A DNA stretch of 63,308 bases, counting the filler, from Choristocarpus tenellus KU-1152 (Eukaryota; Protista; Phaeophyceae): NCBI GenBank assembly GCA_964200185.2. It is 10 parts of 10 records of this genome, joined end to end, with 100 filler letters (N's around TTAATTAATTAA, not from the genome) between each part and the next. Parts side by side here need not be neighbours in the genome. Positions count along the whole stretch, not along the records: positions 1 to 15,020 come from CAXNAD020001075.1; 9 more parts are not named here. One strand, written 5' to 3'. Shown in pieces: positions 1 through 63,308 of this stretch. How positions within the stretch are numbered: the stretch's first letter is position 1; every line of letters begins with the position of its first letter. Both the position numbers and the translations under genes were made by a program. Under the pieces are notes generated by a model. It saw only the letters and a program-made list of their open reading frames with translations. It was not told the origin of the DNA and did no database searches.

Positions 1-282
1 AAAGTATCCCGCCTCGGCCTCCCACCCCTGTCCACCTTCCCCCCCCCCCCCCCCCCCCGACGTTTTTTCATCAGATGTCAAAGTCGCCCCACAAATACAA
101 GCACTAACGACTGAGCCGACCACACCACAAATAGATGCAGTTAGAAACATGGCAAACATCTCTATGAAATCTCCACAGTACAACGTACTCCAGACCGGGG
201 GAGAGTGGGGGGGTGGGGTGAGACTAGTGTCAACTCTTAAGCACATCACTTTCTGTTTAATAACCTCCTTTTTCCGTCACAC

Positions 283-3200
283 CTGTGCTTTTTCCAATTA
301 TCGGAATTGAGTTCGTACTGTTCAGCAGGTTGTATGTGTCTTAAACATGGCCCCCATCGTAGGCTCTGAGAAGCGCTCCTAACACAACTGTACCCAGGCT
401 TTCCTCGCCCAGCGCTCACGGGAGGCATTGTCCTGACTCTCTTCACGCGACCCTTGTCAAAAACGCCTCCAATCCTGAGGAAGAGAAAAAAGAAGAAAAA
501 GAAGAAGAAAAATGTGAGAACCCGTCGGACGACGAGGGGACACACACACACTACGACAGTGGGGGCATCCCTCAGCGTCTTTTCCTCTCAAACCAGGGAG
601 GAAACGAAAAAAAAGAAGAGAGAGGTGATTCCACACGCAAACCCTACCCGAAGGTTGTTGTGAGGGCCGTGCAACTAGTACAACAACATGTGCAACTCGA
701 ACTCAGTGAGGCTATCAGAGCGCCACTCCAGAGCCCATTCCAGAGCCTGCAACAGCGAGTGAGAGTGATGACTGCCTGTGCACAGATTGGTCAATGAACA
801 CACCCCACAGGTTTGAGCAGCAACCCTACATCTAAGAGGTGTCTGAGTATGACACGACATCGGAGATTTATCCACCAGAACTCTTCTGCACTAATTTAAT
901 CAATCATTAGAGGTACCTCTGCAGTGGGGCCCTACTGCAATGTCAGGGTACAGTCTATGTTCATACCACAAAAAACACACGTGTAGCTCTGTTTGTCGGT
1001 GTGTACCCATGAGAGATGGAACTCCTTGAAGCGTACTTGCACAGGAAGAGTAGTCCAACACATATTCAACATCACATAACTTTCCACAACTAAACTATTC
1101 AAGCACTGTCATGCCTAACTAAGCCCCCGCCCCTCCCCCCCCTATGTTACCTTTTCTTATCAGAATCTGCATATGGCGTGCTGCTGTCACCAGTGGCATG
1201 TGCATCACCCTCAAGCTCTTGCTCTTTTCCACCTCCTTCCACAATTGAATTGCTTACCATTTTTGACCTTTGGTTTTATTGCGGGGAAAATGGGATCATT
1301 GAGGCAATAAACAACCACAGGGCATCAGAGATGACAACCCTAACCCTTTCAACAAGCCATGACAACTGTGTATTGGTTCAGTCGATTCAAGCACCCTAAC
1401 CCTAAAGATGGAGGAGCCTAGTGCATATGCTTATGCCAATTATGTAAAAACATCCTACACACCACACGCACACATGAAGGAGTAAATGTTATCGTCTCCC
1501 CACCTCCCATGACTGCCTCCAACAACATCACACCAACAGTATTCCACTTTGCAGAAGACTGACAACTGGGTTTTGTTTCCAGGACCTCATGCCTTGGTGC
1601 TACACTAACTCTGGCGAGATTATCTACAAATCCCATTATCAAGCAACAACACACTTTTAGCAAAACTCCAAGCCCCAAGCCTAGCTAACACACCAAGCTT
1701 ATCCCAAACCCTAACCCTAAACCCTAACACTATTTTATCCCTACGCCTACGATCTCACCCAGGTGCACCAAGGATAGCTTGCCGGTAGTTTGTGATCTGC
1801 TCATGGATGGTAAAGGCAATTGCAGACTCCATTTCCTACATTGTCAACACACAAGACAAAAAATAAGAAAGAGGGGAGGGGGGGGGTGGAGAGGTGCAGT
1901 ACATTGATTCCCGCTGTTACACATACAGAGGTTGATATTCAACAACACAACGAGACCACAAAAAATCACAATACTCATGTGAAGGCACATCCCATCCAAG
2001 CACTATCAAAACATTTTTGGCTGGGGTTGGGTCGGGTCCCACCTGTGGCAAGGAAAGGTCTCCAGCAGTACGCCTGGCAAAGGTTTCAGGGCTGCTGTAC
2101 ATGCAGTTGATGTCCCATTCGATAATATCCTGGTACACCAGGGACCTGTACCTCACGTCAATATGGATAGGGTGTAAGCTTTCCTTTGAAGGGGCAATTG
2201 TCCCCTCTCTAACCCAGGCAGGGAGTGAGATTTCAAATGCAAGGAGCTGGTCCGAGATAGAGGCTGCCACCAGGCTTTCAAAGGATCGCGGCAGACCAAG
2301 ATCGGAACAAGTCATCACCGCAAACGCCTCCGGGGACAGCTTTGAAACAAGCAACCAGTGAATGTTTTTTGGGGGGGTTGGAAACATTGGAGGTCATGGG
2401 ATCAGGTTGAGAATCAACTAGATTTCGCTCTACTTACAGGGGTGCTAGCGCTTGATGCATATGCCACGTGGCACTATGAATGCACCAAATAAGAAGTTTG
2501 TTGATCATGCAATGATCTGTCCTTTGCCTCTAGCGATGCATGCACATGTAAGTGGGGGGTGGGGGGTGGGTGGGTGGGTGGGAAAAATCTCCCATGAAGG
2601 GGACATTGCAACCAAGAATAAGTACTCAAAAAAAGGTACATCTTGATATAAACCTATGTGACTGGATAGACATTATTGCACCTGCTGCTCGTGCATGTCC
2701 CACACTAAAGAGTCCACCAGTCTGACTCCATCCATCTCTACATCCAGCTTGATAGGGACCAGGCATTCCCTTGCAACACCCCACAATGCTGTCTCCTGCC
2801 ATGGATCTCCTGCCAGAGCAGCCGCTGGCACATACACTGGCTCTCGCTCAGGCATCCAATGATCCTCAGTTGTGCTTTTTATCAATAACTTGCTGGGGTC
2901 CTCAGTGCTGTCAGTAGTAGCAACAACGGGGTTTGTGTCCTTGACCTTGAGATCCTGAACTTTATCGCCTCCTGAATTATCCTCTAAATCCTTTTTACTG
3001 TTATTTATCGATTGCCGTTCCTGCCCAACAATCCCAGCGACCTCTCCCCCAACCATAGGAGTAGTGACCTTGTCAGTGATTGGAGGGACACTGACATTGT
3101 CGATACCTACGCGAGGACCTGCCTGGCTGGGCTCATTATCTGGCGGAGTTCTCGCAGGTTCCTGACTGGCGGCCATGCTTGACTTGTCAGGTTTTGGGAA

Positions 3201-4145
3201 GTTGACATGACCTTCTGGAGACATCAATGGTGCTCCCCCCAATGGTAGCTGGGGTGGCCCACTCTCCACATCTGGCAATCGAAGAGGTGGTAGCTTAACC
3301 CCCGTTGGCAAGCCTTGACTCTGACGTTCTCTTGTTAGACTATGTTGAACTAGTCCGTGGTCAGGCCCAACTGTCGGTGGTAGCCATGACGGTCGACGTG
3401 CCAAGTCAGACTTTGGAACACTGCTCTCTGGTGTCAAGCGCGTGGTTGCCATAAGGTCACGAGATATTCTGCCGTCCGTCGACTCCCCCCTTTCAAAAGG
3501 AACGTGAGATCTCCGCATGCCCTCAACACCAAGTGAATTTCCAATATTAACTGCAGGGGATTCCACCCCATCCAACGCAGTATGGGTCATGCGTGTGCCT
3601 TCAATGCCTAGCGAGCTTCCTGGTGGGGGACTCGCCAATTTATGTATCTCTTTTCCTGTTCGCCATCCTGAAGGTGTCAGTGGTGTCGTGAAGTGCGCGT
3701 GACGATGTTCGTCAAAACCGCTTGTCGAATCAGCACTTGATGCTACCTTGGGATTGGGAAGTTTTGCTTCGGCACCAACATCGCTTGGGTGTGTCAAGAG
3801 CTTCGCAGCAGGACCTACCAGTCCGCCGCTGGAAGTATCTGTAGAGGGTGTTCCAGACATAGATGTTGACCGCTGGGGTTGACGTAGCGGACCATCAAAG
3901 ACGGATGGATTTGCTGTGTTAATATTCTTCCGAAATTCCTGTGGTGGAACACCAGAAGCTGTGTGACGGAGAGGAAGGGATTGGTGTGGCCACTTCCCAA
4001 GTCCAGGAATCGTGCCTACTACAGCAGGGTGGGGGGATGATGTCGGAGTGGAGGTTGCGGAAGGTTGAGGATCAAGTTCGACATCAATCGAATCCCTAGC
4101 TTCACCAACATCCTCCCCAAAGGACGTAGTGTTCTGGTGATCCAT
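283..4145 (-). CDS. SNF5: SNF5/SMARCB1/INI1-family SWI/SNF chromatin-remodelling subunit with a long low-complexity N-terminus (spliced; 3' end probably incomplete)
   Basis: Phase-consistent GT-AG exons 4145-2682, 2339-2043, 1835-1759 and 474-283. They give two SNF5 repeats (LVPIKLDVEMDGVRLVDSLVWD..LSPEAFAVMTCSDLGLP; LHPIHIDVRYRSLVYQDIIEWDIN..SPETFARRTAGDLSLPQEMESAIAFTIHEQI) and a C-terminal VRS..WGPCL motif. Confidence 0.88.
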
Positions 4146-5014
4146 CTACAAGGAGAACTTCCTATCCCAGACAAAGATGACTGTAGTCGCAGTGTTTCCA
4201 TTGTTTAAACTCAAAACTCCTTGGAGTTTATAAATATTGAAAAGCGTGTTAAGTACTATTTTGTCCAAAAAAAATCAGGACTTGTGGTGGTGGTGGATTG
4301 GAAAGGTGACAGCATTGCGGAGGACCCTGTCTGTCTCACTGAGACAAATTTGCTGTGAAGGTAAGGGAAGTGACACCTATTAGTGCTAGATTATCTTGAT
4401 AATCCTCTGTGTTAGTTAATGGTCGAGACCATATATAGTAAATACCTGTGTGGTCATTTGGATGGAGGGTTTGGTCATTTCGTTGGACTACAGTGTTGTG
4501 CTTTGGTGTCTTGCGATAGGGCTTGATCACTGAAGGATAAGTGCGTCGAAGGAAAGGTTGAGGGATGTTTATATGTGGAAAGGTACGATGGATGTGTGAG
4601 TGCCCACACGTGGCGTTGGTGTCGCCGATTGTCTGCGGGGCTTAGGGTTGGGGCAAGATGATGTGTCGAGGGGGGACCAATCTCATGCTGAAATCCGAGA
4701 TCACCCCGTTTGTACTGAAAAGAGGGCATAAGACTGCATTGATGTTTTGGAGGAACCGAAGAACTTCCCGGAATGAGTACGCATAGGTACAGGAGAAGCA
4801 GCTCTCGACGCGTGCTCTTTTGGTTTTGAGTGTATCAGGAGCTGGGTCGAGCCACGCATCAATCCACAGCTGGGCAGGAGGAATATTGGAACTAAGAAAT
4901 ATTAGGAGGCAACTCTCCCCCTTGGCGTGGACTTAAGTAGAAGTTCAGTGTGCTGATTCCCCGCCATGCTTCTCCTTTCCATGCACTCGGCTCTGGTTAC
5001 ATGTTGGGAAATAG

Positions 5015-7116
5015 ATGGTGAACGTTCCCAAGGAGAGGCGAACTTACTGCAAGGCCAAGGGGTGCAGCAAGCATACTGTGCACAAGGTCACACAGTACAA
5101 GGCCGGAAAGGCTTCCAACTTTGCCCAGGTGCGCTCGTCGCTTCTTCTCATACTTGAGACATGTTGATCTATTGAAGTCATGAAGTAAAGCACAGACTTT
5201 GCTTACCTGTGTTCACTATTTTACACACCTTACTCGTCGCTTCTCCTCATACTTGAGACATGTTGATCTACTGAAGTCATGAAGTAAAGCACAGTTTTCT
5301 CAGACTTTCCTTACCTGTGTTCACTATTTTACACACCTTACCTTGTACCTGAGCTGCGTCTGTGTATTCGTGCCGAGGACTTGGTAGTTTTAGAAGGGGT
5401 ATGCTTTCAAATTGACTTCAATTGTGGTCAAGTTGTCGTTTACATGTACTTACCTGACTAAAGGACGCGGATAATAGGTTTCAAGTTCGTAAGATGCATA
5501 CTCACCCCACAAGACAAGTTGTTGATGTGTGCCTGTTCACATATCCACTATGAAATATGTTCTCCCTTCTTCAATAACACCTACCCCCCAAAAAAATGTG
5601 TGTGTGTCCCAACTTTTGAGGGATTGTTTTTCCAAAAATGTGTGTGGATTTGATTGAATTGACAGCGCTTCTGGTCAACACTTGACACAGCATTGATATC
5701 ATCCCAACCCCCTGAATTGTGTTAAATAATGTGCCTGAAATAATTGTCACAGTTCTTTTTGTCAATTTTTTGTGTGAGGGCTTTCACAATATTGCCTCAG
5801 TTCGTATTGTATGTGTTCCCGTTTTCTGGTTGCATGTATGGTTTGGTTCTTCCGTTTAACTTTTGATGTGTGCTTGCTTATCATGTTGCTGATTTGATCG
5901 ATTGCAGGGGAAGCGTCGTTATGACCACAAGCAGATGGGTTTCGGTGGGCAGACCAAGCCTATCTTCCACAAGAAGGTAAGAGAAACACAAGAATGATAA
6001 TTATTCTCATTACCCGTATTGCATGCCTGATAGTATCTGCTGTACAGCTTTGTGAATCACCCTTGAGAATTTCATCCCGCTCCCCTATTTTTATTAAAGT
6101 TTGAAGCACAGGCACATAGTGAGTATAGGTACATCGTGGACATGGTGTGGGTACAAGCGGGACGGTAAGGAATGGTGTAGAAACTTGTAAAAAGGCTAAG
6201 GAAGTATTCCTTGCTAATAGGTATTCACAATGGAGTTCGAGAATTTACAGAGGATAGTGTACCTTGTGTTGATTTTTTAAAATGCCTGATGGTCTTAATT
6301 GAGAAATAAATGATCAGTTGTCATTTCACATGTTATCGTCTGCGATATCTAGCACTAAATGCCACATCTGCTCAATACATAACTGCTGCACAGGACCTAC
6401 GAGCATGAATTGTAATTAGCTATTGCAAAAAATTGTGTTAGGGTTAGAGAGTGCCCTTTTTTGGATGATTTGAATTACAAGTATAATTTTGTACCAAGGC
6501 TGTACTTGCTTTCGCGTGGAGTATTTGGTACTATGCCATATTTGGTAGAACATCTGCAAGTTGGAAATGAAACAGTGTAGATATTATGTAGTGATTTGGG
6601 GTTGAAGGAATGAGGAATAATAATCCATACGCTCTGAATAGGTTTTTTCATTGTAATACCCTAACCCTAAGAAATCCTTGAAAAACCTAAACGTTACACC
6701 ATCCACACATCAACTAAACCATCATCATGGCCCTTCAACTTTTTGAATGGAGTGCTGTGGGCATTGACACAGTCTTGACAATGGATTGAGGTAAATGAAC
6801 TATGTGAGGTGCTGAGGGGTCTCTCTAGGGAGCCTTTCCAATGTTTTTTGACATTGGGGTGTGGCATGGTGGTGCCTAAATGATGTATGTGGTTTGATTT
6901 GGGGGTTTTGTGTATGTACCAAGATTCGCATTAAGATAATTGTCTGGCTATATTAACCATTGATGTGTGTGTGTATGTCATCAGGCTAAGACAACAAAGA
7001 AGGTGACCCTTCGTCTGGAGTGTAAGGAGTGCAAGGCCAAGAAACAGTTGGTCATCAAGCGTTGCAAGCACTTTGAGTTGGGAGAGAAGAAGCAGGCCAC
7101 TGGTCACCAGTACTGA
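5015..7116 (+). CDS. RPL36A: 60S ribosomal protein eL42 (L36a/L44), complete, 104 aa
   Basis: Exons 5015-5128, 5908-5976 and 6985-7116 translate to [104 protein letters not shown]. Confidence 0.97.
5134..5341. repeat. ~99-bp tandem duplication in RPL36A intron 1
   Basis: ctcgtcgctt...ttttacacaccttac occurs at 5134 and 5233. The copies are nearly identical; the second carries a ~9-nt insert. Confidence 0.9.
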
Positions 7117-8389
7117 TCAACAACTGTTTGGTTATACATGTGCATGGTGTTGGTATGTTAGCCCTGATGGTGTGGTGTGTTGAGGTTCTGCAGGATGTAG
7201 TCTAGACCCTGCTGGTGTTGACCTTGTCTTGTTGACTACGATAGTGCACTCATCAGGGCTATTCGAATCTTGATTATTCTCCTTCTAAGCACAGCTTGTT
7301 CTCCGCAAAACAATCTCTCTCTTGGGCATGGTGACATGGTGTTCTTACCCTTAGCATCCTTCCTCTTTTCTGTAAGGTGCCACTTCTTGTTGGTACTGAC
7401 TCCATGTTGGTCCTTTCCTTTTGGACCTCTCCGTATGTCAGAGGTGACGCATGGAACACCTGGTTAAACTGCTACATCACTGTCGAGTGTAGGTTATGGT
7501 GATCGCCAAGTACTACTACTGTGTATGCAGCACTCATCCGCTGTGTTGATTTGATTCATACGACTGTTCCTCGGTTGAGCCTTGAGTATTGCCTGCGTGA
7601 GGTCAACATCATGCCTTCATGGTAAGGCATATCTTGTACTATTTCTTGCTTACCAACCTTGACACCTTACAAACAGCCTAGGATCCCAAGTACTGTGGGG
7701 CAGGTCACGCAATATGCCTGCTGATCGACTTTTCCTGTGGAAGGATGTGCTTCTCTCCAGCAACAGATTATGATGACTATAGTGTATTCACCTAATGTAT
7801 TGGAGATGGATTATATTGCTGATGCCTTCACTGGATCAGATATATCTCTTAATCATCTAGTCAGCTTTGGGCATGTCCCTGATGCTGAACTTCTAGGACC
7901 CTCTATATGTAAGGAGCTTGATTTTATGATGCACCTATTCAAAGAGACTGGGTGATAAACAATGTGATCATGACAGAAATCAAAGGTTGAATTGAGATAT
8001 ACCTTGTGTCACCTGTCGTACTCTTGATACTGACACTCTAACTTCCCACGAAAATATGTGAACAGATTCAAAATGGACCTACCTTTTGTACCCTGCACCC
8101 CTTAATCACTCATTCTTGATTTGATTAATTCAGCTATGGTACTTCAGATGTTGCCTTCCATGACTTGTCCAATCATCCCATTCCTAAGACTTGATGCTAA
8201 TTCATTGTAAGACAATGTGCTAAGCACGGTGATGGCTATACTTTTTCAAGTTGTCTTTCCTTTTTTTTAAATTGTGATATTTACATATGCCTCAGTAACA
8301 TTACTTGAATGTCAGGATTCTTTGTGAGAAGTGTTCTTGGACTAGAGAACCACTGCACCCCAGACTCTCCTTCAATCATCCACATGCCG

Positions 8390-11300
8390 CTATATGGAGT
8401 ACTTGTGGAGTAGGTAATTGGTATGGATTTCACTCTTTGTTGGTGCCCTCCCCTCTACATCCTCATCAGTTGTCTCCATATCCAACCCGTGAAGCTCTTC
8501 CCCTTCCACCTGAATTGCACAGGGAGGTGGTGCGATGAGCTTCTTATTGAAGTTCACTTTTCCCATCAAGAAGTCTTTCAGGAAGTAATAAGGTCCAGCC
8601 ATTAAACCAATGGCATGTTGCAAGACTCTTCCACACTTCTCTCTGGCACCTCGTCTTCGAATGAACCACTTTGCATTATGCTGACCGATATTCATGACCT
8701 GTGCATCAAAGACCAGGGTGCTGTATGGTGGCACCTCAAACCCTGCATACACCTCCCCAAAGGCATAGTCAGATCGTACCTCAACCTTTGCCCTCTCTCC
8801 GAGGCTCATGTGTGAAACGGCTATGTCCAGCCCCCTAAGCACAGTTCCCCGTGTGTGGAAGAGGAAGCGAGCATCAACCGAACCTTGTACCAAGTCAGAG
8901 GCACTCTCCTCTTCTTTGAGCTTGAGTTGGTACCACTGCATCTGACTGCCCTCCATGCTGACCTCAAGCAGAGCTTTAGGGGATCTCTTAACCTGGAGTA
9001 TGGTGTTGTGCAGATGGAAGAGAGAGGGCATCTTTTGCCGAATCCTTTGAAAGGGACTCAGTACAACCCGAGGCTTTTCCTTGATCTTGAGGCTGGGGAT
9101 GAGGGTGATGACTATCCATTGTTGAGTGTTGTTATCCTGATATTCAACCAGGATGCCTCTGTCTTTCTCAAAGCGCTTGACGTGTGCTGTGATCATGCAT
9201 GTGTGTAGCAGAAGGTCATGTTGGTGCGTGATCCGTGCTTGATGGGAAGGTAAACACCCAGGATGTTGTGGTAGTCTATTGCTATTCTAACACCATGAGC
9301 TAACTGATGTTCATTTATTAATGTATGGTCAACTGTTCATGAATGCAGATGATGCCCCAAACTCAGATGGTGTCACTCTAAATCAGGTCACACTCACTAC
9401 TCAAGGTAACTATTGTTCTGGGCGTTTGAATTAAACGGCTGGATATTTGGACAGAGATTGTAAGGTAGAACACAGCATCGTTTTGAGAATTTTGGCTAGT
9501 TCTCAGTTGTAGAAATGGCGTTATAAAGTGGTTAGGATTTGAAATTATTTGAGTAATGAAAAAACGGACCTAACTACTGAGGGCAAAAATTGGCTCAAGG
9601 TAGATAAAGAGATAAAAAAGGTCAACCCTGATGCCAGCAGCACCTCCCGAATTGCCACAACCAGGCATAATAATGTAATATCAACAACACCGCAACTGCC
9701 TAATGTACTTCCTACATCTGCTTTTGATGGTACAGCCTTCAGAATACAGGTAAAAAATGGGCGACAAACTGCAGTATCCTCAACACCTCATCAAGCCCCG
9801 AGTGGATAACCCGACCTAACATACCTCCCTGTAGTATACTATTGGCCCACAGCACAGTCCTATCCCCTAAGGCAACAAAAAGTGCTTACCGTGACAGGAC
9901 TTTTTTGTTGTTGTAAGGCACAGCAGTTGATATTTTTTGCAATGTTTGGCCAATTAGTTTAAGCTCATTGCTTTGAAGTATTACGATCGATTACTACTCC
10001 ATATTCATCAAGCTCGGCAAGGCTCCTGATCTTTCTGGATGGAATTTAGGAGCAACAGATTTGAAAAAAACTCCCTTCTTTGCAGTCAAGCAACTCTCCA
10101 CGATGGTCATATATATACAGAGATTGCTTGCAAAGGAAAATACACAGCTCACTTGCTCCAGGGCCAGTCTCCACCAATGAACTGAGAAATGAAATAGTCT
10201 TGCATGTCAAGAACATGCAAGGGTGTGTGTGTGTATAGTATGCACCCACCATGTTGTATGTAGTGTATGTTACATAAGGAAATGAAGCCAATCGATTCAA
10301 TCAATAAACCTCACTTACCGTCCCGATACAGGAGAGCTGTTGGAGAATCCCCATTTGATTGACCCGCTTGGGTATGATCAAGGCTCATGTTTGGACCATC
10401 CTTCATCATGTGCTCATATTGTTCTGCTGACACCCCAAGGGAATCGTCCAACCCTTTCAGATCCTGCTTCTCTGCAGAATCAGGTCTCTCATCCTGTTTC
10501 TTCTCACCTTCTTTGTTCATCACACCGGAAGCAGAATCCTCCAAAGAGGGATCCTCATTGCTCTTTTTGATGTCCGATGTTTCTGCCTGACTGTCCTTGT
10601 CCGCATTTGACTGACTCTCTAATTCTTCCTCGTCGCTTTCCCCAACATCTGCTGAGGCAGGAACATCCTGGGCTGTAACCTCCATGCAAGTCTCTAACTG
10701 TGGAACCCCAACAATCATATCGTCAGTTTCACCTTTACCTTGTACATCACTCTTCTTGAGCTTTCGAATGAAGTTCTGGATTTTATTTATATCTACTTCT
10801 CCCAGCTCCTTCCCATTTTCATCTAGTAATCCGTCAAGACTATTACTACCATTACTCTCTATCAGCTGTAGGAGCTGCGGGCCGTCCAGCTCTACCTGAC
10901 CGAGCAGATCGTGACTGCCAATGCGATCCCAATCTAAGCACTCGACACGGAGTCTAGACTGCTCAACAGACTTGAGTCCGTCAGGGCCAATGTCTACCTC
11001 AAACACCTCCGTGTCCCACGATGGGCATAGCGTATCATTGATATGTTCTGTGGAGCCGATGTGTTCGTTGTTCCAATACACCTATGGGTAGCAGGCACGG
11101 TCAACTTAGAGTTCAACTATTGGTCAAAGGTTGACTGCAATTCCCCTTCCTGAGTGTATTATTTGCAAGGAATGTGTATTCCACACAAGCCTTTCTAATG
11201 AGTTCAAAATAAATTCTTCTTGTAAATGTTTTTGATGGTGTTGATGTGAATGCCTGCACCACTTACCTCTTGCGTAACCAGATAACCTCTGACTCTTGAC

Positions 11301-12930
11301 TGAAACAATGATCACATCTCTTTTACTATTTGTGCATTGGGATTTGCTGTGTTCCCACAAATGCATAGGACCTCACACGAAATAAGAAGACATGAAATCA
11401 ACAAAATATCAAATGCTATGGTCTTTCAATACTTTCATGTTGGTAGGAGCAATTCTTCTAGAGTTTATTTGCAAGACAAGTTCTCATTCATAAATATATC
11501 ACCCTGATGTGGTCGAGCATGAAGATATGGCTGTGGATCATTGTAGAGTTCGTCATGCAGATTCCAGTATAATCCTGACTTGATTTTCATGGTCTAGATT
11601 GAAGTTGAAAGATTGTTGTGACAAATATGTACTTAAATGTATGCATGAGTTGTCGGACACTACCACAACTTGTTCGGAAAAAATACTTTGAAGCTGCTAG
11701 ATCTGGAGAAATGTGTATGTCTTGACTACCTTACTGCTACCTGTGGCGGCGGTTCTTTGCTACAACAACCTGAAGAGAACACGATGGAGCCTGTTGTACC
11801 TGCTATTTGCGAGTGCCCTCCTGAAGTAAGTTAAACGCCCACCTTGCAGTATGGATCACTCAAGCTGAAGGGATCGGCGATGGGCAAGTCTTCTCCCTGT
11901 ACCACATGAACCAGAAGCTTGCTCTCGTGTAAAGCTACTCTAAGCCCCAGCTTGCCGCTGCTTTGCTTCGCCCCAAGAGGAAATGACAAGCGCTCCTCTT
12001 CACACGTTTTGTCATGGCGTGCCCTTCGGAGGATGCTTAAAATGTCGGCGTCACTGACTAGTACACGCCCAAGGAAATCGTTCTTGGAAAGACTATCCCA
12101 GTCATAAACATCTATGCGTAGCTTAGGTAGAGCGGCACGGTCGTTGAAGAGTAGGGGTATATTTTCGTCACGCAGGGCAACCTGGAAGTTCTCCGACATA
12201 GGGAGAATGAATGTCTGGTTTGTCCACTTTGGATTTAGCGTCATGTACTTCGTGGTGGTGACTCCCACCAGGGCATCTTTCCAGTACACCGCACAGTATG
12301 GATCACTGTATCCCAAAATATCAGCCGCACCAAGGTCGGTGCACCCCAGCAACTGAAAATGGACACAAGGACCGGAGCATCCGCTCTGAAACGTAAGGGG
12401 TTGTTTGTCTTGTTTGCACGGGGTATCGTGCGTTGTCAAGGAGTACTCCAGTGTGACCCATTCATGCATTTTGCTGAACGTCAAGCCATTTCCTTCTTCG
12501 AGAGTCTGAACAACGACTGGTTCCCCCCCCACGATAGGGTGGGGTTTATGCTCATGTTTTCCCCGCTTGCGTGCGTGATAATTGAAAAAGCATGGTTGGC
12601 AGTACGGCCTCGCACTCCCGACCTTACCACAATCGTGGCAGAGGAAAAAAGCTGGAGAGACATCACCACGTTGGACGCATTGCCAACACTGAAGTGGAGA
12701 CTGAACCTCGTCGAACTCTATTTGACTCGCCAAGGATCGATACCTTAGTGGGTCTATCATTGCTACATGACAGGGGTGAACAAACCAATGGCAGTTTCAA
12801 TTTACAATAAGTAAAATTATTATTCTTCGAATTATTATGAAAACCTCTCTCAAACAAATCATATTCTCCTGGTACTTGTGAGGCATGCGTCCTTACCTAC
12901 CTCTGTTCTCTCTGTTTGACCCTCTTTCAT
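8390..12930 (-). CDS. Multidomain protein: B-box-like zinc finger, FKBP N-half, two C2 domains, acidic linker, FKBP C-half
   Basis: Phase-consistent model 12930-12897, 12762-11843, 11081-10319, 9237-8390; the first exon and the last acceptor are less certain. Motifs: CWQC..CHDC..YCQPCF..H..HEH (B-box-like); DILGYSDPYC..YDWDSLSKNDFLG and DPFSLSDPYCKVYW..LDWDRIGSHDLLG (C2); VLRGLDIAVSHMSLGERAKVEVRSDYAFG..VPPYSTLVFD (FKBP C-half). Confidence 0.82.
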
Positions 12931-13599
12931 AATGAGCAACAAAACTAGAAATGGGTAACCATTGTTTATCTCCGTCGGACCACAAGCTTAATGGAAACAA
13001 CCAAACCAGAGACTAACGCAAAACTTTCCAATTTCTGCGATATTATTGCTTCAATCACAATGCGAATTATCCCTTCTTAGTTGGACCATAGAAAATAGGT
13101 AGGTGAAAACTTCCATTTTCATGGGAGCAACAAGAACGCAGTAGGAGGATAAGGTTCTCCTTGTCCAGCATTACATGCTTCTTTCTTTCAGTGATTAGGC
13201 TGTGGTGTGGGTGCATAATACTATGTCGAGGTGTACTTCCTGTCCGTATTTTTGTCTGCTATAAATTGTTATTTTGAGATTTTAAATTTTAGACTGCTGG
13301 GTACTGTACTTCTACCTGTAGTAGTCTTAAGGCCCAAAGATAGAAGTATGACTAGTGTAGAGGCGCAGACTTTAGATGTAAAGTAAGCAATCAGAACATG
13401 AAATTCATTTGTAATGAGTACAGGCTATATTAACATTCAACCTCCAGAATAATTTTCTACATTGTCTAGAACACTATCATTCTCGCGAGTGTGACAGATT
13501 GTCACCCTCGCGAAAAAACCTCAAGGAGGGTATGCATTCGAGGCGTTATTTGCAACAATGAAGATTAGTACATTCTCCAAGAAAAAGTTTGTCAAGTAA

Positions 13600-14400
13600 T
13601 AGTGGAGGCACGAAGTCGTCTGGTAGAAATAAGATTCAATGCATTGTACCGAATCATGTTAGGTCCATACCTCGTTGTACCTACTACCGTAAGGAAGGCC
13701 TCTCCGATTTATCCGCTCTAGGATTATGCTTTTCAGATTACTGGCATTGATATGTCCAACAGGGCTTAACTCGTCATGAGGAACAAGATGGTGGCCACTC
13801 CCCACTCTGATTCGTCCTGTCTGTGTGAGGATGTCATTTTGACCTAGTGTACACATCGTCACGGTTGGCAGTTTATTTTACTTGCGAATGTTCGCATCCC
13901 CACTATTGTTCCGAATGGTTTGAATAGAATTTCAATATTCACACCCAGGACGACAACATATGCTTGCAAAATATAAAGTTTATCGGTTTAACACAGTACA
14001 CACAATAGTTACCCTGACAAGAAGAAAGGGACATTGTCATAAGTGATAGAACAAATGGCCCGACTGAGTATTTTCTAGACAGTGGATGCTTCAGAGCAGA
14101 GAAAAGGTTCAAAACGGGTGTTACAGAGTAAATGGTCCCACCCATTGTCTTTAGACGAATGTTCCAAGGTGAAAATAATAGCCCCAAAGATTTGCAGGAC
14201 AACTGATGTTACACAGCAAATGACACCAGGCATTCAGTGGACACATAAGAAATTCTGAGTGATTATTTTGAACAGCAGACAGAAGAATATTTTTCCTTCT
14301 TTGTGCCTCGTTTCTCCTATCGAACTTCTGCAACATGTCGTCCACCCATCTCTTTCATTGCTCTACTTTGCAACCTCTTCTGCCTCTGGGCTGAGAAGAA
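13600..14400 (-). mobile_element. Decayed piggyBac-like (PGBD) transposase remnant
   Basis: Broken frames contain TPVLNLF..KYSVGPFVLSLMTM..G..Y..KP and ERINRRGLP, resembling the piggyBac PG..LSIDE.M..G...Y...KP and GT.R.NRRGLP motifs. Many stops and frameshifts; boundaries approximate. Confidence 0.4.
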
Positions 14401-14878
14401 TAAACACACGAGTGTGACGTGGTAACAAGTAATCTGGCGAATGGTGAAGTGTGCTGGATTGGACAAGTGCTGATGCAATTATATAGGACAGATGGACTTG
14501 AGGATATACTGGAAAATGGATGTTATAGATGGAGCAAATGAAACCAGACATTGATCTGATTGCAGAGGCTAAGGTGCAAGCCTAGTGCTAGAAACTAGAT
14601 GTCGTAGAGCAAATAATGAACTTGGCCAATATATATGGATAACCATAATCAACGGACATCATAGTAGATCAACTAGCCCTCGAACATTGTCATGGTAGTA
14701 GTGGGCCTCACAGATCATATCAGAACAAAACTTGTCCTGTATATGGCTGAAAGTTACTAGGCTGATGCATCACTGAATGTTATTTTGTTGTCTCGGGTGT
14801 GTACATCATTTGTCATTGTGAACTGGCGTTACATTGCCTACTAGCATTAATGTTTTGCGGAATGAATCTCTCCGCAGT

Positions 14879-14935
14879 GAGCCAAAGTAAACAAGAGGCG
14901 CAAGGTTTGCATTTTTTAGATGCCATCAAATGTTT
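14879..14935 (+). mobile_element. Terminus of MITE family C (GAGCCAAAGTAAAC...)
   Basis: gagccaaagtaaacaagag matches the right TIR (reverse complement) of the intact copy at 55678-55936. Confidence 0.55.
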
Positions 14936-15020
14936 TGCATATATATATTCGGCATATTTGTGTTAGGCAGGGTCCAATCAGTCGTGGGGGGTGTTTAGAA
15001 TCACCAGTTGTGTCATGGTG

Positions 15021-15120
15021 NNNNNNNNNNNNNNNNNNNNNNNNNNNNNNNNNNNNNNNNNNNNTTAATTAATTAANNNNNNNNNNNNNNNNNNNNNNNN
15101 NNNNNNNNNNNNNNNNNNNN
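15021..15120. other. Artificial contig linker N44-TTAATTAATTAA-N44; also at 21274-21373, 30702-30801, 34720-34819, 39429-39528, 43840-43939, 50792-50891, 56425-56524 and 59426-59525
   Basis: An identical 100-bp block whose core gives stop codons in all six frames occurs nine times. Confidence 0.98.
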
Positions 15121-15481
15121 GTCGAGGGTGGGCGGGGGGGGTGGAGGTGGGAGGCGTGGGGTGTCGGTGCATGGGGGGGGATGTGCCGCTAGTTTTTTAG
15201 TCTTTTTTTTACCCTTTGAGTTTTTTTTCTCTCGTTCTGTAGGCGTAGAGTGCATTTCAGTTCTTGCAGAAGCTATCCTTGTTGTCCTTATTGATGCCCT
15301 TGTTTGGATGTCTTTGTCTGACAATGATCTGGGATAAAAACAATAAAAAAAACCCTTGAATTTTGAAACGGATCGAACAGCATCCATCACTTCTCACAGC
15401 AATCACCTTGACTCTTTTCATTTGTTTGAAATCAATGTTGTATTTATGCATGTGTGTGTGTGTGTGTATATTATGACACAG

Positions 15482-16556
15482 GTGGAGGTGATGTTGGGTG
15501 TGAAGCAGCCTACCCCTGAGGTGGCGGTGACGTTGGAGAGACATGGGGTACAGCCTAAGGACTTTTGTAAGGCAAAGTTCCTGCGTCTGACTGACCTTCC
15601 TCCCAAGGTAGGTGCACTGTGAAGGACAGACACTGACACAGACACAGACACAGACGTATCTTTTCGTCCAAGTTTGAATTGATCAAAATGATTTCAAATT
15701 GGTTTCAAATTATTTTCTTGGTTTTGTGGACCCTATGCTTTGTATGCACACGTTTTTGCATCATGTACAACATACTAGTAGTAGTATAGTATGACATCAT
15801 AGTGACATTTTTTTTCTTATTATCACGGTGGTCAGGAAAATGTGTGGCAGAAATTTCTCTCAATATATAGACACATACATAGTAGTCCAAGAGTGTAATG
15901 GATATTGTTCATTTTCTTGAGATGTTTCTTTTTTTTATATCTAATATATTTAAGACTGTTCAGGCTGCCAAAAATGAGAGCCTGGATATTGTTTTGCTGT
16001 GGTCCAAAGGGTCTGCCTCCCCCACCAGTGGTTTCTTCAGGTTCTTAAATATTTATTTATAGTTTGTATGCCCGTGTTCAGTTTTTTTTTATTGAGGTTG
16101 GTTTGAAGATGCATCAGAGTGACTGCAGAGTACTCTGGAGTTATTTTTTAACATTTATATTATACTATAGTATGTTATAGAATACTTAGAAATAGAGTTA
16201 ATAAAATAATTTATTAAGGGTGGTTTGAAGATACATTAGAGTGACTCCAGGGTACACTCTGGAGTGGATCTATTTTACTACTTTTTACTTTTTGTTATTA
16301 TATTGAGCTGCACAAATTCAAATGTGCTACAAAGTACCAATATTTTTTGGGGGGGAGTGGGGGGAGGAGGTGAGGGTTAGGGCTAGGGTTGTTATAAGTA
16401 TGTACATCATTAATGTGAAGTGGGGTCGACATTTAGTTGAGAGTCGCATTGCTACTACATTTTTGAGGTAGACTGGAGAACCGTTTGCAGTATTGTGTGC
16501 CTCCTAGGTCTGGGATTGTAGGAACTCTCCCCAAAAAAATCGCCAGGGCTGGATAG
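15482..16556 (+). CDS. 3' exons of an unidentified protein (5' end lost at the contig edge)
   Basis: Phase-consistent GT-AG exons 15482-15607, 15964-16040 and 16508-16556 give VEVMLGVKQPTPEVAVTLERHGVQPKDFCKAKFLRLTDLPPKAAKNESLDIVLLWSKGSASPTSGFFRSGIVGTLPKKIARAG*. No family recognised. Confidence 0.5.
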
Positions 16557-16733
16557 GTAGGTAAGTAGCATTGTTGTCATGCCCTACATTGTATGATGGC
16601 AAGCTTTGGAATCTGTTCAAAAGTCTATGGGTGGAAAACCATTCTGACTAGAACGCAAAATGTCTCATTTTCTGATTTCAAGTAGCTATTGAGATGGAAG
16701 AATAGGGGGTGGTGTGGAAACAGGCTCCATCGG

Positions 16734-17097
16734 GTAGAAGAGAAGGGTTGTATGACAACACACTATTAGTACTATACGTAGAAAGGAAGGGTTGTATGAC
16801 AATACACTATTAGTACTATACATAGAAGGGAAGGGTTGTATGACAACACACTATTAGTACTATACGTAGAAGGGAAGGGTTGTATGACAATACACTATTA
16901 GTACTATACATAGAAGGGAAGGGTTGTATGACAACACACTATTAATATTATAAGTAGAAGAGAAGGGTTGTATGACAATACACTATTAGTACTATACGTA
17001 GAAGGGAAGGGTTGTATGACAACGCACTATTAATATTATAAGTAGAAGAAAAGGGTTGTATGACAATGCACTAATAATACTATAGGTAGAAGAAAAG
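16734..17097. repeat. 44-bp minisatellite, 8 full copies plus a partial copy
   Basis: Unit gtagaagggaagggttgtatgacaaYacactattagtactatac, head-to-tail, no spacers. Confidence 0.95.
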
Positions 17098-19157
17098 TGA
17101 GGTGATCTGACGATATCTACAGATATATGCCACTTTGTGTCTAGGGATAGTGATATAGCTACTATGTGTATTAGTTTCTTGAGTATCGACTACATGTCGA
17201 TTTAGTGCATGGTGAGTCATTGGATTCAGAGTCAAAAACCGAAATTGTCCAGGGGTGTAAATCGGCTTGGTACCTTCATTCTGAACTCTTTTTTTTTTAC
17301 TGAGGAAGAGCTTGTTGGTGGTATGTTGTCTTCAAGGTTGTACCATCAGCGATAAGCCATTACACATCATTCCGACCTATGGACCCTCTCACATGATATT
17401 GGCGGCGGTATCTGATTTGGCTGGAAACTCTACAGCCTGTCAAGTCACTTCTTTGAGTGTTGCTTGTTTGTCAAGAAGATAGTGTGTAGCGGGTAAGAAT
17501 GGCAAGAACTGCAGCGTGGAGTGCTTGTGAATATATATAGATACGTGCATCTATGTATTATGTGTGTGTGTATATATGTATCTATATGCATGTGTGTGTT
17601 TCAATCTTTGTGATGTGTTCGCAAGCTTAAGCATGCAGTGTTGTAAGTAAGATTACAAGAGTGGACTTGACTGAGAGTGGTGTGTGTTTTGGCTGTTGGA
17701 AGTTTTCGTGGAATTTTCCATTTAAGTAAAATGATATACGATGAAGTCATTCGAAAAACAAGCATCGACAAATTAAACTTGCTTCTGGAAAACTGAATGT
17801 ACCCACAAACCAGCCACAATGCACTCCACCGATGTGGACTGGGTGCTAAGAAAAATGTTCCACCAGGAAGTCAGAGGGACCCTTAGTACTCAGCAGAACC
17901 CCCCTAGTTGCTTTGTCTGTCTCAAGGAAGTGAGGTGCATCGGTTTTGTATTGTACTGTTATGTATTGCCAGGCACATGCTTTCATAGATACCTGTTTTA
18001 AGGTGCTCGGAGGTAAGGAGATAGCTGAAGCCACTCAGTATATGACCTTCATGACCTTCATGTACACCCTCCCTGCGTGAGTTTTCTTGGGATTCAACTC
18101 CTCATGTCGCTGACTGAATAACCATGCTGTTGAGAGCCTCATCCTGATCACTGAAATCGCGACTATATTTCTTTTGTTGACGTTATTGCTTACCCCCTCT
18201 TCTCTACGTTTTTTTGTCTCCTGTAAGTAACGGTTTTTTCTTGTTTGGTATCATTTCGACAGCATTAATAGTATCATTTCCTAGCCGCAACACTAACCCT
18301 AAGTCTCACCTGATGAGAATGAAAAGAACATCAACAGTGGTTTATATTGGTTAGATGGTAGTACTTTGTAAGTTAGGATTTGTTCTTTTTTTTCGGTTTT
18401 AGTACTGACTTCAAGTCCTGCCCCCATTCGACATAGATAGCAGCTCCTTACACCCCACAAATGTGAGGCAATGCTTCCTGCCAATAAATAACGAATTTAT
18501 TTTGGTACACTTGTCCCCTCCCCCCCCCACCTCCCCGTTCCATCCGTAACAGGTCAGCTAGATACATATCAACAGCATTAACATACACATTAATTGGTTT
18601 GATGGGGCTCTTCCTGATGGTCGCTAGGGGTACCTTCCTAAAGTGTTTTTTCGTTTAATTCTGCTGTTGGAAAGAGCATATTTGTTAAACTTTAATTTCC
18701 CGCTTGTGTCTGTGAGGGGAGGTTCACGGGTGGGTTGTGAGTGTAGATGAGGTGTGTTGCTATCTCTCTCTCCCCCATGGTGAATTATGATATTACTATG
18801 GAGATATATTTTATTGACAAGCTCCTCCTGTTCTAGTTTTCTTGTGTTTGGCAATCTTAGCTATAAGAGTAAGTAGTGATAGTTGCATCTTGTTGAATAG
18901 GGTGGGCGTGGTGAGAGGCTCTTGATTGGAAAAGCAAACCACCCAGCGACCTACTTACGTACAGACCTATTGGCCTGTGCGTCCATGGCAGGGTTGATGT
19001 GCTGAGCAGTGGATTAGGTACCTCTGTAGTCAAATTATGTAGAGAGGTGCAGCGCTCAGTAGCAGCTGACCAACCATCGTACTGAAGAGGCGTACTGATT
19101 ATTGTGCAGACATGATGCTTACAGGTTTTGTTGTCTAGTTTTGTAACTGGTTTATTT

Positions 19158-19188
<31 letters not shown>

Positions 19189-19599
19189 CGTGAGAGTTAG
19201 GGTGGTTAGGTTGACAGTGGCAGGAGGGGGAGGGAAAGAATGGGGTGGGCGTTGGGTGCTGAGGGTGATTGATTTCACTTGTATTTGGATGAGGAGACTT
19301 CACAAGGGAAGGGGCATTATTTTTTGTTATCGTTTTTGGAGTTGAAACTTACATGTCCTCTATTGTTGCAGAGTCATGCCAACCTGTTCAAGGCGAGGGA
19401 GTAGGGGAGATGTACATGCAGGGTAGAAAAAACGCTCCTTTTGTCTTTCTCTTTCTCGCTGATTTTTGATGCTTTGCTTGGCCGAAGGAAGGATGGAAGG
19501 AAGAAGGGCCGTTATTCTCAACGAGGAAATGTTTTCTTTCTTCACCGAACAGTGACGTGAGCACCATTACCTGATGTCATATTTTTGTTGTTGTATGAA

Positions 19600-19860
19600 T
19601 GGAATGTCGCCATTTGTTTTTTAACTGCAGACTTGGGGAACGTAGACATCTTGTATGTTTCCATATAGTGGGGGGAAAAGTCGAGACAATGTTTTCTCCA
19701 ATTATATGAACGACCCGACCCCCTAGGTATTGCTGTCCTTGAACCAATATGCAGGATGCATTTGTATTGTTTTCTTTTGGCAGTATGCCCCATCTTCCCA
19801 CCCCTATATTGGCGTAATTCTTTACGTTCTTGTTTTTGTTACGAAGCGCATATACAAACG
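19600..19860 (-). mobile_element. Possible BED-zinc-finger (hAT-type) transposase remnant
   Basis: KCIL..GSRTAIPRGSGRSYNWRKH resembles the BED finger C..C...RGS.TSNL.RH pattern; the frame is broken. Confidence 0.25.
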
Positions 19861-20249
19861 TTGCCTTCTTCTGGATGACATCGCTCTCCGGAGTCTCCCG
19901 AGGAAGCGCTTTTGGGTTATAGGGTTGTGCTTGAGGTGGTGTGGTTGTGCATGAGTGATTATTGTGGATGTTTGATTGCTTCAATGACTCTTTTTGGGGG
20001 GCTGCGACGATTGCTTTTATTTCTTTGAATACTTCAACTACTTTCTGGAAGAAGGGTGTCAAGGAAAGTGTTTTTTTTTACATTATCGATGCCAATCTTT
20101 TTTTTTAGCGTTGTTATACTATACATGTCTTGTGCTTGCCTTTTTTTTGTTCTTTTGAGTGTTCTTTTGATCAACAGTCAATGTTATACTAGTATGTACA
20201 TAATATATATATATATATGATTGCTACTACTCTTTTGTCTGTCATCTAC

Positions 20250-20545
20250 TAATATGGAGCACATAGAATGGCAACAGTGCGATTGCTGACCAGGTCATCC
20301 AGTGCAACCTGCCTCTTTTCCAAGATGAAAGACACAGCAGAAAGTGACATCATGTGCATGGCATTCGTCCCAAGCTTAAATCGTGGCAAAAGGTATGGAG
20401 AATGGACTTTGTTTGCGATCATGTGGACCGGAAATGTGGCGTGTACGCCTCCATGGCGAACACAACCCATGTGGATGAAACCTGGTTTTACGTAATGGCT
20501 GATGGGGAGAGGGTTAGGGTGGCATTTGTTGTGTCTCGTCTGTAA
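20250..20545 (+). mobile_element. Mariner (DD39D-type) transposase fragment
   Basis: IRPKLKSWQKVWRMDF..MANTTHVDETWFYVMADGERVRV matches the plant/stramenopile mariner KP.L...K..R..F...VHVDEKWFY motif. Confidence 0.8.
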
Positions 20546-21031
20546 AAAGTGTGTATACCTTGAAATGGAAGCACCGGAAATGCTCAAAAACTGTACCAGT
20601 ATCTAGATGGGATTTGCAAGTTGTTATGTCTTAGATAGGAGGAACGCATTAAACAGACCCTTGCAGACTCCGAAAGCAGTCAGTGGTGCTCTGTGTCTAA
20701 TGGTGCCCCAACTACTCCTTTTTCAACCCCTCCTGCCCACCCACCCCTCTCTATTTACCACTTCAATATTTCCTGGTTTATATTCAACCGATAGACAACA
20801 CAATGAAGAACGATTTTCAACGTATCTAACATAATGAAGGGGGTAAGTTATGGGGCATTTAACCAAAATCATGCATGGAGATTTGACTCCACACTACTCT
20901 GCTACTCTAGGTGGTACTGACACGGTCTGTACCTAGTGTCTGTACCACCGTCATTATTATTTTTTTAATTGAGTTTGTACTTGGAAGTATTATTTATGCC
21001 CTCTTGACATTTTGCACATGTGTCAGGAAAA

Positions 21032-21273
21032 GAGTGAAAGTATGTTAGGGTTAGGGTACGAGTTTTGCCCTGTTTGTCCGTTTGGGGATTGACTTCCCAC
21101 GAGTTTTTTATGACATCTTAGGAAGCGTTGATATCCTTGTTCCAGACACACCTTTTCAGAATTATACATTTTACCTACTCCAAAACATTTCGGAGTAAGT
21201 AAGCATGATAGACAAAATTACACCAAAATCGCAACATTGGATTTTGGCCCCAAAACGGATGCGGCTCTACCCT
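21032..21273 (+). mobile_element. MITE family A copy (right end cut by the contig end)
   Basis: Co-linear with the copies at 29603, 48307 and 61551. Its left TIR carries a telomere-like insertion. Confidence 0.9.
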
Positions 21274-21900
21274 NNNNNNNNNNNNNNNNNNNNNNNNNNN
21301 NNNNNNNNNNNNNNNNNTTAATTAATTAANNNNNNNNNNNNNNNNNNNNNNNNNNNNNNNNNNNNNNNNNNNNGGCGATCACGGGGTGGGATGCAGCGGG
21401 AGGTTGTTTTCAGCTCACTGTTGATGACTACCCAGTTGCAGACTGTTGGCAGATAAGAGGTTGAAATGCATTTGTAATGGTTGTGTTGATGGAGAAAGAG
21501 CAATGTAAACCTTTTTTTCTCGGGGGAACTACAGAACTACAGATGCGTGGCCTTTTTGTGACAATGTGTGATTGTATTCTAGAGTAACTGTGCTGAAGTA
21601 AAAAATACTAAAGGGATCTGTTTTGTTTTTTCCTTAGGGTAGAGCTGTGTTGTGGTATTGTACATTGCAATCGGGGAAGAGTGGACCATCCGTGAATATC
21701 GGCCGGAAGACAGATAGTCCATAGTGTTCCATCACAAGGCACTTTACATTCCAGGATAGGTTAAGGAAGTCACACCCTGCCGTAGCAGGTGCAATTGCAG
21801 TCGATCTATAACCCTAACCCTACCGTTCCCATGCTATCACTGTGCGCGTTTTCCTCCTTTTTTTTCGTCTTCCTGGGTTAATCTGTTGGGCTGTTTGTAG

Positions 21901-24900
21901 CGCAAGGAAGCAGAAATCGGACTGGAGTATGCTCTGAAGCACTGCCACAGGGACGCAGTCCACAACAAGCGACGAATCCTGCAGAATTTAGTCCCAATAC
22001 GGATGCGGATGGGTGAGGTGTTATGCTTTTGCAACGGTGGTAGTCCTTGTTGGATGAGTACTGTGTTGCCATTGTGTCAGACTTGTTATTATGGCATTGG
22101 TACCCGAATGGAGTGTTCGTAGTACTTTTTTGTCGTGTCTGCATACACTGCGGTGGGGGTGGCTGGAGGTGTAGGGTTAGGGTTAGGGTAGACACAAATT
22201 GTAGGTTGTTGTACACTTGGTATATGGTACTTGCATTTTAGCATATTGGATCATTACGTGTGATTGTCCTAAAGGTCACCCAAGCAATGCTCTTGCTGAA
22301 GTCGTCGAGTGCTTATTGCATATACTGCAAGTCGACTGAAGGAAGAGTTCTTGTAGGAGTACACAGACTGTGGTTTCTAGTGTCTTCTAAGATTTGATTG
22401 GATTCTTGAGGCTTTGAAGGTGGGATGGATTGCAGAGTAGTGGGACTGACCATACAGTTTGAGATGCCGTTGCAGGAATAGGAGGTATAGGAGGTAACGT
22501 TGTGTGCCATCAGGAGGCAGATCTGATGCAAGCGGGGCCGATGAAGCTGTGACTTAAGGGGTTCGGTGAACAGATGAGAGGCAGTGGCTGGTGGTTCCAG
22601 TTCCGGTTTGCATTAGATAACTCATGCCCCGAGATTTGATGGGGGTGGTACAACCACACTACTGCATGAGCACCAGTGTCCCTATGAGCGATGCCCTACA
22701 GATACAGGAAAGAGTGTGTAACATTTGGATGACTAAAACTTTCTTATGTGTCTATAAAATTCCATACAGAGGGTTTTCGTTCAGGCCGTATTCAGATATG
22801 TGCTCAAGGACACACGGACTGATGCAATAGAGGAATGGACTGCTGACCACCTTAAAGCTTGTGGCAAGAGTCTTGGAAAGATCAGTTCCTCATGGTCGGT
22901 GAGATCAAGGGCAAGCTGATCAATCTGGCCAGGACAAGCCGTGCAGCTTGGATAGAGCACATGCCATCCGGGCATGTGTCAATAACTTCGTATCTGATGT
23001 CCACCACCTAGTTAAGGGTATTTTTTGGTGAAGTGTGAGGCAAGTGATAGAGAAGTGTTAAGAGGGACCAGGAAGGTTGCTATTGAGGACTTTCCTTACC
23101 GGGCTAAGGCCTGTGTAACTCAGAGAGCAGGTGACGGGTCAGTGAAATGTCAACCCAGTGCCAAAGAGGACCCAGGTGCTCCTTTTGCTTTCATCCTCAC
23201 CCAAATGGAGAGATGGGGCATTGAAGAGGGTGCCATCATGGTGTACAGGGCAAGTATTGGAAAGTCTCTCACTGTAGGGTGAAAAAAAAATGAGGCAATT
23301 TCCAGGACTGGTGTAAGGGCCCAGGCAGCACTTGTGGAAATTTGTGACCCTCCTCTGGGGATGCCGTGTTGCTAGGAAACCCTAGTGACCAGCAGTTTTT
23401 AGTTGAATGTTCAGTGCATCCTGTAGTGTGTTGAGGTTAGTGTTGTGTCAGGAGATATTTTTGAAGTGTGTTTTGTTGAACTGTCACTTTGCTACTTTGG
23501 TTTTGAAGTGGTGTGGTGTGGTGTGCCGGAGTGAGGCCCCGAGTGTGTTGGAATAAAAATTAAAAAAAAGCAAAAATGTACGACAGTTGCACTGCATGCC
23601 GGGGAGGGGGGGGGTTTCGCTAGCACTAATTTATGATTCGGAGTTGAGTGAACTTTATTAAAAGGGACTTTGCATGTATGTGTGTGTGTGTGTGCGCTGC
23701 CAGAAGTCATAAGAACACTGGGTATAATTGTTCTAATGACGGAGTAAGTAAGATACTGCCTTGCCATCTACAGTTCCCCGCAAGGCTCTCTGATTCTGCC
23801 ATAAAATTGTCCCATTCTGTGGGTTTTGTTGATAATCGGTTTCAAAAGGAGCTGGTTTGGCACAGCCGGTGATACTTCTTTCACTGCATTGCCAATTTTT
23901 GCGTTGGTGATACTCTCAATGCCTTCCATTGTTCTCGGTGCTGCAAAAGTGGTTCATCCCTTCCTCTTACCCCTCAACGTACTGGCCCCCACTCTGGGTG
24001 ATGCTTGCCGTCCTGCGATGTTGATGATGGTATCCCAGGGATATTCCCAACCAGGGCATTGCTGGCCAAGTATGATCTGGGGTTGTTCAATGACTACGCT
24101 GTTGCAATTCGGTGAGACAATCTCTTTCTTTTCTTTTGTTTTTGTGCACAGCAAGTGGGCAGTTGTTGTTTTTTTAAGAGAATGCGTTCTTTTTTTATTT
24201 CGAGTGTGGTGTAGAGTGGGTACATCGACCAGTCAGGGATACGATCGGAGCAGCCACACACGAGCATTGGCACTGACAAAAAAAAAAATGTGATCTCTTG
24301 CATTGTGTTCGAGTGAGGTTGGTGTGATTGTTATCACCTTCCCCCCCTCCCCTAGGTCTTCCTCGAGCTCCAATGTTGGTGGGGTCCCTTCCCTTTTGTA
24401 AGAAAGAATTTTTTGCATCCTTATCTCCCTGGTCTGGGGCATGATATGATTGAGTGTGAGTGACCTAGTCCACGATGAAATGTACAGACTATATTTTGCG
24501 CCCATCCTCCAGATCCGGACACGCAGGGGATTTTGACAAGCTCATGGTGCGAGACAAGGATCTCTTCACTCTGACAGAGCTTGAGCTTCCAATGGAAAAC
24601 TCTCGGTTGTTGGTCTACAGGCAAGTCCTTTGGAAAATGTGAGTTGTTTTACGCTGTGAAGGTACACCTGAATCACCTCACATGATTATTGCGGTGGAGG
24701 TTTTGTCCTCATGTCTCCTGCTTCAGTTGTAGTGTAAGTGACTGGATGGATTTCTATTGCTTAAATGAGGTTACAGGGGCACCTCCTGCGAATTGTTTGT
24801 AGGTTTTCTGGGTCACTTGACTAGACAAAGTTTCATCTTCCCATAGTATGTGTAGCCGACTATTGGCTATCTGGGGCATATATCAATGAGCCCAGCAACC

Positions 24901-26435
24901 TGAGCAGGAGAAAGGGAAGTGTGCGTATTGAGATATTTGCCTCGTGTAATGCTTGTATGTGAACAATGTTGCTATCAGGTGTCTCCCCATAGCAAAGGTC
25001 ATGATGTTGTCCCCACTGTGGTAGGACCATTGTAGTGGTACCTGTTGTTTAGACTGTTGAGGCGAGAGGTAACGTGGGACAAGTACGTTCACTGATCAAG
25101 AGGGGCGCACTGGCCATCAGATGATCATTGCTTGACACCAGTGATTGCCGATTTTGTCAGATATTAAAGTCATTCATAGATGTTATCTGTCTAGTACCTG
25201 TTATTGAGTGAATCAATGCCCGAGATAGGTTCCTATTTCTTTTCATGTGTAACGGTCGTTACATCGCCAAGGATTGAGCAGGTGAGCGGGTTTACTCAAG
25301 GTGGAACTGCTCTACCATCATCCCGTGCTATGAATATACGCGATTCCAAAGTTCATTCTATTCTAATCTGCTGGCCTACTGTTACAACCTTGTCTTTGTT
25401 GTATCCTCACAACCTCAATTCGATACTTCTCATCTGACCATTTTATCCCAGGAGTACTCAGGGATCAATCTTGACAACCCCTAGACTATATTGAGGCACT
25501 TAGATTCTCTTCATTGAGTACAGTCGGCGTGTGCATTTGACTGAAATGCACAGAGCTCTTTTGTGAACAGAAAACACACAAGCACACACACGGCCATGAG
25601 ACTTTGTTCTGTCTCGAAGATGCCAGTTGGTCATCCAATGAGATGGCTCCACCCCCACCCTTTTGCCTCACACAATGTCGCAGAGTTCGAGCGATAGATA
25701 GCCGTCGACTGCCATTTTCATTGGTGGTTTCTGGTCTGAATTTTTACGGGAAGGAGATGGACATAGATGAAGTGGAGTTTATGATCATCAGGCTTATTGA
25801 TGAGGTCAGTTGCTGTGAGATTTTATAGAGGCGATCCTGTCTTTCTTTGTGTGAGGTGAGGTGGTCATGCCTATATTTTTTTTATCAAAAAAGACACTGT
25901 ATAAGAACGTGACAGGTGAGGGGGTAGGAAATGTTGCAGGGTACATTTATCCGATTTGCTCAGTGTTGCATATAGACTTTCCCATTGGTGCAAATACTTA
26001 TTTCTGATTGTTTTGCCCTCTGTTGTTGATCTTGGGGTGGCTTATATCCCTTGTCCTTTGAAAGGTGCTGTCACCACTTCCCTAATGAAGAGGGAAAAAA
26101 ATTATAGTTGAGTGCATAGTCTTGTAGAGGTTTACGGGTGCATTTCATACTTTGAAGTGAGTCTACAGTCAAGTCAGTATTCTGCGGTCAGACTGAATCT
26201 AGAAGAGTGATTATTTGTGGGCCTATGAAACTTTACATCTTGATCTTGTAGTGGTAGGTCGGTTAATTGCACATATGACTATTAACTGACCCTTTCCCGG
26301 AACCCCCTGTTGTTGAACACTGTACTGAACAAACTTTGTGTGCAGGGCCTTCTGAGGGGACTTGTTAATCATGAATCAAAGGTGCTCACTATCCCGAGTG
26401 ACAAGGGGCGAGCATTTCCACCATTACGAAGATGA
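21901..26435 (+). CDS. PCID2: PCI-domain protein, PCID2/THP1/CSN12-like (3' part)
   Basis: Phase-consistent exons 21901-22012, 24039-24111, 24513-24638, 25684-25804 and 26346-26435 give AEIGLEYALKHCH..HNKRRILQNLVPIRMRMGIFPTRALLAKYDL..MDIDEVEFMIIRLIDEGLLRGLVNHESKVL..AFPPL. Confidence 0.85.
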
Positions 26436-26939
26436 CTCCTGTTGAAGTTACAAGGTGTTGGACAGCTTGTACAATATGAGGACAAGAAGGGTTATTGCGC
26501 GTCTTCATTCATACAACCACTCAATCTGGCAGTGATGTTTGTTGCTGTTGAGGACCAGACCAGTGATGAGTGACTATTCAATGAGGCTATGCCTGGTCCT
26601 GGTTGGCGATGATCTTCATAAATTACATTTCATGGTACCAGAGAGATTTTCTTCATAGTAAGAAAACAAAACCCAAGAGGGTATATTCTTGTTTTTCCGC
26701 CAATCTTTGTGAATGAATAAAACGATTTTTTGGTGCCCCTCACCAACTGCCATAAAGACAATGATGTAGCAATGTGTGCATTACTCTGCTCTATAGTTCT
26801 TATACTGGGACGTTTTGATTTCCAGCCCATAGAAGAGCAGAGCATACCCAAGAATATTCCGAAGGGATTTGCACCTTGGAATTGAGGGTTGAAATGGAGT
26901 AAATAACACAAGGAGTGAACTGATACAGAGACCACAACA

Positions 26940-27147
26940 GAGTCGAACCAATTGAGAGGTAGGCAGGTTTGGAACCTTTCTGTATTCTAAGCCGTCAATC
27001 TTACCCTGTGCAATACACCCTACTTCATTACCTTATATGTGCAATAGTGTACACAAAATTGACCTTCCCCCTTTCCGCACACAAAACGTTTTACCCTTTC
27101 TCAGGATCCTTAATATCTAACCCTGCCTACCTCAGTTGGTTTGAAAG
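26940..27147 (+). mobile_element. MITE family B (~205 bp); related fragments at ~29490-29582 (-) and ~42040-42094
   Basis: Inverted termini gagtcgaaccaattgagaggtaggcagg ... ccctgcctacctcagttggtttga. Internal sequence is shared with the other two loci. Confidence 0.75.
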
Positions 27148-28801
27148 TGTAGTGTTTTGTGGTTTAATGGTAGAAGTATTCCGGCAACACCAAGGCGAAA
27201 TATTGAGCAAAGCAGTAATTAACACACTTTCCCAACACCATCTCATTTTCAGAGCATCACCGGCTGTGCCTTGAGCTGTAGAGCTCTATGTAGCTCTATG
27301 ATCGTCATGTGTTCAAGAGCTTCATGACAATGAGACAAGAGATCGAATGGCAGGAATAGTTCAGATCATAGACATGCGGAGCATATGTTCATGTCCTCAA
27401 CCATTTCCCCCACACTCCGACCAAGACAAACATTTTGGGTCTATAAACTACCGTCAACTCGTGTCTCTAGGACAGGTGATGCCGCTGTTTTTTCAATCCA
27501 TAATTTGTTTGTGCATATGCCCTTTTCTACGGACTCTTTATCTGGATGCTGCCACTATGTGTGCATGAAGCTTGGACTGCTTCATACCTAACCCAATTCT
27601 CGAGCCTGTGCACTGAGATCAAAAGCCTGCTCACATCATTATTTGCAATTTCTTGGAGACAAGTGTTGTGCGGAGTAGGTGCTGTGACACACTATCACCA
27701 CCACCAGTGGCATTTCGGGTAACCCATCATCATGTCGTAGCAGCCATCCACTGATAGCATACAATACGAAACCAGAACATTATTGGTGCCTACCACACAA
27801 CAGTATTGAAAATATTACCCAGAAAATTCTGTTTTTTTCTGTTGAAGATGTCTTTCAGATACACAACGAGAGGTAGATGCAGTTGTGCATGTATGGCATG
27901 TCAAGGGTATTGCATCACCCCAAGCGTACATCCTTGCATGGATCTAAGATAGCTAGATGGGGATGGCATACCTGCTTAGTCTAGTGTAGAGACCAGGACA
28001 CCATGGGCAGTGTACGCATTCTCCCATGCTATAATCAACAAGGCAGTGTACTCATGTGGCAAAAACATCATTTTGGGAATTGTGAACACATCTTAGTAAA
28101 CCGACACTATATGTGTATATATATATATATATTTGCTTCCACAGACCGTGCGCAGGGCGAGATTTCTCGAACTGAGAACAGGCTTCAAAGGGAAGATGGG
28201 TCAACAGGCCTCGTCATCAATGTATGGGGTGGACACCCAACAACCAGGTGGCCATTGGCACTCCCAATATATGTGTGGCCATTGTGACAACAGAGCAGGC
28301 ATGCTGAGCACTATGGATGGATGTACAATGGGATGCAGATGCCTGCTGACACAGGTGTGCCTGCCTGTATTGGTTGGTACCAAGTGCAGGAGTGTTGGCA
28401 GGGATTGTGTAATAAGAACAATGTCTGCACTTGGTATTGGAATTGCCTAACATTGAAGAAACAATGTGCGATAGCGAAGGCATTGGTGGGCTGTGCTAAG
28501 AATGCTAGGGCGAACAGGTAAAGGATGTGGCCATTTGTTGCTATGTGAAAGTCAAGAGTAGGGGCAGGCGCAGTAGTTCAAACACCCTGCATGAAACACT
28601 TGTACCTCTAAAAATTCATTGTAGCTTGTGTGGCCTTGACCCGACCTCCACTCCAGCACATTCAGTGGTTGCAATTAGTACCTATTAACACCTTAACCCC
28701 CAAAATCTGCTGAACAAGAACCCTATTGGCCTCTATCGTAGGTAGCAAGTGGGAAATGCATCACTTATCAATATACTATTAGTAACAATGCATGCCTTGA
28801 A

Positions 28802-29083
28802 TTGAACTACAAAAGTTATGGACAAGACGTAGAGAGTGAGTATTCCCGGAAAGGGTACTCTAGGCGAGGCACGAACCCGGGACCTTGTGAGTGTGAAGCA
28901 CGCATTATAGTCAACCAAACCACCAGAGCATCTTTAATCATACACTTTCCGCGAATGGTACCGATATTTAAAATACTAATACTTGAACATTCATACAAGA
29001 ATTTCATTATGGAACCTTCTTTCTTCAAGAGTGTGGGCATTTCTGCGAAAGATCCCTACCACGCAGATGCCTCTCAATCCTAA
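28802..29083 (+). mobile_element. Possible FAR1/Mutator-type zinc-finger remnant
   Basis: KGYSRRGTNPGPCECEARIIV..IFKILILEHSY resembles the R.S.R.GC.A.I.V..W.I..HNH pattern; isolated short ORF. Confidence 0.25.
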
Positions 29084-29602
29084 CCTGGCAATTCTAAGCA
29101 TGTTAATAACAACAATGCCCTATCCCACTCACCTATTGAATGCTAGTGGGTTATACTTGGATTTCTCTTGACTGCCCATCTTAGCTATAAACGACCTTTC
29201 TCTTTCTTTTTCTTATTCGTTTTTATTTGTTTTTATTTGTTTTTATCATCGTCGCTCCCTGGTTAAGTGATCAATTTTCCCTGCACGGGTTGCAGAGTGT
29301 ACCGACTATAACTCGGAAAGCAAGCTGGAAAAAAGGACAAGCCGCTTGTTGGTGACGGGCAACAGTCGTGTGGCTATGAATGGGGTACTCCACAAGAAAT
29401 CATGATGGCTGGAAAGATATGAGGAATGCTGATCATATTTCGTTGCATATGGTCAATGTGGGTGTTCAAATTCCAAGCCGAAAGGAGAAATGTAATGAAA
29501 TAGAGTGTATTGCACAGGGTGAGAATGATGGCTTAGAATGCAAGAGGGTTCAAACATGACTACCTCTCAATTGGTTTGGCGCAACGGTAGAGGGGAAGTA
29601 GA

Positions 29603-29862
29603 GAGTGAAAGTATCTTACAGGGTATAAATTTTTCCCTGTTTGTCCATTTGGGAATTGGCTTCCCATAATTTTTTTTATGACATTTACCTACTCCAAAAT
29701 GTTTAGGAGTAGGTCAAATGTATACGTTTATGAAAAGGTGTGCCCGGAACATGGATATTGATACTTCCTAATTAACATGATGGTCAAAATTACATCAAAA
29801 TCGTAACATTGGATTTTGGTCCCCAAATGGACGCGGCTCTACCCTCTAAGATACTTTGGCTC
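29603..29862 (+). mobile_element. MITE family A, intact 260-bp copy, TSD AGA
   Basis: TIRs gagtgaaagtatcttacagggta ... taccctctaagatactttggctc, with aga on both flanks. Confidence 0.92.
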
Positions 29863-30661
29863 AGAGAGAGGTCCTACCTACTGACCCCCAGGTCACTCTG
29901 TGAGGGAACTAGGATCAAATGCACTTGTATGTGAAACTAGTTACCAAAAAGTGTATTATTAATATCTATATTTTATACAATTTTATAATTATTATTAGTG
30001 TGAGGGTCCATTGAAAACCTTGTTTTTCTGTAGTGAAGCCTTGTCAGCTCCTCAAAGTTCTCTGCATTTTTATTGGTATATCAGTAGATGGGACAATAGA
30101 TGTGTATAATCCACAATGCTTTCCAAGTAGACTTTGAGTAATCGAAAGCAAATTTCACTAGAAGGGAGTCTGGTATTGATGTTATAGCATGCTCCAGAAA
30201 CTTACCTCCATAGGATGAATAATAGCTCCAATCCACAGGTATATAGATGACATTGATGCTCGAACATCCAGGACCTACTCGACATCTGATTATTGCCTGC
30301 CCTATGCCCCCCAAGCACAAAGCATTCTCAAGGCTGCTAGTGCGTAAAACAGGCAATGACAGATAAACAACAAAAATAAATAAATAATATAAAAATGACT
30401 AACGAAAGCAAAAATAAAAGTAAAAGAAGAAAAAAAGGTTAAGAAAATGTAAGTGTACGATATTCTTGAAAAAAATCGAAAATAAAAAAAACTACCATGG
30501 AAGACATTTATAATCTGATGTACAACACTAATTGGTTCAGACTTCCCTCTTCCTTCTTTTCCGTGACTATGACTATCGATACCTTACCCCCTTGTTCTGG
30601 CACACTTAACTGATCCTCACCTTATCCTCTGGGCAAACAGTGGTTACCTGTTGGATGTTGC

Positions 30662-30701
30662 GGGTCAAAGTATCTGAGGGGGGGTGTCGGCGTCCGTTTT
30701 T
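30662..30701 (+). mobile_element. Terminus of high-copy element D (GGGTCAAAGTATCTG-polyG); also at 34676, 39369, 44044(-), 56551(-), ~59100-59164(-), with GACCC variants at 59336 and 63279
   Basis: The same 13-15-nt terminus followed by a G-run recurs, almost always at contig ends. GTGTCGGCGTCCGTTTTT or a close variant follows the G-run where the sequence extends far enough. Confidence 0.8.
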
Positions 30702-30910
30702 NNNNNNNNNNNNNNNNNNNNNNNNNNNNNNNNNNNNNNNNNNNNTTAATTAATTAANNNNNNNNNNNNNNNNNNNNNNNNNNNNNNNNNNNNNNNNNNN
30801 NCCATCCCTCATTTCTTTTTACCCCGGATGTCTTAAATTTACTTTTCCTAGGCGAAACACCTCTGCCCCCCCCCCCCCCCTGCCTTGATGTGCCTCAACT
30901 GCTTTGATAG

Positions 30911-31533
30911 GGGATTGATGTTTTGCCATCAGGAGAGAGAGTTGGCTACAACAACATGATCTATCATGAGTATGAGGTGGGTATATATATATATATACTA
31001 TATACTATATACTATATATTGAGCCCCCCACCCCCCCCCCCCCCCCCCCACCCCCAACCTTCCTAACCCCACTCTCTTACCCACNNNNNNNNNNATTTAT
31101 ATATGGGGGGGGTATTTTTTTATATATATTATATTCTTATTTTTTTTTATTCGCCCCCCCCCCCCCCCCCCCCCCTGATGAAATGGACATTTTTTAACAC
31201 AGTTTCTATCAATGCAATAAGTGGTATATGCTACTGTCATTGGCTACAGCAGGGCTGCAGTATGGATTTGGTTCATAGATACTATTAATTCTATACTCAA
31301 TCTTTTTCTGTACACATTTGTTTGTTTGATTGTAGTAGTCTATCAGCCCGTGCCTGTGCCTGTGTGTGTGTGTGTGCTGAACACGGTAAGCAGGTTTTGA
31401 TAATTGTTTGGCGTTGTTCTTGCTGTGATTTTGGTAGGTTGAACGAATTTCCAAGGTGGCGTACGATGTGTCAATGAAGAGAGGAAAGCGGCTCTGTTCT
31501 GTTGACAAGGCTAATGTGCTTGATGTCAGCCAG
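30911..31533 (+). CDS. leuB: 3-isopropylmalate dehydrogenase, two internal exons
   Basis: Exons 30911-30976 and 31438-31533 give GIDVLPSGERVGYNNMIYHEYEVERISKVAYDVSMKRGKRLCSVDKANVLDVSQ; SVDKANVL is the family signature. Confidence 0.9.
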
Positions 31534-32226
31534 GTGAGGGCGTTGTTCCGTCCATGTCTTATGTGTGGGTTGTATGCTTTGCCAAGCTTTTTGTGTGTGC
31601 TTTGTATGTATGTGTGTGTGTGTGTTTGTGTGTTTAGAGTTGCTTGTGTCTTTATGTTGCTTTGGTGGACTGGATCTTCAGGATGGGATTGCCATGTGCT
31701 AAGGTTGTGGGGTATTGTAGTAGTATATGTTTCACTATTATTTTTTAGTTTCATTTTTTTTCTTTTCTGTAGAGGTTGATTCAAAATGATATGTTGTGAG
31801 GTTTCTGTGTAGATGTTTTTTTCGTTGTGCATATATAACCCGTCCTGCACTTTTTATAAAAATGATTTTATATTTTTATATTGATTCTTCACAGAAGAAG
31901 TGTAACTAACAAGATATTGGTAGCTATTGATACACACGGAGTGGTGTGTATTTGCAACTATCATAAAATCCCCCCTCCCCCCCACTTCAATGCTATTTCT
32001 ACTAGTCCAGCAGACTTTTCTTATCATTATTTTGAGGGGGTGGTTGGCTGAAAGTGTTATTTATTTCTCTCCTAACCCTAACTCTAACCCTAACCCTAGC
32101 CTCTATCGTGTATTATAATCCAACAAGCACTTTTGAAAATTATTGAGGGAATGGTTGACATAAGATTTGATATTCTTGCAGGGCCCTGGACTGTGATGCC
32201 TCAATTGCTAATTTTAGCAATGTTAT

Positions 32227-32472
32227 CTATTGACAACTATTCAAATGATACAATTGACAACTATTCAAATGATACTATTGACAACTATTCAAATGATACT
32301 ATTGACAACTATTCAAATGATACAATTGACAACTATTCAAATGATACTATTGACAACTATTCAAATGATACAATTGACAACTATTCAAATGATACTATTG
32401 ACAACTATTCAAATGATACTATTGACAACTATTCAAATGATACTATTGACAACTATTCAAATGATACAATTG
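32227..32472. repeat. 24-bp minisatellite, about 10 copies
   Basis: Unit ttgacaactattcaaatgatacWa with a single variable base and no spacers. Confidence 0.95.
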
Positions 32473-33467
32473 CAGTCCCGACGATTATGTGTGCGGGCAT
32501 AAAAAAATGTAGTAAATTGTTTTTAATACTTTATTTTTTTAGGTACTATTAATTTTATTTTATTGATCCCGTTACAGTAAGGTGGATTTTATTTTATTTT
32601 ATTTTATATTATTTTATTTCCCTGAGACCGCGCAGGGTAACATTATGAGGTGAACCATATTCTACTTAGATGTAAGGAAGCTGTTTCTTGGGTTGTCTGA
32701 CGGCAAGGAATCAAGGGAGCAGTTTAGTTTTTGTGTATGTGACACCTGTTACTGAGAATTGGAAGGATATAATTTTTTAATACAAATATTGATACAACTA
32801 GACTGTTGCCAACAACTAATTTGGGTTCTTTGGAGACGTGTTTATCCTCTTGTCATTTCCACCCTTAAGATGTTAAGCACCTCTCCTATCCTAAGCGACA
32901 GGGCTGCTATCACTTCATCGATCTCTTGGGCACTTGGTGCTTACTTCTCTTGCCTCAACCATGGTGTACATTCCACAAAACCTGTTTGGAAGCCTCCCAC
33001 AAGATCCTTGAGGTCTTCTGTGTTTGATATTTGTTCTCAGATCTCCGTTTGTGTTGACACAGGCGATCACAAGAGACAAGTCACAAGAGGCTGGTGGGTT
33101 AGTTCAGTCCATTCTTACTCCGAACAAAGCGTTGACACGAGCCTTAGACAATTCACACTCACACGGGCCATTTGTGCTTAATGCTGTTCTTGGTCGTTTT
33201 GTTACATCTTTGATGGTTGTTTTGTTCGCTCACCCTTTCCTTACTGTACTCTCCTCCCCTCAGCACGCTCCAAAGCCTGACCTTAAATGACTTGTTGTGT
33301 ATGTATCTTTTGGCACTAGTGTGAAAAGACCTGGTTCAAACTGTACTACTCTGGAGTGAAGCAATCCCGCTTAAGTCATTGAAGACTTGAGTCGTTTGCT
33401 TTTTCAGCTTCTAGAGGCGTGATTTAGGTCCAATGGGCTTGTTTTAGTACCTCCAGCCCAAAGTTTT

Positions 33468-33715
33468 GAACATCACTTCCTTGAAGGATGTGTTGAAGGT
33501 ATTGTGTTGCTAAGTTTGATCCGATTACAGAACATCACTTCCTTGAAGGATGTGTTGAAGGTATTGTGTTGATAAGTTTGATGCGATTACAGAACATCAC
33601 TTCCTTGAAGGATGTGTTGAAGGTATTGTGTTGATAAGTTTGATCCGATTACAGAACATCACTTCCTTGAAGGATGTGTTGAAGGTATTGTCTCGATAAG
33701 TTTGATCTGATTACA
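33468..33715. repeat. 62-bp minisatellite, 4 copies
   Basis: gaacatcacttccttgaaggatgtgttgaaggtattgtgttgataagtttgatccgattaca repeated four times. Confidence 0.95.
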
Positions 33716-33880
33716 AGTGGGATTCGATACAAAATCGAGGGAGCGTGATAGCTTGGGTCTACCCATTACTGTGTACATTATTCCAACCGGTGGAAAGAGG
33801 CACTGTACAATGGTAACATGGCAATAGTTCCCCATGGTAAGGCTGTTTAATGCGATAAAATGTTGTCATAATGTGTCACT

Positions 33881-34011
33881 GACTGTGATGTGTGGGTGAT
33901 GTCACGAGACAAGGGATGTTGATAATCTAAAATGAGATAATTGGAAATGATTGTGATGTGTGGGTGATGTCACGAGACAAGGGATGTTGATAATCTAAAA
34001 TGAGATAATTG
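33881..34011. repeat. 68-bp tandem duplication
   Basis: tgtgatgtgtgggtgatgtcacgagacaagggatgttgataatctaaaatgagataattg occurs twice. Confidence 0.9.
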
Positions 34012-35093
34012 CATGAAGTATTGTGAAACAAAGAGTGAATGGGAAGGAAACATGGCACCTCTATGAAGCACTATTAAACCTCGTGGAGTACACTGGGGCT
34101 GACTCACCCCTCAGCCACTCTACAGATAGAATATATTGAGTTGTTGGTTGAGCCCCCGAGATGGTGAGACTCCAAGGTGGAAAATCGGAGCAAAGGTAAC
34201 TGGAGTGCTTCACTTCAGGTACACAAGTAATTTACTATATTTCTGGTGGCAGTACTGAGCATCACAGACCAACAGGGTCGACCTGCATGAGCAAAATTGG
34301 TGAAAGTTTTGATTCGGCTTTGGGATGTTCCCATTTGCACTATTACTGTACAACACCTTTTGTGTATGCCACTGTGCATGGAATTTTCCTCCTTCCATGG
34401 TCTGTAGTGTCTGCTGCACTCTTTACCCAAGGGAAAGAGGGTGGGGTGGGGGGAATGGGATGCTAGGGTTAGAAACGGCAATGTACTGAAGGAGTGGGAT
34501 CTTGCTTATAGTGTCCTGTGGCTGGCTTGTGGGAGTGGTTATGAGGCTATGGACACTGACATCAGCGCCAGAAGAGGTGCATATGGGGTGATGAGGAGGG
34601 TTTGTGTGATCGTAAGGTGTAAAGAGGTTGCTCTGTTGGGTTGTGTATCTGTTGAGGAGACAAGGTTTTGCCACTGGGTCAAAGTATCTTGGGGGGGGTG
34701 TGTGGTTTGTGAGGGGGCGNNNNNNNNNNNNNNNNNNNNNNNNNNNNNNNNNNNNNNNNNNNNTTAATTAATTAANNNNNNNNNNNNNNNNNNNNNNNNN
34801 NNNNNNNNNNNNNNNNNNNGTGCCCCAACCAACCTCTCGATCCAGGTAAGACTCTGCTTGCCATCACCCATACAACAGGAAACATAATATGAGTGAGTAT
34901 TGATGTGTACATTTCTTTGACAAAAAGTCAAGGCATGTTTCATCCTACATTGAGTTCCTTGCAGTAAGTTGGCGTTAATGATTTCCAATGTTAAATCATT
35001 AAGAAAAAAACGTACAATTTAGGTCCCTTTAATTCGTTCAATCTCTGCTGCTCATGACCTGCCCTTTACCTGCCTTATATTGGAACAAACTAG

Positions 35094-37416
35094 GAGAATG
35101 CGTGGGGTCTGGCCCGGTATGCACGTGCTGTGCAGGAGGCTGGCCTTGTTCCCATTGTTGAGCCTGAGATCCTTATGGATGGTGACCACAACATCGCCAC
35201 CACTGCCGTTGTACAGGTGAATGAAAACTCTTTTTGGATGGAAATTCCCCTTCAGTAGGCATATAATGATTAGTTCCAAATCTTTCTTTCAAATTTAGTC
35301 TGGAGATGGATGTGCTCTTTGATGCTCATGATTGCTATCAATGTACCAGACCTGTACAAATAGCTGTACAGAACAGTGCCCAAAGGATGCAGCTTACAGC
35401 ATTGCTTAACCTTTTGTCCAATTGTTCTACGAAAATGTGTGCGCTCCTTGTCAATGTTGCTACAGGAGAAGGTGCTCTCCGCTGTGTACAAGGCCCTGGC
35501 TGACAACGGTGTTTTCCTTGAGGGCTCTCTACTCAAACCTTCCATGACCTGCCCCGGTGCTGACTGCCCAGAGCCAGTAAGTAGGGTTAGGATACAGTTG
35601 CCCACATGTCCTAAAATATATGTACTATTGTGCAAGTATTTAAAAAAGGTTCAAATATGGCACAATGGTATCTTCTACCTAATTCTTACTTTGTGTTTCT
35701 GTACGCAACCACATCGATGTCCAAAACAAAGTGGGAAGTTGCTATGTTTTGCCGAATTTGGCAGAGAGGTACTTGTGATTCTGTCTGCAGACTGATTAGT
35801 GTTTTGTCCATATCATGTATTTCCCTGACACCCACTTAAATGACCCCGGTACCCCTCTCCCTCCTTGTTACTCCTTCCCAGGTCACTTCCAAGGAGATTG
35901 CTGAGACAACTGTGCGAACCCTTGAGAGGTGTGTGCCCTCTGCTGTGCCCGGTATCACTTTCCTGTCTGGGGGCATGTCCGAGGAGGAGGCCTCAATGAA
36001 CCTTAACACCATGAACTCCTTCGAGCGTAAGGGCCCATGGTGAGTTGATGGTTAGCATTTTGCCTTTTTTCTGAGTTAACTCTGTAAATTTTGGCTTAAG
36101 TCGTGATGCTATGGACTTGACCATCCTGACTAGCCAAGTGGTTGATATATTACAAGCTACATGTTTTGATCGATTTGGCTCAATGCACGAGACGACAAAC
36201 AAAGCAGGAGGTATTTAGGTGTTAAATTGATGGTGTAGCTGTTGACCATATCTTGTCTGCGTAGGATACAATCTTTTATTGCCCACTTCATTTACTCAAG
36301 AGGGTAACCAAACTTTTCCCGACATTTCCTGTTTTGCAGGTCTCTTACCTTCTCTTTCGGCCGCGCCCTTCAGCAGTCTTGCCTTAAGGCTTGGCAAGGA
36401 AAGGCAGAGAACGATGGGGCTGCCCAGGTACATTATGGTGGCAAATTGCATTGACTGGCAGTTAGCTAAATTTATTTTGTGAAGCTGTAGCAATGGCAAT
36501 GCCACAATGAAGCAGTAAAGAAAGGAAGGTTATGATACGGTGAATGAGCAAGGAGAACGATTTTTGTTACTGTGTGATCATAATGAAGAATGCACTCTTT
36601 GTATGTCAAGTGTGTGTTTTACATCTGTCTTTTGGGCTAGGTCAGACTTTAAACTTGGGTTGTGTTTTTTATCCATGTACTTGTTTTCAACAATATATTG
36701 GACAGCTCGAAATATATTTGAGTTTTTAAGTTTTGCAAATGATACCAATCTTAATTGGTGTTGAACCTAGGACTGAAACTTGTGATTTCAGGGAAATTTA
36801 TATCTTTGCTTTTGACTGATCATTCCATGATTTGAATAATGCCTCAACAAAATATTCCAAATCCAAAATGATAAGATTCTGTTTGTACTTTATTGTTGTG
36901 AGGTTCAGGGAAGGACTTCCCTTCATTCAGTTCGATGCATACAAAACTTATCTATTCTGAATCCCTTCAATTTCTTTTGATTTGTTGCATTGATGCTTGG
37001 TATCAGGCTGCCCTCATGGCTCGTGCCCAGGCTAACTCTGAGGCCAACTTGGGCAAGTACGTGCCGGGATCTCAGCCATCTGCTGACGAGACCCTTTTCG
37101 TGAAGGTACGACCAATAGTTGATGGTATTCTGTTGTGAATGGGTGCAGCAGTTTGCATTGAGAGACTAGTGTTTGAGGACTGAATTCATTATAGAGTACT
37201 GATATCCTTCTATATTGTACCTCCGTGGAACTCATAAAGTACATGTAATGACACTTGAATGATTTGTTTTTCAAAAACTACTTACTCCTAGCGAGAATTT
37301 ATTGGCCATAATGTCGTTCATATATGAACCTATTTTACTGATCTTTCCCCTTTTTGCTTACATGGTATGCTTGTGTGTTTGCCCTTGTCTGTTTTCTACA
37401 GGGCTACAAGTACTAA
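35094..37416 (+). CDS. FBA: Class I fructose-bisphosphate aldolase (3' half)
   Basis: Exons 35094-35216, 35466-35576, 35882-36039, 36340-36427, 37007-37105 and 37402-37416 give [67 protein letters not shown]. Confidence 0.96.
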
Positions 37417-39575
37417 GCAATCATCATGATATAGGCCTGTGCAAGTAGAAGTTCATTATAAGCGGCCTTTGCAGGGAGTGCAGAACAACCGGTTTCAATT
37501 ATTGGGTGATGTGCTACGAATATGAGGCACTTGGTTTACAGCACTACTGAGACCATGACTTACCCTGTTTTGAGATGTGGCCATAGGCCAGGTAAAGGTT
37601 TTTCAGAGTTAGTTCGTTGAACTCCTGGATCGGGTGGGTGGAGGGAAGGGAGGTTTACAGGTAGACTGGAAGACCCTCTCCTGTGGTGTTGATAGACGTT
37701 AGTTGCCTTTTTCATTTGAGGGTGTGGTGGTGAAATGGAGGTGATAATGGCGCTCGCTGGGTAGGCTGTTGAAAGGATACATGTGACTTTCAATGCGCCG
37801 AGGGGAACATAATTTACACCAAGCTGTGTGATTTGTCCGTGTTCTTGTGTGTTGAGATCTGCAAACTCCACTCAAGGAAGGTGTCTCGTGTTTTTTGTTT
37901 GGGTTACATTGTGGGTCATGGTCTGAATAGTAGGTAAGCTTTGCTTCTCGTTTTTGTGATGGTAGACAAGAGAGGTAGAAATGAGATCCAGACCTAAATG
38001 GTCTATAAGAGTAAACTACACATCAAACACGAAACAGTCCATCACTAGTCTATGGAGTCGTCACTACATGGACTAAACTCTTGTGTCATTAACCTTGATC
38101 TACATTGATCTACATTGTATTAATCTTGTTTTTTATTTACATACAAGTTTGATGATCTCGACCTGCAGTCAGAGCCTCTACACGTTATATTGGAGTACGA
38201 AAATATATGAACTGCTATATTGTGACTAGTTGCGCTGGCTCTTTTCCTACCTTGCTCCTTGCCCTTTGGGATCGGCACTCCCACCGCTTGTCACCGAACT
38301 TTCGGGGTAGGTTTTTTATTCGGTGCGTTTTGTGGTACAAACACAAAACAGGATAGCGCAGGTGTACAATCCGTTGAACTCGTCCACACCGAATAGCACC
38401 ATCGAGACCAGATTTCCGAACAAAGTCTGCAAGAACTAGATGGGAGTGGGCGGAGGGAAGAGATAACCGAGGAACACGATAATGTTGAAGCTAAGTAGAT
38501 CATCCTCATGGCTCAGAGAGTAAGGCAGCCGTTAACCGCATTAACCTAAGTGAGTTTGAACCCTTCTACCTCAGACTTTGGAGCTGGAAACACTCTTTGC
38601 ATCACCTTCTACCTCCTCTGTCTGGGTCAATGTGTCATGACGCTATAATTATAGCAACAAACAACTGTAACTAACCCTTTTAGTGTGTGCTTTTGTGTTT
38701 GAGCTACATACACTGCTTTGTGTAAAAAAAAATAACATTCAAACCGCACCAGCTAGTCATTTGATTCTAACCACACGGTAGTCCAGGTCATAGTTTATTA
38801 TAGAGGAAATGGGGATATTATGCATATTTTATGTGTTTGTCCGGATTTTGGGTACTCTTGTTGCAGTTGGCATCATCTATCTGTTGATTTGCTGTTTGTA
38901 ATTTTTGCTATGTTCTAGGCTGCCATAAAATGTCATAGAGCTACCTCTAACAAGAAGAAGAGCAGCTGGAGCAGCAGAATAAGGAGGTATCCACTCCCAG
39001 TTCAGGAGTGTGTGTGTATCATTCTGTCCACTATCTCTTGATGTGTTAGAGTTGGGGCTGTGTTGAGTGGACTAAATACACAGCATCTTAGCAACAGTCC
39101 CTAGGTCTCTATTTAAGTACACTGTCAAAGCCTGAATAATGCAAATTGCACTCAAGCATCTCTTTGACCATTTTGTTAAGGTGTTTCTTGACACAATATT
39201 TTGAGCGGCGTAACAAATATTTACGTACTTCTATTATTGCTGCTGTAATTTACCTACTATTTGCCAGATTAGAAAGGAGGGTGGACACACAAGTTTGCTT
39301 GGGAGTAGGATATAGATAGACGCATACTCTTGACAAGTAACCGAACTGAAGAGATAACCGAGGCATGAGGGTCAAAGTATCTGGGGGGGGGGGGGGGGGG
39401 GGGGGGGGGGCCGTTTTTACCCTTTGTTNNNNNNNNNNNNNNNNNNNNNNNNNNNNNNNNNNNNNNNNNNNNTTAATTAATTAANNNNNNNNNNNNNNNN
39501 NNNNNNNNNNNNNNNNNNNNNNNNNNNNAAAAAAATATAATTTGTTTGTGTTTTAGTAGTGGTGTGTTGTATGGG

Positions 39576-39614
<39 letters not shown>

Positions 39615-39969
39615 AAGATAGTGACAGTAGAGCCAATGAAGAGAGGTTGGAAAAATGGAAGTGTGTAGGCGGAAGGAAGGTCAAGAAATTGTTTGTGGAA
39701 AAGTTGGAGCTCTAAAACCTTAACCCTACCTGGTATTAATCCTGTCGCTTTCTTTACTAACTAGGTTGCCTGCCCTCCCCAACCGGGGTCACATGCACAG
39801 TCTACCCCTATATTCGCTTGTCTCTCCTGACTACTAGATCAATACAAATTTTCAAGTTCTTTTTATGCACAACACTAGATTCACTCCTCCCAAGCCCACT
39901 CTTGAGTATAGGAATTGTGGATGTATGGACTGTTGGCCGGTCAAGGCAACATTAGTGGAAAATTAGAAT

Positions 39970-40093
39970 GAGATAAGGCATTTAAGAGGGTAGAGCGTCC
40001 GTTCAGGATCATAAATCCAATGTTGCGATTTTGATTAGTTTTGGCTATCGTGTTTGTTTAGCAAGTGTCGATACCCTTGGTCTGGACACATCC
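39970..40093 (-). mobile_element. Degenerate partial MITE family A copy
   Basis: agagggtagagcgtccgtt..aaatccaatgttgcgattttgat is the reverse complement of the family A right half. Confidence 0.7.
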
Positions 40094-40889
40094 TGTCCTA
40101 ATCCTAATATAGACACCTATCCCCTACTCCTGTGTATACCTCTCACCTTCAACAAATATAGTCAAACAAATACTTTAGTATATTCCCTAACATTCCCCTT
40201 CTCGATCCGTTTCTAGTACTTATCATGCACGGATGTCTCCAGTCCAATTTGTGTGCTTTCTTTCTTTCTTTCTTCAGTTCACCCAACTCCTGTACCTTCC
40301 TTTCCTTGTCCAAGGATTAGTCCTGTCATTTTCCTTTGAGCACGAGAGTTTGGGTTTGTTTGAAGTGGATTTGTACTGGAAACGAAAATAAAACCTGGGA
40401 CAGACTCACTGCGCCTATGGCCCACCATATTTTCCGTTCTTTTAATATGTATATATTTGAACATAAATTGTCCAAACTATCTAGTCTCCAGTATGATATC
40501 CTTAAGATGTTTGTTGTTACGGTGGGGTTGACGGAGGCGACTGTTAGCATGTTTGCGCAAGACGGCGTTGATGTGTTTGACATGTGTTGTCGAGAAGAAC
40601 GGAAAGAAATATACAACACAGATATTGGAAGTGAAAGAAAGATACGGAAAACAATTATAGTTGGAACATTGTTTTAGAAATTCTGTGAAAGTTCTCGATG
40701 GCAGTAAAGGCAAAGAATCCACCCAAACAAAAATACCCAGTTAGAAATTGGTTTTTCTACATTTGTTCAATATTACTGAAAGTTTAGTTGTAGGACAACG
40801 AAAAAATTTGGATATGATCTTTGTGTGCGAACAGACTGGATATTATTCAACAGAAAATACAGTTTTGAATAATACAAAGCGTGGCTTAC

Positions 40890-41850
40890 CTTGTCTGTCG
40901 GTGAAATGCGAATAGTTGGCACTCCATCAATGAAGCTGGCACTCTACACCTCGAAAGTCTTCCATGACAAAAGTCACCTCATCGCTAGCACTGAACATCC
41001 CACCGTACCTGGAATGGTCCCCGGCGTTCCATGCCCAATTCTGTTTTCATCGTTTGTCTCCTTGCGGCCTCCATTTGTTACTTGATAGACCGTTCCACAA
41101 CCCTGTTGCTCTGTGGGGTGTGTGTGGTGGGGACTTCCTTCATTGAAATCCCGTTGTTCGCTAGCATGCATTGGCATCGAACTGATTTCCCAAGTTCCTT
41201 GGCACCATCCCCATTATGACGCACTTCACAACCAAACCTTCTCGAGTCATCTCGTCAATGTAGGCAGAGGTTGCATTTCTCGCTGCGTCTCTGGTCGTCC
41301 TTAAGCAATACATCCGCTTGTCCCTGCTCCTCTCGTCAGCACATACCTGGAAGTACTTATCATCCGCGACGAATAGTTGGAAGGGTCTCGCGAGATCCAT
41401 CGGTATAGCTTCACCAGGAGCTGTGTTTGTCCGATTTGTACTCCTTGCACATCATGCATGTCATCTCGGAGACCACCATATAGCCTCTGTGACCTTCAAC
41501 AATCCACGCTTTTCCAAATGTTTATGACTGATGGATTGATGTGCCCCAGTATATTGTGCCAGTTATGAAGTATTAGCTTCTGACTCTTCTTGACAAATGA
41601 CCCATTTCCCTTACTCCCTTTGCGTCCACGTTATCCTTGAGTTGCAGAAATTCCCTGATATCTCCAACAGATTTATTTGCGGATGTTGAAATATTCCCCA
41701 CTGAACCCGAGGTTAAGATGATCAATCGTGTGCCTTGGTAGAGGACAATAAGTAGCTTGGTGCAAATATATAATGTTAGTGTTACAAGGGGCTTGTGGTC
41801 TCAAGTCCACTGACTGAACTTTTGGGACTCACAATTCGTGGCACCCATTT
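40890..41850 (-). mobile_element. Decayed Ty1/Copia pol remnant (GAG-pre-integrase plus integrase core)
   Basis: Across frameshifts: WHNILGHIN, DLARPF..KYFQVCADERSR..YCLR, GLVVKCV and SPPHT/PQSNRVVERSIK..EAAR. These correspond to the Copia WH.RLGH, DL.GP..Y...VDDYSR and TPQQNGVAER motifs. Confidence 0.78.
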
Positions 41851-42902
41851 ATATTCCTATAGTGTGAGGTTTGCAGATAGGTAGATGGCGCATCTGCCTA
41901 GATATTTTATAACCATCCCCCCAGCTCGTGTCCTGATTAGAGCCTCACTGTATTCATAGCGTCTCACTATAATCCCCCTTTTCACACACAATTCAGCAAA
42001 AGCTATTTCTGTGGTTGTACAAAATTACATATTTTTGCACTTTCTCAGGATCCTAAAAATGCAAACCCTGCCTATCTCTCTTTTGGTTTGACTCTACCCA
42101 CTCTCCAAACTATGTCGTCTAGCCGTCATGCTGACACCGTCAATACAGTAGGTCCAATTGGTTACCTCCAGTCCGACAGACAAGGCACACGGCTCTACCA
42201 GGGATTCCACACATGTAGTGCCAGACGGGGTGCGTATCTCGCTGTACGGATGAAGATGAAACATATGAGGCAAAAAAAATTGCAAGTCAATATTCCCAGT
42301 GTCCCTCGCAACACCAACAATGGGCAAAAGCTAACCCTAAAACTACGACACAACCTTCCATCATGCTTAGACGCAACTATGAATTTACTGTAATGATCAA
42401 GTGTTGTTTGAAGGAGTTGCACTAGCTTCGTGAACGGTTCATACTTTTTGGTTACCTGAAAATGCCACTCGGTCAAGCGACCTCAATGTGCTTCTCAAAG
42501 TCGATGTGTTTCCGCTCTATACCATACGTCATTGCACCGTCTCCTATAATGCTCTTCCTCAACCCATGGGCTTTATGGTGTGACTAGACTCACCAGGAAC
42601 ACTGAACAGAGGGGGTTCCACCCTCAAAGACATTATCAAGGGGAACCTAATGTTCAGCTTTTGGAAGAGGTGTATGTTTGGCCAGGCTTGTCGCTGGCCC
42701 AGTTTAGATGTATGATTAGCCCTGTGTTCAGTTAAGAGAGGGGTGTATGATTGTGTCGCCTGCTTAGCCGGAACTGCCCCGCCACAAAAAGTCCCCAAAC
42801 TCACCCATAAAAGTGTCGATACATTCGTCAACCTAGTCTACCAAAAGGAGGACAGAAAAAATATTTCGTCAGGCCCATGAGATTGCATTATCTTTTCACT
42901 TT

Positions 42903-43445
42903 TTGGGTCTACTTCCCGATTGTGCGTATGTGGAAACACCCCGTAACATAGACGCAAGAGATCTTATCACTACATTTGACCCTCTACGACAAGAGACCCA
43001 CTACATGTTCCACAAGACGAATGTGCAGGAGGATACTCGATATTTTACTGTTCCCTGCTATGATGGACATTTTATCTACCATATATACTCTACAAGTAGG
43101 TATGATTCTCCAGGGCATAAACGTCCAATGAGGGATTGGCGCAACTTGACTGATAGGTTTCTTCGAAACTACATTGGCATTTCGAAATGCTGCAGGGCTG
43201 AACACGGTCGGCACGACCCTGATAATAACTGGTGTTGTTTCACAGTTTCGGTTACCGTGTGGGAAAATATGGACGGTTTATTTGCATTTCCTACGATCAG
43301 AAATCTGCAACTGACCATTGGAACTATGGAGACAATAAAAATGCACTCATTCCTATATAAAGTGGTACCAGTAGCTTCGCCCTCTGTGACAATCTTGTTT
43401 TTTTCACTATATCGCCACAACAGTTACGCAACAATATATACATAA
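42903..43445 (+). other. Intronless 180-codon ORF of unknown origin
   Basis: The longest unexplained ORF in the window; protein-like composition; no family firmly recognised. Confidence 0.25.
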
Positions 43446-44475
43446 AATGAAAGCTCACGACAAGAGCCTTTGAAGGTTTGTATCCATGAACGTCCATGCT
43501 TCGGGAAAAGGGAGCCATGTCCCGATCAAATCATGGCAAAAACGCGAGGAACATCTCCGGCGCAATTTTGAAGGACATGACTTGAAAGCGGACAAAAATG
43601 AAGTGGTTGGCTGAACTCCCCGCAAAAACCTGATCGGGGGTAGGTCGCCGCCCAAGTTTGGCGCGTGTGACGATACCGAACCCCCCCCCCAAGAATTGTG
43701 GACATCTTTTTAGCACCATTAGCCGACTTTCTGTGAGCACACATACGCATGACGCACACAGGAACATGAACCATGACGGTGAGACAAGGAGAACCGATAA
43801 GGCCACTCTGCCCCCTGGATCTACCCCCGGCACCTTCTGNNNNNNNNNNNNNNNNNNNNNNNNNNNNNNNNNNNNNNNNNNNNTTAATTAATTAANNNNN
43901 NNNNNNNNNNNNNNNNNNNNNNNNNNNNNNNNNNNNNNNAAAACAAAAAAAAAAAAAAATATAACATAAATTATTGCCCCCCCACCAAAAAAAAAAAAAA
44001 AAAAAAACACCCCCCCCCCCCCACACACACAGATACTTTGACCCTGAAATGAATTGAGCTATTTGTGGGTAGGGAACAGAGGGGGCATGGGACATACCCC
44101 AATATCTATGTATACCAAATCTACCAATATATATATGTATGCATATACAAATGAACAAAAGAGTGTCTGCATGGAAGCATCACTATGAAACCGCAACACC
44201 TAAAACAAGGAAAAAAAAATTATCTCCCGCTAACAAACAGAAACTTCCGGACATGCCACATCGCAAAATATGAGGCATTATACAAATCATTAAAAAAATC
44301 TCAGGACTGAGACGTTCCAAAACAATAGCATACAGTCGTCTTCATATCAAAGGTTCAGACCATTCAGGTTAAACAGAAAAATAAACAAGGACGCAAGCAC
44401 GGAGTCGTTGAGGAAAAAATCAACTGCGTGTATGTACCACATCCATTCCAGTTGTTGTTACTATATCCGCATTAC

Positions 44476-47400
44476 CTCTTGAATAATCTCCTCAATGATG
44501 TCTTCCAGCGTTATTATGCCGACTGGCTTTGCAGCCCCCTCCAACCGGACACCACGTTTGAGCGCCTCGAGGGTGACGCCTGGTGAAGGGCTGCCATCAA
44601 GCAGAGCAAGGGACACCGAGATCAGAAAAACAAAAACAAAAACAAGACAGAATAAAAATAAAACATTTTTTTTTTTACAAAAGGTTTCCCGTCACTTGCA
44701 CAGGAAACTATAGATCAAAGGCCAAGCAAGACAGAGCGGGTGGGATACAGGACAAGACAACGCTTGTACCAAACATTACCCCACGTCCACAAGATTTGCT
44801 CAAAATAAACTATCTCTCATTCTAACGTAGATATGATATTACCTGATTCTAAGTATTCTATGCCGTGCTGGTTTCACCCCAATGGCAGCCCTTACAACAG
44901 GGGTATGAGAAAATGCCAAAACTAAGGAAGGCGTTTGACTGTGATGTTAGAGTGCAATACCAGTATCTAAAAAAAACCCATCTTAGCCACACCAAGGGCA
45001 TCAGAAACCAACCCGCTCTATGTTTTAAAAACAACCACACACGGTGAGGTTTGTAGAGAAATTTGTGTTTGGTTTAGGGATGATTATGACAGCCTCTTAT
45101 GAGCAGAGCACATGGACATCATCACAACATGATACCAAGCAGAGAGTGATGGAGTGATGCCAATAGCAGTCATAATACCAATCATTATCACCATCACCAT
45201 CATTATCATTATCATTATCACCATCATAGTACAAAAAAACAAAACAGATAAACTCCCCACTCACCCCCTCAGCCTCAGCTCAAATCAAAACTGAGACTAA
45301 AAAAAATGTAATACTGAACACAGTAACACAGTAACACACACACAGATTAGTACCTGACCAAAGCCAGGTGAGACTTTCCAGTTTGGAATATATTCAACAG
45401 CTCCAGCAGGCTGGCATGAGGTGACACCACCACAGGAAGGCGTAGCACAAGCGAAGATATTTCCCTCCTGTCATCAGGATCAAGGACAATCAGCTTCTTC
45501 ACCTGGACGGGGGAGATCGTAAAAACAGGTGGGAAACATCTTTTTTTTTTATATTGGTACAATGAAAAATAAAATTAAAAAGTAGTAGTACTTCAATACA
45601 CAGACACTTTCAGTCAGAAATACATACCTGGAGGTATCCCCTAATATCTCTAGTGTCCTCCCCTTCATATATGAGCACCCTGCTGTATCCAGCCGCCATT
45701 ATGTCTGCCATGGTGTCTGAATCCAACCTGTCCACTGTGCTGAGGCAGAACACCTATTGACCATATTTATATATATATTTATAAATAAAAAAGTAAGACG
45801 GTCAAATGATGATGTCATCACACCATGCCTACACCATATACAAAAATTAAAATTCCAAGAGTCCGGGAAGGGGAAGCAGTATATATTTTTTCCATCAAAA
45901 ACAGACATAACATTTCTTTTTTTTAATTGAATGGTACAACACATCACGTTCACTGAGCCAAGCCAACCAACAATCATCAGAATTGGACCTTTGGTGCACC
46001 CATCATTTTGTAGTCAAGTAGTCAAGGGAGAAATGACTCAAGAAACAAGTACAGCGAACAACAGGAGATACAAATTGTAGCAGCTACTAAGAAAGCAATA
46101 GTCGCTACAAAATTGGCAGTTACACCCCCTCCTCATATCCATAAATCATTGTAACGTAGTGTAGAACAACCTTAGCGTTAAGAGCAAGGGATACGACATA
46201 GAGCTAGGACTGAAGCAACATCATCACAATCGATTAGTCAACCCTCCTCTTTTAATGAAAATATCAGGACTATGTGTACGCAATGAGATAGATCAACTTC
46301 AAGCCAGCAGTGTGCCTTCATCTCTTTTGAGTGCACTATGATTATTTACGTACAGTTACATCCCATCATATTCCATCATATTCCATCATATTCCATCCTA
46401 TTCCATCTCGTTCCATTACATACACGAATAATTGAGTGCCACAAAAAAAAAAAGTGTATCAGTTAAAAATATATACACTCTACCTGTTATCCATCCCCCA
46501 AAATCAAAAGGAAAAAATGTTATTATTGTAAATAGTATTTCTGGTTTTGAGGTCAGACTTACTGATTATAGTGTCTCACATTATAGGGCATGGGTGTAAA
46601 CATCCTTCAACAGTACACACACACACACACACCAATACAGACTAGTCAACACTTGCACTCACACCTTGCCCATTGTAATCATAGCTTGTGAAACACACTT
46701 CTCCGCTGTTTGCAGCACGCCATTTACAATAGCAACCTCATCTGGGTGCTGCCATGAGTAGCATGCAGGTTGGGGAGGGGTAAGGGGAGGGGTAGGGGGG
46801 TCAGGTACAGCCATGCATACATACTTACATACATATACAAGTTATGAATGGAAAGGAATGATGCACTTCTTGGAACCATTGCGAGCAGAGGATAAATTTA
46901 TTTGGAGAGCCTTAACCTTCCAGAACAAAGAAACAAAAATAAAAAACAAAGGGACTTGTGTGCAAGACATCACTGTACCATAGCAAACAAAAAGACTAAT
47001 TACAACAATGAAAAAAACCCAGTGTGTAGCGGAATAACCTCACCTACTACTAGGATCAGGATTTTACAGTAACCCAACACTAACACACGAGGTGCCAATA
47101 ATTAGAAAAAAATACTATCATTGCATTGGAGAGGAAAAAAACTCTGCACCGACTCTATTCAAACAAGTGTAAAATAATAAAAATGAAGATACAGAGGAGG
47201 TTAAAATGCGGAACAGTTTTTCATGGGGTGCGAATCACTTGATAACTTGTCTGATACTTCTCCAAGCATGTGTTTTCTGCATGTTTATTTTCTTAACATT
47301 ATATTTGTCTTCCTATATGTGTTCCGATTTCCCTCTAACGAATGGGGGTATGTAAGAAAGGGCAAAGAATGCTTAGAAAATTTAAACAAAATTAATTACT

Positions 47401-50400
47401 GAAAAAAAGAAGTGATCAAATGGGAAGAAAAGTTGAGGTAAAACTTCGAACAAACAAAAAAAATCAAGATCAATAAAGTTCATTTCAAAATACTAAAAAG
47501 TAGACTTTTTTAATTACAAAAAAGAACCAAATTCAATATTTTCAAAACTAAATGTACTCGAAAATTGATGTGAGATGATCAACAACAAAAAGTAAGAACA
47601 ATTCTAAGGGGATTATTTTTTAAAAAGAAAACGGTTCCAAAATTCCATAGCATTATAAAAAAAAATTAAAGTGGTAACGAATAATAATCTCTTTGTCACT
47701 ACCACTACCACTACCACCACTACACTATTGTGAAGGAGGAATCACAGATGGTCACACAGCAATCTAAAACTCAAAAACTATATTTCTATTCAAAAAGGGA
47801 AAAAAAAAACAAAAATAAGTAACTTACCAATGGCTGAGTCTTGATATCGTTGGTAGAAAGCTCCTGCTGCACCTCCATCAACGCTCCAATCTCCGCACGG
47901 TTGTATCTCTTGAGGCCCTCTATGCCCAGCACACGGTCCTGCAAGAAAGACATAACGAGGTGAGCATTATTATAATTATAATTATAATTATTATTGTATT
48001 ACTATTATTATCACTGTTGTTGATACTACTTTTATAGTCACCGTCATCATTACTACACTATTATTGCCATTGTTTTGAAAAGGGGCCCCCCATGCGATGC
48101 AATTACAAGATAAACAATCGGAAAATATGTGCAGATATATATATAGATACATAATATTAATTTATTGTATTATATATATATATATATTTGTATCTACAGG
48201 ACATGATATCAATATTCCAAGCAAAAAGTACAACCCAGTCCTGTACTGCCTATCTTCACCATCGTTTTTCAACATTTCACATACAGCCCGACCCACAAAT
48301 TGCTCAGAGTGAAAGTATCTTAGAGGGTACGAATTTTTCCCTATTTGTCCATTTGGGGCTTGGCTTCCCACGGGTTTCTAAAGACTTTTTCCTACTCCGA
48401 AATGTTATGAAAGAGTGTGTTCAGAACAAGGATATTGACACTTCCTAACACACACAATAGCCAAAAACACATCAAAATCGCAACATTGTATTTTGGCCCC
48501 CAAACGGACGCGGCTCTACCCTAACCCTAAGATACTTTGACTCTCACTCAAACTGGTGCCAAACAGAGTAAGTATAAACAAAAGTGGTAACAAGCGCTCA
48601 CAAGCATTTTTTTTTTTGTGGTAGTTCATAGCGCGACAGGAACGTAATGTGAAGCCGACGCACACACGGTACAAAAAAATAAATAAATAAATAAAAATTA
48701 TTATTATATTTATTTTGTACTTCGAAGTATTATCAACAATAATAATAATAGCATGAAGTAGAGTTACAAATGCACGCTGAGCTAGTGGGGTGATAGCCAA
48801 AGGACTAAGGGATGGGTATCACCCCCGGCCACTTAATTTTTCATATGGTGATATGCCACTGTACTAGCTATTGGGGGGTAGTCAAGTGTGGTATCTCGAT
48901 GTTTTGCATATTTAACTCTTTAGTAATCCTAGCGAGTTTAGGGTTAGGGTTGGGGTTGGCCCTAGTATTACATTTCAGCAACGCTCTTGAGTTTGGTGTT
49001 GTGGGAAATAGACAATTAAGGGTGTAAATAGTTAAATAACAAGACATTGAGATTTGTAAGGGTTAGATTTCGTAATTGATATCAACAGCAAGTTTTTGAA
49101 AGTTTGGTGTGCTAGGGATAGAATGAAGTCAAAATACTAGCAATAGGTGTTGTAGCATATTGTTTATACATACATATATATAAAAATTTCTTTTGTATGC
49201 CTGGAGCAATCAGCCCGAAACACATAACTTTGTAGCAATTGATTGTTGTCATGTGTGTGGGGGGGGGGGAGGAATAATAGGTGCTGGGAAGCACACGGAC
49301 ACTACCGGTGGAGCTCCAAATACAGTTTGGGGTAACTGTTACAATTCACTAGTGGCATTGAGTGATAAGCAAGCATATCATACATGCGTTTTGTCATCCC
49401 GTAACCGTTATCATTACTATTCTGTTCTACGTCACACCTGGTAGATACACAAGGGCAAAGTGCAGCACTACATACTTATAAGTGCATTATTCGGCGAGGA
49501 TATTCCCCAGTCGATCCCCCATGTGCATCAATCAAAGAGTAGGGGTTAAACATCGATGGCAGTGTAGACAGTCCTAATCTGATATCCAATACGCCATCCG
49601 AGGAAACAAACTCTTACAGGGCGCACTCATCATCACGCCGGGATAATGTGAGAACAGAGCGTGTCATTTAATCACTGACTCGACACATTGCAGATGATTT
49701 TAGGACAGACTTAAGCAGAACCAAACCCAAAGGGAGTTCATTCAGAGAACGACAGCTTCACAGTAAGTTCTACGCCGATTTCTCGAAAAAAATATATAAA
49801 AAATCAAAAACTGCTGTGAAGCAATAAAAAATATATATAAAATAAAAAATGGTAGAGCTGGCAAACACCCTAATGCTTGGAGGATCGGGGCTCGTATATA
49901 ATGAGAGCAAAATAATGATTTGGAAGGTTATTTCTTGTTCAAAGATTTGTGCAGGGTTTTTTTCTTAAACAGCATGATTTGTAAGGCTAGAGATAGGGCT
50001 GGAATCTAACGAGAATAACAGCAATGTTTCAAAAAAATAAAATATTTAAAGAGTGTTGTATGTTTCAAAAAAACATTCTTTCTAAGGGTTGGAAAGTTTT
50101 GAAGGAGGGTTAGTATTAATAGCGTGTGTCATAGTACAATATTTATAAAAAATAAAATAATAGCTCAGGGTTAGGGTTATATGTGGTTACTATTAATAGC
50201 AGATCGATCATTTAGGGCCATGTACGATTACTATTAATCAAAGATCACTTACTTAGGTTTAGGCTTGTACAATTACCTAGTACTAACAGTTAAATAATTG
50301 GGGTTAGGGCTACGTACCACTGCTATTAACAATACCTTGCTTAAGATTAAGGTCATGTGCTAGTGCTATTTATAATAGCTCAGTTACTCGGGGTTAGGGG

Positions 50401-50700
50401 TCATGTACTACTACCATTAATCACAACTCAATTACTTAGGGTTAGGGCCATGTACTAGTATCATCATTAACATTAGGGTTAGGGAATACTCACCAGCACC
50501 CAGGCGATAGGCCAAGCAAGAGGAGCCAGTACGGTCATGAGTATGAAAACCAGCCACGCCATTCCAGAAGCCATAGCCAACTGATTCCGGCCAGTGAAAA
50601 CAGCGGAGGGTAAAATCTCCCCAAAGAACAGCACCAGGGACACTGACAGGATCACCGCTAGCCAGGTAGGAACCAAGTTATCCAGAAAGATCGGCAACGC
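44476..50700 (-). CDS. CNNM/DUF21-CBS domain metal (Mg2+) transporter-like protein (internal exons)
   Basis: Phase-consistent exons 50700-50494, 47938-47828, 46748-46665, 45753-45628, 45502-45354 and 44590-44476 give ALPIFLD..LVLFFGEILPSA..AWPIAWVLDRVLG..DEVAIVNGVL..AGYSRVLIYE..FQTGKSHLALV..GIITLEDIIEEIIQE. Confidence 0.94.
48307..48543 (+). mobile_element. MITE family A, 237-bp copy in a CNNM intron, TSD TCA
   Basis: gagtgaaagtatcttagagggta ... taccctaaccctaagatactttgactc, with tca on both flanks. Confidence 0.92.
50160..50484. repeat. Degenerate ~45-bp tandem repeat anchored on (T)TAGGG motifs
   Basis: Recurring pattern ttagggttagggYcatgtac..tactattaat..cagttac, about 7 diverged units. 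Confidence 0.7.
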
Positions 50701-53029
50701 CTGCAGAAGGTGTGAGAGAGTGGAAAACTGTTTAAGAGGGGGGGGGGGGGGGGGGGAAGCTTTAGTCCCTTTCTTGGTTGGTGGGTGTCGTNNNNNNNNN
50801 NNNNNNNNNNNNNNNNNNNNNNNNNNNNNNNNNNNTTAATTAATTAANNNNNNNNNNNNNNNNNNNNNNNNNNNNNNNNNNNNNNNNNNNNAAACACAAA
50901 AAGGGGAGGAGGGTGGGGGGTGGTAGGTTCAAATTTGTGTTTCTTAAGGAAAAAAGGTCTGGAGGGTAAAAACAAACGGCTAGATGAGTGGTTATAAGCC
51001 GAATGGTTTCTAGCTATTCCATAGGTGCAATTGTCAATTCCCTACCCTGTTTTCTAACCCTCGATCTTCCTAATATACAGAGTAGAGTGAAAATGGTCAT
51101 GGCATGGCTCAATCAACACCAAGCTTCTTTGCCCCAATTTTTTGTGTATGAGGAGATGACTGTTATTAACGTGCACATCCAGTAGCTTGAGTCAGAACAC
51201 ACAAACACATTCACAGACTTTGTGGAACCATACGCAACAGCATTACCACCATTCTTCACGAAAAGTTGGATTTGTCCAATCTAGCAACCGAAGTAGCGGC
51301 ATTTCTAATGCGTACACTAGTTAGGTCAGCTTTTTATGGGAAAAAAATACCATTAATTTTGTAGGTGTGAACACATTAGCATGGCTAAAATGACGCATGG
51401 ATTGAACATTTTGGACCGTAACAGTTCACTGAGAGGACATGAGTAAACACGAGCAGACAAGAAGGAAATCAACCTTCACTTGTGGGGACAATCCTCGGGA
51501 ATGGCTGATCTAATCACCCTTCACCTTCGACCATAACTTGCTATCCCTGCATCGATCAAATCTCCAAAAGGTTGGACATGGCCAGTAAGCCACCTGAGAC
51601 TACAAGAAGGGAATATGACTATTCTCAATGCTTAGCACAGGCAGCTCTCATTAACAGTTGTTGAGTCTCTCAACCCTTACCCTTCAAGATGTAAACATGA
51701 TTGCAACTGGCAGAAAAATCGACAGTGTAGTGTGCATACCTGAATGCCTTCTCATACTATCTCAGCTTCAATAACCTAGTGTTCAAAGCAAAGAGAAATG
51801 ACCTGGCCTACATGTTAGCCTATCGCTAGAACATGAGCAGTGCCTGAATGATAGTAGGGACTCCTTTGATTTTCACCCTCCAATTGACTGCCTTGGTGTG
51901 TTCTCAGATGTTAATTCGTAAAGCTATTTTTCTTGCCAGCACCAGACCTAGGCCACCTCAATATTGAAAAAAACAGTATAAAGTGGCAATAATCTAAGAC
52001 CATTCAATACATTGCAAGTCCCATCTAGGCACCATACACATAAATGCGCTTCAATGCTGTTAGACATTGAAACATCAACAAAATGAGAAGAAAACGATGT
52101 ACATCAAATTCATCATCGAAGGTCATGCCTCTCATCATTATCAGAAACCTACCGAACACCTCCTTGATAATCCATTGAAGTTCCTTCGCACACTTGGTAT
52201 CTTGCAGAAATAGTATAGGTTGCACGAAACCAGAACCAAGATTATGTTCACTAGGACAACCCCTGCCAGAGACGAAACTTCCACAGGTTCACTCAGTGAA
52301 TCATCTGTTTCCACTGAGGCTAGGGTGCAATCAATTGTACTGAAATTCCAAGCAAAGCACAGGGGGCGGCAGGTGCAGAGAATGAATAGAGGGAAAGAAG
52401 ACATTTCGATCAAATATATCTATTGCAGCAATCAAGTGCGGGAGGATGGCTGCAGGTGTGTGATATAGAATGTGTGAAGAGTCAAAAGTTCAATGGAGGC
52501 ACTTCAACTTGCAAAACTTTTGAAAAGTTCTAATCCCAAATCATAGTCATAAGTAGATATGTACTATTCCCAAGTACCAATCTACTCTCTCCTACCAGAC
52601 TAAGGGCAGCATTTACTGTTCACCACGGCAATTATTGAAACAATACAATGGAAGAGACACGAGCATTTACCAGCTTTGCACAATACTAACAATTACTACT
52701 GTACGACCTCCAAGAATCCAATCAGTCAGAAATATACTATAAATCTGCCTTACATTTTACAATTAGAATGATTAGTTTATCACATTTCGTTTTCTGGCGT
52801 TTAAATCAGAAACCTTATGCCCAAAATAAACATCTTCGTCCAGCGCTTATACTCCATCTGTCCCGTGCATCTTGGCCATAAATTCATGGCTCTTTGAAAT
52901 AACATCCAGTTACAAAACTAACCTTTGCATTTAATTCCTTGGAATATTTTTCATACAAAATTATATCTCGAATTTATTCGAAACAGTCAACCTACCAATC
53001 CAGGGCTGCTGCTGAGGCTGCTTGATCTA

Positions 53030-54530
53030 CTTCAATTGATGTAGCCAACCCACCATCCTGCTGCTCTAACTCTAACTCGTTCCCCCCCCAGCGCCCTTTG
53101 CACCTGACGGTACCTCTTAGACAGACTCTGCCCCACCCTCTCGACCATATCTACATCATATGTGTGACGCTTGCTTGAAGCCCCCTCTACAAGTTCATCA
53201 AAGATACCATAATGCTCTGCCAAAATCCTGATATCTTCAAAGATGAAAAAAAACTCCATTGATGTTGAGATCTGGAAATTGCGCTGGCTGCGTCATGAGC
53301 TTAATGTCCTATCCCTCCTCCATCACTGCTGCATTCGGCTTCTGCACCGTGCCCTTGCCCGTATGTGTGGTCATGCCGTCCTGCTGTATCGAGGCCCCCT
53401 CTGATTCCAGTCACAGCATTATTTCCTTAGTCGCTGGCAGCAGCTGCTCCTCGCCCTTCATGTGTGTCGTTTTGTAGTCTGTTGTGCCTCCTTCATAACA
53501 CAAACCTACCAGATCCCAATCTTGCCATCGAGATCATGGGAAGGATACGCGTGCGAAAGGGTGCAGATGAACACTACTTTAGGAATATGAACTATTGTGC
53601 TGCACCTTCATCGAGCTCACCTTTTCCTCCCCCCCGGAACATGTGCACCGTATCTAGTTCAATGATGAGATAGAACCACGCCTCATTAATGTGAATGGTA
53701 TTGAGGTCAGTCATGTATGTTTTGCGGTTGTGGAAGATCTGATGGAGGATAAAGTCCACCTTGTTCTTGTAAGAAAGCGAAAGGCAACATACCACGCACC
53801 GACTGTACAACACAATGAATGATAGCAGTGTTGATCATATTAATGAGAATAGTAATTAAACTATCATAGTAGTATATACTATATATAGACTCATTAAACA
53901 TTATGTAGTACTAGTGTGATAATATAAGGGGTCATTGGGCATATGAACCTTGGGTCGCATTGAAGCTACTGTAGATTGCCCCAACATCTTCACAGGATTT
54001 CATGCAGGAGGCAGTGGAGTCTAACCTGCTCCATTGATTATATAGGGGTGACTCGCCACTGAACCCTTATTGCCCCCATGACTTCGATTCAGCAATGAAG
54101 CTTTGAGCTGCCGACTTCATGGCCTGCTTCAGCAAGTTTGGTGGGTAGATAGTCAATGGTCAGCATGTGATTGCTAGTGTTGATTTCCCAGATCTTCGCT
54201 TGTTTGGTTGCCCGAAAATCTGATGGCCGTCCAGATCATGCTTGTGATCTCAGGGAGACAGTATTCCTTCCCCCTATCAAACTGTTCTTTGATGCGCACC
54301 CACACCCGTCTAGGGTGCCTTTCTCCCACTCCAAACGCTTTCACCAATTTACCCCACACCCACCGGGAGCTGCTCATGACCTGGAGGAAGAGCCAATGCA
54401 TCATGCAGAGCAAGTGTACTTCCTCCTTCAGCTTCAAGTTCTTTCCCCGGGACAGTGGGCTTTGTGCCGGGGACAATATGCCATGGGGGTTGTGGGAGTG
54501 TTGTGCGGCTCCATGCTGCAGCAGGAACAT
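53030..54530 (-). mobile_element. Decayed DD39D mariner element, interrupted near 53815-54060
   Basis: Motifs TIHINEAWFYL, HIPKVVF..DGKIGIW and IQQDG..H..G*DIKLMTQPAQFPDLNIN. There are 39 residues between the QQD Asp and the third catalytic position (now Asn). An HTH-like N-terminal piece lies at ~54060-54460. Confidence 0.85.
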
Positions 54531-55677
54531 TCAAAAATGACAAAATATGTCCTATTCTGTGTTCCATTCTTTTGGAACCACTTCAGAACAGAATTCATTG
54601 TAGAATCCTTTGAAATTTAGTGTATTACTGTAAATATTTAAAGGAATCCAACGCAAAATTCCGTTTTGTAGTAGGTCATCCCAAAGAGGTAAATCATAAC
54701 GGCCCAGACCTATGGGACGGAGGAAGTATTCCGTGCTACAGTTCAGTTCTACTCGTCAAAAGCACTATAACAATATCTTTACCTTTGATCTAGAACTTTT
54801 TTTCGAACAAAGGCTGTGAGGAGTAAGAATACATTAAAGCACACACACGCACGCACAAACTTGCTATTTGTTCCAAAAAATCTCCATGAAATAGTACCCA
54901 CCCAAAGTCAAAATCTGGGGGAACACACACAAGGCTTTGCACCTCTCCTTTTCCCTCTTAACAACGATTGGATTTCACACTGTAACACAAACCTGAAGTC
55001 TACCTACAAAAAAAAAAACATACACAAGTAATTAGTCCACTCACTAATCTATGCAATGTCAACAAAATTTGATTCTTCCCAATAAAGAAATGTGAGACCA
55101 CATAAAAAATCCCCGATTGGACCATTTTTTTATTTGTTGTACTTGCCATAGAATATCCTTACTCACGATGTATGATCCAAGATTTTATTAAGGCAGGAAG
55201 GGCAGTTGCTTGGCAAATGCGGCTATCCCATCGGCAAAATATCACAAAACTGGTACAGACTGTTAGTCTCATTTAAAATTCTGCACGTTTTGAACCAGTT
55301 CCCCTACCCCTCAATCTCATAACAATCATTTGTATAATATACCATTCAACTCTACATGACTAAAATTTGAACATTATACATTCTTCCTAATCTATCCACA
55401 CGGGTCAGATTGTACACAGACATACAATGCCAGATACCTCCATCCTTCTGTCAATTATTGAGATACCGCTGTTTCACCAGGGCTGGTAACTGTACGCAAA
55501 CTATCTTCCCTGGTGGAACAGTGATATCTCAATATTTGAAAATTAGAGGCCAGAGTCCTACCTGGTATAATCCCTGAAACATCACCTCCTAATCTGACAC
55601 CTTTCCAAGGAGTTCATACCAATCTTTACGTTTCCCAATTAGCCTGTACCCAGATCAATCCCTCACAATCAAGTACT

Positions 55678-55936
55678 GAGTCAAAGTAAACGAGAGGTAT
55701 CCAGGTTTTGACTCTTCTGCATTTTGAGTCAACTATTTCACATTTTACAATTCATCCATATGTTGATGGTTGAAGTGCTAAGATTGACTTGAGAGGGTTG
55801 ATTTCTCATTTTCTAAATTATTTCCGACAGAATTACGACAACGTTGTTTACAAATTTGTAAGAAAAGTTTAAGTTTGCACATAATTGTCAGCATCCTTCA
55901 AATGCAACGCTTGGTATCTCTCGTTTACTTTGGCTC
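55678..55936 (+). mobile_element. MITE family C, intact 259-bp copy, TSD ACT
   Basis: TIRs gagtcaaagtaaacgagaggtatcca ... tggtatctctcgtttactttggctc, with act on both flanks. Confidence 0.9.
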
Positions 55937-56299
55937 ACTATCTGCTACCGTAGGATATCAAGAAAGCAGTCCACCATAGATATGAACTTCTGACCAATGA
56001 GCTCTGATTTTGTCAAACACCAATATACCACTGTTCTACTGGATCAGAGAGCCGTCAACAATCATTGAGAAATTTAGAGCCCAAGCTCCTACCCAGCCTT
56101 ATCCATTGGTCATCACCCCATTGATCACGCACTCTCCCTGACAACTTCATCTCAGTCCTCGTGTTTCAATTTGGGCCCTAGCCCTAGACTCTTTTCAACT
56201 CGGCAGCTAGTGCTATTGTGGTCTGGTGTGCCAATGTTGAAGCCCTTGCACACAACATTTCTGTCTTGATCCCCTATGTGTGGGCAAGCTGATTGCATA

Positions 56300-56424
56300 G
56301 AGTGAAACTACCTTAGAGGGTGCGAATTTTTCCCTGTTTATCCATTTGGCTTCCCATGGGTTTTTTTATGACATTTCCGACTCCAAAATGTTTCGGAGTA
56401 GGTAAAATGTGTAAGTTATGAAAG
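56300..56424 (+). mobile_element. MITE family A left half (cut by the contig end)
   Basis: gagtgaaactaccttagagggtgcgaatttttccctgttt... is co-linear with the other family A copies. Confidence 0.85.
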
Positions 56425-57399
56425 NNNNNNNNNNNNNNNNNNNNNNNNNNNNNNNNNNNNNNNNNNNNTTAATTAATTAANNNNNNNNNNNNNNNNNNNN
56501 NNNNNNNNNNNNNNNNNNNNNNNNCCCCCCCCCCCCCAGATACTTTGACCCGGGAGCGATAACTTTATTATCAGGGCCAGAAGAAAGTGACATACGGCAA
56601 TTTTCACATGCCATACGTCCTTTTGTTTAATTAAACATCTTGGAATAACATGCCGATTTTGTAGTGTTGCGAACCGTGGCAAGAAAAGTAGGTCAATTGG
56701 CTTGAGTTCAATTCGTTGGAATAACCGAATAACTGAGCTGAAAAGTTTGGAGGTTCAGCTATTCGGTAGAATATTTTTTCATCAAAGTACAAGTAGTGTG
56801 CATGTGCCAGAGGTCACAACAGAACCACATATTCGTCACAAGGTGTCTTGTACCCATAAATGAGTTAAACCAATTATTGATAGACTCCAGTCGCCCCAAA
56901 AAGAGACTGGGGTTGCTACAAATGGTTCAACTCCTTGCTCGTCAAAGCTGCTCCCACCTTCGGAGAACAGCCACCACATGGTTAATTCCCACATTTAGGG
57001 AAAAGTATCTTGCCTGTCCAAGCCCTGAGGATGTATCGCCAAAACATCGGTGATACTCATGAGCACTCTAGGGTCTTAGGGTAGGTACCCAAAAGGCTCA
57101 TCCTGCTGTTGTCCACGGGACTGCATTGTAGCACCAACACTTGTTTCAATCTAGAGTGTGGAACCCCTGAACCCCGAACTCCCTCATCTTGTACCTCCTC
57201 CTTACTGGAAGAACTAGACCTCCATCTACAGCTTCTTCTTGCAACTCCACTCCACACGGTACTTCATAAAATAAGTAAAAAATACATACAGGAAAAGAAC
57301 AGAACATATATTTTGTATACCTACTACAATAGTACATAGAGGGTGTTTTAGACATTGTTCATTGGAGGAGAAAGGTCGCTATCCTATACTATTGCTACT

Positions 57400-58400
57400 A
57401 TACTACTACTGTGATACATACTACGTAGTATGTACTCCTTCTGGTTCAATAGAATAAACAACCAAATCCTCAACCAAGTCATATACGACCATGGTTCAGG
57501 ATCACCAAGGCCGGTAAAGGGGCCGATTCTCTTGTTTTTGACGATGAATGCTACGTCCACGAGCTCACACGGGTTAAACTCGGCCATCGTGGAGGGAAGC
57601 CAGGCAACACATTGCGTCCCGAGCATGTGGAAGCACTCCAGGCGAGGAAGGCTAGCTTCTTGAGCCTCGTGAGGCCCGAACATTGGAACGCCAGATACTC
57701 CACACGCCTAAATCTATGGCACCTTCTTGTTGAGGCATACCCTAAGTTCATGGAGTGGTGGGAGAAGGGTGACGAATGCAATTTCGAGTCCGCCCACCAA
57801 TTGAAATAGGGCTTCAGTCGTTTCAGTTTTGTTGAAGTATGGGTAGAGTTACAGGTACACTGATTTGTGCATGAGTGTACCTTGCCTTGGTGTCCGTCTA
57901 CCATGTTCATGCACTTTCTGTTCCATGAGTTACGCATTTAGACAGTGGTATCGGATACATTGCTACCAGTCAGAGTCGTCAGCATATCATATATCATGCT
58001 CACATCGAGGATTAGACCTGTGTTATTATTACTTTAAAATAACGTGTCTGCTACAAGGTTTATTAGACAACTAAAATATATCAATCAAACAACTCTTCTC
58101 CATCTTCTCACACAACCTTCCAAACAATTCGCCAGGTCCTGAGATGGATACCCTGTCCTTCTCAAAGCCGCTATTTATTCCTTGAACACTATAACGCACC
58201 TCCCCTCTTCTTCTCAATACTCTATGCACTATCTCATGCTTTGTCCAAGTGTCGACAAACTAGAACCGATACCGTCCTCCTTCGAATCTTGGAGGATCAT
58301 ACACCGAAGTCCATGCACGATGCTCCTAAGCACAGCACCAATCCAGGACCTCTGGAAGTGCACCTTGAACTTCTTTCAGAGAAACGTATGACAATAAACC
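57400..58400 (-). mobile_element. Decayed Tc1/IS630-like transposase remnant
   Basis: VAWLPSTMAEFNPCELV resembles LP.YH.ELNPIELVW; surrounding frames are broken; boundaries approximate. Confidence 0.45.
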
Positions 58401-60554
58401 TTGACCAATAACCACTCGTATACACCTCCAGATTCCGGCCACACCTTACATGAGAGATATAATGCACTAACCCGAAAACAAAACCTGACTTTTTTCCCTT
58501 CCTTCATACTAACAATTTCAACCCTAACACCCTCAGCGACAACCATGTCTTATTACATATTAAACCCAACACATGCACGCAAATAAACGACGTATTACAT
58601 TTAAAATGTACATAATATTATATGTTTCGGCTCCTCGTGTACACACAAGGAGAACAGGCCCAAACTGACAGTCCTCCTTGTGTACACCCCAGACACGACT
58701 CATGCAAGCAAATAAACGAAAAAAAAAAACTCCCAACAGCCCATAATATTTTTTTCAATTCCTCATCCAACAGTGGGAAAACACACCCTAACCGACAGCC
58801 CTCTTTATATGTCAAACAAATCCCACTCATGCAACCAAACAAACCAATATCCAGCCCTGGAACAACCTAACCCATATCTCTTCTTTATCGTAACTGCGCG
58901 ACCACATACATAAACCAATAGTCCAGTTTGAACACACTCGAAATCCGACACATGCAAACGTCGAAACTCCTCATCAAACCCAAATAAATGGTGGCATATA
59001 GTCCCATTCCTCTTGCGTACGCAAGGACAGAAAGGAACCTGACCAACAGCCTTATTTTTTTTGCTGACATTTCATATCCGACACGTGCGACCAAATCACA
59101 CCAAAAAGTGAAAATCGAAAAAAGGGTGAAAAACGGACGCCGGCACCCTCCACCAGATACTTTGCTTAAATAGCTATTTTAGGATGATGCACATGCATTT
59201 CCCTCACTCTAAGGGTTCTGGCTACAATGGATTAAAAGGTTAGAAGAAAATGGGGCACGATAGAAGGATGTAAGGTTAATGATACGCCTACAGTGATTAT
59301 CAGTCATCGTCACTCTTTGAGACAAGTCTGGGTTTGACCCAAAGCATCTGGGAGGGGGGGGGGGGGGCTACACCAAGGTGTCCCTTTGGGGCAAAAACAG
59401 GAAAAGAGAATTTACAGTAACCAGCNNNNNNNNNNNNNNNNNNNNNNNNNNNNNNNNNNNNNNNNNNNNTTAATTAATTAANNNNNNNNNNNNNNNNNNN
59501 NNNNNNNNNNNNNNNNNNNNNNNNNAGTTTTCGCAAAACAACGTTCCTCATAGTCCCGCTCCTCCCTCAATTTTGCGAATCCCCTGTTAAAAGGCGTTAA
59601 AAAGATGTCCGAGAAGCTTTTTTTTTTGTTAGGGCCAATCGCACCATACTTTACACAGGGTATATAACGGACCAATTTTTTGCGAGGATTTAGCCAACCA
59701 CTTCAATTTGTACTTTTTGAGTTTGTGACCATCAAAATTACGTCGGAGTTATTCCCCCGCGTTTTTGCCATTCTTTGATCGGGATGTAGTCCCCGTTCAC
59801 TGGAGTTAATACATTCCTGCATACAAATCTTCAACCCCTCTTGGCATAAGCGTTCATTTGATATACACATATATATATATTGTTGCATACCTCTCCTGGA
59901 CCGACAGTGAAAAAAAGCAAGATTGCCACAGACCGCGAAACTATTGGTAACACTATTTACTTCGAAGTATTTGCATGTGCGACAGACTTTCACGTTCACC
60001 AAGAAATATCAATAGCATGTTTTGAGAGGTGCTACTAGCCACGCTGATGGTGCGTACACTCTACAACAATAGTTAAGTTGTGTACTTCATGGTATTATAG
60101 ACACAGATGTTGTCAATCCGTCGTAGCAAATCGCGTTCGCCAATCAGATTATACCAACTACCTCGAGAGGTGACTGTGCTGGACATATCGGTGGCAACGA
60201 ATTGTCCATCAGGACCCCTACTCTTGTCGAAGAACCCGTTTGAAAATGCTGGTTAATAGTAGTACTGTCACACCCACCGTACAAGCACAATCAAGTAGCA
60301 AAAACAATCGTATTATTATTGGATACCATCATACATGAATTCAATTCCAAAAGTCAAGACAATATCTCGAAGAAAAATGCTAGTAGTGTGAATAATGAAA
60401 TATATGAAGATTGGTGATTGGCCACAATAGTTCCACAGTTTCAGTTTAAAATGAAATCGGATTGTGCATTTTTGGTGGGACAACAACACGCTCACGTAGG
60501 ATCGTGGAATTATGTCCCTCACACAAGGTGTAGAGATGTTGGCGTGATGGGTAG

Positions 60555-62171
60555 ATGATGGGCCTTGAAAGGGAACTCAGCAAGGCGATCGAAATTTTTC
60601 CGGTATGCAGTGCACATGATAGATCGGGGAAACCGCCCAATATACATCAGTCACACCTACACGTAGTTGCTTTCCGCTTGGTTTGAGCACGCCCTCAGAA
60701 TGCTCCATTATCTACTTCCTCCTGCCATATAGCTGATAGTACAAGGTAGTAGACAGTGCACATTGACGAATACCCTCTATAGTTTCTTGATTGTCCTTAA
60801 CCTCTATACATCGATGCCTACCAATTACAGCTCAAGCTGCTACTATCCCCCATCCTCACTTCTTTATTTGTACGTCTTACAGAAAATAAGAACGTGTTTG
60901 CTGTGTACTGCGTTGCATGTCGTTTTGATTGAAGGGCCGCGTCTTCTATGTGATCCTCAGGTCTGACCCACCACAACGGACACTGGGTGCATCTCACTTC
61001 TGGTCGGTGAGCCAATTCTTGTAAGCTTGCGACTGGTTGACGATATCTTGGTCCATCTAACCTCTGAGGAGAAAATGTCTTGAGGATGCAGCGCAGAAAC
61101 GTCTTCTTCGAATTTAATGATAGGTGATCGCTGTTTCCTCCACTAATATCTGTGCAGTGGAGTCCTAGGGGTATGCTTAAGTTGTGTTGGCAGTCGTGGA
61201 TCACACCCTCACACATGGAATGTCCCATGAGTTCTAGTTCCAACATGGGGTGTATGGTGGTTCAAGCCAAACGACCTATCATGCTTGTTGAGGCACTGAT
61301 TGCGCACCTGCCTCCAGGTTGTTAAGTCATGACCCCAACAAACAATTTTTGCTGTCTCTTGCCCAATTGATTACTGCCAACTCACACTCATTTCTACTGC
61401 AGTCCGAGAGCTTCACCTACTGGAATTTTTTCCTCGACTGGGGTCCACTATCTTTGGGAAACCTCTATCACTTCTGTAGGGGGCTGAATGCCAAGCTGAA
61501 CGATGAGCGGCTTATGGGCAAGGTGAGAGGATCTATATGCCTATGCTAGTGAGTGAAAGTATCTTTGAAGGTACGATTTTTTCCCTGTTTGTCCATTTGG
61601 GGCTTGACTTCCCACCATTTTTTTTTCATGATATTTTACATACTCCAAAACGCTTCGGAATAGTTTAAATCTGTACATTATGAAAAGGTGTGTCTGGAGC
61701 AAGGATATTGACACTTCCTAACACACACAACAGTCAAAATTACATCAAAATAGCAACATTGGATTTGGCCCCCAAACAGACGGGGCTCTACCCTCTAAGG
61801 TACTTTGAATCAGTACTAAGGTTGCTGTTCCAGGCAGAGTACCAGTTGTCTTGCTGTTCTCCCCTCTTTCCGTCTTGCATCTACTCCACCTCACCATCCC
61901 CAACTCCATATCTACATCTCTTATACAGTCACTTCCTACTTCAAATGCATACTGTATGGAAGTTTTGACGTTTTCCCACCTCTTTTAAAAGATTAAAAAA
62001 ATTAAATTGCCTTATCCTTCCTATTCCCTTGCTCTCCCATATTGCAATACCCATCGTGCCCCACGTCAGGCCATATATTTCTACTCCTCACCACATGCTC
62101 ACAAGCGAACCAATGCAGCATTCTTGCTCTGTGCCTGGTCGATTCTCTTCCAAGATCAAAGCCCTGAAGAG
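60555..62171 (+). CDS. CDC14: CDC14 dual-specificity phosphatase, N-terminal (DSPn) exons
   Basis: Phase-0 exons 60555-60602, 60935-61006, 61403-61522 and 62070-62171 give MMGLERELSKAIEIFPGRVFYVILRS..YWNFFLDWGPLSLGNLYHFCRGLNAKL..IYFYSSPHAHKRTNAAFLLCAW..SPEE. Confidence 0.9.
61551..61811 (+). mobile_element. MITE family A, intact 261-bp copy in a CDC14 intron, TSD AGT
   Basis: gagtgaaagtatctttgaaggta ... taccctctaaggtactttgaatc, with agt on both flanks. Confidence 0.92.
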
Positions 62172-63308
62172 GTAGTACCAATGTGCCGCCCAAATATTAA
62201 AGAGAATGAGGAGTGTTTCATCCACGGTTCTAGAGCAGGGTGCTTTCACTCTTACGAAAAGGGATTGGTGAGGGCAGAAAAAGATTTATGTCATCCGATG
62301 CCAGTGGATTGAACAATCAATGAGATTTTCTGTTTTTATTGAACCCCATCAATTAAATATAGTCCACAAGAGTATGGCCTCAGCCGATGCGTTGTCAGTT
62401 GCAAGTCTTCCCTTTGATATGGCACTATCTATAGGAAACGCCAGAGTCATGACCCTACTCAGTCAATAGCTCTCAAAGGCAAAGGTTGGTGGGGGCACTG
62501 CTACAGATCAATTTGTGTGAGCCCTCTAGGCCAGGCACAAGGGAACCGCCCTTGCTGGGGAAACACCCCCCTTATGGGAGTCAGAAATACATGCAAGAAT
62601 CACGCAGTGAACGGGCACATCCATGTTGTGATTCCTCCAAAGCATTTCTGAGTCCCTCAATGCGGGGGATGGCTATCCCAGCAGGGGTGGTTCCTAGTGC
62701 ATGCACACCTAATCTTCTCCGTTTTATTGTGTGATTCACATGTAAAATGTACATCTGATCTCAAGGCGGAGGACTGGTGATTTGAGATTGATTTGATTTC
62801 AAGTGTGAAGAAAGTATTGCGCCTTTGTCTCATTCTGTCAAGTCCAAGGAAGTGTCCGATATGTCGATTACTACTGCACCCCTTGTATTCACACAGCTCT
62901 CTTGTGTGAAGGAGAAAGATAAAGGCGGTAACATGATAAACACAGAGTAGAGTCTTTGACGACAAGTATAGGGTTGTTGGGTTATTCTTCAAAGCCATGG
63001 TAAGCTATTCGTTATCCTTAGGATAGGAGCACCTACTATACCGCATTTTCGGGGCCTATGCCCATTTGCAGATGCTAATTACTTGTGACTACTGCAGATG
63101 ATGGTGGCTCAGTTTAGAAGACTCATTATTAATTCACTTGAGCTCGTGAATGAAGCTGTTGTTGGATGTTATAGGCACACATGTGTACAAAATTCTTTTG
63201 GAGCTCTCGGAAAGTTTTCTGATGTTACTATTGATAATCGATTTTTCTTTGATTTGTTGGATACTCCTCATCATCTGTGACCCAAAGTATCTGAGGGGGG
63301 GGGGGTTG

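Follow-up and report, generated by a model that had tools for sequence, protein, structure and literature searches.

A single gene on the minus strand of the window (the whole stretch of DNA analysed, 63,308 nucleotides from the brown alga Choristocarpus tenellus) quite probably encodes one protein of about 825 aa that is nested on three levels and is likely to act as a Ca2+/membrane-recruited binding module; the deposited model of the gene would then be truncated. From its N-terminus, the predicted chain would run through a zinc-finger-like module, the N-terminal half of an FKBP domain, strands 1-7 of a first C2 domain (C2A) and strands 1-7 of a second (C2B). A long acidic disordered loop and a small conserved module would follow, and the chain would end with the last strand of C2B, the last strand of C2A, the C-terminal half of the FKBP domain and a basic C-terminal helix.

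Three coding exons (12760-11843, 11081-10319 and 9186-8390) are predicted, in place of the four of the initial annotation. The parts of the gene are as follows.

11843 to 12760, minus strand: coding exon 1, 306 codons long, with its ATG at 12760 and its donor GT at 11842-11841; encodes the zinc finger and the N-half of FKBP, then C2A strands 1-7 and the beginning of C2B
11082 to 11842, minus strand: intron 1, GT..AG, phase 0, read from the sequence
9187 to 10318, minus strand: intron 2, GT..AG, phase 1, donor GTAAGT at 10318
8942 to 9186, minus strand: first part of coding exon 3, encoding a module that is conserved among brown algae, within the insert of C2B
8390 to 8683, minus strand: C-terminal tail of the ORF, weakly conserved, stop codon at 8392-8390

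The product of exon 1 matches the deposited protein P0023 exactly over residues 1-306 and shares 60-67% identity with 20 brown-alga homologues, all of which start with a common N-terminal motif. The intron 1 junction agrees with P0023 and with the Ectocarpus proteins P0016 and P0024. The second splice, 10319|9186, is fixed because the alignment of P0024 spans the junction of exons 2 and 3. The Ectocarpus junction motif YRD-A-x-V is recovered only when 10319 is joined to 9186, so that the acceptor of the last exon lies most likely at 9187|9186 and not at 9238|9237 as first proposed.

The deposited model of the same gene (P0023, CAM9255732.1, 651 aa) is placed at 12760-11840, 11090-10317, 10183-10058 and 9885-9742, and its last two exons are small, non-conserved and located inside intron 2. 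If this annotation were correct, the FKBP-C exon would be a relic or a part of another transcript, and the mapping of P0023 to exons 1-2 plus the two small exons is in keeping with that. However, comparison of P0024 with intron 2 reveals no counterpart of the small exons, whereas exon 3 keeps its frame open over 265 codons, shares 54-57% identity with orthologues and retains all family-invariant residues. Its phase is compatible with the exon 2 donor and the joining restores the Ectocarpus junction; if exon 3 were left out, moreover, strands would be expected to be missing from all three of these folds (FKBP N-half, C2A and C2B). A genuine 651-aa product is very improbable, and the deposited annotation is, as judged from the exon comparison, truncated, its FKBP-C exon having been replaced by two unconserved mini-exons.

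The module at the start of exon 3 shares 54-57% identity with three brown-alga contigs, and a Pfam search of it gave zero matches. Its counterpart in the predicted structure of P0024 (strands 759-783, helix 798-836, pLDDT about 70-76) has the appearance of a small beta unit and a long helix. The C-terminal tail corresponds to a basic helix in the orthologue models (helices 931-976 in P0024 and 567-597 in Chrysophaeum P0055).

The two halves of the FKBP domain lie at opposite ends of the gene.

12380 to 12535, minus strand: FKBP N-half, residues 76-127, equivalent to FKBP12 residues 1-51 (strands beta1, beta4, beta5)
8684 to 8854, minus strand: FKBP C-half, equivalent to FKBP12 residues 52-107 (helix, beta2, beta3)

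Scanned singly against Pfam FKBP_C (PF00254, gathering cut-off 21.1 bits), as the initial annotation had suggested, the C-half that it had placed at 8851-8687 scores 42.6 bits (E 7.6e-11, profile positions 42-93 of 94), and the whole last-exon ORF 40.9 bits. In searches of solved structures, the family profile of the C-half falls on FKBP12 residues 54-106 with E about 1e-12, and the profile alignment runs unbroken through the flap region. The N-half sequence described at 12520-12380 is indeed present on the minus strand. As a 47-aa segment on its own it has no Pfam match, which would fit a chance likeness to FKBP, the C-half then being an isolated FKBP fragment. Against this, a profile built from 15 brown-alga homologues retrieves FKBP12-type chains in register from the solved structures (E 4e-4 for the best FKBP; FKBPs make up almost all of the 60 matches listed), and for the family-wide profile all 60 of the 60 listed matches are FKBPs (lowest E 6e-8), query positions 9-58 falling on FKBP12 residues 1-51. 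The relative P0034 keeps an LDSSRD motif where FKBP12 has FDSSRD, and the models of both orthologues form a complete FKBP fold; a fortuitous resemblance has hardly any probability. Since the N-half covers FKBP12 residues 1-51 and the C-half residues 54-106, the halves are complementary with a seam of two residues, as originally supposed. The break falls between the equivalents of Gly51 and Glu54, that is, in the beta5-helix loop beside the ligand pocket, and the insert amounts to ~545 aa rather than the ~560 aa first estimated.

AlphaFold2 models, which the initial annotation had recommended as a check, were made of two full-length orthologues: Ectocarpus P0024 (1010 aa; 58-62% identity to the window protein; pTM 0.56, structured parts mostly pLDDT 85-96) and Chrysophaeum P0055 (652 aa; about 30% identity; pLDDT 80.6, pTM 0.73). 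FKBP12.6 (7vml_G) superposes on both with 107/107 residues, over range 82..926 of P0024 (rmsd 1.1 Å, Z 18.9) and range 82..563 of P0055 (rmsd 1.2 Å, Z 17.9), and the N-half segment is included in both superpositions. In the models of these orthologues, two distant halves build one complete FKBP fold, a five-stranded sheet round one helix. The window's own halves, folded as two chains, gave an ipSAE of 0.35 against 0.02 for the best control (run agreement at least 74%, partner pLDDT at least 56); this is weakly supportive: 51 of 78 solved complexes reach the ipSAE mark and only 2 of 108 mismatched pairs do so, but passes as low as this one are weak.

Engineered split fragments of FKBP12 can regain a native-like fold (bioRxiv 10.1101/2020.03.16.994277), a precedent for the halves being separate polypeptides, produced from two genes or by processing, that complement each other in trans. 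Nevertheless, single uninterrupted ORFs of relatives span both halves (for instance 809 aa on 2660 nt, or 823 aa on 2871 nt), conservation extends to the exon order and the junction, and neither a start codon nor promoter evidence for a separate C-half gene was seen, which makes complementation in trans extremely unlikely. One continuous chain is thus the preferred reading, and the segments between its FKBP halves are the following.

11975 to 12367, minus strand: main body of C2A, residues ~132-262, seven contiguous strands, Pfam C2 66.7 bits
11843 to 11950, minus strand: first part of C2B, residues ~271-306, strands 1-2 and Ca2+ loop 1, stopping at the exon 1 donor
10881 to 11081, minus strand: second part of C2B, residues ~307-373, strands 3-7 and Ca2+ loop 3, Pfam C2 36.3 bits
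10319 to 10880, minus strand: insert within C2B, residues ~374-560, helices and then an acidic low-complexity loop, to the end of exon 2
8924 to 8941, minus strand: return strand 1, motif MQWYQL, predicted last strand of C2B
8855 to 8884, minus strand: return strand 2, motif GSVDARFLFH, predicted last strand of C2A, directly preceding the FKBP C-half

Pfam C2 (PF00168, gathering cut-off 22 bits) is matched twice, by two stretches of exon 1 (66.7 bits) and by exon 2 (36.3 bits). The two C2 domains with five Asp each that had been described are borne out: the Ca2+-ligand residues are D147, D153, D220, D222 and D228 in C2A, and D296, D302 (loop 1), D356, D358 and D364 (loop 3) in C2B, and both domains have D-x5-D in loop 1 and D-x-D-x5-D in loop 3. 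The window coordinates of C2A were carried over from the Ectocarpus model by alignment. The first part of C2B was delimited from the sequence, the secondary structure of the orthologue model and the second Pfam C2 stretch.

The Pfam match of C2B spans profile positions 32-91 of 104, and therefore the last profile strand is absent there; the orthologues stop short likewise. Synaptotagmin-type C2 chains align to ranges 274..848 of the P0024 model and 277..485 of the P0055 model, ending on return strand 1; alignment A3 shows no variation at W101 and L104 of this strand. For topology-II-type C2 chains the aligned ranges are 136..871 (Ectocarpus) and 140..508 (Chrysophaeum) and end on return strand 2, which has one Arg that is invariant across the family. 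In the models, the return path contributes one strand to complete each C2 domain, FKBP[C2A[C2B[acidic disordered loop]]], as deduced from the residues at which the alignments start and stop and from the listed secondary structure of the models rather than from coordinates. Because the return strands would belong to C2B and C2A, the architecture is predicted to be nested three deep and not to be a simple insert. The closing strand pair noticed earlier is present just before the C-half, although it appears to represent the last strands of C2B and C2A and not a third C2 domain. The acidic low-complexity loop (10319..10880) is probably disordered; in its counterpart in the Ectocarpus model, pLDDT stays below 50 throughout residues 426-756, and the length of the loop differs among species.

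The best C2 matches of the models are synaptotagmin-7 C2B, rabphilin, Munc13 and extended synaptotagmins (Z 14-17), and FKBP14 and FKBP38 are also among the structural matches. A shape search of the ESM Atlas returned only ordinary C2 tandems, with TM 0.34 or lower. The connectors on either side of the break in FKBP have only ~6 residues in the models, and so the FKBP domain, C2A and C2B should fold as an interdependent, rigidly coupled unit.

The canonical pocket set of FKBP12 (Tyr26, Phe36, Asp37, Trp59, Tyr82, Phe99) is incomplete in the window protein. The equivalents of Tyr26 and Phe99 are kept, and the replacements of Trp59 by Leu and of Tyr82 by Phe, first noticed by eye, are seen in the profile alignment and the residue counts. 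Where FKBP12 has its FDSS motif, noted at first as absent here, the 40s loop (which carries Phe36 and Asp37 in FKBP12) is five residues shorter than in other brown algae. None of the 42 family members has Trp at the Trp59 position, which is Leu, Ile or Val in members with a residue there, save one Arg and one Ala; Tyr82 is retained in many relatives. FKBP domains with such pocket substitutions are usually weak or inactive. The initial description of a discontinuous, probably catalytically weak FKBP is thus consistent with the single fold built from two halves and with a position 59 that is never Trp.

The same architecture might instead contain an active, Ca2+-regulated prolyl isomerase. The completeness of the FKBP fold in the orthologue models, the Tyr26 and Phe99 equivalents, the Tyr82 of many relatives and the name 'peptidylprolyl isomerase', under which the orthologues stand in public databases, speak for it, although this name was given automatically; the Trp59 position and, in C. 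tenellus, the Phe at Tyr82 and the shortened 40s loop speak against it, and we regard efficient isomerisation as rather unlikely. The role is likely to be that of a Ca2+/membrane-recruited FKBP-like binding module. C2A, and in brown algae also C2B, may bind Ca2+ and acidic phospholipid in a synaptotagmin-like manner, so that upon a rise in Ca2+ the C2 domains would carry the FKBP-like pocket and the zinc finger to the membrane. With Leu, Ile or Val for Trp59 and a short 40s loop here, the pocket would more likely hold a proline-containing partner than isomerise it efficiently. A bolder and quite doubtful idea is that the interleaved strands form an allosteric switch, in which binding of Ca2+ and membrane by the C2 loops is passed through the short connectors to the FKBP 50s loop at the pocket. 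Opening or closing of the pocket for a proline-containing client would then be confined to Ca2+-loaded membranes, and nature would have made a Ca2+-gated FKBP by nesting domains instead of adding a regulatory subunit.

Few signalling domains have been studied as thoroughly as FKBP and C2, and FKBP12 is the mainstay of chemically induced dimerisation. The nested FKBP/C2 layout is not mentioned in the literature searched and is apparently undescribed; the earlier statement to this effect holds for that literature, although the orthologues were already in databases as 'peptidylprolyl isomerase'. Split PH domains, as in PLC-gamma and the syntrophins, are small signalling folds cut by inserted signalling domains and reassembled from distant halves. 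They are the closest analogue in how the protein is built, but have another host fold, other inserts and no nesting through shared return strands. FKBP14/FKBP22 carry EF-hands and FKBP38 is calmodulin-regulated; in these an FKBP domain is likewise paired with a Ca2+-sensing element, but their sensor is appended or acts in trans, whereas here it is of the C2 type and inside the FKBP fold. Synaptotagmin-type tandems share the two adjacent C2 domains and the five-Asp Ca2+ motif; here, in contrast, the last C2 strands are predicted to come from far downstream, with C2B inside C2A and the pair inside FKBP, and no transmembrane anchor was seen.

SlyD (described in PMC5034536) and the archaeal insert-in-flap FKBPs also have an FKBP sequence interrupted by a domain in a loop near the active site. 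There a small chaperone domain occupies the flap (80s loop), whereas here ~545 aa, five times the host, with two nested C2 domains and a disordered loop, interrupt the fold between FKBP12-equivalent residues 51 and 54. The flap region is continuous, and the protein falls outside the SlyD-type class. A survey of domain insertions (PMC13114784), in which FKBP is not mentioned, reported nested insertions (A1-B1-C-B2-A2), listed C2 (PF00168) among 'generalist inserters' with 17 host groups and found that hosts consistently exceed their inserts in size. In the present protein either C2 domain by itself is larger than the FKBP host, and the oversized insert runs counter to that trend. That a conserved natural protein can fit an insert of five times the length, itself nested two deep, into an FKBP fold of 108 residues indicates how much interruption this fold can bear at the 50s loop, and the break point may offer a natural template for engineering switchable FKBPs.

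Upstream of the FKBP N-half, exon 1 encodes one further module.

12539 to 12688, minus strand: Cys/His-rich zinc-finger-like module, B-box-like, residues 25-74, eight conserved Cys/His

C25, C28, C41, C44, C54, C57, H62 and H71 are invariant or nearly so in the family. The Pfam ANCHR-like B-box gives 10.3-10.7 bits on the module (cut-off 27; E 0.6-0.8), and E 0.001-0.003 in 4 of 36 relatives. Against solved structures, the family profile of the module picks up B-box, PHD, ZZ and ribosomal zinc ribbons alike (E 0.01-1).

The split-FKBP layout recurs in brown algae, bolidophytes and one pelagophyte, and also within uninterrupted ORFs. Four other contigs share the strand and order of exon 1, C2 ORF and FKBP_C ORF, three from brown algae and one only 43% identical. 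FKBP_C was found in 24 of 36 full-length relatives, and every relative scanned has only profile positions 38-94, downstream of the C2 domains. The five Asp of C2A are retained in 33-41 of the 42 family members, and the Ca2+ ligands of C2B are degenerate outside brown algae. These proteins define a conserved, uncharacterised Ca2+-linked family of brown algae, bolidophytes and pelagophytes, which is easily misread because domain-based annotation detects only 'half an FKBP' in each member. The contigs of the single-ORF relatives barely exceed the ORF, and one of them is an MMETSP transcript.

The gene in the window is read from three exons on the minus strand:

Exon 1, minus strand: starts at the ATG at 12760 and ends after Lys306 at 11843, at a GT donor
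Exon 2, 11081-10319, minus strand: ends in phase 1 ahead of GTAAGT
Exon 3 (last), 9186-8390, minus strand: matches the Ectocarpus junction

Phase 1 is compatible with two AG acceptors for the last exon, 9238/9237 and 9187/9186. The initial annotation had placed this exon at 8390-9237, and its start was moved to 9186 by comparison with the Ectocarpus siliculosus orthologue, P0024. The junction in P0024 reads YRD-A-S-V-Q-R, and the corresponding YRD-A-H-V-K-R of the window arises only from a 10319/9186 splice, which sets the last exon at 9186-8390. The acceptor 9238/9237 was rejected, since it would bring in 17 residues that are not conserved and disrupt the conserved junction. The predicted protein is ~825 residues long (306 + 254 + 1 split codon + 264). 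The deposited 651-aa model, P0023 (CAM9255732.1, 'unnamed protein product [Choristocarpus tenellus]'), is 100% identical to exon 1 and has, instead of the conserved FKBP-C exon, two small exons (10183-10058 and 9885-9742), the products of which have no counterpart in Ectocarpus. Judged from the sequence, P0023 is probably a wrong model of this gene, with the end missing. In the protein collection, P0023 is the sole member of its cluster, the three exon ORFs have no exact entry, and exact look-up returned no spliced transcript product from Choristocarpus tenellus, a basal brown alga.

A word search with exon 1 found 22 homologues with 43-67% identity, including one Ectocarpus sequence, and an exhaustive profile-free search gave ~35 full-length proteins, 590-1330 aa long, starting with the zinc finger, the FKBP N-half and C2. 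FKBP_C is present in 24 of the 36 full-length relatives scanned. The three ORFs recur on three brown-alga contigs (L004, L005 and L006), all on one strand, in unchanged order and with short introns between them; a metagenome locus (L003, 43% identical) shows this order too, with an additional intron within its FKBP-C part. Some contigs are scarcely longer than their ORF: contigs of 2660 and 2871 nt code for 809 and 823 aa, respectively, and a 3614-nt MMETSP transcript codes for 1145 aa. Because these ORFs nearly fill their contigs, both halves lie in one uninterrupted reading frame; together with the conserved exon order, this argues against a separate transcript for the FKBP-C exon in the relatives. 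Members are found in brown algae (Ectocarpus, Scytosiphon and Choristocarpus), bolidophytes (Triparma, Tetraparma and Bolidomonas) and a pelagophyte (Chrysophaeum), and a large clade of 860-1330-aa split-FKBP relatives (P0052, P0062, P0066, P0076, P0093 and others) comes from metagenome and run assemblies only. Public databases hold the orthologues under automatic names. In the metagenome locus (L003:4248-8052), a long Ser/Asn-rich low-complexity insert is situated within C2A, the first C2 domain, and an actin gene and a dienelactone-hydrolase-like gene are among the genes next to it.

The C-half (window 8851-8687) matches Pfam FKBP_C with an E-value of 7.6e-11, over profile positions 42-93 of 94 only. 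Three other brown-alga contigs show this half-match in their last-exon ORFs, as do seven of the ten full-length relatives that were scanned. Pfam gave no match for the N-half alone (47 aa, window 12520-12380) or for the 128 aa preceding the C-half. The N-half is among the best-conserved stretches of exon 1. When a profile of 15 homologues was compared with all solved-structure sequences, the N-half matched mostly FKBP12-type proteins over their first 30-47 residues (best FKBP E-value 4e-4). With a family-wide profile of 25 sequences, the window first, FKBPs made up 60 of the 60 matches listed (E down to 6e-8), and profile positions 9-58 align on FKBP12 residues 1-51. The C-half profile aligns on FKBP12 residues 54-106 (E ~1e-12). 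By these profile alignments the halves are complementary, as originally proposed, with a two-residue seam, and the break point falls in the loop that links strand beta5 to the helix. The same genome has a second FKBP-like exon (L002, G000:C3796:2796-2957) with 39% identity to the C-half (E 3.5e-5); a close paralogue of the last exon was not found in the 164-Mb assembly.

Full-length AlphaFold2 models of P0024 and of the Chrysophaeum orthologue P0055 were made with family alignments supplied, as stand-ins for the window protein, and each was aligned to ~48,000 solved chains. The structured parts of the P0024 model mostly have pLDDT 85-96, and FKBPs are the top structural matches for both models.

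Predicted models of two orthologues and their alignments to solved FKBPs
Ectocarpus P0024 model: 1010 aa, mean pLDDT 65.6, pTM 0.56, residues 426-756 below 50
Chrysophaeum P0055 model: 652 aa, mean pLDDT 80.6, pTM 0.73, residues 423-462 below 50
FKBP12.6 (7vml_G) on P0024: 107/107 aligned, rmsd 1.1 Å, Z 18.9, range 82..926
FKBP12.6 (7vml_G) on P0055: 107/107 aligned, rmsd 1.2 Å, Z 17.9, range 82..563
Fungal FKBP12 (6tz7_C) on P0024: 117/117 aligned, rmsd 2.3 Å, Z 20.1, range 76..930
Fungal FKBP12 (6tz7_C) on P0055: 117/117 aligned, rmsd 2.5 Å, Z 18.9, range 76..567

Since a complete FKBP is covered in both orthologue models, the two halves form one domain in these models; the packing suggested by the initial annotation is thus supported by structure prediction for the orthologues, the N-half and C-half together building a whole predicted FKBP fold. 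When the window's own halves were modelled as two chains, an ipSAE of 0.35 was obtained, against 0.02 for the best control, with contact agreement of at least 74% and partner pLDDT of at least 56. Of 78 solved complexes, 51 reach the ipSAE mark, as do 2 of 108 mismatched pairs; passes up to 0.60 are graded as weak support, as this one is.

The models also suggest how the C2 domains are placed within the FKBP. Chains such as intersectin-2, Munc13-1 C2B, PKC-epsilon and extended synaptotagmins make up one group of matches, aligned to 136..871 of P0024 and 140..508 of P0055; the other group, with synaptotagmin-7 C2B, rabphilin, RIM2 and PI3K-C2, spans 274..848 and 277..485, respectively. Both groups end on short strands directly ahead of the FKBP C-half:

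P0024 842-845 and 861-869: return strands, from the secondary structure of the model
P0055 479-482 and 498-506: return strands, from the secondary structure of the model
Window 8941-8924, minus strand: return strand MQWYQL
Window 8884-8855, minus strand: return strand GSVDARFLFH

In every species, the Pfam match to C2B, the second C2 domain, goes no further than profile position 88-93 of 104, which fits a last strand supplied downstream. In the models, the closing C2-like strand pair described in the initial annotation provides first the final strand of C2B and then that of C2A. The alternative of a third, degenerate C2 domain at this point was accordingly discarded. We infer a chain order of FKBP-N, C2A(1-7), C2B(1-7), loop, C2B(8), C2A(8), FKBP-C, which would constitute a three-level nest, as read from the end points of the structural alignments and from secondary-structure lists. 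In the P0024 model, FKBP and C2A are joined by connectors of ~6 residues on each side. Family-invariant residues are few, and in the family alignments (A7 and A8) they cluster at both domain junctions more than in the FKBP pocket. An invariant G-x-S-G-x-C-x-H-x-Q follows the N-half (P0024 133-142) and R-x5-R-G precedes the C-half; in P0055, residues 502-535 hold R-x5-R-G together with the M-x-L-G-E and R-x-D motifs of the C-half. After the acidic loop, an 80-residue module (window 8942-9186, minus strand) is conserved among brown algae and forms a small beta unit and a long helix in the P0024 model; Pfam gives no match for it, and the pelagophyte protein P0055 lacks it. The structural reading is supported, sharpened to a three-level nest, with corrected exons and a family-wide distribution.

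As noted in the initial annotation, five Asp residues are kept at the Ca2+-ligand positions in each of the two window C2 domains. Among 42 family members, the C2A ligand positions are Asp in 33-41, and those of C2B are retained in the brown algae but degenerate elsewhere. In the FKBP pocket (FKBP12 numbering), the Trp59 position is never Trp in these 42 members (Leu 24, Ile 8, Val 2, Arg 1, Ala 1, gap 6), the Tyr82 position is Tyr in 18 and Phe in 12, including the window, and Phe99 is mostly kept. At window 12395-12430 (minus strand), five residues of the 40s loop, of an I-E-D-T-F type motif, are missing compared with all other brown-alga homologues, a deletion that removes the equivalents of Phe36 and Asp37. 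The substitutions at Trp59 and Tyr82 and the 40s-loop deletion imply that the FKBP pocket is degenerate, more so in the window species than in its relatives. Less probably, the FKBP domain is an active Ca2+-regulated isomerase, or Ca2+ acts on the pocket as an allosteric gate. In the favored reading, Ca2+-dependent membrane recruitment, C2A, with C2B in brown algae, would sense Ca2+ and dock on acidic membranes. Because strands and short connectors are shared among the three folds, the C2 domains would carry the N-terminal zinc finger and the FKBP-like pocket rigidly with them. To judge from its residues, the pocket is probably a binding site for a proline-containing partner and not an efficient isomerase. 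An acidic disordered loop, of tens to hundreds of residues among species, would project from C2B.

Nested domain insertion and the component domains are known; the split-FKBP combination of them is apparently new. No description of this architecture was found in the literature searched, in agreement with the initial annotation, and the brown-alga genome paper does not mention FKBP or C2 domains. With the Chrysophaeum model as query, a shape search of the ESM Atlas yielded ordinary C2 tandems only (TM at most 0.34) and no whole-architecture cluster, and a feature search with P0076, a metagenomic relative, gave no usable match. SlyD, an insert-in-flap FKBP, also has a domain inserted in FKBP, but its insert is small and at another loop; the closest analogue in construction is the split PH domain. 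In a survey of domain insertions (2026), C2 is a frequent inserter and nested A1-B1-C-B2-A2 cases are described, with inserts smaller than their hosts (PMC13114784), whereas the insert of the window protein is 5x the size of its FKBP host. Engineered split FKBP12 reassembles with a native-like fold (bioRxiv 10.1101/2020.03.16.994277), and a natural discontinuous FKBP is therefore plausible. Downstream of the split-FKBP gene lies an SNF5/SMARCB1/INI1-type chromatin-remodelling gene (window 1917-4145, minus strand), of which two ORFs, 4145-2673 and 2387-1917, give Pfam SNF5 matches with E-values of 1.6e-5 and 3.2e-17, respectively.
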